Source: Candidatus Latescibacterota bacterium
Lineage (GTDB): Bacteria; Latescibacterota; UBA2968; UBA8231
Assembly (NCBI GenBank): GCA_965208105.1
Contig: OZ242318.1
Location: 2,624,001-2,688,000 of the forward strand
Reading direction: 5' to 3'
DNA: 64,000 bases
Positions 1 through 64,000 of the stretch are shown piece after piece. The notes under the pieces are model-generated. The model had not been told where the DNA came from. It searched no databases and saw nothing but the letters and a program-made list of their open reading frames with translations. Both the position numbers and the translations under genes were made by a program. Numbering within the stretch: the stretch's first letter is position 1; each line of letters begins with the position of its first letter.

Positions 1-1
1 G

Positions 2-2665
2 CTCGGGCGGCTTCTGCAACACGCTGCGGCCAAGCCTGCTCTCCAGGATGCAGGAGAACCACGCACCGTGCGAATGATCTACTTCGTGTCCGATCCGCAG
101 GGCTTTCGGCAGGAAGTGGTGGACCAGATGAAGACAACGATCCGGGAGGTACAGCGCATTTTTGCCGATCAGATACGGGCGCACGGATTCGAAGAAACTA
201 CTTTCCGTTATGAGAAGGATGCACAGGACGAGCCCATGGTTCACCTCATATATGGGACCGGAGGCAATTACGACCATTGGCGCGCCCTTGGACGTATTCA
301 TCAGGGATTCGATCTCGACGCGAATGTATACTTCATCGTCCTTGGCAACGAGGAAGATCTTCTATCTCAAAACGCAATAGGAGGACTGGGACAGCAGTAT
401 ACAAAGACCGGGGGATGGGCGATGTTGGGACAGTATCTCGACCCCGATTTCGTTGCCCGGGCTGCCCATGAATTGGGCCATGCTTTCGGATTGGAGCACA
501 ATTTCAACGACGGGGAGTACATCATGTCCTATGGCCCCGGGCGAAGCAGGTTATCCGAGCTCAGCGCAGGCCACCTGGCCGTACATCCCCATTTCAATCC
601 TGCCAGTCCCACGGACCAGGAATCGCACACCGAGTTGCCCACAGGTCAAGTCGTTTCCTCGCGCACCTACCAGACAGGTGCGACAAGCGTCCCCATCCAG
701 CTCGAGCTCAGCGACCCGGACGGTCTTCAGCAGGTATCTCTATTCGTCACCACGCCGGAATCCCACTTTTCCGCGGGCTTGCCCGAATTGAAAACAGGCC
801 GCCTGCTGAGGGGCGCGACGGAGGCCGTCGTCGACTTCGAGTATGACGGGATCATTCCATCGGACAGGGATTATACGAGTCTCTCCACTCTTCTCACGCA
901 CAGGATAGAGTTTGAAGTCGTGGACCTGCTCGGCAATATCGGCAGGATAGGCCTGTCGCTGCTGCATGAGTCGACCCACAAGTTCGTCATCCCCCTGGAC
1001 CGGCGGGAAAGGACCGGGGCCTATGGTGTGACCTTTTCTCCCGATGGTAAAATCCTTGCCTCAGGGCTGGAGAACCAGACTGTTGCCCTGTGGAACGCTG
1101 AGACCGGGGAACATCTGGCCACCCTGGCGGGATATGAAGGGAGGGGGTGGTCCCCCCGGGTCTGGTCCGTGGCCTTTTCCCCAGATGGCACGGTTCTGGC
1201 CACGGGGACCTGGGAAGGCACCATCAAGCTATGGGACACGGCGACATGGACGGAGATCGACACCCTCCGGCATGGAGGTGCTGCAGGTCGGATCTATTCC
1301 CTGGCCTTTTCCCCAGATGGCAGGACCCTCGCCTCCGCGTTGACGGATGAATGGACGAGTCCTGCCCACACGATCAAGCTGTGGGAGGTGTCCACATGGA
1401 CCGAGGTCGCCGAGTTGAAAGGGCATGAGTTTGGTGTCCGTACCCTAGCGTTCTCGCCGGATGGAGAAACCCTGGCCTCAGGTGCTTTTGACGGCACCAT
1501 CAGGCTGTGGGACGTGGCCACAGGAGCGCAGGCCGGATACATCCCCTATGAGGCCGCAGTCACTTCCGTGGCCTTCTCGCCGGATGGGGAAACCCTCATT
1601 TCGGGAGCTTTCAACAACATGGTCGCTTTCTGGGACGTTGAGCAAAGGACCTTCAAAGCTCAGTTTGAGGTAGCCAGACAGAATCTCCTGCGCTATGTCT
1701 CCTTCACCTCCGATGGCGAGAAAGTCGTCTCCGCGACCCAGGGAGGAGCCATCGAGCTCTGGGAAGCGGATCTGCAGGCAGGGAGAATAGAGAGAGTGGC
1801 GGCCTTTCAGGCGGCCAGCGGCGACAAGCTGTACAACACTTCGGGAACATTTTCTCCCGACGGCACGATCTTGGCCACGTCCCTGGGCAATTGGGGAGAG
1901 GGGGATTACACCCTCGTCCTGTGGGATCTGTCTCCTTACGTCACCCCCGTTGTTCATGTGGCCGACTTCAACCTCAAATCGGCGGTTCGAGAAGTCCTGG
2001 GCGAGTCCGATTTCGGCCCCCTATTCAGGGAAGACATGGAGCGGTTGACCACACTCGACCTGAGGAACCGGGAGATTCGCGATCTCATCGGTCTCGAGTG
2101 GGCCACGCGACTGACGCGCCTTGATCTCAGGGGCAATCCGCTGAATACATCCGCCCTCAGCGCCCATATCCCAGCCCTGGAAGCCAGGGGCGTAGAGGTT
2201 TTGTTCCCACCAACGCCGCAGGTGGTGGCCAAGCTCTCGGCCGACGGCCAGCAGGCGCGGTCGGGCAGTCGAGTTCAGGATCTCCTGGTCGTCGAGGTGC
2301 TTGACCAGAACGGACTGGTCCTGCCCGGAGCGGTCGTGGAGTTCGAGATTACCCAGGGGGAGGGTACCCTTTCGGTATCTACCGACACCACCGACGCAAT
2401 GGGCCGCGCCTCCACTGTCCTGACCTTCGGGGAGGGGGCAGGTACTATCACCGTGGCGGTGAAGGTGAATGGCCTTGTTTCCGAAACCTTCACCGCAACG
2501 GCTCTTTCCATAGGAGACTTCAATGGCGACGGAGTAACCAGTTATGACGACTTCTTCCTCTTCGCCAAGGCGTTCGGCAGCAACGACCCCCGCTTCGACC
2601 TGGACGGAAATGGCAAGGTGGGTATTTCCGACTTCTTTATCTTTGCCGATCATTTTGAGCAATGA
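2..2665 (+). CDS. Multidomain surface protein, 5'-partial: metzincin-type Zn protease, WD40 propeller, LRR, Ig-like (Big) domain and dockerin/EF-hand-like tail
   Basis: The frame is open from position 2 (LGRLLQHAAAK...EPRTVRMIYF). It shows HELGHAFGLEH with a Met-turn (IMSY), about 7 repeats of V.S.AFSPDG..LA....D.TI.LW, LxxLDLxxN repeats, and a C-terminal GDFNGDG...DLDGNGKVGISDFFIF. Confidence 0.85.
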   Translation, partial: LGRLLQHAAAKPALQDAGEPRTVRMIYFVSDPQGFRQEVVDQMKTTIREVQRIFADQIRAHGFEETTFRYEKDAQDEPMVHLIYGTGGNYDHWRALGRIHQGFDLDANVYFIVLGNEEDLLSQNAIGGLGQQYTKTGGWAMLGQYLDPDFVARAAHELGHAFGLEHNFNDGEYIMSYGPGRSRLSELSAGHLAVHPHFNPASPTDQESHTELPTGQVVSSRTYQTGATSVPIQLELSDPDGLQQVSLFVTTPESHFSAGLPELKTGRLLRGATEAVVDFEYDGIIPSDRDYTSLSTLLTHRIEFEVVDLLGNIGRIGLSLLHESTHKFVIPLDRRERTGAYGVTFSPDGKILASGLENQTVALWNAETGEHLATLAGYEGRGWSPRVWSVAFSPDGTVLATGTWEGTIKLWDTATWTEIDTLRHGGAAGRIYSLAFSPDGRTLASALTDEWTSPAHTIKLWEVSTWTEVAELKGHEFGVRTLAFSPDGETLASGAFDGTIRLWDVATGAQAGYIPYEAAVTSVAFSPDGETLISGAFNNMVAFWDVEQRTFKAQFEVARQNLLRYVSFTSDGEKVVSATQGGAIELWEADLQAGRIERVAAFQAASGDKLYNTSGTFSPDGTILATSLGNWGEGDYTLVLWDLSPYVTPVVHVADFNLKSAVREVLGESDFGPLFREDMERLTTLDLRNREIRDLIGLEWATRLTRLDLRGNPLNTSALSAHIPALEARGVEVLFPPTPQVVAKLSADGQQARSGSRVQDLLVVEVLDQNGLVLPGAVVEFEITQGEGTLSVSTDTTDAMGRASTVLTFGEGAGTITVAVKVNGLVSETFTATALSIGDFNGDGVTSYDDFFLFAKAFGSNDPRFDLDGNGKVGISDFFIFADHFEQ

Positions 2666-2776
2666 CCCCGGTCGAAGCTTGTTGCCCTTGCGCGGGAGTT
2701 GATCGGTCTGCCTAAGTCAGCCTGGAGTTGACCCGGTTTGGTGGGTACCTTATCACTTGATGAAAAGGAGCCCTCC

Positions 2777-3091
2777 ATGCCTAAATCACGTATTCCCTAT
2801 CCCCCCGAATTTCGCCAGCAGATGGTCGAGCTGGTCCGCTCCGGACGCTCGCCAGGCTCCCTGGCCAAAGAGTTCGAGCCTTCGGCTCAGACGATCCACA
2901 CCTGGGTAAAACAGGCCGACCTCGATAGCGGCCGACGCCACGATGGCTTGACCACCTCCGAACGCGCCGAAATACGACGCTTACGGCGCCAGATCAAGCA
3001 GTTGCGCACCGAGCGCGACATCCTGGCAAAAGCAGCGGCCTGGTTCGCTCGCCAGACCGATTCGATGCCCACAGAGCCTTCGAATTCGTGA
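2777..3091 (+). CDS. IS3 transposase OrfA (HTH_Tnp_1)
   Basis: MPKSRIPYPPEFRQQMVELVRSG...ERDILAKAAAWFA, with SD aaggag upstream. Confidence 0.85.
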   Translation: MPKSRIPYPPEFRQQMVELVRSGRSPGSLAKEFEPSAQTIHTWVKQADLDSGRRHDGLTTSERAEIRRLRRQIKQLRTERDILAKAAAWFARQTDSMPTEPSNS

Positions 3092-3560
3092 AGGCGTATC
3101 AGGCCCTCTATCCGGTGACCACGCTGTGCCGTGTGCTGGGTGTCTCCTCCAGCGGCTACTACGCGTGGCGCAAGCGGCGGCCCTCAATATGGCCCTGGCT
3201 CAGCGTCGACCGCAGGAGGTGATTCATCATTCCGATCAAGGCTGCCAATACACCTCCATCGCCTTTGGCCAGCGCTGTAAAGCCGCGGGAGTACGGCCGT
3301 CGATGGGCTCGGTGGGCGATTGCTTTGACAATGCCCTGTGCGAAAGTTTCTTTGCTACCTTGGAATGCGAACTCATAGATCGCTATACCATTCGCTCCCA
3401 AGCCCAGGCTCGCATCGCCCTTTTTCGTTTTATCGAGGGTTGGTACAACCCCCATCGCAGCCACTCGGCCATAGACTATATGTCGCCCATCAGCTATGAA
3501 GAGAGATGGAAGGAAGGTCTGGAAATCTCAAGTCCAAAACCGTCCACCAAACCGGGGTAA
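3079..3560 (+). pseudogene. IS3 OrfB (DDE core), internally deleted and frameshifted
   Basis: The N-terminal part FEFVKA...LCRVLGVSSSGYYAWRKRRPS joins out of frame at gccctca (~3180-3186) to ALNMAL...HHSDQGCQYTS...DNALCESFF...WYNPHRSHS. The first catalytic Asp region is missing. Confidence 0.85.
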
Positions 3561-3565
3561 CTCCA

Positions 3566-6136
3566 TAGAGCGAATTCTTTGCCCTCCTTGATTCGCTGAT
3601 TAATGAGTTTCTTGCGCAAGGCTCCGGTTCCGGCCAGTGCCACCTCGTCATCACGGAGCGAGAACCATTCCACTTCCGGTTGCTCGATCAGGTCCCACGG
3701 CGGGTTGCCGATGACCGCGTCGAAGCCTCCCCGGGGTCGGTCGCTCTGCCAGTTCCGCCACACCCCTGGAAAGGCCGCCTCCCAGTGCAGGAAGCCTTCC
3801 TGGCCGGCGAGAGTGCAGGCTTCGTTCCAGCGCTCGCTAAACATCGTCCAGGTTTCGACGTCTTTATCGGGCGGCTCGCCGCCCAGGTGGTTTGGTCCCC
3901 GCGCCAGAAGCTTATACGCTTCCGCCGGCTGGCGGCCGAGCGTAAGGTCCAGCGGCCCCTCGAAGGCGTCCCGTTCCTTCTTCTTCATCCCCGCCGTCAG
4001 CCAGCGCCAGCCGCAGAGGATATCCAGCAAGCCGCGGAGGTCCGCGGTCGTCTTCTCTACCACCTCGAACAACTCTGCCGATTCCCGCACCTCGGTCACG
4101 TCGGCATCGGACATTTCCTCGATGCGCTGCATGCCCTCCGTGGCCGCCTCGGCCCCGGCAATAGCACTTTGGGCGAACATCCTGGCCAGGCGGTACAGGT
4201 CCTTTACTGCCTGCCCCACCCGCAAGCCCACGAGGGAATCGCCGCAGCGCAGGTGGTGGTCGAGGAAGGAGAGGGGCGCGCCCACGGTGAAGCTGTGCAA
4301 CCACAGCGACACCTTGGCCAGCTCGACGGTCAGACGGTTCTTGTCCACCCCGTAGATGCAGCGCTTGAGCACCATGCGGCGGATGATGGCCTGGTCGGTG
4401 AGCTGGGCCTCGTCCAGGACCCACCGGGCCTCAGCCGCCCGTTGTTTTATTTCGGCCCGAATCTTCGCTACTCGCTGCACCAGCGGCGAGGCGTAGTCTC
4501 CGTCGAGCCACTCCGGGACCGCCGGAACGTACTCGATGAGCTCGGCGATGTAGTCGGAGAGGAAGTCCACCGCGGTGACCAGGAAATGGCCGCTGCCCAT
4601 GGCGGGGTCCAGGACCTTGAGGTCGAGGACGGCCACCGCGGGGTCGAGCATCTGGAGTTCGGCCTGGCGTTTCTCCCTGGAACGGCGGTCCCTCTTGAGG
4701 TCTGCGGCCTTGTCCTCGAAGGCCCTGAGACGCTCTTCTGCCAGCGGCTTCAGGGTGCGATCGACTATCAGGTCAACCAGGTCCTGGGAGGTGTAGAAGC
4801 TGCCGCTGTCCTTGCGGGCGTAGGGATTGGGGCGGATGACGGTCTCGCCGTTGTCGTCCCGCACCGGCTCGCGCTCGAGCAGGCGCTCGTAGATCGAGCC
4901 GAGCTGCTGCACCGACATGTCGCGGTAGTTGATGAAGCGGCGCCGGCCCTGGGCGGAGGGGGCGTGACTCAGGTCGTAGATGATGGGAGCGACCTCGTCG
5001 TCGGCCAGACGGACCTCCTCCAACAGGGGAGCCGCCTCCGTAGCGAACAGCCCGCCATTGTAGGGCGGCAGACCGATGGATGGATCGCCCTTGTCGATGA
5101 GCGAGAACAAGGTCGTCAGATGGTTGTAGTAGGTGCTGGCCTGGGTGGAGAAGATATCGTTCGCTACCATCCTGGAGGCGATGTGATCGCGAACCGGCTT
5201 GCGCAGGCCATAGTCGTCGTAGCGCGCGTCGTTGACCGGCAGCAGACCGCGGTCCTCGGCGTATAGCACGAAGAGCAGACGATAGAGGAAGATCAGCGCC
5301 GCCTCCCGGCTATCCGCGAGGCCCCTCTCCGATTTCCGGGCGAGAGCATCGACCAGGCGGGGGAAGACGCGCTCGAACACCACGCTGGATAGATCCTGCG
5401 CCACCTGGTCCTCGTAGCGCCGGCCCTCGGCCAGCGCCGCTTCGAGAAAGGTGGTCGTCGCACCGTCCCTCAGGGTGAAGGAGTTGCGGTGAAACAGCAG
5501 GAAGAAGGTCCTCAGCCCATCTTCACCATCTCCTTCCCGCAGCCCGAGCAGAGATCCCAGGTCGGCTTCGAAATAGCCGCTGGCGCGAGGCCGGGCGCGG
5601 TAGTCGTAGAGACGCCACACACTGCCGTTGGTGAGGATGCCCCATCGCATGCGGCTCTCCGACTCGATGTCGGCTGTGGAAAGGTACCTGAGGATTTGGC
5701 CGTGCGGCGTCCTGGCCTGGACTTTGTCGTCCCGGTCCCGGTCGTCCAGGGACAGCCCGAAGCGCTTGCTCTCTTCAACCGCCGCGGCGAAGCGGAACCG
5801 GTCTCCGGCCATCGGTTCGGCGGCGGCCGCCTGCTTGGCGGCGGAGTCGGCGAAAAGCAGACGGTCGGGTATGTCCTCGTTGCGGGCAACGCCCTGCTGC
5901 GGCAGGTAGTCAGACCACCCAAGAAGCTCCAGCGCCGGGCGGATCAAGTCCTGCTCGGTGACCGCTTCGTTGGGGCCATGAGACCGGCGCAGGTCCTCGT
6001 GGCGCCGGGCGACGCCGCTCCTGAACGCGGCAAATGCCTGCGGCCGGTCAACCGAGGCTTTCCACTCGGGCGTTTCCTTAATGCCGTCAGTGAGGAAGTA
6101 GTGAGTGAACAGCTGACCAGGCATGTCAGCTACCAA
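3566..6136 (-). pseudogene. Type IIG (Eco57I-like) restriction endonuclease-N6-adenine methyltransferase fusion, 3'-truncated by IS3
   Basis: N-terminal PD...EESK nuclease-like motif and WGILTNG; YNGGLF; GSFYT; motif I DPAMGSGHFL; motif IV GNPPW. The frame runs into the IS3 IRR about 45 aa after NPPW, so there is no target-recognition domain. Confidence 0.85.
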
Positions 6137-6145
6137 CGCTGGCGC

Positions 6146-6391
6146 TCAGAATTGCTGCGCATAGATGTCCAGAACTTTGCGGATCATACTTTGGTAGGGG
6201 ACCCCGTTCTCCCGCGCTTTTACCTTGAAGAAATCAACGCTCCTTTTGTTGAGGTTGAGCGTGACCCGCACGGTTTCCTCTCTTGGAACGAGTTGGTCGG
6301 GCGGCGGCAGGAAATCAGCAACCACCTCTGCCTGATCGATCGCTTCTGCAATATCAAGAGGTGCTTTCTCATATTTTCTTTTATTGTTCAT
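6146..6391 (-). CDS. CopG/BrnA-like ribbon-helix-helix antitoxin
   Basis: DFLPPPDQLV...VRVTLNLNKRSVDFFK..A...GVPYQSMIRKVLD. Start MNNKRK follows an aaggag SD. Confidence 0.75.
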   Translation of the reverse strand: MNNKRKYEKAPLDIAEAIDQAEVVADFLPPPDQLVPREETVRVTLNLNKRSVDFFKVKARENGVPYQSMIRKVLDIYAQQF

Positions 6392-6476
6392 AACGCTTCG
6401 CTCCTTCGCGCCAGTAACCGGCACCAAAAATGCGGATATTGCCTCCTCGATAAGTAAAGAGTGCATATTGATACAT
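6381..6476 (-). pseudogene. BrnT-like toxin remnant (31 aa; not in the ORF track)
   Basis: MYQYALFTYRGGNIRIFGAGYWREGAKRYEQ* resembles a BrnT-type C-terminus (FTYR...IRI.GA..WR) and overlaps the antitoxin start. Confidence 0.65.
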
Positions 6477-6508
6477 ATTTTTATACATATATTTTAAGCC
6501 CATGTCAA
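6471..6508 (-). promoter_or_regulatory. sigma70 promoter of the TA (and RM) unit, with repeated candidate operator motif
   Basis: TTGACA (6508-6503), 17-nt spacer, TATAAA (6485-6480). The octamer atacatat occurs at 6471 and 6483. Confidence 0.7.
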
Positions 6509-6835
6509 GATCTCACAAGTCGACCGGGGAACCTGGTCTTTCGGGCAGACCTGTTGGTACTTCGGCATTTCCACTTACATCAATGATGCAGACCGAGATT
6601 CTGCGCGCCTCCTCTGGAGAAAGAATCGCTTGCAATCGCTCTTTCAACTCTATGGCGTTGCTCGGAGAAGTGCCTGAGGGAAGGGACGCCGCGGCGGGTC
6701 AACCGGTGGATATCCAGCGGCAAGGATAGGGCATCGTGCCAGTTGCCTGTACATCACCGAGGCAAGTGCATCACATGCAGGCTGTCGATCAACTGAGGCC
6801 CTGTGTTGGAGTTGTTCGATCAAGGCACGGTTTTC

Positions 6836-7561
6836 TCATTCGTCCTCGACCACATGCCTGTTCATCTGTTGGACCAGGGGTGGCATCCGGTCCCGCACGC
6901 TGCGCTTCATCAAATGCCAATCACCGGCCCCGGGGTCCATCCACGACGCGTAATACGTAACTCCCACCCCCACGCGGTGCTTGTCCGCGGTGACATTGGC
7001 CCCGCCGCCATGCCAGATAGAGCCGTGAAAAATCACGGCGGACCCCGCCGGCCCCTCGGCGGCAACCAGGTGTTTGTAATCCACCCCGGCTCGAGGCACT
7101 CGGCGCGAATGGTGGCTGAAGGGCATCAGCCTGGTCGCGCCGTTCTCGAAGGTGAAGTCGGTCATCATCCACATACTGTTGACGATGAAACAGGCGTCCG
7201 GTACCGGCAGGCCGGATTGGGAGAACCAGCCTATGGGCACATCTGCGTGGAGCTTCGGCTCTTTTGCGCCCGGCTTGATCCAGATGGCGCCGACTGAACC
7301 GCCCAACTGAAACTGCGGTCCGAGCATATGCTCCGCCAGCTCCAGGTAGACCGGGTTGGTGACGAGCGGAACGAAGGTGTCCTGGTCATCGATATTCAAC
7401 AGGCCTTGCTGACCCTGGTTCAGTTGATTCGCACTCGGTTGCCGGTTCAAAATTTCCATCACCCGTTTTGCCATGCGGTCTGCTTCATCGGTGGGAATGA
7501 GGTTGGGTATGATGACGAAGCCATATTCTTCCAGCTCGATCTTCAACTGCTCGACGTCCAT
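6836..7561 (-). CDS. Phytanoyl-CoA dioxygenase (PhyH) family Fe(II)/2OG oxygenase
   Basis: LHAD...DFTFENGAT...P.SH...GS..IFHGSIWHGGG.N...R. Strong SD before MDVEQ. Confidence 0.9.
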   Translation of the reverse strand: MDVEQLKIELEEYGFVIIPNLIPTDEADRMAKRVMEILNRQPSANQLNQGQQGLLNIDDQDTFVPLVTNPVYLELAEHMLGPQFQLGGSVGAIWIKPGAKEPKLHADVPIGWFSQSGLPVPDACFIVNSMWMMTDFTFENGATRLMPFSHHSRRVPRAGVDYKHLVAAEGPAGSAVIFHGSIWHGGGANVTADKHRVGVGVTYYASWMDPGAGDWHLMKRSVRDRMPPLVQQMNRHVVEDE

Positions 7562-7591
7562 ACCTTCCTCCTTTCCAAGATACAAGGTCTA

Positions 7592-7753
7592 GTGTCCCGT
7601 CGCAGAGATAGGTTGACGCAATTGGGCCGCCGAGGCGCCAGGCTCACAAGGCGCCTGAGCAAGCCGTACCAGTGGTGTACGGCGAGTGAAGGCAACGCCG
7701 TGAGCCGGGATGGATCGGCGGAATAATGACGACATATTTCTGCCACGGGACAC
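7592..7753. repeat. 162-bp MITE, copy 1
   Basis: Terminal inverted repeats gtgtcccgtcgcaga / tctgccacgggacac. It differs at 10 positions from the copy at 34251-34412. Preceded by TA; the right-hand TA is restored when the IS110 is removed. Confidence 0.85.
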
Positions 7754-7824
7754 TGATATGTATTGACGGTTGTCAACCCCCTCCGGGGTGGTCGTTTCGG
7801 GTGTTATCTTTGCATGAGTTTGTT

Positions 7825-7994
7825 CGGGAACAGAAGGGACGCTGTAGCGACGGTTGATCCGACTGATATTCGCGGGTTGGTTACCGCCTGTCCTGGGTGC
7901 GTCGCGGAGCGGCCTCAATCTAGAGTCGAGGGTCAGCCTGATAGGCGCCTCATAGTGTCTTCGAGGATTCTCCTGACCGGTCCCTTCTGTCCCG
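7825..7994 (-). ncRNA. Candidate bridge/seek RNA of the IS110 element
   Basis: Enclosing stem 7825-7840/7980-7994. Internal segments GACACTA and CTCTAG match the target, and ATATCAG matches the donor junction. Confidence 0.65.
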
Positions 7995-8047
7995 TTTCGA
8001 TTTACATGAGCAAAGGTCCTATGCCGGCTTCTGAGACGATGAGCTTA

Positions 8048-9187
8048 TCAGGCGGCGATCCGAGGCCTCCTGGCCACGAGGCGGCCGGGGCGTTTCTGCT
8101 CCCAGGCGATGGCCCAGATGAAACCCAAAAGCTCCCGCGCGATCGCGCAGCACACCTTGTTCTTCGGCATCCCTCGCCCACTCAGCCGTCGATAGCGTCC
8201 ACACAGGCGTTTCTGTGCCTTCCAGGCGATGGCCTGTATGGGGGGTGCGGTCTGTTCGGCGCGTCGTTGCAAGGCGGCCGTCTTGCGGGCGGGAAAGCGA
8301 TAGCACCAGGCCGCTTCCACCAGCACGCGCCGCACGTGGGCGTTGCCCGCCTTGGTGATCGCCCCTCGCTTTTGGCGGGAGCCGCTGGAATGCTCGCTGG
8401 GGACCAGACCGACGAAGGCCATCAGTTGGCGCGGCGAGTCAAAGCGGGTGAGGTCCCCCAACTCGGCCAGGGTCGTAACCGCGGTGAGCGTGTCTACCCC
8501 GCGCAGCGCCCTCATAGCCCGCGTCTCCCCTTCCAAAGACCATCCCTCCAGCGCCTGCTGCAGGGCCTGGTCCAACCCCTGGATCCGACCTTGGGCTTCC
8601 TGTACCGCGTCCACGTATTCCTGAAAGACGATCTGCTGGGCCGGATGATCGAAGCGCTGGGTCTGCAGCCAGCGAAAGTGGGCTTGGGTCCAGCGACTGC
8701 GCCCGGAGTAGATCCGGCCGTGGCGCTGCAAGAAGCTGTTCAGCCGCTGGCGCACGCGGCGCTCGGCGTGCTTGAAGTCTTCCCGGCAGCGCTCCAGATC
8801 GCGCATCGCCTCCTGCGCTTCGTCGGGCACCCACACGGGGGTCAACTCGCCGTGTTGGAAAAGCCGCACCAGAGACACAGCATCGCGGCGGTCGGTCTTG
8901 ATGCGGTCGCCCGGCCGACGCGGGATCAGCGAGGGCGCCACCACCGTGCAGGCGTGCCCCAGGGCTGTGAGCTGACGGTAGACGCCGTAGCCGCAGGGTC
9001 CGGCCTCGTAGCAAAACCGCAACGAGGTCCCACCACGGGCCAGTTGGCCCGCCAGCTTGGACAACGCGGCGCCCGTAGACGGTATCGTTCCATACAGGTC
9101 TGGCCCTTTTCGGCCTTCACCGGCCAGGGCGACGGTGATCGAATCTTTATGTATGTCCAAGGCGACGAATTTCGTAGATTTACGCAT
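8048..9187 (-). CDS. IS110 family DEDD transposase/recombinase
   Basis: VALDIHK, CYEAGPCG, KTDRRDA, C-terminal GLVPSEHSSG (catalytic Ser) and ARELLGFIWAI. SD gaaggaggagg before MRKSTK. Confidence 0.95.
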   Translation of the reverse strand: MRKSTKFVALDIHKDSITVALAGEGRKGPDLYGTIPSTGAALSKLAGQLARGGTSLRFCYEAGPCGYGVYRQLTALGHACTVVAPSLIPRRPGDRIKTDRRDAVSLVRLFQHGELTPVWVPDEAQEAMRDLERCREDFKHAERRVRQRLNSFLQRHGRIYSGRSRWTQAHFRWLQTQRFDHPAQQIVFQEYVDAVQEAQGRIQGLDQALQQALEGWSLEGETRAMRALRGVDTLTAVTTLAELGDLTRFDSPRQLMAFVGLVPSEHSSGSRQKRGAITKAGNAHVRRVLVEAAWCYRFPARKTAALQRRAEQTAPPIQAIAWKAQKRLCGRYRRLSGRGMPKNKVCCAIARELLGFIWAIAWEQKRPGRLVARRPRIAA

Positions 9188-9305
9188 GGCCTCCTCCTTC
9201 TCGCTGGGGATAGGTCTTTGGGTGAACTCCGTTTTCCCAAAGATAACCCCCGACAACCGAGTCGGAGGAGGTCTTTCATATCTCCGTCAATACATAAGGT
9301 CTAGG

Positions 9306-9776
9306 TCAATGTTTGGTTGATCTGGGTGTTATCCGATTGTCAAGTCCGGATTTGTGAAACAACGCCATCGCCCTAACTATCACTTCCAAATGTTTATCCT
9401 CCATTTGGTCCAATAGCCCAATAATCCGCTGTCGGCCCAAGCGCCAGAATTGTTCCAGCTTCTCTCTTCCTTTGTGCGTGAGTTGGCAGACTACGACTCT
9501 GCGGTCATGTTCATCCGATACGCGCTCCACAAGCTCTTGTCTTACCAGGCGGTCTACAGTGCTAGTCGTAGCCGAGAAAGTACCGCCCAGGTATCTGGAT
9601 ACAGTGCCCATTCGCATGGGCCCCAATTGTTCCAAAATTACCATAGTTTTTATTTGAGGAACGGTCATGTCGAGGCCAGGCCAATTTTCCAGATGGCCGC
9701 TGTACATCCATCGGCACATATTTTCCGCCTCATTTGCAAGCCGCTCGATTATTTCCTTCCGGTATTTACCTTGCAT
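9306..9776 (-). CDS. MarR family transcriptional regulator
   Basis: MTVPQ...L...GP...S.TT..VDRLV...LVER.....DRRVV..QLT.KG. Confidence 0.85.
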   Translation of the reverse strand: MQGKYRKEIIERLANEAENMCRWMYSGHLENWPGLDMTVPQIKTMVILEQLGPMRMGTVSRYLGGTFSATTSTVDRLVRQELVERVSDEHDRRVVVCQLTHKGREKLEQFWRLGRQRIIGLLDQMEDKHLEVIVRAMALFHKSGLDNRITPRSTKH

Positions 9777-9837
9777 CAACTCCCTTCCTTAGAGGACAGT
9801 TTGCGATGATTATCATTTTTGATTTACTCTGTGCCTT

Positions 9838-10023
9838 CAAGCCCAGGTCAAAGCCTTTTATGACAAGCTCATCACCGCCGGCAAAAGCCGATGCAGGCCA
9901 TTGTCGCCGTGATGCGAAAGCTGTTGCACGCTATCGGGGGAGTATGGAACTGCAACCAGGATTTCGACGGCCGGAAATTTCACAGAATGGCCGCATAGTC
10001 CCCTTACCTATTAGAGAGTATCT
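9838..10023 (+). pseudogene. IS110 transposase C-terminal fragment plus probable right end
   Basis: QVKAFYDKLITAGK, then a frameshift to KPMQAIVAVMRKLLHAIGGVW...FDGRKF, ending in agagagtatct. Confidence 0.65.
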
Positions 10024-10075
10024 TAAACAAGCCCAGGTATGAGGTAAGAGGGAAAGGTCGGTTAGAGGCCATATA

Positions 10076-10135
10076 CGGCCTCACAGCGCTTTGGCCTACC
10101 GGCCTCCAGCGCCTGAAGCCGTCCTGCCCCCTCCC
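10076..10135 (+). pseudogene. IS3 OrfB C-terminal scrap
   Basis: RPHSALAYRPPAPEAVLP resembles the RPHSALGYRPPAPE tail of IS3 transposases. Confidence 0.55.
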
Positions 10136-10316
10136 TTACATCGACATCAATCCGCGCAAATATACGACTCGAAACCGACCATGATGTACCAGCAGCTTCG
10201 AGTCGTTAATTTTATGCTACCCTTGCCGCGCCCTGACAACCCGGGCACTCCTCTAAAATTTATGAATTTAGACCTTATCCGAAGTGAAGAATTACCTCTA
10301 TCTGCGACTGTCTCCT

Positions 10317-10403
10317 GAGCAGCTTGGTGATTATCTGCTCGGTCGTACATCGTTTTCTGGCCATTCTGCCTCCCTGGCCATCCTGTCTCCCTATTGAAGT
10401 CCA
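10317..10403 (-). pseudogene. IS3-type left end with OrfA start scrap
   Basis: ggagg SD followed by ATG (10364) MARKRCTTEQIITKL, resembling IS3 OrfA N-termini. Confidence 0.55.
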
Positions 10404-10424
10404 ATCTATAACCATCTTATCTTC

Positions 10425-11753
10425 CTACTGCGCCGTAGGAGGTGATGATTGACCGTCATGGTCACTGCCCCAGCACACTACTGAGGCATCATCCAGTATT
10501 CCACAGTTATGGTAGCTTCCTGAGCTGATTTGGGAAAATTTACCCTGGGGAGGTGAAGACTGGCCCTCTTCATCATCACCCCAACATTTGACAGAGCCAT
10601 CGGTCATTACTCCGCACGTATGATGCTGTCCCGAGCTGACCGAGACAAATTCACCTTCAGGAGGACTCCCTTCTCCGCTCAGGTCCTGCCCCCAACAAAC
10701 GACAGTTCCGTCCGCTCTTACCCCACAGCTATGAGCAAAGGAGGCGGTAACATCAATGAATGACCCCTCTGGTGGAGTAGCCTTGTCGAGAAAATCATCT
10801 CCCCAGCATTCAACGGTGCCATCAATCTTCACGCCACAGACATGATCTCCTCCTGCACTGACAGAGACAAACACACCCTCAGCAGGATCAGTTTTTCCAT
10901 CGTCTTCATCTCCCCAGCACTCAACCGAACCATTGGGCCTCACTCCACAGGTAAATTGCGTTCCGGCGCTGATCGAAGAAAACTCCCCAGAAGGAGGAGA
11001 TAATTCTCCTGAAGAATCGCCTCCCCAGCAGACTACCGAGCCATCCATCCTGATTCCGCAAGCATGGGCCCAGCCTGCACTGACGGAAGAAAAAATTCCT
11101 GGTGGTGGGGTGGTCAGATCAAACAAATCGTCTCCCCAACAAACAACTGATCCGTCCACCCCCACTCCACAAGTAAAATCATCCCCGGCGCCAACGGAGA
11201 TGAATTCAGATATTACCGCCTCATCCTCTGTCTCTGAAACCTGGGGTCTTTCCTCTTCAGGCAAAGCCAGCTCAACCAATTCTTCATCTATGCAGTCTGC
11301 ATTCACCATACGGGAAAGAACGTCCTTATCCATTGCCACAACCGCTCCGGCTAAACTCTGCTGATGCTCCAGGGCAAGGATAAAAATAAGGCTGATAAGG
11401 AAATCGTCCTCCGACTGACCCTCCTGAGGACCTTCGTCCAATCTCCTTCCCAGGTCTCTTTGATAGACTAGTAACGCCTGGTGCCAGTCAGAAACCTCGA
11501 CTGGAGGCTCTACCGACTCCAAGCTCTGGTGATACTGCTGCAACACGGAAGAAAAATTCTCAAGAGCATCTCCTCCTGCCGGAACCGACAAGGACGCAAA
11601 ACCCCCACACACCAACAGGTATTCATCCAAAGACAAAGGAGAGCTCGATGGCTCCTCCTGGACTACCTCTGGCTCAGGATCCTCCGAGGACGACGGACTA
11701 TCCAGGCAAGAAGCCATAGAAAAAGCCAGAAACAAAGATAAAATGAATCTCAT
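10425..11753 (-). CDS. Lipoprotein with RCC1-like beta-propeller repeats
   Basis: Signal peptide MRFILSLFLAFSMAS-C. Seven repeats of SVSAG..HTCGV..DGSV.CWG.D..G...PP.G.F. Confidence 0.85.
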   Translation of the reverse strand: MRFILSLFLAFSMASCLDSPSSSEDPEPEVVQEEPSSSPLSLDEYLLVCGGFASLSVPAGGDALENFSSVLQQYHQSLESVEPPVEVSDWHQALLVYQRDLGRRLDEGPQEGQSEDDFLISLIFILALEHQQSLAGAVVAMDKDVLSRMVNADCIDEELVELALPEEERPQVSETEDEAVISEFISVGAGDDFTCGVGVDGSVVCWGDDLFDLTTPPPGIFSSVSAGWAHACGIRMDGSVVCWGGDSSGELSPPSGEFSSISAGTQFTCGVRPNGSVECWGDEDDGKTDPAEGVFVSVSAGGDHVCGVKIDGTVECWGDDFLDKATPPEGSFIDVTASFAHSCGVRADGTVVCWGQDLSGEGSPPEGEFVSVSSGQHHTCGVMTDGSVKCWGDDEEGQSSPPQGKFSQISSGSYHNCGILDDASVVCWGSDHDGQSSPPTAQ

Positions 11754-11799
11754 GGTTTTCTCCGGGTTAAAGGCCGTCATTAGACGAAATCCTTCCCCC

Positions 11800-12153
11800 C
11801 TAAGGCAGTTTCTCAATCTTCCACCTATCGCTATCTTCAATTATGCTCGCTACAAAGCCTTCCAAGTCAATGCCTTCGCCATCGCATTGCCACCTTTCTC
11901 CGCCATCTGCATAGTAGATTTTATAGCATCCGGTCCCTCCCTCCCAAACCTCAAAAATATCATCATCTCCTACCAAGCATTTTTCCCCTGGCCCAAGCTC
12001 CTGGCCTACGGTGCAAGGCGACGGCAATACTTCTTCCGTTTCTCCCACTTCCTGCCCCTGCTCTTGTTCTGGCCCATTTTCAGGTTGGGTTGAACTATCA
12101 CCTGAGCAGGAAATCAGGAAAATCATGGACAGAAGGAATAAATAATTTTTCAT
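11800..12153 (-). CDS. Small acidic Cys-containing lipoprotein
   Basis: Lipobox MKNYLFLLSMIFLIS-C, an acidic linker and four further Cys. Confidence 0.7.
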   Translation of the reverse strand: MKNYLFLLSMIFLISCSGDSSTQPENGPEQEQGQEVGETEEVLPSPCTVGQELGPGEKCLVGDDDIFEVWEGGTGCYKIYYADGGERWQCDGEGIDLEGFVASIIEDSDRWKIEKLP

Positions 12154-12460
12154 TGTCTTCTTCTCTCGTTGTAAGGTGAATGGCGAGTTCTTTTTTCCAT
12201 TGCCATTCGCCATTTCTTCAACATACGGCGCCGACAACCGAAATCGGAGGAGGTCTTTCAATTGGTGTTTGGAAAGAAAGGCAACCACCCTCCTCGCCAA
12301 GCGAGGGGACGGTCGTACCGGAGGTGGTGATCAGGATGCCAACGGAGCTGTTGGCACCCCTCGGCAGAAGGCAATTTCCTGCCCAAAAATTCCGTAAGGT
12401 TGAAAATTGCCACATGTTGAAATTTTAAATTCCCCGTAATATCAAATGAACATAAATATT

Positions 12461-12486
12461 TTATTTTCACATAGTTGTGAAAATAA
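12461..12486. promoter_or_regulatory. Perfect palindromic operator-like site in an AT-rich divergent intergenic region
   Basis: ttattttcaca-tagt-tgtgaaaataa (11-bp arms). Confidence 0.5.
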
Positions 12487-12735
12487 TTATTGACTTGAAT
12501 TCTAGCAATAGATGGAAAAGTACAGTGTGCTTTTTTGCCACGGATTGGGAAATTTTGTGGATGAGCGAGATTCATTCTCAAGTTGACGGGTGACCTGCCC
12601 CCACGAGTGGTGCAAGCCCTGAGTCAGAGAGGGAATCACAGGGGTCCATCCCACGATTAGAGCACATGGACAAAACATGCGATTTCTCTACTTTTTCATC
12701 CTGCCCATCGCACCCGCACCGGAGGAGCCCCGTCC

Positions 12736-13572
12736 ATGGACCTGGAATTCGTCAGAGAGACGCCCACCGTGATCAACCTGCGCGCCGGCGAGCGCCTGAC
12801 CCTTTCGCGCTACGTCTGGCACGCCGGTCAATACCCGCACGTCACCTGCCTGCTGGGGCCGGGGGGGCGCAACGTCCTCGAGGACCAGCCCGCCGACCAC
12901 CTCCACCACCACGGGGTCTGCTTCTCCCACGGGGTGGTCAACGACGATCTCGATTTCTACCTGTACCGCCAGAAGCGCAACCGCGGCAGGATCCAGGTGG
13001 CAGGGGAGGTGGCCACCGAGGCCGAGGGCAACGTAGCCGCCCTGTCCCATGACAGCACGTGGATAATGCCCGACGGCAACCCCCTGTTCACCGACTCCCG
13101 CTCCATGCGCTGGGAGGTCCTCGACAACGGCGAGCTCTACCTCGACGCGGCCATCGTGCTGCGCACCCTCGACACCCCCGCCACCCTGCATCCGACCAAC
13201 GAATCGGGCATGCCCCTGGTGCGGCCCGCCGACTGGCTCGTCGCCGTTCACGGTGGGGTGCTCACCGACAGCGAGGGGCGCCGCGGCGAGAAGGAAATGT
13301 TCGGCAAGGCGGCGCGCTGGATCGACGAAAGCGCGGAGACCAACGGGCGATGGCTCGGGCTGGCCATCTTCGACCATCCGTCCAACCCGGTCCCGGCGCA
13401 CTGGTTCGCCCGCGACTACGGTCCGCTTTCCCCCAACTACAACTACTTCACCGGCCCCATCGAGCTCGGCAGCGGAGACCAGCTCTCATTGAAATACCGC
13501 ATCTTCGTCCACGCCGGCCCGGGGGACGCCGACCGTCTCAACGCCGAATGCGACAAATTCGCCGAGGCCTAG
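12736..13572 (+). CDS. DUF6807/PmoA-like family protein (not a true methane monooxygenase subunit)
   Basis: PADHLHHHGVCFSH, G+AARWID and AIFDHPSN...WFARDYG..SPN motifs; ggagg SD. Confidence 0.7.
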   Translation: MDLEFVRETPTVINLRAGERLTLSRYVWHAGQYPHVTCLLGPGGRNVLEDQPADHLHHHGVCFSHGVVNDDLDFYLYRQKRNRGRIQVAGEVATEAEGNVAALSHDSTWIMPDGNPLFTDSRSMRWEVLDNGELYLDAAIVLRTLDTPATLHPTNESGMPLVRPADWLVAVHGGVLTDSEGRRGEKEMFGKAARWIDESAETNGRWLGLAIFDHPSNPVPAHWFARDYGPLSPNYNYFTGPIELGSGDQLSLKYRIFVHAGPGDADRLNAECDKFAEA

Positions 13573-13651
13573 TTCTCCTTCCCGCATTGCAGGGTCTTGA
13601 GCCGGTGCCTGCCAGGGCCCCATTCTCCGCGGCAGCGAAGGATTCGACCAC

Positions 13652-15676
13652 GTGAACGCCAAAATGCAGTGGGGCATTCTCGGCACCGGGCGCATCGCCG
13701 CGGTCTTTGCCGCTGCGCTGGCTCGATCGAGCACCGGCGGCCTGCTGGCCGTCGCCAGCCGCAGCCGGGAAAAAGCCGAAGACTTCGGCGCCAGGTTCGA
13801 CGTGCCCAGACGCCATGGCACCTATGCGGAACTGCTCGCCGACGGCGGCGTGGAAGCCGTATACATTTCCCTTCCCAACCACATGCACCTGCAGTGGACC
13901 ATCCGCTGCGCCGCGGCGGGCAAGGCCATCCTGTGCGAGAAACCCCTGGCCACCAACGCCGCCGAGGCCATGGTTGCGGTGGAGGCCGCGCGCCGCCACG
14001 GGGTCTTTCTCATGGAAGCCTTCATGTACCGCTGCCATCCGCAGACCGCCCGCCTGGTCCGCCTCGTCCGCGAGCGCGCAATCGGCGAGCTGCGCCTGAT
14101 CCAGGCCCACTTCAGCTACAACATGGGCCCCCGCTACGAGAACATCCGCCTCTCCAACCCTGCCGCCGGGGGTGGCATCATGGACGTGGGATGTTACACC
14201 GTATCCATGTGCCGCCTGCTGGCGGGAGCCGCCCTGGGCACCGATTTCGCCGACCCGGTGGCGGTCAAGGGCGCCGGCCACGTCGGCGCCGCCAGCCGCG
14301 TCGACGAATGGGCGACGGCGGTGCTGCACTTCGACGGAGACATCGTCGCCAACGCGAGCTGCGGCACCCAGGTGGAGGTGGACCCGGCCCTGCGCATCTG
14401 GGGAAGCGAGGGCCGTATCATCGTCCCCAACCCCTGGTTTCCCGGCCGCAGCGGCGAGCCCGGCCTCATTGCCGTGCGGCGCTCCGACAGGCGCCGGACC
14501 TGGAATATCAGGGTGCGGTCCGACGCCCCGCTCTACACCGTCGAGGCCGACGTGGTGGCCCGCAACCGGAGAAAAGCGCGGCAGGCGCCGCCGCCGTGCA
14601 TGACCTGGGCCGACTCCATCGGCAACATGCGCACCCTCGACGCCTGGCGGCGGGAGCTCGGCCTCGTCTTCGACCGCGAGCTCGACGAGGCCCTCGCCAC
14701 CCCGCTCTCGGGGGAGACTCTCGAGCGCCGCGCCGAGTCCGCCATGCCCTGCGGCCGGGTCGCCGGGGTCGACCTCCCCATCTCCCGCGTGGTCATGGGG
14801 TCCATGGCCCTGGCCGCGGGCGACATGCCCTTCGCCTGCGCCCTTCTCGACCACTACTTCGAGCACGGCGGCAACGCCATCGACACCGCCTACCTCTACG
14901 GCGGCGGCGCCTGCGAGCGCGCCCTCGGCAGGTGGATCGAGCTCCGCCGCCTGCGCGGCCGCATCGTCATCATCGACAAAGGGGGGCACACTCCTCTCAA
15001 CTATCCCGAGTACGTCGACCGCCAGATCCGCGAATCCCTGGAGCGCCTGCGCACCGACTACATCGACATCTACTTCCTGCACCGCGACAATCCGGAGATT
15101 CCTGTCGGCGAGTTCGTCGACTGCCTCAACGACCACAGGGAGGCAGGCCGCATCCGCGCCTTCGGGGGTTCCAACTGGACCCCCGATCGCATCGATGCCG
15201 CCAACCGCTACGCCGCCTCGAAGGGCATCGGCGGATTTGCCGCCAGCAGCCCGAACTTCGCCCTGGCGCGCTGGAACGAACCCATGTGGAGCCCCGACTG
15301 CACCACCGCCAGGGACGAGGGCGCCTTCTCCTGGTATCTGCAAAGAAAAATGCCCGTGTTCGCCTGGTCATCCCAGGCCACGGGCTTCTTCAGCGGCCGC
15401 TTCAAGCCGGGCGACGAGAAGAAACTGCCTCCCAAGCACCCGGCCAGGGTATGGTTCAACGAGGGCAACTTCCGCCGCCTCGAGCGCGCCCGCGAGCTGG
15501 CGCGGAAAAAGGGCGTGACCCCCACCCGGATCGCCCTGGCCTACGTCCTCTGCCAGCCCCTCGACATCTACGCCCTCATCGGCCCCTGCACCCTGGATGA
15601 ATCCAGGGATTCACTGCAGGCCCCTGGCCTGAGCCTGAGCAGCGCCGAAATGCGCTGGCTTGACCTCGAATCCTGA
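13652..15676 (+). CDS. Gfo/Idh/MocA oxidoreductase fused to aldo/keto reductase
   Basis: N-half: WGILGTGRIA, LCEKP, GGGIMDVGCY. C-half: DTAYLYG, SLERLRTDYIDIYFLHRD, GGSNW. Confidence 0.9.
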   Translation: MNAKMQWGILGTGRIAAVFAAALARSSTGGLLAVASRSREKAEDFGARFDVPRRHGTYAELLADGGVEAVYISLPNHMHLQWTIRCAAAGKAILCEKPLATNAAEAMVAVEAARRHGVFLMEAFMYRCHPQTARLVRLVRERAIGELRLIQAHFSYNMGPRYENIRLSNPAAGGGIMDVGCYTVSMCRLLAGAALGTDFADPVAVKGAGHVGAASRVDEWATAVLHFDGDIVANASCGTQVEVDPALRIWGSEGRIIVPNPWFPGRSGEPGLIAVRRSDRRRTWNIRVRSDAPLYTVEADVVARNRRKARQAPPPCMTWADSIGNMRTLDAWRRELGLVFDRELDEALATPLSGETLERRAESAMPCGRVAGVDLPISRVVMGSMALAAGDMPFACALLDHYFEHGGNAIDTAYLYGGGACERALGRWIELRRLRGRIVIIDKGGHTPLNYPEYVDRQIRESLERLRTDYIDIYFLHRDNPEIPVGEFVDCLNDHREAGRIRAFGGSNWTPDRIDAANRYAASKGIGGFAASSPNFALARWNEPMWSPDCTTARDEGAFSWYLQRKMPVFAWSSQATGFFSGRFKPGDEKKLPPKHPARVWFNEGNFRRLERARELARKKGVTPTRIALAYVLCQPLDIYALIGPCTLDESRDSLQAPGLSLSSAEMRWLDLES

Positions 15677-15932
15677 TCGGCCTCGCCAAGTGGCCGGAAC
15701 CCGCCAGGCGGTTATGGAGTAGAATTGCGGCGGCTGCGGCACACCAGTGAAGAGCGGGCGGCCGCAGCCTGTCGCCGCGCGCGCAAGCAAGCCTGCGAAC
15801 GAGGACGCTGAAGCGCGCGGCTCGCCAGGCGACTGAGCTGGTCGTGCGGGAGTGCAGTGCGAGAGCGGGCCACGCCGCCGAACTGGGGATGGAGCGGGCG
15901 GCCGCATTCACGCGGAATGGCGCCGGCGGGCA

Positions 15933-16928
15933 CTAGGCGTAGCGCACCGCCACCTTTATCACCTCGTCAGGCGCCTGATATATCTTGCCGTAGGTACGGG
16001 GCAACTCCTCCGGCGTCACGATGGAGTGGGGCAACCCGTGAGGCACCAGATCGCCGCGCGCGAAGAACTCGGTCAGCGCGGCGAAGATCCGCTGATTGCT
16101 CCAGAACAGGTCGCGCTGGGGCGCGCTGCAGGCCCGCGCCGAGATGATGTTGATCTGGTTGAAGTGGAACTCCGCGCCCAGGTCCAGGCCTTTGGACTCG
16201 CCCGTATAGAACGCCAGCGGCACCACGTTTCCGGCGTAGCGGGCGGCCTGGATCGCCTGGTCGAGGGCGCCGTAGTGGCCGCTGGCCTCGATCGCCACGT
16301 CCGCACCGTCGGCGAACCATTGGCGCGACGCCATGGCGAAATCCCCCACTTCCCCCGGGTCCACCGCCACCACCTCCACCGCCCCCGACAGGCGCGCCAG
16401 CTGCACGCTCAGAAGCCCGATGGCGCCCATTCCGAAGACGATCACCTTCTCGCCCACGCGCACATTGCCGTCCCGCACCGCGGCCATGGCGAAGCTGGCC
16501 GGGTCCATGCAGCAGGCCGCCTCCGGGGTAAACCCGGAGACCAGCTTCTCGAACTGCGCTCCCTGGTGCACGGTCTGAAAACCACCGTATCCCCACACCC
16601 GGTCACCCTCCTTGAGGTCCTTGACCTGAGCGCCCACCGCCATCACCGTACCCACCGTTGTATTGCCGCATCCGGCCCAGGCGGCCGGGTCGTAATTCCT
16701 TTGCCGGCTGCGGTCGAACACCTTCTCTTCCCTCAGATAAGGGGTGGTGGAATAAATCGCCTTGCCGAGAAACTGCGACATCTCGGTACCGTGCTTGGCC
16801 GCGGTAAGCTCGCTTTTGACCCTCACCTGCTCCGGTCCCAGGGGATCCAGGGAGCAGGGCTCCCAGCGCGGCTTGAATTCGTTGTTGCACACCAGCCTCT
16901 TCAACTCGACGCCATCTATTTCCGCCAT
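15933..16928 (-). CDS. MDR/zinc-binding alcohol dehydrogenase-like protein, possibly with an internal deletion
   Basis: KHGTE, VFGMGAIG Rossmann motif, DVAIEASG. Confidence 0.8.
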   Translation of the reverse strand: MAEIDGVELKRLVCNNEFKPRWEPCSLDPLGPEQVRVKSELTAAKHGTEMSQFLGKAIYSTTPYLREEKVFDRSRQRNYDPAAWAGCGNTTVGTVMAVGAQVKDLKEGDRVWGYGGFQTVHQGAQFEKLVSGFTPEAACCMDPASFAMAAVRDGNVRVGEKVIVFGMGAIGLLSVQLARLSGAVEVVAVDPGEVGDFAMASRQWFADGADVAIEASGHYGALDQAIQAARYAGNVVPLAFYTGESKGLDLGAEFHFNQINIISARACSAPQRDLFWSNQRIFAALTEFFARGDLVPHGLPHSIVTPEELPRTYGKIYQAPDEVIKVAVRYA

Positions 16929-16970
16929 CCGTATCTCTCCTTTTCTCCTCGCCCTTCCATTTCGCCCGGC

Positions 16971-18149
16971 TCAGGGATCGTAGATGAGTACTTCCTGGCG
17001 CAGGCGGGCAAATTCCTTCAGATCGCCTTCCCACGAGGCCAGGATCTCGCCCACCGGGGCTCCGCCCTCCATGGCCCGGCGGATCCGGTCCGTGCCGGCC
17101 AGTTTGTCGAAGTTGTGGATGCCCCGGCGCGGCAGGTTCCAGGCAAACTCCCGCGGCCAAAGCTTTCGCACCATGGCAAGGGCCTCGAAGCCGGTGCGCA
17201 CCGGCTCGAAGCCGGGGCGCTCGATCACGTGGACCTGGACGCCCCGGCAGGTCTGCCCCGCGTACTTGCCGGCGGCGGGGCAGAAGTAGAGCGGCCGGAA
17301 GTGGACGCCGGGCAGGTCGAGGGAATTCAGGTGCCCGGCCAGCAGGTCGCCGTCGATGAAGGGGGCGCCGACCTGCTCGAATGGCCGGGTGGTCCCGCGG
17401 CCCTCGGAGATGTTGGTGCCCTCGAAGAAGCACATCCCCGGATAGACCACGGCGGTGTCGACCCCGGGCATGTTGGGAGACGGAGGCACCCAGGGCAACC
17501 CCGTTTCCTCCCAGTAGAAACCGCGCCGCCAGCCGCGCATCTCCACCACGCGGAGGTCGGCGCCGGGGACGAATTCCCGGCGGATGAGGCAGGCTAGCTC
17601 GCCGATGCTCAGCCCGTAGCGGATGGGGATGGGGTAGAGCCCGACGAAGGAGGCGAAGTCAGGGTCGAGGAGGTTGCCTTCCACGGTCTCTCCGCCGATG
17701 GGGTTGGGACGGTCGAGGACGACGAAGGGAAGGCCTCTGGCGGCGCAGGCCTCCATGGCGAGGCTCATGGTGTAGAGGTAGGTATAGAAACGCGCGCCGA
17801 CGTCCTGGATGTCGAAGAGCATCACCTCGATTCCGTCGAGCATGGCGTCGTCGGGCCGGCGCCTGGCGCCGTACAGACTGTAGGCGGGGACCCCGGTTTG
17901 CGCGTCCCTGGTCGTGGGGACCTCGGCGCCGTCGGCGGCGCAGCCGCGGATGCCGTGCTCGGGGCCGAAGAGGGCAACCAGCTCGGTCCCGGCCTCCCGG
18001 TGAAGGCGGTCGGCGGTGAGGCGCAGGGAGCCGTCCACTCCCGAGTGATTGGTGATGAGGCCGACGCGCCTGCCGGCGATCAGGTCGAAGGCCTCCTCGA
18101 AAAGACGCTCATTGCCCGGAACCACCCGCCGGCGCGGCGTCTTCCTCAT
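16971..18149 (-). CDS. DUF1343 family exo-beta-N-acetylmuramidase (NamZ-like)
   Basis: GLITNHSG, LFGPEHG, FDIQDVGARFYTY, VLDRPNP, SEGRGT. Confidence 0.9.
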   Translation of the reverse strand: MRKTPRRRVVPGNERLFEEAFDLIAGRRVGLITNHSGVDGSLRLTADRLHREAGTELVALFGPEHGIRGCAADGAEVPTTRDAQTGVPAYSLYGARRRPDDAMLDGIEVMLFDIQDVGARFYTYLYTMSLAMEACAARGLPFVVLDRPNPIGGETVEGNLLDPDFASFVGLYPIPIRYGLSIGELACLIRREFVPGADLRVVEMRGWRRGFYWEETGLPWVPPSPNMPGVDTAVVYPGMCFFEGTNISEGRGTTRPFEQVGAPFIDGDLLAGHLNSLDLPGVHFRPLYFCPAAGKYAGQTCRGVQVHVIERPGFEPVRTGFEALAMVRKLWPREFAWNLPRRGIHNFDKLAGTDRIRRAMEGGAPVGEILASWEGDLKEFARLRQEVLIYDP

Positions 18150-18237
18150 GGCCGCGCTGCGCCCGCGGTGGAGGAGCAGGAGGACCGGCGTCCGCGAGAC
18201 CGCCGACGCGGCTGCGGGGCCGATTGGAGCAAACCCG

Positions 18238-19281
18238 TCAAGACGCGCCCTCTTCCGGCATAAGGGCGCTGGCCTCGCGCACCCCGCGCACGAAGTACTG
18301 GTAGAGGATGCTGCCCTGGTAGACCCCCTCGGCGACGGACGCCGCGCCGCCCTGGAGCAGAGATTGGCTCTGGCGCCGCCGCCGCCGCAGGTTGAGGGGA
18401 TGGGCGAGGCACCACAGCAGGGCGGCGAGAGGGGCCGGGACCTGGCGCCATTGGCGTCTCAGCAGATAGCCCAGGCTGGCGAGCACTTCGAGGCAGCAGC
18501 GCAGCGGCAATATGCGCAGGAGGGATCCGGCGCCCAGGTTCTTGCAGACCATGACCAGGTTGTTGCGGTGCTTGAGGTAGGCCCTGCGGAAGGTGGCCGC
18601 CGACAGGGAACGGCCCGAGTGGTGATAGACCACGGACGAAGGCACCGCCATGACGCGGTAGCCCGCCAGGTGCAGCCTCCAGCACAGGTCTATCTCCTCC
18701 ATGTGCATGTAGTACTCCGGATCGAGAAATCCGATCCGGCGCACCGCTTCGAGGCGCAGGAGCATGGCCGAGCCGCAGGCCCAGAACAGGGGCACCTGGC
18801 GGTCGTACTGGCCCCGGTCGCGCTCCAGATGGTAGAGGAGCCGGCCCCGGCAGAAAGGAAATCCCAGACGGTCGATATAGCCGCCGGCCGCCCCGCCGTC
18901 GTCCAGGCGCCAGGGCTGCCCGGCCGAGAGAAGCTTGGGCTGGCATGCGGCAACGGACGGATCGCTTTCGGCCGCGGCCACAAGGGGCTCGAGCCAGTTG
19001 GCGGTCACCCGGGTGTCGTCGTTGAGCAGGACCGCATAGGGGGTGCGCACCGCCTTCAGGCCGCGGTTGCAGGAGGCGCTGAACCCGAGGTTGCGCTGGT
19101 TGCGCAGGACCTCGATCCGGGGGAACTCCTTCCTCGCGCGCTGTATGCTGGGGGCGTCCGGACCGTCGTCCACGACGATGACGCGCAGGGCCGGGCCGCC
19201 GTGGGAGAAGAGGGCCCGGAGGCAGTCGCACAAAGTCTCGGCCCGATGGTGCGGAATGACGATGGTGGCGGCCGCGCTCAC
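18238..19281 (-). CDS. Glycosyltransferase family 2
   Basis: VVDDG, NLGF...CN.G, LLNDD, EEIDLCWR. Confidence 0.9.
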   Translation of the reverse strand: MSAAATIVIPHHRAETLCDCLRALFSHGGPALRVIVVDDGPDAPSIQRARKEFPRIEVLRNQRNLGFSASCNRGLKAVRTPYAVLLNDDTRVTANWLEPLVAAAESDPSVAACQPKLLSAGQPWRLDDGGAAGGYIDRLGFPFCRGRLLYHLERDRGQYDRQVPLFWACGSAMLLRLEAVRRIGFLDPEYYMHMEEIDLCWRLHLAGYRVMAVPSSVVYHHSGRSLSAATFRRAYLKHRNNLVMVCKNLGAGSLLRILPLRCCLEVLASLGYLLRRQWRQVPAPLAALLWCLAHPLNLRRRRRQSQSLLQGGAASVAEGVYQGSILYQYFVRGVREASALMPEEGAS

Positions 19282-21914
19282 GGCTGGGCAGCGGAGCTGT
19301 CCGGGGGTGATTCGGCGCCCTCCTTGGCCTCCTGCCGGCTGCGCAGGGCGTTGCCCAGGACCTGCTCTGCCTCCACCAGCTCCTTGACCTCTCCGAACTC
19401 TTTCCGGTACTCCTCGAGGAGTTCGAGGCCGGCCTCAGCGGCGCCCTTGGCCTGCAAGGTCGCCGCCAGCTCGTAGTAGGCTTCCCAGCGATGCGGCTCG
19501 CGGGCAATGGCCTTGCGGTAGAGATATTCGGCCGGGTCAAAGGACGAGTGCGGCGGATTGAGGAGAATGCCCGCCAGGGTCACCACGTTCTCGTAGGTGG
19601 CGTGGGGACCCTCGCCGTAGGAGTCGAGCAGCAGGTCGCCCGCCTTGGAGATGAAGGTGCTGGCCGCCTCGATGCGGCCGCTGTCCTTGAGGTAGTCGGC
19701 GGCGGTGTAGTAGCCCTCCCAGTTGAAGAACAGGCGCTCCTCCGCCCAGAGCATCAGCTTGGCCACCTCCGCGTTTCTGCTCTCCCTCTGGTAGATGTCG
19801 GCCAGTTGCATGACGCAGGCGCGGTAGTTGGCCAGCAGCCGCCGGGTGTTGAAATCCTTGTAGACCTCGGGGTCGGTGAGGCTGCGAAAGCGATAGACCT
19901 CGAAGAGATTGCGCTCCAGCGCCTCTACATCCGGTCCCAGATCGCGCTCCTTCACCAGCTTCAGGGCCATGCCCTGCATGCGCAGATAGGGGTCGAGCCC
20001 GAGGCGGCCGCTGCCCGCCACCGTGATGGCGAAGTAGATGGGACGCTCCCAGTCGTTCCAGAGGAGCAGACCGATGATCATGAGGTCCTGGACCCGCAGC
20101 AGCTCGCCAGGCCCGGCAGGCTTTACATCGACATCGAAGCCGGCGTCGGAGAGCGCCTTCTTCACCTGGGAGATCACCGGCTCGCGCCAGGCGCGCCGGT
20201 AGAGGTCGACCAGCTGGGTGTCGGTGAGCACCGAGTCTATGTAGGTGTCGTCGAGCCGAATGGGGACCTTGGGCTCGCGGTCGCGCAGCTGCTTGATGTA
20301 CCAGTTGGTGTTGAGCAGGCTCAGGTTGATGACGCGCACGTCCCTGCGGACCCCCTCCACCTCCTGCAGATACCACAGGGGGAAGGTGTCGTTGTCGCCG
20401 TTGGTGAAGAGCAGGCCGTTGGGCTCGCAGGTCTGCAGGATATTGTAGGCATAGTCGTAGGCAACGTAGTCGCCGGTGCGGTCCTCGATGTGGTAGAGCT
20501 TGGCGCCGATGCCCGCGGGCAGGGCCAGGCCGCAGCAGGCCAGGACCCAGAGAAGGGCCCCGCGCAGAGCGAAGCGCCGGCGCAGGTTCTCGACGATGGC
20601 GATCCAGCCCAGTCCCATCCACAGGGCGAAAGCGAAGTACATGCCGCCGAACACGTAGTGGCGCTCGCGCGGCTGCGGGTCGTGCATGTTCAGATAAAGG
20701 GACAGGCCGAACCCCATGATCAGGAACATGGAGAGGATGGCCAGGAAGCGCTTCCAGTCCCGGCGCAGGTGCCAGAGCATGCCTCCCACGCCCAGCAGGT
20801 AGGGAATCAAGGAGACGCTCACCAGGTCCCTGGCATTCTCGGTGGCGCGGCGGAACTCCACGCCGCGCTCCAGCAGGGGAAAGGGAAACTGCTGGAAGAA
20901 GTACTTCATCTGCAGGTGCCAGAACTGGTAGGTGCGCGTTGCCCGCGCCTGCAGCATGCCCAGCAGCTGGCTCTCGCTGCCGTACTGCTCGCGATTGAGG
21001 AATTTGACGAAAGCCGCCCACGTTTCCGGGTTGTTCTGGTCGACGGCGGGTTCGAGCCCCGAGCGGATATAGAGGGCCGCGTAGGTGGAATACCCCAGGG
21101 CGAACAGGATCGCGACCCCCAGCAGCAGCCAGCAGGAGCGGCGGTCGTGGCGATAGAGGTAGTAGAGCAGGACGGCAAGGGCGGCCAGGGTCGAGAGGTT
21201 GCTTCCCGTCCCCGGCCCCAGCAGCAGCAGGGAGGCGAAAGCCCAGACCCCCACCGCCAGGATCAGCATGATCGGGCGGCGCAACTTCTCGTCGGCGAAC
21301 CAGGCCAGGATCAGGATGGAAGGTATGATCAGCAGGCACAGCAGGTGCAGGCCGCCCCCCAGGCCGAAGACGTAGGCGATGAGGAAGAGCCACTTGTCGT
21401 TGCCGGACCCGTGCTGCGTGCCCTCCCAGTACAGAACGAGCCAGACCCCGAGACAGACGAAGAAGATGGAGTAACCGTAGACCTCCGCCTCGGTGGCGTT
21501 GAACCACATGGTGTAGGAGCAGGCCAGAACCAGCGCGGACACCGCGGCTCCCAGGACGACGCCGATTTCGCGGCCGTCGTCGAAGGGTTGCAGGGAGACT
21601 CCCCCCAGGGCCCGGCGGGCCAGCACCACCGTGCTCAGGTAGACGCACCACACGGACAGGGCCGAGGCCAGCACCGACATGAACACCACGCGCCAGGCGA
21701 TGTCGGCGAAGGGCAGCAGGGTGAATATTCGCCCCAGAAGGACGTAGAGGGGCGAGCCGGGTGGGTGGGGGACTCCGAGAATGTAGGAACAGGTGATGAA
21801 CTCGCCGCAGTCCCAGAAGGTCAGGCCCGGTGCCATGGTCCTGGTGTAGAGGCCCAGGACGACCACGAACACACCCATCCCGACCCAGCGATGCAGCGAT
21901 TGAATTGATGGCAT
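19278..21914 (-). CDS. DUF2723 (TMEM260-like GT-C) membrane protein with C-terminal TPR
   Basis: FWDCGEFI...GVPHPPG, EAEVY, QPRER.Y, FTNGDNDTFPLWY.QEVE. Confidence 0.9.
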   Translation of the reverse strand: MPSIQSLHRWVGMGVFVVVLGLYTRTMAPGLTFWDCGEFITCSYILGVPHPPGSPLYVLLGRIFTLLPFADIAWRVVFMSVLASALSVWCVYLSTVVLARRALGGVSLQPFDDGREIGVVLGAAVSALVLACSYTMWFNATEAEVYGYSIFFVCLGVWLVLYWEGTQHGSGNDKWLFLIAYVFGLGGGLHLLCLLIIPSILILAWFADEKLRRPIMLILAVGVWAFASLLLLGPGTGSNLSTLAALAVLLYYLYRHDRRSCWLLLGVAILFALGYSTYAALYIRSGLEPAVDQNNPETWAAFVKFLNREQYGSESQLLGMLQARATRTYQFWHLQMKYFFQQFPFPLLERGVEFRRATENARDLVSVSLIPYLLGVGGMLWHLRRDWKRFLAILSMFLIMGFGLSLYLNMHDPQPRERHYVFGGMYFAFALWMGLGWIAIVENLRRRFALRGALLWVLACCGLALPAGIGAKLYHIEDRTGDYVAYDYAYNILQTCEPNGLLFTNGDNDTFPLWYLQEVEGVRRDVRVINLSLLNTNWYIKQLRDREPKVPIRLDDTYIDSVLTDTQLVDLYRRAWREPVISQVKKALSDAGFDVDVKPAGPGELLRVQDLMIIGLLLWNDWERPIYFAITVAGSGRLGLDPYLRMQGMALKLVKERDLGPDVEALERNLFEVYRFRSLTDPEVYKDFNTRRLLANYRACVMQLADIYQRESRNAEVAKLMLWAEERLFFNWEGYYTAADYLKDSGRIEAASTFISKAGDLLLDSYGEGPHATYENVVTLAGILLNPPHSSFDPAEYLYRKAIAREPHRWEAYYELAATLQAKGAAEAGLELLEEYRKEFGEVKELVEAEQVLGNALRSRQEAKEGAESPPDSSAAQP

Positions 21915-22021
21915 ATGGACTCTTTTTGAGGAGGAAGTGCAGCCCCGGAAAGGTCCGTCGGAGCCTGCATCAGAGTAAAAGTAACAAATTCTTCAGCAAC
22001 GGCACACTTTGGCGATGGATC

Positions 22022-22696
22022 CTACGTCCCTGTCCCGGTCTCCGCCCGCAGGTCGACGCTGCCCCAGGTGCTGGGGTCGTGGGCTATGGGCTGGCCGCTG
22101 CCGGCGGACCAGGATTGCACGCCCCTTTCCACGTCGTGAAGGAGGTAGGTGAATCCCAGGCGGCCGAACTCGCGGGGTTGATATCCTTCCAGGCCGGAGG
22201 CCGGCAGTTTTATCTCCATCTGGCAGCTCCTCTTGAGACGGCGCAATCCCACCTCCATGGAGTCTTCAGGACACGGGGGCGCCTGCTCGCGGGCATTTTC
22301 GATGGTCGTCTGCCGGCCGATGGGCTTTTTGCCGTCCTTGCCCGCCCCTCCGGGAAGAAAGTAGAAATGGTAGCAGTAGCGGTTGGCGCGGTGTGCATCC
22401 TTCAGGTCGCGGGTGTCCAGCCAGAGCTCCAGGCAGTCGCCCCTCGCAGGGTTCCCGGGGTCGATCCGGTAGCGCGATTTCCGGCGGACGCGGAGAGCGA
22501 AGTAGAGGCCGGAGTCGTCCCAGGCCATGTAGAGGTCGGCGAAGGACTCCAGGCCTTCCACCGCCATCAGGTCGGGGATGCGGAAGGCGTCGTCCCAGTC
22601 GCGCAGGTTGCCGTCTATGCGCGGAGGTTCGCGGCGAAACGGGCAGGCGAAGGAGAAGTTGAAGAAGGCGCGCTGGGGGATGTGGAGGTTGTTCAT
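22022..22696 (-). CDS. CBM9/DOMON-like domain protein
   Basis: P.IDG.L.DW, AWDD..LY, D.LE..LD, P..WG motifs. Confidence 0.6.
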   Translation of the reverse strand: MNNLHIPQRAFFNFSFACPFRREPPRIDGNLRDWDDAFRIPDLMAVEGLESFADLYMAWDDSGLYFALRVRRKSRYRIDPGNPARGDCLELWLDTRDLKDAHRANRYCYHFYFLPGGAGKDGKKPIGRQTTIENAREQAPPCPEDSMEVGLRRLKRSCQMEIKLPASGLEGYQPREFGRLGFTYLLHDVERGVQSWSAGSGQPIAHDPSTWGSVDLRAETGTGT

Positions 22697-22786
22697 TTGA
22701 TGTGGATTTCTTTGCGGGCCGGGCGGATCCCGGGGCCGGAGACGGCCCCGCGGAGACCCTGCGTAAACGCGGCCGCGCCGGTCTGT

Positions 22787-28477
<5,691 letters not shown>

Positions 28478-28546
28478 AGGTCCTGCAGAGTTTGAAGGCG
28501 TTCGCCGGATCGAGTGGCTCTTCCCGTCCGCTACTTTCCTCGGCCA

Positions 28547-29356
28547 CTAGGCGGCGTTTTTGCGTGACTTGACGATTTCCTTGACGTGGTTGTAGCCGGC
28601 CACCTCCATGAGCTCCAGGGTTTCCGGCGACAGACGCTCCCTGATCTCCTGCGGCAGAGGGAGGGAACCGCCGTAGTGCTGCGGCAGGTAGCGCAGCACC
28701 AGGGTGCGGCGGTCGCGGTCAGCGGGTTTCCACGGCAGGGTTCCGTGGGTCAGCAGCTCGGAGATGATCACTACGTCGCCGGCTCGCGGACAGATATTCT
28801 CCACCCCGGCGGGCACCTCTTCGGTTATCTCGTTGTCCGGGTAGAAAAGATCCAGCGGGCGCTCGAACGCGGACTTGTGGGAGCCGGGTACGACGATGAG
28901 ACCGCCGTCGCCCGGGTGGACGTCGGTGAGGTAGGGGAAAACCACAGGACAATCGCAGAAGATGCCGCCGTTCTGTACCGCATAGCGGGTGCTCGCCCAG
29001 CCGTAATCTTCCCGAGCGCTGTGCAGCCGGGTTCCTTTCATCCGCCTGTTGACCAGAAGGGTTCCCCGCAGCAGCCGCGGTCTGTCCTGGGTGAGTTCGC
29101 AGATGATGGGCAAGGTGGCCGGATGGGTGGTCAGGGACTCCAGGGCCTTGTCGAAGGCGAATCCGTTGGGGTAGGTGAAAAAGCCCTCCTTGTCGGCATT
29201 CTCACCAGTGCCGAATCCGGGGGGCATTTGTCCGGGCGGGGTGCTGACGTAGCGCTCGGCCGCCTCCTGGGCCTGCTGCAACTCCTCGTCGCCGAGGACG
29301 TTCTCGAGGTGGAGGTAGCCGGCCACGTCGAAAAAGTAGCGCTGTTCGGGAGTCAT
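28547..29356 (-). CDS. PhyH family dioxygenase
   Basis: FFDVAGYL, LHS, YLTDV.PGDGGL.VVPGSHK, AGD....E.L.HGT..W...RR. Confidence 0.85.
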   Translation of the reverse strand: MTPEQRYFFDVAGYLHLENVLGDEELQQAQEAAERYVSTPPGQMPPGFGTGENADKEGFFTYPNGFAFDKALESLTTHPATLPIICELTQDRPRLLRGTLLVNRRMKGTRLHSAREDYGWASTRYAVQNGGIFCDCPVVFPYLTDVHPGDGGLIVVPGSHKSAFERPLDLFYPDNEITEEVPAGVENICPRAGDVVIISELLTHGTLPWKPADRDRRTLVLRYLPQHYGGSLPLPQEIRERLSPETLELMEVAGYNHVKEIVKSRKNAA

Positions 29357-29687
29357 TCAGTAGCCTCCTGCAGGTGTCGTGGGTCGGTGAAAATTTCCGG
29401 ATTGTTTTCAGTTCCAGCTCTAACAGCGGAGGTCCATACTCGGTGATTCCGATGAGAGTGCGCACGAACATGCTCCACGATCGGCACCGTAAATCAGGGC
29501 AGTTGTGGCGGGGTTGCGAGCGGAAATCGCCGGGATGGCCGGAACCAGGAAAGATAAGAAAAAACAGAGAGAGGAGAAACATCTTGCCGGAGTTGCGCCT
29601 GGTTTCGTCCTTGAACCATAATATGGTTCTGGAAGCCATCCGGGACCGGAACCGATCGGCATTTTTTGAATTGTGAGGAGTGAACCC

Positions 29688-31364
29688 ATGTCCAGGCCCA
29701 ACGTAGTCATCGTCATCATGGACGACCTGGCCTACGGGGATCTCGCCTGCCACGGCAATCCCCATACCAGGACCCCCCATCTGGACCGCCTCCATGGAGA
29801 GAGTACCCGGCTGACCCGTTACCTCTCCGGACCGGTGTGCACTCCGGCGCGGGCGGCCCTCTTCACCGGACGCCATGCCTATCGCACCCGCGCCATCGAC
29901 ACCTACCTGGGGCGGTCGATGATCGACCCGGAGGAGGTGACCCTGGCGGAACTGCTGCGCGACGGAGGCTACGCCACGGGCCTGTTCGGCAAGTGGCACC
30001 TGGGCGACTGCTATCCCTGCCGGCCCCTCGACAAGGGTTTCGAGGAGTGCGTCATGCACCGCGGCGGCGGGCTGTGGCAGCCGGCGGGTCTGGGGCGCGA
30101 CAGCTACCATGACCCCGATCTGATGCACAACGGCGAACTGCGGCGCTACCAAGGCTACTGCACCGATATCTTCTTTGACGAAGCCCAGAAATTCATCGAA
30201 GAGGAGGCGCGAGGGCCCTTTTTCGCCTACGTCGCTACCAATGCGCCGCACACTCCGCTGGAGGTCGCCGAGGACTGGAGCCAGCCCTACCGCGACATGG
30301 GCCTCTGCGAATCGGAGTCCCGCCTCTACGGGATGGTGGAAAATATCGACTACAACGTCGGCCGCCTGAGCCGCAAGCTGGACGATCTCGGCATCGGCGA
30401 AAATACCATACTAATCTACACCTCGGACCACGGCCCATGCGGATCGTCGCGGGACGCATCGGGCAGGGTCCGCTTCAATGCCGGCCTCAGGGGCATCAAG
30501 GGCGGACTCTACGAAGGGGGGATCAAGGTCCCCTTCTTCATTCGCTGGCCCGCCGGGATTGCAGCCGGCCGCGACCTCCGCCTTCTGGCCAATCCCATCG
30601 ATCTGCTGCCCACGCTGTGCGCCGCCGCCGCCGTCGACCCTCCCGCGGACAGGATCATCGACGGCAGGAACCTCCTCCCCCTTCTAACCGGGGAGATGGA
30701 AGTCGAGGCCTGGCCGGAGCGCAGCATTTGCATGCAATGGCACCGGGGGGACGAAGCACGGCGCCACCGCAACTATGCCGTCATCGGTCCGCGCTACAAG
30801 CTTCTTCGTCCCGAGGGCTCCGAAGTGGACGAGCTCTACGATCTAACCGAGGACCCGGCGGAAGAACGCGACATATGCGGCGAGCATCCCGACATTGCCG
30901 TTTCAATGCGCCGGGAGTACGAACGCTGGTTCGACGATGTGTCCTCCACGCGCCCCGACAACTACGACCCACCGCGCATCGTCATCGGCACCGAACGCGA
31001 GAATCCCACCGGGCTGACCCGGCAGGACTGGCGTCTCTACGGCGTGGAGGAAGGTTGGAACTCCGACAATCCGGGGTACTGGCTGGTGGAAATCGCCGCG
31101 GAAGGAGACTACTCGCTGCGCATCGAGACCGATATCCTTGAAGGCATGGAAAACGCCGCGTTGCATTTCAAATGCGGCGGGCTGCACATCGAGCGCAGCA
31201 TCACCTCGTGGGACAGGACGGAAATCGCCTTCGCAAGGGTCGCGCTCGAAGGCGGGGCGCACACCCTGGAGGCATACGTCGAGCACGATGGGAAGAAATG
31301 GGGAGTAAGGAGGGTGATCGTAGGGAAGCCTGCCAAGTGGAGCCTGAAGGGAGAAACTGCCTGA
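29688..31364 (+). CDS. Arylsulfatase (Cys-type, formylglycine-dependent)
   Basis: PNVV..MDD, CTPARAALFTG, GKWHLG, SDHG. Confidence 0.93.
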   Translation: MSRPNVVIVIMDDLAYGDLACHGNPHTRTPHLDRLHGESTRLTRYLSGPVCTPARAALFTGRHAYRTRAIDTYLGRSMIDPEEVTLAELLRDGGYATGLFGKWHLGDCYPCRPLDKGFEECVMHRGGGLWQPAGLGRDSYHDPDLMHNGELRRYQGYCTDIFFDEAQKFIEEEARGPFFAYVATNAPHTPLEVAEDWSQPYRDMGLCESESRLYGMVENIDYNVGRLSRKLDDLGIGENTILIYTSDHGPCGSSRDASGRVRFNAGLRGIKGGLYEGGIKVPFFIRWPAGIAAGRDLRLLANPIDLLPTLCAAAAVDPPADRIIDGRNLLPLLTGEMEVEAWPERSICMQWHRGDEARRHRNYAVIGPRYKLLRPEGSEVDELYDLTEDPAEERDICGEHPDIAVSMRREYERWFDDVSSTRPDNYDPPRIVIGTERENPTGLTRQDWRLYGVEEGWNSDNPGYWLVEIAAEGDYSLRIETDILEGMENAALHFKCGGLHIERSITSWDRTEIAFARVALEGGAHTLEAYVEHDGKKWGVRRVIVGKPAKWSLKGETA

Positions 31365-31397
31365 GGTCAACCGCGAGACCTCCCCTCCCTCCTTCGG

Positions 31398-31958
31398 TCA
31401 AAGCACCTGCTGGATATAACCCAGACTGCGCTTGTCCAGCAGGTCCAGGTCCTCGATCTCGAAGCGGTTGCCGTCCACGTCTACGATCAGCAGGCGGCGG
31501 GCGCCGAGCCACTGGACGTTCTCCGCCACGTTCTGCACCACGAACTCGCGCTGACCACGATTGGTTTTCACCTCCCAGTAGGAGGTTCCGAACTCGCTGC
31601 GCAGGGAGTCGATTCGCTCGACGACCGAGGTCAGGTAGCGGCGCTCGAGCTCCTCGCCGATGATGGCGCGCGTCCCCTTGTCCAGGTCCCTGAGGTCGTC
31701 GACCATGCAGATCTCCTCGTCCTTGGCGTCGAGGATCGAAATGAAGCGGTCGGGATAGGACAGGGGCGCTGCACGCACAACCTTCACCTTGAGATAGGAC
31801 CGGTCTCCGTCGATGGTCAGGCGCAAGGTCCACGGCGGTTCGCGGAACAGCCGGATTTTGTCCGCCTCCACCTTGTCCGGGTGGGTCACCACAATGGGGG
31901 TGATCGATTTTCCCTCGCCCTCGCGGCCGCCTGCGGCCTGTTCATTTTCGCCTGTCAT
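31398..31958 (-). CDS. DUF1854 domain protein
   Basis: VRAAPLSYPDRFISI, ELERRY, W.V.T.RG, D.DGNRF.I. Confidence 0.75.
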   Translation of the reverse strand: MTGENEQAAGGREGEGKSITPIVVTHPDKVEADKIRLFREPPWTLRLTIDGDRSYLKVKVVRAAPLSYPDRFISILDAKDEEICMVDDLRDLDKGTRAIIGEELERRYLTSVVERIDSLRSEFGTSYWEVKTNRGQREFVVQNVAENVQWLGARRLLIVDVDGNRFEIEDLDLLDKRSLGYIQQVL

Positions 31959-32012
31959 TCTCCATTCTCCATCTTCGCGCAAGCAAGGCCGACACGCCGA
32001 TCGAATCGGACC

Positions 32013-34232
32013 CTACTCCTTGCCACCCCCTACGGCCATTACCTCGGAGGTCTGTTGCTGGGTCTTCACCAGGTTGTGGAATATCCCCTCGCGCGCCATG
32101 AGCTCCTCGTGGGTGCCGACCTCCGCCACCCGGCCTTCGTCCAGAACCACCAGCCGGTCCGCACTGCGGAGCGTGGAAAGACGGTGGGCGATGGCCAAGG
32201 TCGTTCGACCCCGCACCAGGCGGCCGATGGCCTCCTGGATCTTCTTTTCCGTCGGCGCGTCCAGAGACGAGGTGGCCTCGTCGAGAATGAGGATCCGGGG
32301 GTCGTGCAGAATGGCGCGGGCGATGGCGAGGCGCTGTTTCTCTCCCCCCGCCAGTTTGCTTCCCTTCTCTCCCACCTTCATATCGTAGCCGTCCGCCTTG
32401 GCGACGATAAACTCGTGAGCGTTCGCCGCGCGCGCCGCGCGAACCACCTCCTCGAAGGAGGCCCCTGGTTTGCCGTAGCTGATGTTTTCGGCGATGGTGC
32501 CGTGAAAGAGAAAGGGTTCCTGCGCCACCAGGCCGATCCTGCCGCGCAGGTCTTCCAGCCGGATCCGGCGGATGTCCACTCCGTCGATTCGCAGGCAGCC
32601 CCGGGTCAGATCGTAGAATCGGCATACCAGGGAGATCAGGGTGCTCTTGCCCGCCCCCGATTTGCCCACCAGGCCGATCATCTCTCCAGGCTCGATCTCG
32701 AGGTCGACGTCTTTGAGCACCGGTTTGCCCGAATCGTATCCAAAGGTCGCCTGCTCGAAGGTCAGCCGTCCGGAGAGCCGGGGCATGGCTACGGCATGGG
32801 GGTCTGCGACGGGTTCGAGCCTGGTGTCCATCACCTCGAAGATGCGCTCTGCGCCGGCATATGCCCGCATCATGAAGCCGTAGAAATCTCCGAACCACTT
32901 GAGCGGCTGGTAAAGCATCCAGATGTAGGTGATGAAAGCCATCAACGCGCCCAGTGTCAGCTCCCCGTCGAGGATCTGCCCGCCGCCGATGTACCATACG
33001 AAAAAAACGCCGAAGCTCATGAAGAAGTTCGTCACCATGCTGAAGACCACCCAGTTGCGCTCGGCGCTGACCATTACACGGCGCAACTCGTCGCTGCGCC
33101 GGTCGAAGCGCTCACCTTCCCGGCGCTCCTGGGAGAAGGCCTTGACAATGCGGATGCCGCGGATGGACTCGTTGAGGTGGGAAGAGAGCTGCGACCACTT
33201 GACCGACCAGCGGCGCCAATGGCTTTCCATGCGCTTCCACACCAAGCCTCCCCCCACCGCAATGGGCGCCACCGGCAGCAGCACGTAGAGGGTCAACTCC
33301 CAGTTCATGTAGAATAGAAGCCCCAGGATACCGGCCAGCATCATGGCGTTGGAGACGATGAACGGGATGTCGACGATCAGGTACTCTTCCACCAGGTCGG
33401 AGTCGTTGTTCATTCTCGATATCAGGGAGCCGACCGTGCGCCTGTCATAGAAGCGCAGAGGCAGGTACTGAAGCGACCGGTAGAGATGGGCCCGCATGTT
33501 CTCGGTTGTGCGCAGGCCCACCCATGTGCCCAGCCACTTGCGCGCGACATCGGCCGCCCAGGACAGCAGTCCTATGGACAGCAATCCCGCCACCAGCCAG
33601 ACCAGGAGGTCGAAGTTGGCGCGCGGCGTGAGGACATCGTCGACGATGTGCCGGGTAATGAGCGGAGGGACCAGACCCAGCAAGGTCGAGATGGCAGTGG
33701 CCGCCAGCAGCAGCGCTACTTTGAGCCGATAGGGCCGCATATAACCCAGGAGCCTGCGGAGAGTGTCGAGCTTCCTCACGCACGCCGGACAGATTCCGTC
33801 TCTCTCCGGCAGCACGCGGCCACAGCGCGGGCATCGGCTTCGCTCCATTTCGGTTGCCAGGCCCGGGTCCCCGCCCTTGGAGAGCCGCTTGATGCCCTCG
33901 GCAACCTCGGAAAACTTGGGTGCGAGGGAACTGGAGTAGTAGAGGTGGATCGCCTCGTCATTGCGGGGTTCCACCTCCAGACGTCCGCCGCCCACCAGAG
34001 GCTCGACGCGGACCTCTTCGACCTCCTCGACCGGCAACTGCACGGTCCCGCCGGCGCCGTCGGGGCCGAAGAAGAAGAGGTGCCGGTCGGTCACCGCCAG
34101 CCAACGCTCTCCGAAGCGGTCCTGGCCGTCCATGTCCGTGGCCACCTGGATGATCACCTCCTCCTCCGGCGTTTTGCTGCGGCGCAGCAGGTGGCCTATC
34201 CCGGCAGGCAGGTTTTCCATGAATGGCTGCAT
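32013..34232 (-). CDS. ABC exporter (TMD+NBD) with N-terminal PH-like and CxxC..CxxC extension
   Basis: GKSGAGKS, LAGGEKQR, ILDEAT, IAHRLST; CPRC...CPAC. Confidence 0.9.
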   Translation of the reverse strand: MQPFMENLPAGIGHLLRRSKTPEEEVIIQVATDMDGQDRFGERWLAVTDRHLFFFGPDGAGGTVQLPVEEVEEVRVEPLVGGGRLEVEPRNDEAIHLYYSSSLAPKFSEVAEGIKRLSKGGDPGLATEMERSRCPRCGRVLPERDGICPACVRKLDTLRRLLGYMRPYRLKVALLLAATAISTLLGLVPPLITRHIVDDVLTPRANFDLLVWLVAGLLSIGLLSWAADVARKWLGTWVGLRTTENMRAHLYRSLQYLPLRFYDRRTVGSLISRMNNDSDLVEEYLIVDIPFIVSNAMMLAGILGLLFYMNWELTLYVLLPVAPIAVGGGLVWKRMESHWRRWSVKWSQLSSHLNESIRGIRIVKAFSQERREGERFDRRSDELRRVMVSAERNWVVFSMVTNFFMSFGVFFVWYIGGGQILDGELTLGALMAFITYIWMLYQPLKWFGDFYGFMMRAYAGAERIFEVMDTRLEPVADPHAVAMPRLSGRLTFEQATFGYDSGKPVLKDVDLEIEPGEMIGLVGKSGAGKSTLISLVCRFYDLTRGCLRIDGVDIRRIRLEDLRGRIGLVAQEPFLFHGTIAENISYGKPGASFEEVVRAARAANAHEFIVAKADGYDMKVGEKGSKLAGGEKQRLAIARAILHDPRILILDEATSSLDAPTEKKIQEAIGRLVRGRTTLAIAHRLSTLRSADRLVVLDEGRVAEVGTHEELMAREGIFHNLVKTQQQTSEVMAVGGGKE

Positions 34233-34250
34233 CGTTCTTCCCCGCCTCTA

Positions 34251-34412
34251 GTGTCCCGTCGCAGAGACAGGTTGACGAAATTGGGCCGCCGAGGCGCCAG
34301 GCTCACAAGGCGCCAGAGCGAGTCGTACCAGTGGTGTTCGGCGCGTGAAGGCAACGCCGTGAGCCGGGATGGATCGGCGGAATGATGGCGACATATTTCT
34401 GCGACGGGACAC
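34251..34412. repeat. 162-bp MITE, copy 2, with TA duplication, inserted at the ABC gene stop codon
   Basis: TA-gtgtcccgtcgcaga...tctgcgacgggacac-TA. Confidence 0.88.
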
Positions 34413-36655
34413 TAATCCCTTACCGCAATGATTTCGGAGGTCTGCCGCTGCAACCGGACCAGGTCGTGGAAAGCGCCCCGTCGCCGCATCAGTTCGGCAT
34501 GGGTGCCCACCTCCACGATGCGCCCTTCGTCCAGGACCACTAGCCGGTCGGCGTGGCGCAGCGTCGACAGCCTGTGGGCAATGGCAAAGGTGGTGCGGCC
34601 CTCGATCAGGCGGGCGATGGCCTCCTGGATCTTCTTCTCGGTCTCCACGTCCACCGACGAGGTGGCCTCGTCGAGGATGAGGATGCGGGGGTCGTGAAGG
34701 ATGGCCCGGGCGATGGAGATGCGCTGCTTCTCGCCCCCGGAAAGGTTGTTCCCGCGTTCCCCGACCTGGGTGTCGTACCCGTCGGGTTTGGCTACGATGA
34801 AGTCGTGGGCGTGGGAGGCGCGCGCCGCCGCCACGATCTCCTCAAACCGGGAGCCGGGCCGGCCATAGCCGATATTTTCGGCGACCGTGCCGCTGAAGAG
34901 CACCGGCTCCTGCAGCACGATGCCGATCTGCCGGCGCAGGTCCTCAAGGCGAATCCGGCGCAGGTCCACGGCGTCGATCTCGATGGCCCCGCGGTCCACG
35001 TCGTAGAACCGGCAGATCAGGTTCACCGTGGTGGTCTTGCCCACCCCGGATTTGCCCACCAGGCCGATCATTTCCCCGCTCTCTACGTCGAGGTCGATGC
35101 CCTCCAGGACCGGTTTGCTCCTGTCGTAGCCAAAGGCAACCTGGCGGAACCGCACTCGCCCGTCCATCTGCGGCATGGGCACGGCCTGCGGGTCCGAGTA
35201 GGCCTCGGGCGAGGTGTCGATGACCTCGAAGACCCGCTCGGCGCCCGTGAACGCCCAGGTCATCCAGGAATTGACCATGGCAAACCACTGCAGGGGCCCA
35301 TAGACCATCCACATGTAGGAGTAGAATGCCAGCAGCGTTCCCAGCGTAAGCTCGCCGGCAAGGACTTCCCGGCCACCGAGGAGCCAGACGATCAGGACGC
35401 CCAGGCCGGTCAGAAAGGCCATGGTCGAGAAGAACACCTCCCTGTTGACCTCGGTCTCCACCCCCGCCTGTCTCGCCGCCGCATTCACCCGCGCGAAGGC
35501 GGCCACTTCCCGCTTCTCCTGAGCGAAGGCCTTGACCACCCGTATACCCGAAAGCACCTCGCTGGTGCGCTCGGTGAGGGCGGACCAGGCCCGGTTCCAC
35601 CTGCCGTATTGGTGCCGCATTCGCTTCCAGAACAGTCTGCCCCACAGGATCAGAAGAGGTACGGGCAGCAGGATGTAGATACTCAAGCTCCAGCTCATGC
35701 CGAAGAGAAAGACCAGGATCCCCAAGATCATCAGGCCGTTGATCACGAGGTAGGGCAACCCGTCGACGAGGAACTCCTGCAGTCTTCCCGTATCGCGGGT
35801 CACCCGCGACATGAGGGCGCCTGCCTGGCGCTTGTCGTAGAACTGCAGAGACAACATCTCCAACCGGCGGTATAGCTCGCTGCGGATATCGGCGGTGACC
35901 TGGGCGCCGAGCCAGCTGGCGACCCAGCCATGAACCCACTCGGCCGCCCAGCTGACGCAGCGAATTGCGACAAGGGCGAGGACGAGCAGACCCAGCAGAG
36001 CAAAGCGCTGGTCGACGGTGGCCGTACTCCCCTCTGCCGGAACCAGGACATCGTCCACGATGCGCCTGGTGATCAACGGCGGCAGCAGCTCCGCCCCGGT
36101 GGTTGCAATGGAAGAAAAGGCGAGGACCGCCGCCCGCGCCTTGTAGGGCCGCATGTAGGCGGCGATGCGCTTCAGGGTGGCCAGCCGCGATATACACGCC
36201 GGACAGATTCCGTCCTTTTCGGGGAGCAGCCGATTGCAGCTCTTGCAGCGGGTCGGGTCCAGTTGCGTGCTTATAACCAGCGGTGCTTTTTTTCGCAGCT
36301 GCTCCAGACCCAGCGCCACTTCCGAGAACTTCTCGGCCATTGAGCTGGAATAGGGGACGAAAAGGGTCGGCGCGGAGAACCTCTCGATCTCAAGCTGGCC
36401 CCCGCCAACCAGGGATTCGGTGCGGACGGCCTCGATCTCCGCGATGGGCACTTCCACCGGACCTCCGGAGCCCTTCTCAGGAACAATCAGCACCCGCTCC
36501 GGAGTGACCACCAACCACTGGCGGCCAAAGCGCCTGTCCTTCTCCAGGTCGCTGAAAACCCGGATCAGCACCTCTTCGTCAGCCCCGAGCACTTCCCCCA
36601 CACTGGCTTCGACCCGGGTCTCAACGGCCTCCAGGAGTCTGGTCGGCGAACTCAT
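34412..36655 (-). CDS. ABC exporter (TMD+NBD), paralog of the downstream gene
   Basis: GKSGVGKT, LSGGEKQR, ILDEAT; CKSC...CPAC. Confidence 0.9.
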   Translation of the reverse strand: MSSPTRLLEAVETRVEASVGEVLGADEEVLIRVFSDLEKDRRFGRQWLVVTPERVLIVPEKGSGGPVEVPIAEIEAVRTESLVGGGQLEIERFSAPTLFVPYSSSMAEKFSEVALGLEQLRKKAPLVISTQLDPTRCKSCNRLLPEKDGICPACISRLATLKRIAAYMRPYKARAAVLAFSSIATTGAELLPPLITRRIVDDVLVPAEGSTATVDQRFALLGLLVLALVAIRCVSWAAEWVHGWVASWLGAQVTADIRSELYRRLEMLSLQFYDKRQAGALMSRVTRDTGRLQEFLVDGLPYLVINGLMILGILVFLFGMSWSLSIYILLPVPLLILWGRLFWKRMRHQYGRWNRAWSALTERTSEVLSGIRVVKAFAQEKREVAAFARVNAAARQAGVETEVNREVFFSTMAFLTGLGVLIVWLLGGREVLAGELTLGTLLAFYSYMWMVYGPLQWFAMVNSWMTWAFTGAERVFEVIDTSPEAYSDPQAVPMPQMDGRVRFRQVAFGYDRSKPVLEGIDLDVESGEMIGLVGKSGVGKTTTVNLICRFYDVDRGAIEIDAVDLRRIRLEDLRRQIGIVLQEPVLFSGTVAENIGYGRPGSRFEEIVAAARASHAHDFIVAKPDGYDTQVGERGNNLSGGEKQRISIARAILHDPRILILDEATSSVDVETEKKIQEAIARLIEGRTTFAIAHRLSTLRHADRLVVLDEGRIVEVGTHAELMRRRGAFHDLVRLQRQTSEIIAVRD

Positions 36656-36666
36656 TCCCCGCCCGC

Positions 36667-36879
36667 CTAGGAATCCTGATTTACCTCTGGACCATCACCC
36701 AGATCATCCAGCTTCAAACGCCGCGGCCGGTGCCTCCTGGCATGGGGCGTTTCGATGCCGTACTGGCGGCAGAGCCGGCCGAAGGTGCCGGCGGCAATTC
36801 CCAGGGCCTTGCTGGCGTCCTTGTTGCTGGAATAGATGCGGGCGGCGCGCTCGATCCTTTCTCTGGCGATCTTCTCCAT
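36667..36879 (-). CDS. Small Fis-like HTH protein (70 aa)
   Basis: ggagg SD; MEKIARERIERAARIYSSNKDASKALGIAAGTFGRLCRQYGI. Confidence 0.6.
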   Translation of the reverse strand: MEKIARERIERAARIYSSNKDASKALGIAAGTFGRLCRQYGIETPHARRHRPRRLKLDDLGDGPEVNQDS

Positions 36880-36924
36880 TCCAATCCTCCAAACCGGATG
36901 CACATCCGATTCAATCCATCGATG

Positions 36925-36961
36925 AAAAAAAAACTGCAAACCCCCGAACTGGAGTCTGCAG
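36925..36961 (-). terminator. Intrinsic terminator 2
   Basis: ctgcagactcc-agttcg-ggggtttgcag followed by T9. Confidence 0.7.
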
Positions 36962-36964
36962 CTC

Positions 36965-36994
36965 AAAAAAAAACCGCAGGGAAAATCCCTGCGG
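36965..36994 (-). terminator. Intrinsic terminator 1
   Basis: ccgcaggga-ttt-tccctgcgg followed by T9. Confidence 0.75.
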
Positions 36995-37357
36995 CGGTGA
37001 ATCCTTGCTTTCGATTCTCTCAACCTCCGGAACTTTCCCAAGCTGCAGGATATATCTCCGACTTTCTCTCCCTGACTACGGCGGCACACGGGGTCGGACT
37101 CGCTGGCATCGCAATGGTCCCGAACCGCTGTCCGCGCCGGCTGGCAGCCACGGGAAAAGCGCGGCTCATACCTTTCATGCCCCTTTTGTGTCCTGCCTCA
37201 AAGGGATGAGGAGACATCCGACTTTCTCCTCCGGGTATGTGAATCCATCCCGATTTACAAATGAGCCTCATGGCTGTCTCGAGTCAGATTATGATGGTGA
37301 TGTTTGCCATTGTTCACGAAAAGTTGAGAGCAATACTGGAATTTTCAAACAGGGTTG

Positions 37358-37387
37358 AAGATAGGAGCAGCATTTGCACAATGTCAA
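37358..37387 (-). promoter_or_regulatory. sigma70-like promoter
   Basis: TTGACA, 18-nt spacer, TATCTT. Confidence 0.5.
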
Positions 37388-37537
37388 GAGCAAATATCTT
37401 TTGCCGGCCGCAGCCGCCGCGGCTGCATTCCGCAAGTCCATCTTTCCATGAACGCCACTTTCCTTATATTCAATGTTTCCGTGGGAGGGCTCATACTCGG
37501 CCGCCAAGCGCCGCATGGTGCAATCTGCAGGAAGAAC

Positions 37538-38344
37538 ATGACCCAGACAATAGCCGGATCGGAGAAGGAGTCCCGGGAAAGGTCCTGGATCGGGCGAAGT
37601 AACCGGGAGATGGACCATTGCCTCCAGGAAGTAGACTTCGAGTCCCTGCCGGCAGAGGAGATCCTGTCCTGGGCGGACGCAAGATTTCCCGGAAGGGCGG
37701 TGATCAGCACGAGTTTTCAGTACACCGGCGTTGCCCTGATTCACATGGCCACCTCGATGGGCCTCGGACTCCGTGTCGCGACGGTCGACACTCTGCGCCT
37801 GCACCCCGAAACATATTCCTTTATTAAACAGATCGAGGACCGTTATCAGTGCGGCGTCGAGGTCTACCAGCCCGAACCCGAGCAGGTGGAATCCATGATC
37901 GAGCGCTTCGGGGAGTATCTCTTCTTCGACTCGATGGAGAAGCAGGAACACTGCTGCAGGGTGCGCAAGACCAGGCCCCACGACAGGCTCGTCAAGACCA
38001 TGGACTGCTGGATCTCGGGGACGCGCCGCGATCAGTCCGACCATCGCCGCGACCACACCCCAAAGGCCACCGTTGTTCCAGAGTACGGGACCCGCCGCAA
38101 GATCTTCAAGCTGAATCCCATGGCCGACTGGTCCGAAGAGCGGCTGCTGCAGTATATCGAAACCCACCGCATCCCCACCCATCCTCTCTACGAGCGGGAC
38201 TACCGGAGTATCGGCTGCATCATCTGCTCCACTCCCACTCTTCCCGGGGAGGACAAACGGGCAGGCCGCTGGCGCTGGTTCAACCTCAAGGACCGCCCTG
38301 TATGGGACCACAAGAAGGAATGCGGCCTGCACTACAACATCTGA
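37538..38344 (+). CDS. cysH: Adenylyl-sulfate (APS) reductase, CysH family, Fe-S type
   Basis: DTLRLHPETY, CCRVRK, YRSIGCIICS, RAGRW, ECGLH. Start uncertain (37538 or 37610). Confidence 0.88.
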   Translation: MTQTIAGSEKESRERSWIGRSNREMDHCLQEVDFESLPAEEILSWADARFPGRAVISTSFQYTGVALIHMATSMGLGLRVATVDTLRLHPETYSFIKQIEDRYQCGVEVYQPEPEQVESMIERFGEYLFFDSMEKQEHCCRVRKTRPHDRLVKTMDCWISGTRRDQSDHRRDHTPKATVVPEYGTRRKIFKLNPMADWSEERLLQYIETHRIPTHPLYERDYRSIGCIICSTPTLPGEDKRAGRWRWFNLKDRPVWDHKKECGLHYNI

Positions 38345-39747
38345 AACCCCGCCAGCCGCCTGAACTGCCGGCCCCTGTCGGCATAGTCGGCAAACATCCC
38401 GAAGCTGGCGCAGCCCGGTGCCAGCAGCACCACGTCCCCCTCCTGCGCCAGCCGGCGCGCCGCGGCCATGGCCTCGGCCATGCTCTCGCACCCCCTCACG
38501 AGTTCGCCCCCGAACCCCCCGCTCCCGGCAATCGCCTCCTCTATCCGCCTGCCCTCCTCGCCCAGTAATATCACCGCCTTCACCCCGCGGGCGGCTATCG
38601 CCGCTCCCATTCCGGCGAAGTCCGCCCCCTTTGCCGAACCACCTGCAACGAGAATGAGAGGCTCATCGAACGCCCGTATCGCAGCCACCGCCGCTTCCGG
38701 TGTGGTTGCCATGGAGTCGTCGTAGTATTGAATGCCGCCGCGTTCGCCTACCTTCTCCAGGCGGTGGGGCAACCCGGCAAACCGCTGAACCCCGGAAGCG
38801 ACCTGGTCCGCACCCGCGCCCACCACTGCGGCGGCTGCAGCCGCCGCCGCGGCATTGCCGTGATTGTGGCCCCCCCTCATCGGGATGGCCTCGATGGCGC
38901 AGATTTTCTCTCGTTCTTCGCCGGGAAGGCGCAGCCACAGGAAGCCGTCCTCTATCCAGGAACCTGTATCCACCTCCCCGGCCGTACTGTAGGCGAACCG
39001 GCGCGCCCGGCTCCCGGCCGCAAAGGCCCGCGACCGGGCACAGTCCTGGGAGACGATCAGGCTGTCGCTCTCTGACTGGTAGCGGCAGATCGGCTTCTTC
39101 GCTTCCACGTATTCAGCCTGGTCCGCATGGTAGTCCAGGTGGTCCTCTGTAACGCCGAGCACAACCGCGATTTGCGGACTGCGGTCCAGGTCCTGCAGCT
39201 GAAAACTGGACAACTCCAGGACGGTTAGGTCGGCGGAGGTGAGCTCGTCCACGAATTCAATGGGAGGCACCCCGATATTGCCGCCCAGTCTGACGCAGCG
39301 CCGCGGACCGCCCCGCAGAATGCCGGCGCAGAGGGCCGCGGTGGTGCCCTTGCCCTTCGTCCCCGTGATGCCCAGGATGGGGGCGGGAGAGAGCTCGAAG
39401 AAGAGCCGCGTCTGGCTCGAGACCTGAGTTCCCCCGGCCTTGGCTCGCTGCAGTTCAGGGAGCAGGACACTGACGCCCGGGGTGCGAAAAATACAGTCGA
39501 AACCACCGAGGTGCCGGAGGTAGTGCTTCCCCAGATGCCAACCATCTACGCTTTCTCCCCACTCCCTTCTCAGTTCCGGGAATTCACTTTCCCTCCGGGC
39601 GTCGAATATGGAAAACCGCAGACCCTTTGAGAGAAAGAACCTTGCCAGGGCGCGATTTTCCAATCCCATGCCCAGCAGCGCGACCTTGCGGTTTCGCAAA
39701 AATTCCAGGGAGGGGTGCGCATCGGCAGGGAGGTCCGGGCGTCTCAT
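38332..39747 (-). CDS. murD: UDP-N-acetylmuramoyl-L-alanine--D-glutamate ligase
   Basis: GITGTKGKGTT, GGNIG, ELSSFQL, DHLDYH, PHRLE, LLAPGCASF. Confidence 0.93.
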   Translation of the reverse strand: MRRPDLPADAHPSLEFLRNRKVALLGMGLENRALARFFLSKGLRFSIFDARRESEFPELRREWGESVDGWHLGKHYLRHLGGFDCIFRTPGVSVLLPELQRAKAGGTQVSSQTRLFFELSPAPILGITGTKGKGTTAALCAGILRGGPRRCVRLGGNIGVPPIEFVDELTSADLTVLELSSFQLQDLDRSPQIAVVLGVTEDHLDYHADQAEYVEAKKPICRYQSESDSLIVSQDCARSRAFAAGSRARRFAYSTAGEVDTGSWIEDGFLWLRLPGEEREKICAIEAIPMRGGHNHGNAAAAAAAAAVVGAGADQVASGVQRFAGLPHRLEKVGERGGIQYYDDSMATTPEAAVAAIRAFDEPLILVAGGSAKGADFAGMGAAIAARGVKAVILLGEEGRRIEEAIAGSGGFGGELVRGCESMAEAMAAARRLAQEGDVVLLAPGCASFGMFADYADRGRQFRRLAGFQML

Positions 39748-39839
39748 TCCCCCTATCTCCCCATTTCTTGACAGGTCCCTCGCATGCTTCGATATTAAAC
39801 CATTTGGTGGCCGCAGCAAAGAAATAGCGATGAGGGAAA

Positions 39840-40727
39840 ATGGCTGAAGTGAAGGCCGCAGCACCCACGGAAGCCCCGCGTCGTCGCGTCCGGGAAATGG
39901 AGGTCGAAGTCGTCCGCGTCCGCCGCGACACTCCCGACACCAGTACCCTTTTTCTTTCCTCCGACACCTGCGACTATCGGGCGGGACATTTTCTCACCAT
40001 CGATCCGCACCAATTCGTTCCTCTCGAATCCTTCACCTCCTTCCTCGAGGACGTCAAAGGCCAGAGGGAGAAACCCCGGGCCTATTCCCTGGCCTCGGCG
40101 CCGCACGAGCCCCACCTGGCCATCACCATCAAGGCCGAGACCTACATCAGGGGGGAGACTCCCTATCCGCCGCTGCTCTCTCCTTTGTTGACCTACCAGA
40201 TTACAACCGGCACCCGTCTGAAGGTGCGGGGCTTCACCGGCGCCTACACCTGGCCCCCCGACATCACCGCGCGCACGGAGCGCGTTGCCCATGTCTGCGC
40301 CGGAAGCGGTATCGTGCCCAACTTCGCACTGATCAAGGACAGCCTGCACCACGGCGACGGTCTGCATCACACCCTGCTCTACAGCAGCAAGACCCGGCAG
40401 GACATCATATACTTCGACGAATTGGAAAAATTGCAGCGAGATCACCCAGCTCATCTCCGGGTGATCCATTGCATAACCCGGGAGGATCCCGCCGGCCTTC
40501 ACAACGGACGCCCCGGCCGGATCACCAGGGACCTTCTGGCCGAGGTCATAGCCGACCCGCGCAATGCGTTCGCCTTTCTATGCGGGCCGGGAATCAGCCC
40601 GTACGAGCGCAAGGCAGCCAGGGGAAGAGGGGAGGAGCCGGCACCTCGCTTCGTCGAGCACATGGCCGCCCTGGTCGAGGGAATCGGCCTGGGGAAACAG
40701 CAGGTCAAGCGGGAAAGCTGGGGTTAG
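39840..40727 (+). CDS. Ferredoxin-NADP reductase-like FAD/NAD(P)-binding oxidoreductase
   Basis: RAYSLAS, AGSGIVP, FLCGP, C-terminal aromatic (ESWG). Confidence 0.8.
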   Translation: MAEVKAAAPTEAPRRRVREMEVEVVRVRRDTPDTSTLFLSSDTCDYRAGHFLTIDPHQFVPLESFTSFLEDVKGQREKPRAYSLASAPHEPHLAITIKAETYIRGETPYPPLLSPLLTYQITTGTRLKVRGFTGAYTWPPDITARTERVAHVCAGSGIVPNFALIKDSLHHGDGLHHTLLYSSKTRQDIIYFDELEKLQRDHPAHLRVIHCITREDPAGLHNGRPGRITRDLLAEVIADPRNAFAFLCGPGISPYERKAARGRGEEPAPRFVEHMAALVEGIGLGKQQVKRESWG

Positions 40728-40730
40728 CCG

Positions 40731-41765
40731 ATGAAGCTGATCGTGCAGATCCCCTGCCTCGACGAAGAGGGGACCCTGGCGCAAACCATTGCAGCCATCC
40801 CGCGCCGGATCGAAGGCATAGACCAAGTCGAAGTCCTCGTCATCGACGATGGCTCCACCGACCGCACCAGCGAAGTCGCGCGCCAATCCGGGGCGGACCA
40901 CATCGTCAGGTTTCCCCGCAACCGCGGCCTGGGACATGCCTTCAAGGCGGGTTTCGACACCTGCCTGAAGCTGGGCGCCGATATCATCGTCAACACCGAT
41001 GGCGACAACCAGTACTTTGGCGGCGACATCGTCCAACTGGTCAAGCCCATCCTGGCCGGCAGAGCCGAGCTGGTCATTGGCGACCGCCAAACCCATACCA
41101 TCGCACATTTCTCCCGGGCAAAACGCTTCCTGCAGCACTTCGGCAGCCGCGTCGTCGGCCGCCTTGCCCACCTCGAAGTGCCGGATGTCGCCAGCGGCTT
41201 CCGCGCTTTCAGCCGCGATGCCGCGCTTCAACTCTCCACTTTTACGGACTTCGACCACACTGCCGAGCACGTGGTCGAATCGGGGCAGATCCGGCTGGCG
41301 GTGGTCAGCGTTCCCGTCCGCACCAATCCCAAGGCCCGCGAGTCCCGGCTCTTTTCCAGCGTCGGCGAATTCGTCTTTAAATCCAGCCTGATCAGCCTGC
41401 GCGCCTATGCCCGCTACAAGGCCATCAAGATCTTCACCGCCCTCGGTCTCCTCGTCTTCGCGCTGGGGACCCTGCTGGGGCTGCGCTTTCTCTATTTCCT
41501 GGCCTTTACCGACGAGGGCCACCTGCACGTCCAGTCCGTGATCCTCGCCGCAATCCTACTCCTCGCGGGCTTCCAGATGATTCTCACCGGCATCGTCTCC
41601 GACCTGATCGCCACCAACCGCAGCCTGCTCGAGGACGCCGTGACGAGGATCAAGAAGATCGAGCTCGACCGGCTGGCGGAAAAGGCATCGAAAACCGGCA
41701 AAGCCGCCGACGGCAAGGCCGCAGAATCAGACCGGGCGCTGCCGACCTCAGCTCCTCCCTCCTGA
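40731..41765 (+). CDS. Glycosyltransferase family 2 (DPM-like) with C-terminal TM helices
   Basis: IPCLDEE, IDDGSTD, NTDGDNQY, SGFRA. Confidence 0.88.
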   Translation: MKLIVQIPCLDEEGTLAQTIAAIPRRIEGIDQVEVLVIDDGSTDRTSEVARQSGADHIVRFPRNRGLGHAFKAGFDTCLKLGADIIVNTDGDNQYFGGDIVQLVKPILAGRAELVIGDRQTHTIAHFSRAKRFLQHFGSRVVGRLAHLEVPDVASGFRAFSRDAALQLSTFTDFDHTAEHVVESGQIRLAVVSVPVRTNPKARESRLFSSVGEFVFKSSLISLRAYARYKAIKIFTALGLLVFALGTLLGLRFLYFLAFTDEGHLHVQSVILAAILLLAGFQMILTGIVSDLIATNRSLLEDAVTRIKKIELDRLAEKASKTGKAADGKAAESDRALPTSAPPS

Positions 41766-41842
41766 ATACCCGGCCTCCATCTTGACAGTTTTCCCGGCTA
41801 TCCTCGATATTTTCCTCACCAAGGATTTATTTCCCATAAACC

Positions 41843-42811
41843 ATGGCCATACCGAAGATCTACATTGACGGGCAGGAGGGCACCACCGGCCTGCGGATTC
41901 GCGAAATGCTCGGGATGCGCACCGACGTGCAACTCCTCTCAATTCCCTCGGAGGAGCGCAAGAATCCACGCGTGCGCGCCGATTTCCTCAACAGCGCCGA
42001 CCTCGCCATCCTCTGCCTGCCGGACGAGGCAGCGGCCGAAGCCCTGGAATTGATCGACAACCCCGACACCCGGATCATCGACACCAGCATCAGCCGCCGC
42101 GTCCACCCGGACTGGGTCTATGGCTTGCCCGAGTTGAGTCCGGAGCAGCGCCGGTCCATCCATTCCGCCGCGAGGGTGGCAAATCCCGGCTGCTACCCGG
42201 CCGGATTCATCCTGGCCGTACGCCCCCTGGTCCAGGCCGCCCTCCTGGACCCGGCAACTCCCCTGACGGTAAATGCCGTTTCCGGCTACTCCGGTGGGGG
42301 ACGCAAGATGATCGCTGCCTACGAGCAGGCTCCGCAGGCCCGGAACTCTGGTGACGCCGCCGTGCCCCTGGCGCTCTACGGTCTCGACGGCCGCCACAAA
42401 CATCTCGCGGAAATGCAGAAATTCAGCCTGTCGGACCACGCCCCGCTTTTCGTTCCCTCGGTGGACCACGTCTACTGCGGAATGCTGGTCAGCGTCCCCA
42501 TTCCGGCGCCAGGCTTCAACAAGCAAGGAACCACCTCCCGTGAGATCCACGAAGTCTGGAAGGATCACTACCGGGACTGCCCCATGGTCCACGCCGTTCC
42601 TCCCGATGGCGCCGCCGCCCTGCGCAATGGCATCTTCCTCGACCTTGGCGGGTGCGCATACACCAACCGGATCGAGCTATCCGTCTTCGGCGACCCTGAA
42701 CGGGGGCTGGTCCTGGTCGGATGCCTCGACAACCTGGGCAAGGGTGCCTCCGGCAATGCCGTCCAGTGCCTCAACCTCATGCTGGGCTTTGACGAGACGG
42801 CCGGACTGTAG
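41843..42811 (+). CDS. argC: N-acetyl-gamma-glutamyl-phosphate reductase (type 2)
   Basis: IDGQEGTTG, ANPGCY, SGYSGGG, DNLGKGASGNAVQ. Confidence 0.93.
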   Translation: MAIPKIYIDGQEGTTGLRIREMLGMRTDVQLLSIPSEERKNPRVRADFLNSADLAILCLPDEAAAEALELIDNPDTRIIDTSISRRVHPDWVYGLPELSPEQRRSIHSAARVANPGCYPAGFILAVRPLVQAALLDPATPLTVNAVSGYSGGGRKMIAAYEQAPQARNSGDAAVPLALYGLDGRHKHLAEMQKFSLSDHAPLFVPSVDHVYCGMLVSVPIPAPGFNKQGTTSREIHEVWKDHYRDCPMVHAVPPDGAAALRNGIFLDLGGCAYTNRIELSVFGDPERGLVLVGCLDNLGKGASGNAVQCLNLMLGFDETAGL

Positions 42812-42828
42812 TCCTGGTCCCTCCATCC

Positions 42829-43611
42829 ATGCTCGTAGACTCCCACTGCCACCTCGACCAGCTAGCGGACCCCGCCGGCGTTATGCGGGAAGCGGCGGAC
42901 CGAGGCGTCGAACGCATCGTTGCCGTCAGCGAGGACCTTCGTTCCATGCGTGCCGTCCTCGATTTGAAGAAGCGCCGCGGCGGCGGGGTGATGGCCGGCC
43001 TCGGGCTCCATCCCGCCTGGATCGTTCAGTGCGGGGATGGGGAAATCGCTCGCTCTCTCGAATTCCTTTCCGATCACCTCAGCGCTGCCGACGAGTTGGG
43101 CGAGGTCGGACTCGACCACAAATGGGCCGGAACTCCCGACCAGCAACGCCGACAGGAAACAATCCTCGAAAGGCAGTTTGCCCTTGCCGCCGACTGCGGC
43201 AAGCCCGTCAACCTGCACTCGCGGCGCTGCCAGCGCCAGGTCATGGAAAGGGCGATTGACTTCCACCGAAACACCGGCCTCGGCGCGCAGTTGCACTGGT
43301 TTACCCAATCGAAGAAACTGGCTCGGATCTGTAATGAAGAAGGGATCTACATATCCGTCGGCCCTGCCATAATCGACGACCCCCAGGCCCAGGAAGTCGC
43401 ATGCACCGTCGCCGATGATCTGCTTCTCTTGGAAAGCGACGCTCCCGCGGGGATCGGCGGCCGAGCCAACCACCCCGCCCTGGTCCGTGCCGTGGCCGAA
43501 AAAATCGCCGCGCTCAAAGATTGTGCATTGGAAAGGGTCGCTGAAATGACCAGCGCCAATTTTGACCGCTACCTGGGCACGAGCAGGCAGGGTGCAGGTT
43601 TGACACCTTGA
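42829..43611 (+). CDS. tatD: TatD family hydrolase
   Basis: DSHCHL, GLHP, GEVGLD, LHSR, LESDAP. Confidence 0.88.
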   Translation: MLVDSHCHLDQLADPAGVMREAADRGVERIVAVSEDLRSMRAVLDLKKRRGGGVMAGLGLHPAWIVQCGDGEIARSLEFLSDHLSAADELGEVGLDHKWAGTPDQQRRQETILERQFALAADCGKPVNLHSRRCQRQVMERAIDFHRNTGLGAQLHWFTQSKKLARICNEEGIYISVGPAIIDDPQAQEVACTVADDLLLLESDAPAGIGGRANHPALVRAVAEKIAALKDCALERVAEMTSANFDRYLGTSRQGAGLTP

Positions 43612-43900
43612 TTTAAATGACCTACCATTGGATTCATGCCGTATTCACAGCAAGGCCCGCCATCCCGCGGTCTTACTGCCGCTCAAAGCATTCTGACCGA
43701 TTCCGCAATTTCAATTTCCCCCAGATCGGCATCGTCCTGAAAGAATCCATTTGTTCGCCTTTCGAAGTCCTTCTCGTTGCCCGCGTGAGCTTGCAAAAGC
43801 GGACTCCGGGCAAATTCCGGATGAGTGCCGTCAGGCGCCGGTTGGGAATTGGACAATCGGTGAGTTACTGATTTAAACCACGTATCGAATTGGATGGGAG

Positions 43901-44908
43901 ATGGCCACAGTCCTGGTCACTGGAGGATGCGGTTTCATCGGAAGTAACTTCATTCGCCATATGCTCCGCAAATATCCGCAGTACCGCATCGCCAACCTCG
44001 ACAAGCTGACCTATGCCGGCAATCCTCAAAACCTCGCCGACTTGAACGGTGAGGAGCGCTACAGTTTTACCCAGGGCGATGTCTGCGATGCCGAAGTCGT
44101 CGATCCCCTGGTGAAAGAGTCGGAGATTATCGTCAACTTTGCCGCGGAGAGCCACGTGGACCGCAGTATCCTGGGGGGAGCCGAGTTCATCCAGACAAAC
44201 ATCCACGGCACCTGCGTATTGCTCGAAAGCGCCCGCAAGCACGGGGTGGAGCGTTTTTACCAGATCAGCACCGACGAAGTTTACGGCTCCATAGAAAACG
44301 GAGCCTGGTGCGAGGACGAGCCTCTGATGCCGCGCAATCCCTACTCGGCCAGCAAAGCCAGTGCTGAGCTGATGGTGCGGGCCTACCACCTCAACTACGG
44401 GCTTCCCACCCTGGTCAGCCGCGCCTCGAACAATATCGGGCCCTACCAGTACCCCGAGAAGCGCGTGCCGCTGTACATCACCAATGCCATCGACGAGTTG
44501 CCTCTGCCCGTTTACGGCAATGGCCTGCAGGTGCGGGACCACCTCTATGTGGGCGATCACTGCGCAGCGATCGATCTGGTGCTGCACCAGGGCGCTGTCG
44601 GCGAGACCTATAATATCGGGGGGGACAACGACGCCACCGGACTGGAAGTAGCCCGGTCCATACTGGAACGACTGGAAAAATCCGAAGACCTGATCGAGTT
44701 TGTCGACGATCGGCTCGGTCACGACCAGCGCTACGCCATAGACTCCAGCAAGATCAAAGCGCTGGGCTGGGAATCCCAGTGCGACTTCCAGGCCGCCATG
44801 ACGCGGACCGTAGACTGGTACGTGGAACATGGGGATTGGTGGCGGGAGATCAAAGCCGGAAACGATTACCGGAGCTATTATCGGCGCCAGTACGGACGAA
44901 GTATATAG
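43901..44908 (+). CDS. rfbB: dTDP-glucose 4,6-dehydratase
   Basis: TGGCGFIGSN, AAESHVDRS, STDEVYG, YSASK. Confidence 0.95.
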   Translation: MATVLVTGGCGFIGSNFIRHMLRKYPQYRIANLDKLTYAGNPQNLADLNGEERYSFTQGDVCDAEVVDPLVKESEIIVNFAAESHVDRSILGGAEFIQTNIHGTCVLLESARKHGVERFYQISTDEVYGSIENGAWCEDEPLMPRNPYSASKASAELMVRAYHLNYGLPTLVSRASNNIGPYQYPEKRVPLYITNAIDELPLPVYGNGLQVRDHLYVGDHCAAIDLVLHQGAVGETYNIGGDNDATGLEVARSILERLEKSEDLIEFVDDRLGHDQRYAIDSSKIKALGWESQCDFQAAMTRTVDWYVEHGDWWREIKAGNDYRSYYRRQYGRSI

Positions 44909-45027
44909 GGTGGATCAATTACTGCAAAAGCCGGGATCTGCGGCGACAGGTTTTCAGAACGCCGACCCGGCGAAATGATTTTGAAACAATTTGATTTGGT
45001 GTGACAACCTGAATAATGGGGGAAGCG

Positions 45028-46797
45028 ATGATCCATTGGAAGCTGAATTTCCTGGGGAGCCTTGCGCTTCTGGCCCTGATGGGGCTTGTATCCGCAGCCC
45101 TTGCCCAGGACCTGGACGAGTTGCTGGAGGAAAGCGAAGAGGAGCAGCTGGAGTTGCGGCAGATACCTCGCGACGAAATCCCGGGACAATCCCTGGAAGA
45201 TCTCTCCCGCGTCCGCCTGCCCCGGGGAGAAGAGGTGGAGAAACTGCGCATCAGTCAGGACCGCGAGATCGATCCGGAAGCCTACATCGTCGGTCCCGGC
45301 GACTTGCTGCAGCTCTATATCTGGGGAGAGTGGGACCGCGCATATCCCCTGCAGGTGGATCCGGAAGGTTATATTCTCATTCCCACCATCAATGCCTTGC
45401 ACGTTTCCAACCTGAATCTGGCCGCAGCCAAACGGCAAATAGTTGCCGCCGCACAGGAGAAATATCCCAACGTACCCATTACGGTGACTCTTTCGAGTAT
45501 GCGCTTCTTCACGGTCTACCTTACAGGCGCCGTGGTGAACGAAGGCAGCGTCACCGTTCACCCGCTGACGCGCGTTTCCGACCTGATGGAAGAATCCGGA
45601 GGCTATCTCGACGAAGTCCAGGGCAGGACCATCGAAGAAACCGTGGAGGGCAAAAAGATCACCCGGGCCAGGCGCTTGAGCCTCCAACCCACGGCGAGAC
45701 GCACCATTGAGGTAATCCATCGGGACGGCACCTCTGATGACATCGACCTGTCCATGTTTCAGGCCACCGGTGATATCCGTTTCAACCCTTATTTGAAGAT
45801 GGGCGACGTCGTCCACGTGGGCTTCCGGCGCGATGAGATCTACGCATACGGCTCGGTCAACAAAACAGGCGTACAGGAGTTCCGACCCGGCGATACCGTT
45901 GGAACTCTGGTGAAGCTGGCCGGGGGTATAAGGGGCAATGCTCCACTGGAAATTGTCGAGGTCTGGCGCTTCCGCGAAGACGGTAAAACCACCTACATAA
46001 TTGACCTGAGTGACACAACCAGGACGGATGGCAGAATCGACCTCGAGGATGTGGAGCAGTTCCCCCTGGAGGCCCAGGACATGCTGTTCGTTCGCACCCG
46101 TGCCGATTGGCAACTGACGCCCACGGCAGTTATCTACGGCGAGGTTAAATACCGCGGACACTATCGCGTTATCCCCGGCCATACGCGTCTGCGCGACGTC
46201 ATTGAAAAGGCGGGAGGGTTTACTGAAAACGCTTCGCTGACTCAGGCCAAAGTGCTGCGCTCCCGCACCCGCGTTCAGGAAGATCCGGAACTGGAGCGCC
46301 TGCGTGCTCTGCAAAGAGTTACCGGTCTGGCCGATATGAGCCCGGAAGACAGGGCATATATCAAAACCAAAGGGCGAGAGGAACGCGGACGCCTCGCTGT
46401 GGATTTCGAACGCCTGTTCCTTGTGAACGATGAAAGCCAGAACCTTTTGCTCGAGAACGGCGACGTCATCTTCGTGCCGGAGCTCCGCCGGACAGTCACC
46501 TTGAGCGGCCAGTTCAAAAAGCCGGGGCTGATCGACTACGTGAAAGGCAATGAGGTTGCCTATTACGTCGAGAGAGCCGGTGGATTCGCCTGGGGTGCCA
46601 ATGAAGGCGGCGCCCGCCTGATCCGGGCGCGCACCGGGGTGCGCGAGAAGCTGGAGGGGGACCTCCCCGTCGAGGCAGGAGACGAAATCTGGGTTCCTGA
46701 AAAAGAGTACCGGGACTGGTGGGATTTCACCCAGTCTACCATGCGCACAATTGCAGAAACTCTGACCCTCGTGGTCGTCGTACGTTCTTTCCTGTGA
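45028..46797 (+). CDS. Polysaccharide export protein (Wza/KpsD-like, multiple SLBB domains)
   Basis: Signal peptide; Y.VGPGD; repeated G.V..PG / AGG motifs. Confidence 0.85.
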   Translation: MIHWKLNFLGSLALLALMGLVSAALAQDLDELLEESEEEQLELRQIPRDEIPGQSLEDLSRVRLPRGEEVEKLRISQDREIDPEAYIVGPGDLLQLYIWGEWDRAYPLQVDPEGYILIPTINALHVSNLNLAAAKRQIVAAAQEKYPNVPITVTLSSMRFFTVYLTGAVVNEGSVTVHPLTRVSDLMEESGGYLDEVQGRTIEETVEGKKITRARRLSLQPTARRTIEVIHRDGTSDDIDLSMFQATGDIRFNPYLKMGDVVHVGFRRDEIYAYGSVNKTGVQEFRPGDTVGTLVKLAGGIRGNAPLEIVEVWRFREDGKTTYIIDLSDTTRTDGRIDLEDVEQFPLEAQDMLFVRTRADWQLTPTAVIYGEVKYRGHYRVIPGHTRLRDVIEKAGGFTENASLTQAKVLRSRTRVQEDPELERLRALQRVTGLADMSPEDRAYIKTKGREERGRLAVDFERLFLVNDESQNLLLENGDVIFVPELRRTVTLSGQFKKPGLIDYVKGNEVAYYVERAGGFAWGANEGGARLIRARTGVREKLEGDLPVEAGDEIWVPEKEYRDWWDFTQSTMRTIAETLTLVVVVRSFL

Positions 46798-46818
46798 AGA
46801 TTCAAGGAGCCCCGAAAA

Positions 46819-48009
46819 ATGAATAAAAATACTATCGACATTCTCGATCTGCTGGCCGCCCTGAACGCAGACAAACGCCTGATCCTCGGCGGTACGTTGC
46901 TCATCTGCCTTCTCGCCACCGGCATCAGCTTTCTGCTCCCAAAGGAGTACGAAGGCGAGGTTCAGCTTTTGCCTCCGAAAGAACAGAAAAAGGGCTTTGG
47001 TTTTGCCGACCTGCTCTCGGCCCTGCCGATTCCCTCCTTGCGATTGGGAGAGAAAGGTACGCCGGCCGATATCTATGTGGCCATCTTGACAAGCCCGACC
47101 GTGCGGCGGCGCATGGCAGAGGACTTCGACCTCATGCAGCTCTACGATGTCGACTACATGACTGACGCCATCGAAATCCTGGAAAGCAAAACCGAAGTCA
47201 ACAAAAGCGAAGAAGGCACCATTATTGTCACAGTACTGGATCGAGACCCCCAGCGCAGCATGGACATCGCGAATCACTACGTAGAACTACTGGACGCAAC
47301 AAACCAGCACTTGACCCGCCGAGAAGCCCAGGAGCGCTATGAGTTCATTCAGAAACTCAAACAGACGGAAGAAGCCAAGCTCGAGAACGCCATGCGGCGC
47401 CTGCAGGAATTCCAGGCAGAGCACAATGCCATCTCCATCGAGGACCAGGCCAAGGCCGTGATCCGGGCGGGAGCGGACTATCAGATGACCGCTACCCAAT
47501 TGCTGATCACGCGCAACAGCCTCCTGCTCTCGGGCTTCTCTCCGAGCCACCCCGAGGTACAGAAAATCGAGCGGGAGTTCCTTCTCTGGCAGGAAGCGCT
47601 GGCCTTTCTGCGCGACGGAGGTGAACTCGGGGGAAAGAGTCAACTGGGAGAAAAGATAGCCGACAAACTGAAGCTGGAAGAAAACCTCTTTCTGCCTTTG
47701 CGCAAGATTCCCGAGATGGCCCAGGAGTACGCGGTGGTCGAGAAGGACGTGCTGGTGCAGGCCGCCCTGATCAAGCTATTGCTCGAGCAGGAAGCCGAAG
47801 CCCTGATCGAAGCCAACAACACCACTACCACCGTCCAGGTTCTGGACAAAGCCACCCTGCCTGAGAAAAAGGCTCGGCCCCGGCGATTTCTGATCGTCTT
47901 CGTCGCCGGCGTTCTCAGCCTCTTCGGGACAGTCTCCTTTGTAATTGGAGGGCAGTACATGCGCGGGCTGAAGACGCGCTGGGAGAACGAATATAGAAGG
48001 GAAGCGTAA
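46819..48009 (+). CDS. Polysaccharide co-polymerase (Wzz/GumC-like, no kinase domain)
   Basis: Two TM segments flanking a coiled coil; HPEV; QVLDKA.LP....PRR. Confidence 0.82.
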   Translation: MNKNTIDILDLLAALNADKRLILGGTLLICLLATGISFLLPKEYEGEVQLLPPKEQKKGFGFADLLSALPIPSLRLGEKGTPADIYVAILTSPTVRRRMAEDFDLMQLYDVDYMTDAIEILESKTEVNKSEEGTIIVTVLDRDPQRSMDIANHYVELLDATNQHLTRREAQERYEFIQKLKQTEEAKLENAMRRLQEFQAEHNAISIEDQAKAVIRAGADYQMTATQLLITRNSLLLSGFSPSHPEVQKIEREFLLWQEALAFLRDGGELGGKSQLGEKIADKLKLEENLFLPLRKIPEMAQEYAVVEKDVLVQAALIKLLLEQEAEALIEANNTTTTVQVLDKATLPEKKARPRRFLIVFVAGVLSLFGTVSFVIGGQYMRGLKTRWENEYRREA

Positions 48010-48016
48010 CAGCCTT

Positions 48017-49528
48017 TTACCGGAGGATGGTTGGAGTCAATCCGGGGATGTGCTCGTCGAGAGGAAAGTAAGGACGTTCAAGTCTTCTGTACGATAAATG
48101 CTTGACCGTAGGGGGCGTGGGACCAGGCGTATCGAGAATGAAGATCGCCTTGGCCATGCCACCGTAGGCACGCCGGTAGTTCATCGGGTTCTTGGCGACG
48201 ACGAACTTGGCGGTGGCCGGGTCGAGCTGCACGGACCTGAACTGCTCATCCATCCAATCGTAGGTAGCGTAAGTGGTGACAAGTATTCGAACCGCTCCTG
48301 CTGTCAACACTGCAGTCGGCCCCATTTGCCCATCCACCCCCTCCCACATTCCGCCTGTGTAACGAAAACGCCCATCGCTGAGCCGAGTCACCCGGCCCCT
48401 CACCTTGACGGGGCGGCCCCACTGCGGGTCGCAGCGATGACCAAGATCGAGAGTCACCTCGCGACCTTCACCTGCCCGCTGACACGCTGCCGCCGCCTGC
48501 GGATCAACCACCGGCACCAGGGCAGTTTCTGCAACCTCCGCAGCCAGCAGGGCCCTTAGAGTCGCCACGCTGTCCCCGGCGGCGCCACCGCCGATGCAAT
48601 CCGCCGCCTCGACCAGAACCACCGGCCCGCCCTCAACCGCCTGACCCCTGGCGATGGCCTCGTCCGGGGTGCAGGTCTCCGGTTCGAGCTCAAAGCGCCC
48701 GGCCCAATACTGCTCGGCGATCCGCTGCGCCAAAGAAACGGCCCCGTCCATGTCGTCATCGGTAACCACCAGTCCACCGCTGCCCAGATCCGGCTGATCC
48801 AGGGGGAAGTGAGCCAGGAGAACACTGGTGGATACAACGCTTCCGCGACCTTCCTGTTCCTTGGCAAAGCGCATGATCCTGGCAAAGGGCCCATCGCCTT
48901 CTGTCGACGCACATATGGCGCTGGTTATGACCGGAACCTTGGCCATGGCCATGGTCGGACGGCAGCGCCCCTCCAGGGTATCGAGGAGCAACCTGGCGCC
49001 GCGGCCTCCGGTGGCAAAGGCATCGCGGTGGGGATAGGTCTCCCAGGCAAGCAATGCATCGGCGGCGGCGACCATGGCGGCGGTGACGTGAGCGTGCAAA
49101 TCCAAGGTGGCGACGATAGGCACGGCAGGACCGACCACCTCCCGCACGGCGCCGATCAAATCGCCTTCCACATCATCCACGTCCTCGGCGGCAGCCCCTC
49201 CGTGCAAAGGCAGCAGAACCCCATGGACGGGCATGGCAACACCCAGGGAATCCAGAAGTTCGGCCTTGAGCTGCGCATAGCAATCCGAAGACAGGAGCCC
49301 ACCTGGACAAGTGCTCGCATGGACCAGCGGAACCACATCTGCCCCGCGTCCGCGCAGAACCTCGAGCATTCCTCCGAGCACCCCGGCATCGCCCTGCAAC
49401 AAGTCCTCTCCCCGAAGCAACTCATAGCGCTCGAACCAGCTCATATCAATGAGCATCCCGCCGAACTGGTTGCATTCGGTATATACCGAGCCAATTGCAA
49501 CGCGGTATGCGGTCTTCGGATTGTTCAT
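48017..49528 (-). CDS. M81 family metallopeptidase (MlrC-like)
   Basis: E.N.F, LHG, EGD, LDLHA, TYPH.D. Confidence 0.88.
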
Positions 49529-49654
49529 GTTAAAAGGGTAAGCGATCCTCCCTGCTCTGAACATGGTCCGTCGTTGACACTGGTTTTCCTCCAGATGATA
49601 TTCCCCGAGATTGTTCTTCCACGAGAAAGAAAATCCCAGGAACAGGAGGAAGCC

Positions 49655-50101
49655 TTGCAACACTCCATCGTTGTCCCGGTCATCAGCAGCACGGAGAACC
49701 CTCTCCCCGCCTACGAAACTCCCGATAGTGCCGGCATGGACCTGCGCGCTCACCTGGGCGAACCTCTGGTCCTGGCGCCGGGGGAACGCACTCTCGTACC
49801 TACCGGTCTACGCCTGGAGATTCCCCGCGGTCACGAGGCCCAGGTGCGCCCGCGCAGTGGTCTGGCCCTCAAACGAGGTCTTGCCGTGCTCAATGCGCCG
49901 GGTACTATCGATGCGGACTATCGTGGCGACATCGGCGTCATCCTCATCAATTTATCCCGAGAAGAGCAACTCATCGCACCCGGAGACCGCATTGCCCAGC
50001 TGATCTTTGCGCCAGTGACCCGGGCCGAGCTGAGCATCGTGGACCATCTGGCCGACTCATCCCGCGGCGCCGACGGTTTTGGTTCGACGGGAGAACGTTA
50101 A
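49655..50101 (+). CDS. dut: dUTP diphosphatase
   Basis: [38 protein letters not shown] start after aggagg. Confidence 0.93.
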
Positions 50102-50127
50102 GACCTGGCAAGCAGCAGAACCGGGAC

Positions 50128-50161
50128 AAAACCAAAGCCCGCTCGTTTGCAGCGAGCGGGC
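50128..50161 (-). terminator. Hairpin terminator between convergent dut and the Mo-hydroxylase operon
   Basis: Stem gcccgctcg/cgagcgggc followed by tttggtttt on the minus strand. Confidence 0.55.
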
Positions 50162-50325
50162 CCCAAATCAGGATTTTTCAGGGAATCTACAGGTCCTGCA
50201 GGAGATCCGGCAGCCTTCGCAAAACCTGCATTGAACTCCGGGCGCGAAGAGAAGATCTACACGGCTCCGGTGACGATGGAATCCCCAGTGGCGGCGACCC
50301 GGGTCAACTCAGGTCCGACGGCGGT

Positions 50326-50592
50326 TCAGGCTCCTCCACTGATCGCCGGCAGGAAATGCACCTCGCTGCCCGATGACACCTTGCGCCGCATCCCCTCGTT
50401 GGAAATCTCGCCGTCCACCGCCACCGCCAGGGCCGGCCGAATCCGACCGTTTTCGCAAAGGCGGTCCCTGAAGCCGGGATAGGCCGCCTCGAGGGCATCG
50501 ATCACCTCGCGAACGGTGCTCCCCTCCACCTGAACCTGAGCCTGGCCATGGCTCAGCTTCTGCATCAAGGACGGGATCCACACGGTCGGCAT
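50326..50592 (-). CDS. MoaD/ThiS family sulfur carrier
   Basis: Ubiquitin-like pattern ending in PAISGG(A). Confidence 0.85.
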   Translation of the reverse strand: MPTVWIPSLMQKLSHGQAQVQVEGSTVREVIDALEAAYPGFRDRLCENGRIRPALAVAVDGEISNEGMRRKVSSGSEVHFLPAISGGA

Positions 50593-50596
50593 GACG

Positions 50597-52894
50597 TTAC
50601 CCCGCAGCGATGGGTTCCGCCGCCTTCTTCCTTTCAAGAGCCGCAACAATGCGGTCGGGGCGCATGGGCAACTCGCTCAGGTGTACTCCCACCGCGTTGT
50701 AAATAGCGTTGCAGACAGCCGCCGGGGGAGGCGCGATATTGGCTTCGCCCACACCGCGCACCCCATACGGATGGCCCGGATGAGGGACCTCGACAATTAT
50801 CGTCTCGATCATGGGCAGATCCAGGGCGGTGGGAATGCGATAGTCGAGAAAGGTCGAATTGACCATCTGCCCCTCTTCGTTGTAGAAGTATTCCTCGTTC
50901 AATGCCCAGCCTATTCCCTGCACCGAACCACCTTGCATCTGGCCCTCCACGTAGCTGGGATGGATGGCCTTGCCGGCGTCCTGAATGGCTGTGAAACGCA
51001 GAATATCGACCTTTCCGGTTTCAGGGTCGACCTTCACATCGACGATATTTGCCGAAAATGAGCCGCCGACATCCATTCCCGGGTCCACGCTTGCACGGCC
51101 GACAATGGGGCCGCCGGTCTCGTCCAGCTCGGGCACCAGCTCTTTGAAGCTGAGCTTCTTTGCCGGGTCGCTGACGTGCTGAAAGAAACCATCCTTGAAC
51201 TCCACCTGGTCGGCAGGCGCCTCCCAGAGCATGGCTGCCCGCTCGATCATCTGGTTCTTCACATCGTGTGCCGCCTCGTAGGCTGCCCAGCCAGTGGCGT
51301 AGGTCACCCGGCTGCCTCCGGTCACGTCGGTATAGCCTATGGCGCTGGTGTCCCCTACCTGGGGATTAATGTCTTCGGCCGCCAACCCCAGGACCTCGGC
51401 GAACTGCATGGCCACCGAGGTGCGGGTGCCGCCGATGTCGGTGGAGCCTTCCACCAGGTTCACCGTTCCGTCCTTGTTGACACTGGCGGTAACCGCCGAC
51501 TTCAGCCCCACGTTGAACCAGTAACCCAGGGCGATCCCGCGGCCAATGCCGGGGCCTTCCAACGGAGCCTTGAAGTGTTCGCTGTTCTTTATCTCCTCGA
51601 GGACTTCCCTGCAGCCGATGCGCGGATAGACCACGCCGTCCACTCGCCGGGTGCCCTCCTTGGCCCCGTTCTTGAGGCGGAACTCGAGGGGGTCCATCGA
51701 AAGCTGTTCGGCAAGTTCCTCCACCACCGTTTCGGTGGCAAAGGCCACCTGAGTCGAAACCGGAGCACGATAGGCAAAGCTTCGCGGCTTGTTCACCACC
51801 ACGTCGTACCCATCGACCACGGCGGCGGGAATATCGTAACACGACAAAACGCACATGGCACCTGCGAACATGGGGGAGCCCGGATAAGCGCCCGCCTCGC
51901 AGGCCAGATAGGCCTCGGCCGCCACCAGCCTGCCGCTCCTGTCGGCGCCCATCTTGACCCGCACGTAGGATCCAGGCGTGGGGCCGGTGCCTTCGAAAAC
52001 GTCCGCCCGGCTCATGATTATCTTGACCGGACGACCCGATTTACGCGAAAGCAGAGCCGCCGGCGGTTCCAGGTAGACGGGAATCTTGCCGCCAAATCCC
52101 CCACCAATCTCCTGGGGAACCACCTTGATCCTGGACACCGGATGGCCGAGGATTGCCCCGGTTTGCTTCTGGGCGACAAAGGAACCCTGGGTGCTGGTCC
52201 AGATGGTCAACTGTCCGTCCGGGTTCCACATGGCCGTGGCGTTGTGCGGTTCGATATAGCCCTGGTGTACGGTAGCCGTATCCACCTCGCGCTCGACAAT
52301 GACGTCGGCCGCGGCGAATGCCGCTTCCGGATCTCCCAATTTGTGGCGGACGTGGATGGCGATATTGCTTTTCCTGCCCGTGTCTTCGCCGTCTTCCTGG
52401 GTGGTAATATCCTCGTGGAGCAGAGGGGCGTCGTCCTTCATGGCATCGTGGACGCCAACCGCCGGCGGCAACACTTCGTAGTCCACTTCGATCAGGGAAA
52501 GGGCTTCTTCGGCAATGTGTGGGCTGGTAGCGGCCACCGCGGCGATGGCATGGCCCCTGTACAGCGCCTTGTCGGAAGCCAGGACATTGTCGCGCAAATA
52601 TTTCAGGCGCGCGGGACCTTCCCCGAGGTCGATAATTTCGTCCCCTTGAATTGGCGGAAAGTCAGAATTGGTGACAGTGGCGCGGACGCCATCCAATGCC
52701 TCGGCCTTGCTGCAGTCGATCGATTTGATCCGGGCGTGGGCGTGAGGGCTCCGCAGCACGGCGCCGTAGAGCATGTCCGACATGCGGACATCGCCGCCGT
52801 AGACCGCCCGCCCGGTAACCTTTTCCGTACCGTCGTGGCGAATTGGGCGGGTGCCGATGACTTTATAGGACCCGTTCTGTCCATTGGTCGACAT
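50597..52894 (-). CDS. Xanthine dehydrogenase family molybdopterin-binding large subunit
   Basis: RSPHAHA, IGGGFGGK, AYRAP loop, GQMQGG, RGVGE. Confidence 0.92.
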   Translation of the reverse strand: MSTNGQNGSYKVIGTRPIRHDGTEKVTGRAVYGGDVRMSDMLYGAVLRSPHAHARIKSIDCSKAEALDGVRATVTNSDFPPIQGDEIIDLGEGPARLKYLRDNVLASDKALYRGHAIAAVAATSPHIAEEALSLIEVDYEVLPPAVGVHDAMKDDAPLLHEDITTQEDGEDTGRKSNIAIHVRHKLGDPEAAFAAADVIVEREVDTATVHQGYIEPHNATAMWNPDGQLTIWTSTQGSFVAQKQTGAILGHPVSRIKVVPQEIGGGFGGKIPVYLEPPAALLSRKSGRPVKIIMSRADVFEGTGPTPGSYVRVKMGADRSGRLVAAEAYLACEAGAYPGSPMFAGAMCVLSCYDIPAAVVDGYDVVVNKPRSFAYRAPVSTQVAFATETVVEELAEQLSMDPLEFRLKNGAKEGTRRVDGVVYPRIGCREVLEEIKNSEHFKAPLEGPGIGRGIALGYWFNVGLKSAVTASVNKDGTVNLVEGSTDIGGTRTSVAMQFAEVLGLAAEDINPQVGDTSAIGYTDVTGGSRVTYATGWAAYEAAHDVKNQMIERAAMLWEAPADQVEFKDGFFQHVSDPAKKLSFKELVPELDETGGPIVGRASVDPGMDVGGSFSANIVDVKVDPETGKVDILRFTAIQDAGKAIHPSYVEGQMQGGSVQGIGWALNEEYFYNEEGQMVNSTFLDYRIPTALDLPMIETIIVEVPHPGHPYGVRGVGEANIAPPPAAVCNAIYNAVGVHLSELPMRPDRIVAALERKKAAEPIAAG

Positions 52895-52924
52895 GGGATT
52901 CCTCCTTTGGCAGGATGGGAGGTA

Positions 52925-53404
52925 TCAGGCGCCGGCGCTCGCAACCTCGGCGGCGTCGAGCACCGCGCGGACAATCTTGTCGTAACCGGTGCAGCGGCAC
53001 AGGTTGCCGGCCAACCAGTGCCGAACGTCGTGTTCAGTGGGATTGGGGTTGTGGTCGAGCAAAGCCTTTGCCGCCACCAGGAACCCGGGTGTGCATATCC
53101 CGCACTGCAGGCTGGCATGCTCCAGGAACTTCTGCTGCAGGGGATGCAGCCCCGTGGAGGTGGCCAGCCCTTCGACCGTGGTTATTTCCTTGCCCTCGGC
53201 CTCGACCCCCAGCATCAGGCAGGTGTCCACCAGTACTCCGTCCACAATGGCGGTACAGGCACCGCAGTTCCCGTCGTTGCAGCCTTCCTTGGTGCCGGTA
53301 AACCCCAACTCTTCCCGCAAAACCTCGAGCAGACTCTGGCGCGCTTCGCACAGGAGCTCGACTTCCTCTCCATTGATCTTGGTCCTCACGTGAACTTTGC
53401 TCAT
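52925..53404 (-). CDS. (2Fe-2S) small subunit (CoxS-like)
   Basis: GC..G.CGACT, QCGICTPG, NLCRCTGY. Confidence 0.93.
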   Translation of the reverse strand: MSKVHVRTKINGEEVELLCEARQSLLEVLREELGFTGTKEGCNDGNCGACTAIVDGVLVDTCLMLGVEAEGKEITTVEGLATSTGLHPLQQKFLEHASLQCGICTPGFLVAAKALLDHNPNPTEHDVRHWLAGNLCRCTGYDKIVRAVLDAAEVASAGA

Positions 53405-53605
53405 CGATCCACTCCGTTTCAGATTCCAGGTCCTTCCGAAGGTTCCATCAGCCGGCGCAAGCCTTGATACAGCCTGGAAGCCCGGCAGGACAGCCGTTGA
53501 TTATTTCGTCAATCCATTCAACAATCGAGATCTGCCGTTCGGTAAAAATCCGGCCGCGTCCCATTCGGGATTCTCGGCACCATCCCATTCCCGAACCCGG
53601 GCGAA

Positions 53606-54514
53606 TCACCCGGCGGCTTCCTGCACCGCATTGGCCACGAACCCGCCGCGGGCTCGCTGTACGGCGCCGTGCAGGGCACGCTTGGTCAGCACCCCGACCA
53701 GGTGGATGCGAAAATCCGCCGGACCCCGCATGTCGGAAATCGGACGCGCAACGGCCTTGGCAGCCTCGGCGGCTTCTTCTATCGTCTCGTCGCTCACATG
53801 ACGGCCGCTGAGAAGGTCTCCGGCTTCGCGTGCAAACAGGGGCGTCGGCGCCACCGCGGCCAGGGCGATGCGGACCGCCTTGAACTCCTTGCGGCGGTTG
53901 GCGAGCTCGACGTAAGCCCCGGCCCCGACCACGGCGATATCCATCTCGTTGCGCGGAATGAAACGCAGGTAGTGGCAACCCGAGCTCTTGCGGACAGGAG
54001 GAACCTGGATGGCGACCAGCAGCTCTCCCGGCTGCAGCACGTTCTGTCCCGGAGCCGTGCAGAATTCCTCGACCGCAACCCGGCGGCGGCCGGAGGGACC
54101 GGCAATTTCGCAGGTGGCGCCGTAGGCGATCAGGGCGGGAATGCTGTCTGCGCTCGGTGAAGAGTTGCACAGGTTGCCGCCCAGGGACGCGCGGCCCTGG
54201 ATCTGAATACCGCCGATGATGGCGGCGCAGTCGGTGATTCCGGGATAGCGGTCCACCACGTCGGGGTCGTTGTAGAGCCGCCAGCAGGGCACCGCCGCTC
54301 CGATGCGCAATCCTTTCCTGGGACCGTAGGAAAGTTCATTGACCTCGGGGACGTTCTTGACGTCGACGACGCGTTCGGGCTGGAAGCGCTTCACCCTGAG
54401 CTGCACGATGAGATCCGTGCCCCCGGCGAGCACCCGGGCGCCGCCTCCCTTTTCGGCCAGAAGGTTGATGGCCTCGCGCAGGGTTCGCGGAGCTGAATAT
54501 TCGAAATCTTTCAA
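53606..54514 (-). CDS. FAD-binding medium subunit (CoxM-like)
   Basis: LAGGTDL, A.LGGNLCN.SPSAD, PISDMRG. Probable TTG start. Confidence 0.9.
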   Translation of the reverse strand: MKDFEYSAPRTLREAINLLAEKGGGARVLAGGTDLIVQLRVKRFQPERVVDVKNVPEVNELSYGPRKGLRIGAAVPCWRLYNDPDVVDRYPGITDCAAIIGGIQIQGRASLGGNLCNSSPSADSIPALIAYGATCEIAGPSGRRRVAVEEFCTAPGQNVLQPGELLVAIQVPPVRKSSGCHYLRFIPRNEMDIAVVGAGAYVELANRRKEFKAVRIALAAVAPTPLFAREAGDLLSGRHVSDETIEEAAEAAKAVARPISDMRGPADFRIHLVGVLTKRALHGAVQRARGGFVANAVQEAAG

Positions 54515-54607
54515 GGATCTTCCCCCTCTCCATGAGACCTGAATGAGAGAATCAAACACCGAAAATCGGATGGCGAAAGTTAAGATAGATCAATCGCGCA
54601 ACCCATG

Positions 54608-57600
54608 TCAAGTTCCCGCCTCGGAGAGTCCGCAGGCTTCCTTTTCCCCGGGGCGGGCGCCTGCTCCCAGCCATTCCTGCAACTGCGACAGGAGCTTCAT
54701 TCCCGCCGGCACGCCTACGAGGATGATCGCGGTGGCGAAAAGGACGCCGAACCCCAGACTCGCCGCCATGGGAATCAAGAACTGCGCCTGCACGCTCCTC
54801 TCCAGGATCATGGGCAACAGGGCGAAGAAGGTCGTAAGCGAGGTCAGCAGGATGGGGCGGAATCGCTGCCTTCCCGCCTCCACAAGGGCCTCGTCAGTGG
54901 GTATTCCACGCTCCCGCAACTGGTTGAAAAAGCTGAGCAGGACCAGCGAGTCATTGACTACGACGCCGGACAGGGCAACGACCCCGAACATGCTCAGCAG
55001 GCCCAGATCCAGGCCCATGAGCACATGTCCCCAGACCGCGCCGATCATTCCGAAGGGGATGGCACTCATGATCACGAACGGCTGGGTATAGGAACGGAAG
55101 GGAATGGCCAGCAGGGCGTAGATGGCAAACATGGCAACGGCGAAGCCGCGCAGGAGACTGGCGAACGAGTCCTCGCGCTCGCGTTGCTCTCCCTCGTAGC
55201 TGTAGCGCAACCCCGGATATTCCCCCATCAGCACCGGCAGGAAGCGCTGCGCCAGATCCTGATTGATCTCGTTGGAGTTGGCGATCTGTGCATCCACATC
55301 CGCGGTGATGGTGACGGTGCGCTGGCCGTCGTAGCGGCTGATGGAGGCATACCCGTGCCCGACCTCGACTTCAGCCACCTGGGAAAATGCCACCTCCGCT
55401 CCCTCAGGGCTGCGAATGCGCATATTCTCGATATCGCCGGACGAGCGCCTCTCCCCAGCCGGATAGCGCACCATGACCCGTACGTCGTCGCTGCCGCGCT
55501 GGACGCGGAGGGCCTGATCTCCATAAAAACCCTGGCGCACCTGGCGGGCGAGATCGGCCAGGGTGATTCCCAGAGTCCGGGCCTCGGGCCTGAGGCCCAA
55601 CTTCATCTCCTGCTTGCCTTCCTGAAAGCTGTCCCTGATGTCTCCTACTCCCGGATATTTCCCCAGCTCGACCTTGAGGCGCTCCGCTGCCCGTAGAAGC
55701 TGGGAGAAGTCATCGGCCGACAGTTGTACCTCGATGGGATTGCCCGCCCTGAACAAGGCAGCTGAAAAGCTCAGCGCCTCGGCCCCTGGGATTTCTCCGA
55801 CCTGCGTCCGCAGACGCGAGACGATCTCTGTACTGGGGACGGGACGCACCTCCGAGGGCAGCAGCTCGATGGTGATCTCGGCCAGGTGGCCCTGCGCTCC
55901 GGCTGCGGCCGAGGCCGTAGCGCTCGACCTGCGGCCCATGGGCTGGTCCCCGATAAAGGTGAATACGTTGCGATAAATCGATGGCTGGTCCGCGCTCCTC
56001 CGGCCATCATACTTGTCCCTGACCATCAACGCGGCCGTCTCTATGCGTTTCACCGCCGCAGCGGTCTGCTCCGCCGTGGTGCCCTGGGGCATTGCGAGTG
56101 AGATTACAATCCAGTCCGCTTCCACCTCGGGCATGAAAACAACCTTGATGTGGCCGCCGGCGATCCAACCCAGGGTTCCCAGCATCAAGGCCAGCCCCAG
56201 GGCGGCGGTAGCCAGAGGGTTGGCCAGAGCAACCCTGAGACTGGGACTGTACCAGCGCTCGATGAGTTTTCTCAACTGCAGATCCACCAACTTCTGCAGC
56301 CTGTCGTGCCAGCGGAGGGGCACCCTCAGGACCCGGTCGAAGGTGCGGCTCAGCAGCCCATCTCCGCGCGAGGAGAGGTGGGCGGGCAAAATGAAGAGGG
56401 CCTCGATCAGGGAGACCAGGAGCATGGAAATGACGATGACCGGAATCACCGCCATGAACTTGCCCATCATCCCCTCCACGAAGAACAGGGGCGTGAAGGC
56501 CGCCACGCTGGTGAGTATTGAAAAAACCACCGGCTTGCCTACCTCCAGGGTCCCGTCGATGGAGGCCTGCAGCAGGCTTTTTCCGCGCTCGCGGTGGGCG
56601 AATACGTTCTCGCCCACGATGATGGCGTCGTCCACCACGATTCCGAGGGCAACGATGAAGGCGAAAAGTGAAAGCATGTTGATTGAAACATCGAAGGGCT
56701 GCATCAACAGAAAACTGCCAAGGAGAGAGATGGGAATGCCCATCATGACCCAGAATGCCAGGCGCAGATCCAGGAAAAAGGTCAGCAGGATGAAAACCAG
56801 CAGCAGCCCCAGCCGGGCATTGCGCAGCAGGAGGTCCAGGCGGCCGCGCAGCAGGCGCGCATCGTCGCGGGCGTAGTCGAGATGAACTCCGGCAGGCAGG
56901 TAGTCCCGCTGCGCCGCCATGTAGTCCTTCACCCATCGTGATATCTCAAGGGAGTTCTGGTCACCGGTGCGAAATACGCGCACGACGGCCGCCGGCTGCC
57001 CGTTGAAGCGCGAAATCAGGTCGCTGTCCTCGAAACCGTCGACAATGGCCGCGATCTGTCCCAATTTCAACGTGGTGCCGTCCGGCCGCGTCAGCACTAC
57101 CACGTCCTCGTACTCTCTCCCTGTGTATTTCAGGCCCCTGGTGCGCACCAGCATCTCACCGTCCTCGCTCTTGACGCTCCCTCCGGGCATATCCAGGCTG
57201 GAGCGCCGCACGGCCTCGCTCACCTGGGCCAGGGTAAGGCCGTGCCGGCGCAGGACTCTTTCGGGAACTTCGATTGAAATCTCGTCGCTGCGCACGCCCG
57301 CCAGCTCCGCCTGGGAGATGCCGTCCACATGGCGCAGGTCGTCGCGTATGCGTTCGGCTGTCGCCTTGAGAACCTTCTCCGGCACATCACCGTAGACCAC
57401 CAGGTCAATCACCTGAGTACGGCGCACGAGTTCCTTGATGACCGGCTTCTCCGTTTCCTCCGGAAAGGTGTCTATGCGGTCGATCTCGTTTTTTATATCA
57501 TTGAGCATCCGGCTCATCTCCACCCCCAGCTCCAGTTCCACCGACACGCTTCCCATTCCCTCTGCCGCGGTCGACCGGATGCTGCGGATGCCCTCCAGTC

Positions 57601-57820
57601 CCGAGAGCCGCTCTTCTATTCGCGCGCACACCCCTCTCTCCACGTCCTCCGGGGTGGCTCCAAGATAGGGGACCAGAATCTGCACCTGGTCCAGGGAAAA
57701 CTCGGGGAAGGTTTCCTTCTTCATGCCCAATATCCCCAACAACCCGGTCAGCAGCAGAAAGACCATCAACAGGTTGGCCGCCACGTGGTTCCTCGCCATC
57801 CAGACCACCGGTCTTCTCAT
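54608..57820 (-). CDS. RND efflux permease (AcrB family)
   Basis: GIVVDDAIIVGEN, RFRPILLTS.TT, 1070 aa. Confidence 0.93.
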   Translation of the reverse strand: MRRPVVWMARNHVAANLLMVFLLLTGLLGILGMKKETFPEFSLDQVQILVPYLGATPEDVERGVCARIEERLSGLEGIRSIRSTAAEGMGSVSVELELGVEMSRMLNDIKNEIDRIDTFPEETEKPVIKELVRRTQVIDLVVYGDVPEKVLKATAERIRDDLRHVDGISQAELAGVRSDEISIEVPERVLRRHGLTLAQVSEAVRRSSLDMPGGSVKSEDGEMLVRTRGLKYTGREYEDVVVLTRPDGTTLKLGQIAAIVDGFEDSDLISRFNGQPAAVVRVFRTGDQNSLEISRWVKDYMAAQRDYLPAGVHLDYARDDARLLRGRLDLLLRNARLGLLLVFILLTFFLDLRLAFWVMMGIPISLLGSFLLMQPFDVSINMLSLFAFIVALGIVVDDAIIVGENVFAHRERGKSLLQASIDGTLEVGKPVVFSILTSVAAFTPLFFVEGMMGKFMAVIPVIVISMLLVSLIEALFILPAHLSSRGDGLLSRTFDRVLRVPLRWHDRLQKLVDLQLRKLIERWYSPSLRVALANPLATAALGLALMLGTLGWIAGGHIKVVFMPEVEADWIVISLAMPQGTTAEQTAAAVKRIETAALMVRDKYDGRRSADQPSIYRNVFTFIGDQPMGRRSSATASAAAGAQGHLAEITIELLPSEVRPVPSTEIVSRLRTQVGEIPGAEALSFSAALFRAGNPIEVQLSADDFSQLLRAAERLKVELGKYPGVGDIRDSFQEGKQEMKLGLRPEARTLGITLADLARQVRQGFYGDQALRVQRGSDDVRVMVRYPAGERRSSGDIENMRIRSPEGAEVAFSQVAEVEVGHGYASISRYDGQRTVTITADVDAQIANSNEINQDLAQRFLPVLMGEYPGLRYSYEGEQREREDSFASLLRGFAVAMFAIYALLAIPFRSYTQPFVIMSAIPFGMIGAVWGHVLMGLDLGLLSMFGVVALSGVVVNDSLVLLSFFNQLRERGIPTDEALVEAGRQRFRPILLTSLTTFFALLPMILERSVQAQFLIPMAASLGFGVLFATAIILVGVPAGMKLLSQLQEWLGAGARPGEKEACGLSEAGT

Positions 57821-59070
57821 TTTTCCGAACCTTCCGCAACCCGCACCTGCATTCCGTCGGTGACCCCGCTCAACTGAGACACCACTATGTTCTCGTCGGG
57901 TTCCATATCGACGCGGACCAGTACCTCATCTTTGCGGCTGTGCACTATCCCGGCTTTCCGCACCCGCAAAATGCCGTCCGCGCCCACGGTCCAGACCGTA
58001 TTGCCGGGACGCAGCACCAGGCGGGGGACCACCCTCACTCCTTCCACCGTGCGGCCGCCAACTTCTACGTCCACAAAGAGCCCCACCACCAGGGGGGTTT
58101 CCCGGGCGCCATAGGGGTCGTCGACCTCGACGACCAGATGCGCCATGCGGCTGCGCGGGTCGAGTTCGCCCTCGACGCGGACCACCCGTCCACTCCAGCT
58201 GTGCCTGCTCCCGGCGTACCAGCCCCGGACCACGGCCTGAGGTCCCGGGCCGGGACGCGGGTCCAGGCGCCCGCCCTCCCCCGGACCGTATATCCTGGGC
58301 CCTGGCGGGGTCGGGGCGGCCTCACCTGCCGGTTCCACCTTGGACAGCCGAGGCATATCGAACCAGGCCAGGTCCTTGTCGGCAATGGGCACGACGATTT
58401 CGGCCTTCTCAATGCTGTAGAGCTGCGCCACGGGCCTGCCCGGTGTGACGAACTGCCCCGCGTCGAGACCGGTATCGCGCACGCGCCCGTCGAAGGGGGC
58501 CAGGAGCCGGGTGCGCGCGAGATGCAGGCGAGCTTCCTTCAGGCGCGCCTCGGCGGCCGCGAGAGCTGCGCGAGCCGCCCGCAGCTGGGGAATGTGCAGC
58601 ACCAGGGAATCGGGTGCGGTCCCGGCCACGGAGGCCGCCGGATTGATCAGCTCCCATTCCCTGCGGGCAACGCCCGCCTCTCCCCTCGCCAGATCGAGCC
58701 GGTAGCGGGCCTGGGCGACATCCGCCTCCGCGCGCGCCACCGCCAATTCGTAGTCTTCAGGGTCAATCCGGGCCAGGAGATCACCCTGAAGGAAAAAGCC
58801 TCCGCGTTCCAGTTGGGGCGACTTCCACACGACCGTCCCCGATACCTGGGGCACCAGATCGATCTGGGCGCCGGGCTGCACCGTGCCCTGTCCTTCCACC
58901 ACGACCTCGACCGCGCGAGGATCCGCCTTCACGACTTCGACCAGGGGACCTCCATAGGGCTGTTCCTCCCTCCGGGGTGGTTCGCTCAACCCCGCCAGCA
59001 GAGCATAGACGGCCACGCCGGCGAGTGCGATCGCCAGCGGCAATACCCCCTTGATCAATACCTTCCTCAT
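57817..59070 (-). CDS. RND membrane fusion protein
   Basis: PQVSG.V, hairpin coiled coil, APFDG. Confidence 0.9.
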   Translation of the reverse strand: MRKVLIKGVLPLAIALAGVAVYALLAGLSEPPRREEQPYGGPLVEVVKADPRAVEVVVEGQGTVQPGAQIDLVPQVSGTVVWKSPQLERGGFFLQGDLLARIDPEDYELAVARAEADVAQARYRLDLARGEAGVARREWELINPAASVAGTAPDSLVLHIPQLRAARAALAAAEARLKEARLHLARTRLLAPFDGRVRDTGLDAGQFVTPGRPVAQLYSIEKAEIVVPIADKDLAWFDMPRLSKVEPAGEAAPTPPGPRIYGPGEGGRLDPRPGPGPQAVVRGWYAGSRHSWSGRVVRVEGELDPRSRMAHLVVEVDDPYGARETPLVVGLFVDVEVGGRTVEGVRVVPRLVLRPGNTVWTVGADGILRVRKAGIVHSRKDEVLVRVDMEPDENIVVSQLSGVTDGMQVRVAEGSEK

Positions 59071-60596
59071 TCTCTTCTCTCCGGTTCTGAAGAATCAACT
59101 GGCTCGAAGCCGCCTCCCAGGGCAAGATGCAGGTCGATCCGGGCTTCGAGGCGCTGGCGCCTCACTGCCAGCAGCTGACTCTCCGCCTCGAAGGCGCGGC
59201 GCTGAGATTCAAGCACGGTGATCAGATCGGTCAGGCCAGTGTCATAGCGATCCTGGGCCAGGCTGCCGGCGGCCCCTGCCTGCCGGACAGCCTCCTGCAA
59301 AGCCTCCTCCTGCCGCGCCAGGAAACCCTCGGCCGCCAGGGTGGACTCGACTTCAGCATAGGCTTTGAGCACGCTGGATGCATAAATGGCCAGGGCTTGC
59401 TCCGACCCGGCCTTGGCCAGATCTACTCCGGCGCGCAGCCGTCCGCCCTGGAAGAGGGGCAGAGTGAGATTGCCGACCAGGTTCCACACCGAGAAATCGC
59501 CCTTTAGCAACTCGCTCAGCTCGTCGCTGGAACGCCCTCCTGAAGCGGTCAGGCCGATGCGGGGATACAGAGCGGCGCGGGAAGCTGCGAGCCGGGAGGC
59601 CGACGCCGCCAGACGGCGTTCGGCCGCTGCCAGGTCTGGTCTGCGCGCCACCAATCCGGCGGGCAGTCCAACCGGAATCAGAGGAGGTACGGGCGGTAGC
59701 TCCCGGCTCAGTTCCACGGTGGCGGCCGGATAGCGCCCCAGCAGCAGTTCGAGTTGGCGGCGCATGGCGTCGAGCCGGCGCCGGCGCTGATGCAGAAGGG
59801 CCTCGGCCACGGCCAGGTTGGATAAAGTCAAACGCAGATCGAGGGAGGGCCGCAGGCCGCGGTCGTAGCGCTCGCGGATGCGTTCGCTGGAAAGGCGATA
59901 GTTGTCTACGGTCGATTGAGCCAGTTCCACCTGGCGCCCGGCTTCCACCGCTGACAGATAGGTCCGGGCGGTCTGAGCCGCCAGAGAAAGTTGCGCTCCC
60001 CTGAAGTCCGCCTCCGCAGCCCTGAAATCGGCCGCAGCAGCAGCCTTGCCGGCGCGCAGGCGGCCCCATAGGTCCACCTCCCAGCTCAGATTCAATGAAA
60101 CCCCGTAGTTGTTGGTCGTGGTGACCAGGACCTCTTCCCGAAAGCCGGGAATGGGAAAGCCGACAAAGTTCTGCCTCCGCCGCGACCCGTTGGCGCCGGC
60201 GCCCACCTGGGGAAAAAGCTCGGCGCCGGCGATTCTCGCCTGCGCCGCGGCAGCCTGAAGGCGGGCCGCCGCGGCCTTCAGGTCATAGTTGCGCGACAGG
60301 GCTTCGGCTACGAGATCAGCGGCGGTTGAATCGGCGAAGCTCGCCCATCGCAGGGTCTTTGCCGGGGCGCCGCCGATGCTCCCGGCCGTCCACTGCGCTG
60401 GTGGCTCGACCCCGAGATTGGGATGCTTTATCGGTGGCGGGGTAGAACAGGAGAGAAGCAGAGCAGGCAGCAGGAGGCATCGAAGTTCCCTGGATCGCCG
60501 CCGGAGAGAAGGCGACCGGCGGCCGATCCCCGGCCGCTTCGGCGCCGCCGGGCAAGTCCTCCCGCGCCGGCCGGAGCTGTCGATTATTGCCATCAT
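59067..60596 (-). CDS. Outer membrane efflux lipoprotein (NodT/OprM family)
   Basis: LLLSC lipobox, WEVDLWG, RRPD, L.LALGGG. Start uncertain. Confidence 0.88.
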   Translation of the reverse strand: MMAIIDSSGRRGRTCPAAPKRPGIGRRSPSLRRRSRELRCLLLPALLLSCSTPPPIKHPNLGVEPPAQWTAGSIGGAPAKTLRWASFADSTAADLVAEALSRNYDLKAAAARLQAAAAQARIAGAELFPQVGAGANGSRRRQNFVGFPIPGFREEVLVTTTNNYGVSLNLSWEVDLWGRLRAGKAAAAADFRAAEADFRGAQLSLAAQTARTYLSAVEAGRQVELAQSTVDNYRLSSERIRERYDRGLRPSLDLRLTLSNLAVAEALLHQRRRRLDAMRRQLELLLGRYPAATVELSRELPPVPPLIPVGLPAGLVARRPDLAAAERRLAASASRLAASRAALYPRIGLTASGGRSSDELSELLKGDFSVWNLVGNLTLPLFQGGRLRAGVDLAKAGSEQALAIYASSVLKAYAEVESTLAAEGFLARQEEALQEAVRQAGAAGSLAQDRYDTGLTDLITVLESQRRAFEAESQLLAVRRQRLEARIDLHLALGGGFEPVDSSEPERRE

Positions 60597-60603
60597 CGAA
60601 ACC

Positions 60604-61707
60604 TCACCGGCGATCGACCCCCCGGCGCAGCACAGTCACAAGCCGTTCGGCGCTGTGGCCGTCCCACAGGTCCGGGATCCTTCCCTTCTTCGACTTCCCT
60701 TCGAGTACGCGAAAGGCCTCCCCGACGATGCGGTCGGGCTCGGACCCCACCAGGACATTGGTCCCCATTTCCACCGTTATGGGACGCTCGGTATTGCTCC
60801 GCAAGGTCAGGCAGGGAACCTTGAGAACCGTGGTCTCCTCCTGCAGACCGCCCGAATCCGTGAGCACCATGCGGGCATTCTCCAGGAGTTTGAGCAAGTC
60901 CAGGTATCCCATCGGACCGCTCAAGCAGACCCGTTCCATTTTCGCGAAGGAGGGGGCGAGCCCCGAGGACTCGATGCTCTTCCGGGTGCGGGGATGTACT
61001 GGGAAGACGATGGGAATCCGCTCCTGGATCCGGGCGAATGCCTGCGCAATGCCCTCCAGAGTCTGCACATCGTCAACGTTGGAGGGACGGTGCAGGGTGG
61101 CCACGGCGTACCCGCCTGAAGCCAGTCCCAGATCCTCCCTGACGGTGGAAGAGGCGGCGCGCGGACGCATCCTGACCATCGTATCGATCATGACGTTGCC
61201 GACCCGGAAGATACATGACGCCGGCACGTTCTCCGCTTTGAGATTGGCGTCGGAGTCTTCAGAATAGGTGAAAAGGACATCGGCCAGAGCATCCGTGGCA
61301 ATGCGGTTGAGCTCCTCGGGCATGCGGCGGTCGCCGCTGCGTAGTCCGGCCTCCACGTGGGCGACCGGGACATCTCCCTTGCTCGCGGCCAGGGCGCAGG
61401 CCAGGGTTGACGTGGTGTCTCCCACGACCGCGACCAGGTCGGGCTTTTCGGCCCGCAGCACCGAATCGAATCCGGTCAGGATATGGGCAGTCTGTGCGAC
61501 GGGGTCGTCGCTGCGGGCTCCTAGGTGGAAATCGGGCGGAGGCAGCTCCAGGTCGCTGAAGAAGATGGAGGACATCTCATGGTCGTAGTGCTGGCCGGTG
61601 TGAACAAGAATGGGGACGAACTCTTCAGGGTAGCTGCGCAACTCGGCGAGGACAGGGGCGACCTTCATGAAGTTCGGCCGCGCTCCGGCCACAAGGACGA
61701 TTTTCAT
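60604..61707 (-). CDS. wecB: UDP-N-acetylglucosamine 2-epimerase (non-hydrolysing)
   Basis: GARPNFMK, HTGQHYD, HVEAGLRS, TDSGGLQEE, TERP. Confidence 0.95.
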   Translation of the reverse strand: MKIVLVAGARPNFMKVAPVLAELRSYPEEFVPILVHTGQHYDHEMSSIFFSDLELPPPDFHLGARSDDPVAQTAHILTGFDSVLRAEKPDLVAVVGDTTSTLACALAASKGDVPVAHVEAGLRSGDRRMPEELNRIATDALADVLFTYSEDSDANLKAENVPASCIFRVGNVMIDTMVRMRPRAASSTVREDLGLASGGYAVATLHRPSNVDDVQTLEGIAQAFARIQERIPIVFPVHPRTRKSIESSGLAPSFAKMERVCLSGPMGYLDLLKLLENARMVLTDSGGLQEETTVLKVPCLTLRSNTERPITVEMGTNVLVGSEPDRIVGEAFRVLEGKSKKGRIPDLWDGHSAERLVTVLRRGVDRR

Positions 61708-61853
61708 ATGGCTCCTGGCGCAAAAGCTCGTCCTGCTCAGGGGTGGGTTCGAGGCGGAATCAGTAGTGCGGACGGTAAATATACCCACCCTTCCAGAAGC
61801 TGTAAACAACTGCAGGAGGCCCGGGCTGAAGCGGCGGGAAGGAAAACTGTTTA

Positions 61854-62624
61854 TCAGGGACCTCTGCAGGAATTGCCCGTGGTGAGGGTATGCGAGGGTC
61901 CCAGCTGCGCATGGGTGACCACCGCGTATTGCAGCCACCGGCGGCGCGCTCCCAGTTCCAGCCCCATGGCGAATCGGCGGGGGCTGGAGCGGGTTGCGGC
62001 CATCAGGCGCAGGCGCCTGTGGAGGCGATGCTCCGCGGCCAGAGCCAGGCGCGTGGGGCGCCCGCCCCGTTTCTGCATGCGGGCGTAGAGAGGATTTGAT
62101 GCGCCTGGTCGATGCTCCACCTTGGCGAAGATCTGGCGCCGCGCGAGGTTCCCCGCCCTCTGCTGCCACCAGGCGCTCAGCTTCAGACCCTGGACCAGGT
62201 CCAGGCTGAATCCCAGTCCCAGCCTCGTGTCCTGCAGCCCCCCGGCACCGTCCTGCTGCAGACGCAATGCTGTGAGCGATGCGCCTGCCGAGAGTCGCCG
62301 GGTCAATTTGCCGCCCGCTCCCACCCAGGCACTCAGCTCGCGATGGAGATCATACCCGGTGGAGCTGACCCCCGCACCTCCACCCCAAACCCCGAAGGAC
62401 CGCGTGAGCCCCAAACTGTGCCGGCGGAGCTGACGCAGGCCGAAGGGCAGGTGCTGCCCCAGGCTCCATTGGAAGCATGAGGCAGCTTTCAGGTCGGCGG
62501 GGTTGGCGTAGAGACCGTGGCGGGCGGCGAACGGCAGCGATGACTCCGGCCCGTCCAGCTCGAATGCAGCCTCCGCATCCACCGTGCCGAGCAGAACTAC
62601 GGTCCAAATACGACTGAAAACCAT
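61854..62624 (-). CDS. Hypothetical outer-membrane beta-barrel-like protein
   Basis: Signal-like N-terminus, YANPA motif, alternating beta-strand pattern. Confidence 0.5.
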   Translation of the reverse strand: MVFSRIWTVVLLGTVDAEAAFELDGPESSLPFAARHGLYANPADLKAASCFQWSLGQHLPFGLRQLRRHSLGLTRSFGVWGGGAGVSSTGYDLHRELSAWVGAGGKLTRRLSAGASLTALRLQQDGAGGLQDTRLGLGFSLDLVQGLKLSAWWQQRAGNLARRQIFAKVEHRPGASNPLYARMQKRGGRPTRLALAAEHRLHRRLRLMAATRSSPRRFAMGLELGARRRWLQYAVVTHAQLGPSHTLTTGNSCRGP

Positions 62625-62805
62625 CCGCCACTCCCCGAAGCCTGGTTGCCTCCGCATGAAATAGCAATTCGCAGGCCAATTCCAGGGCACGAGGAGCCGG
62701 AGCAGGTGGAGAAGGCAGGACGACGAGGCAACACCGCGGTGCCGTGGCCGGGCAGAACCGCTTCCCTCCCTTGACGATGGCCGTTCCGATCATAGCTTCA
62801 GCCAC

Positions 62806-63822
62806 GTGCAGACCATCATCCTCCAGGAGCCGGAACAATTCATTCGCACCGAGTCCGACGCCCCCACCGAACCCGCGCCGGGACACGCATTGGTTCGCGT
62901 CCACCGCATGGGGATTTGCGGCACGGACCTCCATGCCTTTCGCGGGCGCCAGCCTTTCTTCTCCTACCCGCGTATTCTGGGACATGAGCTCGGAGTGGAG
63001 GTGTTACAGGTGGGAGAAGGGGTGGAAGGCCTCGAACGTGGAACCCTTTGCACGATCGAGCCCTACCTGCATTGCGGACAGTGCCTGGCCTGCCGCCGCG
63101 GCCGCCTCAACTGCTGCTCCCGGCTGCAGGTGCTGGGCGTACACGTCGACGGTGGAATGCGGGAGTTGATCGTCGTTCCGGGAGAGAAACTGCATCCCTC
63201 TCCCCTGCTTACCCTGGACCAGCTGGCTCTGGTGGAGACCCTGGGTATCGGCGCCCATGCCGTGCAGCGCGCCGCCCTGGACCGGGATGAAAACGTCCTC
63301 GTCATCGGTGCCGGACCCATCGGTCTTTCAGTTGTCCAGTTTGCCCAGATCGCCGGCGCCCGGGTGATGGTCATGGAAGTCGACGACGGCAGATTGAAAT
63401 TCTGCCTTGAACGTTTCGGAATAGATCGCGGTGTTGACGGGAAGAACGATGGGCGCAGGCAAGTGGAGGAATTCCTCGGAGGGGAACTGCCCACAGCGGT
63501 ATTCGACGCAACGGGCAATGCCGAATCCATGATGTCCGCCTTCGACTACGTTGCCCAGGGCGGCCGCCTCGTCTTCGTGGGCCTAGTACAGGCCGATATC
63601 ACCTTCCACGATCCCGAGTTCCACCGCCGCGAACTCACCCTACTCAGCAGCCGCAACTCCACCAGAGGTGACTTCCTGCGGATTATCCGGCTGCTCGAGG
63701 AGGAACGCATCGATACCCGGCCATGGATCACCCACCGGGCCAATTTCGATAATGTAATCGAAGAGTTTCCCACCTGGCTCGACCCCCGCACCGGGGTGAT
63801 CAAGGCCATGATGGAGTTCTGA
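62806..63822 (+). CDS. Zinc-binding dehydrogenase (L-galactonate/gulonate dehydrogenase-like)
   Basis: GICGTD, GHE, C..C..C.......C, IGAGPIG, SSRN. Confidence 0.9.
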   Translation: MQTIILQEPEQFIRTESDAPTEPAPGHALVRVHRMGICGTDLHAFRGRQPFFSYPRILGHELGVEVLQVGEGVEGLERGTLCTIEPYLHCGQCLACRRGRLNCCSRLQVLGVHVDGGMRELIVVPGEKLHPSPLLTLDQLALVETLGIGAHAVQRAALDRDENVLVIGAGPIGLSVVQFAQIAGARVMVMEVDDGRLKFCLERFGIDRGVDGKNDGRRQVEEFLGGELPTAVFDATGNAESMMSAFDYVAQGGRLVFVGLVQADITFHDPEFHRRELTLLSSRNSTRGDFLRIIRLLEEERIDTRPWITHRANFDNVIEEFPTWLDPRTGVIKAMMEF

Positions 63823-63855
63823 GCCCGACCTTGTCCCCGGCGCGGCTCGGCAACT

Positions 63856-63999
63856 TCAACCTCGCCAATAGATTGCGGTCTTGAAGCGGATTTCCCCGGG
63901 GCGAGCATCCACGGCCATACCCTTGAAATTCGCCAGGTGCGCGTCCACGTAGGCATCGAGGGCGGCGAGAATTGTGGTAAGTCCCAGGAAGAGAAAGCG
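63856..63999 (-). CDS. C-terminus of a DUF5683-like membrane protein (5'-partial)
   Basis: ...LAALDAYVDAHLANF...IYWRG*. Confidence 0.55.
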   Translation of the reverse strand, partial: RFLFLGLTTILAALDAYVDAHLANFKGMAVDARPGEIRFKTAIYWRG

Positions 64000-64000
64000 A

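Follow-up and report, generated by a model that had tools for sequence, protein, structure and literature searches.

The window, a stretch of 64,000 nucleotides of contig OZ242318.1 from a Candidatus Latescibacterota bacterium, harbours a 1.55-kb element of the IS110 family, IS1111 type, which lies at 7755-9300 and has a CT core at both junctions (Table 1). Without the cores the element measures 1546 bp, and with one core counted it measures 1548 bp. Its limits are set by the flanks of 12 copies in the genome, 11 of them full-length (95-100% identity) and one with an internal deletion. The left junction reads gggaca (7747-7752), CT (7753-7754) and gatatg (7755-7760), and the right junction taaggt (9295-9300), CT (9301-9302) and ag (9303-9304); all the junction, MITE-end and guide-segment sequences on which the first-pass annotation of this DNA was built are found in their places. 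That annotation had also proposed an IS110/IS1111 identity, which is corroborated by matches to the Pfam and NCBIfam IS110 models, by the subterminal repeats and by a long 3′ non-coding end. As is typical of the IS1111 group, the subterminal inverted repeat is perfect over 13 bp. Taken as 12 bp, it leaves terminal extensions of AGACCTT (7, core counted) and ATC (3); the available portion of PMC11187229 gives repeats of usually 11-13 bp and extensions of 7 (or 6) and 3 bp for this group.

Table 1. Features of the insertion sequence, its predicted RNA and the interrupted MITE (positions within the window)
Feature	Position	Strand	Basis
MITE-1 copy, 166 bp here; final AG pushed to 9303-9304 by the IS	7589..7754	.	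repeat copies in genome
Left copy of the CT core (AG when read in transposase orientation)	7753..7754	.	CT at both junctions, 12/12 copies
IS1111-type insertion sequence	7755..9300	-	limits set by 12 flank pairs
Subterminal inverted repeat, right-end arm TATGTATTGACGG	7757..7769	.	13 nt, 100% complementary to 9284-9296
Predicted bridge/seek RNA core, ~170 nt, from 5′ to 3′ strand of closing stem	7825..7994	-	fold and consensus helices
Donor-binding stem-loop	7847..7905	-	fold and consensus helices
Right donor guide AUAUCAG	7863..7869	-	= IS right end ATATC + core AG (transposase orientation)
Left-donor-guide-like segment CAGGACAGG	7887..7895	-	partial match to other IS end + core
Target loop, 3′ side ACUCUAGA	7919..7926	-	fold and homologs
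Guide 2, CUAG (right target guide in IS621 terms: core + 2 nt)	7923-7920	-	fold and homologs
Guide 1, 9 nt AAGACACUA (left target guide in IS621 terms)	7953..7961	-	homolog covariation
DEDD/serine transposase gene, 379 aa	8048..9187	-	PF01548, PF02371 and NF033542 matches
Subterminal inverted repeat, left-end arm	9284..9296	.	pairs with 7757-7769
Core CT, right copy, then AG (displaced last two bases of the MITE-bounding CTAG)	9301..9304	.	junction sequences

The transposase displays the domain make-up of the IS110 family, with an N-terminal RuvC-like DEDD domain (PF01548, E = 6.5e-13) and a C-terminal conserved-serine domain (PF02371, E = 1.8e-22), and scores 263.6 bits against NF033542 (cut-off 140). 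A GGAGG lies 7 nt 5′ of the ATG, and homologous transposases of 373-376 aa share the same MRK start. Among the homologs, D11 is nearly invariant, E61, D99 and D102 are invariant, and a G260..P263....G269 motif is retained. The protein is approximately 25% identical to those of IS4321/IS5075 over 79% of the query, and it aligns to the proteins of IS621 (E = 2.2e-5) and ISCro4 over only ~70 residues. Its length exceeds the 330-350 aa published for IS1111 transposases in the available text of PMC11187229.

The repeat interrupted by the element, MITE-1, has the traits of a MITE: it is short, non-coding and multicopy, with inverted arms (7591-7629 and 7716-7754) and a short flanking duplication that comprises two, three or four of the CTAG bases. 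The terminal inverted repeats are TGTCCCGTCGCAGA.../...TCTGCCACGGGACA, with CTAG on the outside, and the left end, ctagtgtccc, occupies 7589-7598. The genome contains 87 full-length copies (166-168 bp), which are 84.6-100% identical to the window copy. The left 4-mer is CTAG in 60 of the 87 and the right one in 42, with seven more interrupted by the IS; 33 copies have CTAG on both sides. In the contigs of four runs, the only joint that runs backwards, from 7752 to 7592, corresponds to a tandem MITE pair. A search of the genome for an autonomous partner, as a pair of MITE-1 ends 250-6000 bp apart, returned none, and a presumed likeness to IS5, IS481 or IS630 was dropped.

Where do the copies of the IS reside? 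In ten of the 12, the element adjoins the GGGACA-CT|AG of a MITE end, and the MITE-side sequence reads ...CGGGACA-CT|IS|CT-AG with a distinct outer flank each time. Seven copies occupy one end of the MITE and three the other. The remaining two lie away from any MITE, at acaacaCT|ag and cgaccaCT|ag, sites that match in part and keep the 5-6 bases adjoining the core. The first-pass annotation had asked whether the flanks are always MITE ends: they are in most copies, at both ends of the repeat, and are not in these two. The CT core that it proposed is present at both junctions in every copy, with AG after the second, and the orientation relative to the target is identical in all 12, the site and orientation specificity expected of an IS110-type element. 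In every MITE-adjacent copy it is the right end of the IS that faces the MITE. The site GACACTAG is found 87 times in the genome as a free site, 72 of these at MITE-1, and ten occupied GACACT|IS junctions come on top of this number. In another genus (genome G016), a copy with the same guide, whose transposase is 73% identical, adjoins TGTCCTGTCGCAGA.

It might be argued that MITE and IS spread as one composite unit, for example by the action of the MITE's transposase, and that the shared flank merely records common descent; the common neighbour of ten copies and the side-by-side arrangement in a second genus would fit such a scenario. Several observations make it highly improbable. Both MITE ends are used, with the IS right end always MITE-facing, and the IS-adjacent MITE copies show several sequence differences among themselves. 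The IS is missing from at least 77 of the 87 full-length MITE copies, and two IS copies lack the MITE. In addition, its position at the inverted repeat or outside it means that the IS would not travel between the MITE ends, and a guide complementary to the MITE end is accounted for by targeting alone. Targeting, the reading we prefer, does not by itself make the IS a ‘hyperparasite’ of the MITE, as the first-pass annotation had called it: the insertion falls between the CT and AG of CTAG, at or just outside the inverted repeat. Since there is no sign of the IS using or harming the MITE, a safe landing site available in many copies is the simpler reading, and it is the likely gain for the IS.

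The non-coding DNA of the element is unevenly divided, with 113 nt upstream of the transposase gene (9300-9188) and 293 nt downstream (8047-7755). A downstream non-coding region with a guide RNA is a trait of the IS1111 group, and a conserved RNA is present within the downstream part here. It is predicted to be closed by a long stem and to have two loops, one for the target and one for the donor. In the minimum-free-energy fold the closing stem, estimated at ~15 bp in the first-pass annotation, comprises 14-15 bp and joins 7980-7994 with 7825-7840. The target internal loop presents AGACACUA on its 5′ side and ACUCUAGA on its 3′ side; GACACUA (7959-7953) and CUCUAG (7925-7920) face each other across it, just as that annotation had placed them. 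The donor stem-loop has an outer stem GCGACG (7900-7905) / CGUCGC (7847-7852), whose outermost pair varies among homologs (GC:7, AU:6, CG:5), and an inner hairpin at 7873-7886. Both donor matches that had been noted earlier, one complete and one partial, are recovered. AUAUCAG matches the right end and core completely, and it or a near variant is retained in the aligned homologs, as is the ATATC|AG element end. On the left side, CAGGACAG agrees with the expected AAGGUCUG at five of eight positions by hand count, and in most homologs the corresponding segment has one or two mismatches.

The evidence for this RNA comes from the homolog alignment. The consensus structure has 98.1% of cells paired, compared with 34-49% in slid controls, and two-sided compensatory change is observed at nine pairs, compared with 3-5 in the slid controls; one of 500 shuffles reached nine. 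A closing duplex is formed by all 42 distinct homolog sequences, each with z < -3. The fold energy of the 296-nt region is unremarkable (z = -1.36; 16 of 200 shuffles are as good), and single-sequence folding was therefore set aside: support for the RNA is comparative rather than thermodynamic. An Rfam scan of 7000-10000 on both strands, with E up to 1, gave no match. No promoter for the RNA was identified; in the abutted ends, read by eye, the right end provides a TTGACA that is not followed by a good -10 hexamer 17-18 nt away. RNA libraries of three studies have yielded contigs over parts of 7629-8335, and such contigs show neither strand, ends nor transcription. The contigs of four runs contain no 9300 to 7755 joint, but contigs drop rare forms and are uninformative on a circle.

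What do the loops of the RNA recognise? The 3′ seven bases of guide 1 equal GACA-CT-A of the MITE end, so that seven of its nine positions match here, and the guide is identical in all 12 genome copies. We examined 44 homologous elements from other genomes, which carry 39 distinct guides and belong to a set drawn from the best 80 of ~600 homolog stretches. Their ends were called by motif anchors, as an exact inverted repeat of at least 10 nt produced false repeats (e.g. in the Bryobacterales set). Guide 1 matches its own flank at 4.13 of 6 variable positions, compared with 1.72 per guide after permutation (permuted sum 67.25 over the 39 guides), and none of 20000 permutations reached the observed sum. 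Seven or more contiguous matches occur in 26 of 41 homolog rows; eight rows have three or fewer, in part because of a register shift in extraction (L046, L053, L061). In 30 of 32 aligned rows, guide 2 is identical to the 4 nt that stand at the core. Agreement of its first two letters is seen in 36 of 40 rows, with 12 non-CT rows among these, and the guide follows the flank variants CTAG, CAAG, TTAG, TCAG and GTAG. The order of the guides is that of a seekRNA: guide 1, which reads as the right flank in reverse complement, comes 5′ of guide 2, which is identical to the left flank, CAAG, TCAG and GTAG variants included. In IS1111 seekRNAs, according to the available portion of PMC11187229, the match to the top strand likewise comes before that to the bottom strand, and the RNA is located downstream of tnp.

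The loop strands thus match both target strands around the core and covary with the target in relatives, a defining trait of a bridge or seekRNA. Failure of the guides to covary with their targets, and insertion of other copies at unrelated sequences, had been named in the first-pass annotation as grounds for abandoning the idea. Both checks favour its reading, and its placement of the target guides is upheld over 39 distinct natural guides. The same MITE-end flank in ten of 12 copies, together with covariation in homologs of other genomes, takes the guide-flank match beyond chance. Could the protein nevertheless choose the site unaided, or could DNA structure at a palindromic CTAG next to an inverted repeat do so, with the non-coding matches a coincidence? 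Those within the window are only 7 nt and 4 nt long, CTAG is indeed a palindrome, and a recent preprint describes in its abstract a structural specificity layer for ISPpu10. Against this stand the covariation of guide 1 with the flank and the way in which guide 2 tracks CAAG, TCAG, GTAG and TTAG, and we give the possibility hardly any weight.

From the element anatomy, the places where the 12 copies have inserted, a conserved RNA structure and guide-to-flank covariation in the homologs, we propose that 7755-9300 is very probably an intact IS1111-type IS, in which a ~170-nt two-loop bridge/seek RNA specifies the MITE-end site for the DEDD/serine recombinase. In this model the 3′ non-coding end would be read on the minus strand, probably along with the transposase gene, to yield the two-loop RNA. 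In the target loop, the 9-nt guide AAGACACUA may pair with one strand of GACA-CT-A and the 4-nt guide CUAG with the opposite strand of CT-AG. Together they would define ~10 bp, GACACTAG, corresponding to the last four inverted-repeat bases of the 168-bp MITE plus the adjoining CTAG. In the donor loop, AUAUCAG and the partly matching segment are predicted to hold the abutted ends of an excised circle, after which the recombinase would swap strands at the CT core. The IS would then enter one way round, between CT and AG, at either MITE end; this single orientation would follow from strand exchange at the core. Production of the RNA, its binding by the protein, a circle intermediate and recombination itself are expected by analogy with IS621, ISEc11 and relatives.

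Alternatively, the anatomy may be right but the copies may now be inactive relics, and the pattern the imprint of a past burst. The contigs contain no circle junction, with the reservation given above, and only degraded copies are found in relatives, those of G001 and G016 being fragments or carrying stops. In this genome, one copy is internally deleted, one has a stop and two have a changed guide-2 loop, ACCAUAGA. On the other hand, ten copies retain full transposase open frames, six of them with a score identical to that of the query and 100% identity, seven DNA copies are 99-100% identical, and guides and ends are intact in 12 of 12. Extinction is consequently the less convincing view, and we consider it unlikely, although it deserves more credence than the two alternatives discussed earlier.

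An intact, probably RNA-guided element at a transposon boundary invites comparison with known systems. The 38-bp repeat of Tn21-family transposons is the host of IS4321 and IS5075, members of the IS1111 family. These two reportedly enter the terminal inverted repeat of another transposon one way round and at a constant position, as Partridge and Hall are said to have described in 2003. They resemble the present IS in their subterminal inverted repeats and one-way insertion at a transposon end, whereas the present IS has as its host a 168-bp MITE, at whose end it lies together with the adjoining CTAG. In Coxiella burnetii, 20 of the 21 annotated copies of IS1111 are associated with QMITE2 (PMC5896051, available portion), and nearly all copies are therefore found with one MITE family, as in this genome. 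In Coxiella the IS occupies a GTAG REP within the MITE, at a distance of 10-20 bp from one end in small copies, and the portion of that paper available analyses no RNA guide; here, the site is the outer repeat boundary and the guides are identified.

The bridge RNA of IS621, of which structures have been solved (8wt6 and others), pairs through an LTG of nine bases and an RTG of four, and each pairing takes in the core (PMC11208160, in the part available). The RNA described here is similarly a two-loop molecule with nine-base and four-base target guides overlapping on a CT core, and its donor loop would likewise read the abutted IS ends. In IS621, according to the same part of that source, the left end carries the RNA, which is upstream of the gene, and the repeats do not exceed 2-3 bp. 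The present RNA, in contrast, is downstream and points away from the gene, so that the guide order relative to the direction of the transposase is reversed. Another parallel is offered by ISEc11, ISPa11, ISKpn4 and ISPst6, in which, as far as the available text of PMC11187229 goes, the RNA is downstream of tnp with the top-strand match first, repeats of 11-13 bp carry extensions of 7 and 3 bp, and the transposase has a GL-P----SG motif, all as in the present element. Their targets are a linear site, REP and attC, and purified seekRNAs measure 70-100 nt, as opposed to the ~170-nt conserved structure here. The closest named IS is ISEc45, so named by plasmid annotation only, whose IS110-family transposase is 48% identical over 94% of the query. 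It too has subterminal repeats and a ~250-nt region downstream of the gene, but when read by eye it lacks the ATATC|AG end and the conserved RNA motifs and was discarded as a relative sharing ends or RNA. A literature search turned up no study of the ISEc45 target.

Targeting of transposon inverted repeats, REP, attC sites and a MITE by the IS1111 family is in print (PMC5896051, PMC11208160 and PMC11187229, each in its available part), and so is the location of bridge/seek RNAs at the right end in IS1111 elements (PMC11208160, PMC11187229). The novelty that the first-pass annotation saw in an RNA-guided IS at a MITE end is accordingly reduced to a new example: the kind of system has already been published, and this IS and its relatives extend it.

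A broader possibility concerns the clade of elements with ends ...TAG|ACATN-ATGTATTGACC and GGTCAATACATATC|AG, whose transposases are 53-86% identical to this one. Right-end flanks have a CTAG-type inverted partner in 12 of 38 homologs, compared with 0 of 37 left-end controls. Roughly one in three homologous elements adjoins the CTAG-flanked end of another IS or of a MITE. The inverted partner of homolog L098, which is followed by CGCG in GC-rich DNA with no Pfam match, was taken as chance. We tentatively suggest, as a possibility that we would not yet favour, that the whole clade may specialise in the outer boundary of other transposons, keeping the 4-nt guide fixed at CTAG and rewriting the 9-nt guide to match the first bases of whichever inverted repeat abounds in the host. 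CTAG would then represent the site left beside their ends by IS5-like, DDE_5-type and related elements and their MITEs. A literature search did not reveal clade-wide CTAG or transposon-end targeting; the supplementary tables of PMC11208160 and PMC11187229 may include relatives.

What are the implications of a probable RNA-guided IS at the end of a MITE? The locus is very probably a clean natural example of an RNA-guided recombinase choosing an abundant landing site that is harmless to the host. The 39 natural guide-target pairs on one conserved IS1111-type scaffold offer information on guide length, register and mismatch tolerance for engineering, in a group of RNAs less studied than that of IS621. 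If the clade does aim at CTAG-flanked transposon ends, its members would be RNA-guided ‘transposon-end hunters’ that track other mobile elements through genomes and might also hamper the mobility of the elements they target. From such behaviour a rule would follow for the way in which mobile elements track or parasitise one another, and targets could be predicted from sequence alone.

The IS1111-type insertion sequence (IS) adjoins a short element that is a MITE (MITE-1), with inverted arms and the start ctagtgtccc. Its junctions proved exactly as the first-pass annotation had drawn them: gggaca (7747-7752), CT (7753-7754) and gatatg on the left, and taaggt (9295-9300), CT (9301-9302) and ag (9303-9304) on the right. 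Removing the IS restores ...gggacaCTag, so the claim that excision rebuilds the MITE end also holds. The encoded protein scores 263.6 bits against NCBIfam NF033542 ('IS110 family RNA-guided transposase'; cut-off 140), and the non-coding parts of the IS comprise 293 nt downstream and 113 nt upstream of the gene. On the side of the IS, the stop codon of a MarR-family gene lies 2 nt before the CTAG used by MITE and IS (9303-9308), and read-through from this gene would enter the transposase gene; the start of a PhyH-family dioxygenase gene adjoins the other side of the MITE.

Features of the insertion locus and its predicted RNA (window positions)
Feature	Position	Strand	Remarks
MITE-1 copy	7589-7754		left of IS
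IS	7755-9300		1546 bp between junctions
Transposase gene	9187-8048	minus	379 aa; PF01548 and PF02371 matches (both IS110-family domains)
Subterminal inverted repeat	7757-7769 and 9284-9296		perfect, 13 bp
Second inverted-repeat pair	7797-7812 and 9238-9253		16 nt, 94% complementary, ~40 nt in from either IS end; a possible site of protein binding
Closing stem	7980-7994 with 7825-7840	minus	14-15 bp, from fold
Guide 1, AAGACACUA	7961-7953	minus	fits TAGTGTC at 7/9 positions
Guide 2, CUAG	7923-7920	minus	
Stretch like IS left end (part ending ...ggaggaggtctttca)	12231-12260		30 nt, 93% identical, alone, 3 kb from IS; perhaps a remnant, or else a shared ribosome-binding region
MarR-family gene	9306-9779	minus	
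PhyH-family dioxygenase gene	6836-7585	minus	

The window's genome, a single contig of 4.85 Mb, contains 11 full-length IS copies (95-100% identity) and a twelfth that is internally deleted, besides a few fragments; the open frame is complete in ten copies. Flanks were read for all 12 copies. Ten show ...cgggacaCT on the non-coding-end side and AG on the opposite side, seven running into one MITE end and three into its other end, and the outer flanks are different in every one of these. The expectation that the flanks are always MITE ends thus describes 10/12 copies, but not the two found without a MITE at acaacaCT/ag and cgaccaCT/ag (slash, insertion point). Because guide 1, the 9-nt target guide of the predicted bridge/seek RNA, is the same in 12/12 copies, we regard these two as off-target events at partial matches. 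Of the 87 genomic occurrences of GACACTAG, 72 are at MITE-1; GACACT/IS junctions represent 10 further sites, which are occupied. Two copies (G000:C1:2701795-2703344 and G000:C1:2923418-2924965, on the window's contig) have ACCAUAGA instead of ACUCUAGA in the loop of guide 2, the 4-nt target guide, and still lie at CT/AG MITE ends; the latter has a TAG stop inside its transposase gene.

Full-length copies of MITE-1 number 87; they measure 166-168 bp and share 84.6-100% identity with the one in the window. CTAG forms the left 4-mer in 60/87 and the right one in 42/87, a further 7 right ends being interrupted by the IS. No pair of MITE-1 ends lies 250-6000 bp apart in this genome, so an autonomous partner bearing such ends is absent from it. 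Words containing CTAG fall several-fold short of uniform expectation here: CACTAG was observed 345 times versus ~2366 expected from uniform base use (genome 61.6% G+C). A second MITE family (e.g. C1:142580-142750; 33 ends counted) is likewise bounded by CTAG and has an internal 97 bp in common with MITE-1 (~84% identity), but its inverted repeats (CTAG-TGCCTGCTTGCG...) are distinct. One guide position (TGCC for TGTC) separates its end from the IS target, and 0/12 IS copies lie there, numbers too small to prove discrimination. Among 40 other genomes searched, the MITE family occurs in 12, of which 11 are among the 24 of the same family, and the transposase (E of at most 1e-30) in only 4. The IS also turns up in sponge, coral-reef and marine metagenome runs. 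RNA-library contigs from three studies cover parts of 7629-8335 and one spans the MITE/IS junction at ~92% identity, although strand, ends and true transcription cannot be read from contigs. No IS circle junction was seen in the run contigs, which drop rare forms.

What would the RNA recognize? In the predicted fold of the minus strand of 8050-7755, the first stem-loop has an internal loop with AGACACUA on its 5' side and ACUCUAGA on its 3' side, and the second carries AUAUCAG, which is the conserved IS right end plus core (donor side). The other donor segment matches partially, at 5/8 positions in the window element (hand count), and imperfectly in homologs too. Since the fold is unremarkable in energy (z = -1.36) and Rfam gave no match for the region, relatives were sought. 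Transposase homologs number thousands; after an alignment of 27, the best 80 of ~600 loci were taken, from genome records of many phyla and with transposases 52-78% identical. Many of the 80 have nTAG/ACATN-ATGTATTGACC at one end and GGTCAATACATATC/AG at the opposite end, and the downstream regions of these elements align as one RNA. Across 21 sequences, 98.1% of cells in the consensus helices are paired, versus 34-49% with partners slid, and 9 pairs are changed on both sides versus 3-5 in the slid controls. The closing stem, widely divergent in sequence, forms a strong duplex in 42/42 distinct sequences, each at z < -3 against shuffles. Its 5' strand in the window element holds ACGGGACA, 8 nt that also occur in the MITE repeat immediately inward of the guide match, which may be coincidence or an extended target likeness; the closing stems of homologs are unrelated in sequence.

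The proposed covariation of guides with targets across homologs was borne out. Written in the direction of the transposase gene, the target has the form N N - A G - N7. Guide 1, nine bases long and directly preceded by a conserved GGAGAAYCCUCG, is the reverse complement of (T)AG and the next 6 bases of the element's own right flank, as in AGGCUCCUA for TAGGAGCCT, GUAGUACUA for TAGTACTAC and AGGCGCCUA for TAGGCGCCT. An extended set of 49 loci with an anchored right end, 44 usable and 5 dropped (motif or left end missing), gave 39 distinct guides. These match their own flanks at a mean of 4.13 of the 6 variable positions; the permuted sum is 67.25, or 1.72 per guide by hand arithmetic, and the observed sum was reached in 0/20000 permutations. 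Counted from the core, 26/41 rows have 7 or more contiguous matches and 8/41 have 3 or fewer, the latter partly from register errors in guide extraction. Guide 2, on the 3' side of the loop, reproduces the core together with the two bases to its left in 30/32 aligned rows, fits that include CAAG (3 rows), TTAG (5), GTAG (1) and TCAG (1); in the extended set its first two letters fit in 36/40 rows, 12 of these non-CT.

For the 38 homolog loci whose right-end flank spans 300 bp or more, we looked for the 16 nt adjoining the IS recurring inverted within 2.2 kb. An inverted partner at 3 mismatches or fewer is found in 13, followed by CTAG or TTAG in 11, by CTGG in one and by CGCG in one, the last taken as chance; the same test at the left end gave 3/37, none with CTAG. 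The elements with such partners measure 72-1564 bp: two have IS5-type transposases (DUF772 and DDE_Tnp_1), one has a DDE_5 transposase and the others are MITE-sized. Other homologs aim elsewhere, e.g. at the palindrome ATTCCGGACAAGCCGGAAT (loci L046 and L053), and therefore the CTAG-type-end pattern is frequent, not universal. Within the literature covered by our search, no paper stating that homologs target CTAG-type element ends was found. At locus L078, in a gammaproteobacterial genome record, a homologous IS lies a few bases (~10 nt, right side) from CTAGTGTCCTGCG, an end much like that of MITE-1, and the targets at L043, L056 and L058 are likewise TAGTGTC-type ends; ends with TGTC after CTAG thus seem widespread.

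Read with the CT core on the window plus strand, the 9-base guide has the sequence of the left target and core with one additional base, and the 4-base guide complements the core and right target. IS621 is described with the same target-guide layout, in which a nine-base left and a four-base right target guide cover eleven target positions and the core is within every pairing (PMC11208160). As in IS1111-family seekRNAs (PMC11187229), the top-strand match precedes the bottom-strand match in transposase direction, with the RNA located downstream of the gene. Also in line with the IS1111 definition are subterminal repeats of 12-13 bp, extensions of 7 and 3 bp and the GL-P----SG motif, whereas the protein, at 379 aa, is outside the 330-350 aa reported for IS1111 transposases (PMC11187229). 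ISEc45 is the closest named transposase (48% identity); those of IS4321 and IS5075 are ~25% identical, and those of IS621 and ISCro4 align over ~70 residues only. Published work associates 20/21 copies of the founding IS1111 with QMITE2 (PMC5896051) and predicts right-end bridge RNAs in 93% of IS1111 elements (PMC11208160), which makes the system one of a known kind. The first-pass observation is confirmed and its reading supported, but not the word 'hyperparasite' or the degree of novelty. An RNA-guided mechanism is inferred by close analogy and strongly backed by the guide-flank covariation; what is new is this IS as a member of the family, its MITE and the explicit guide-target pairing.
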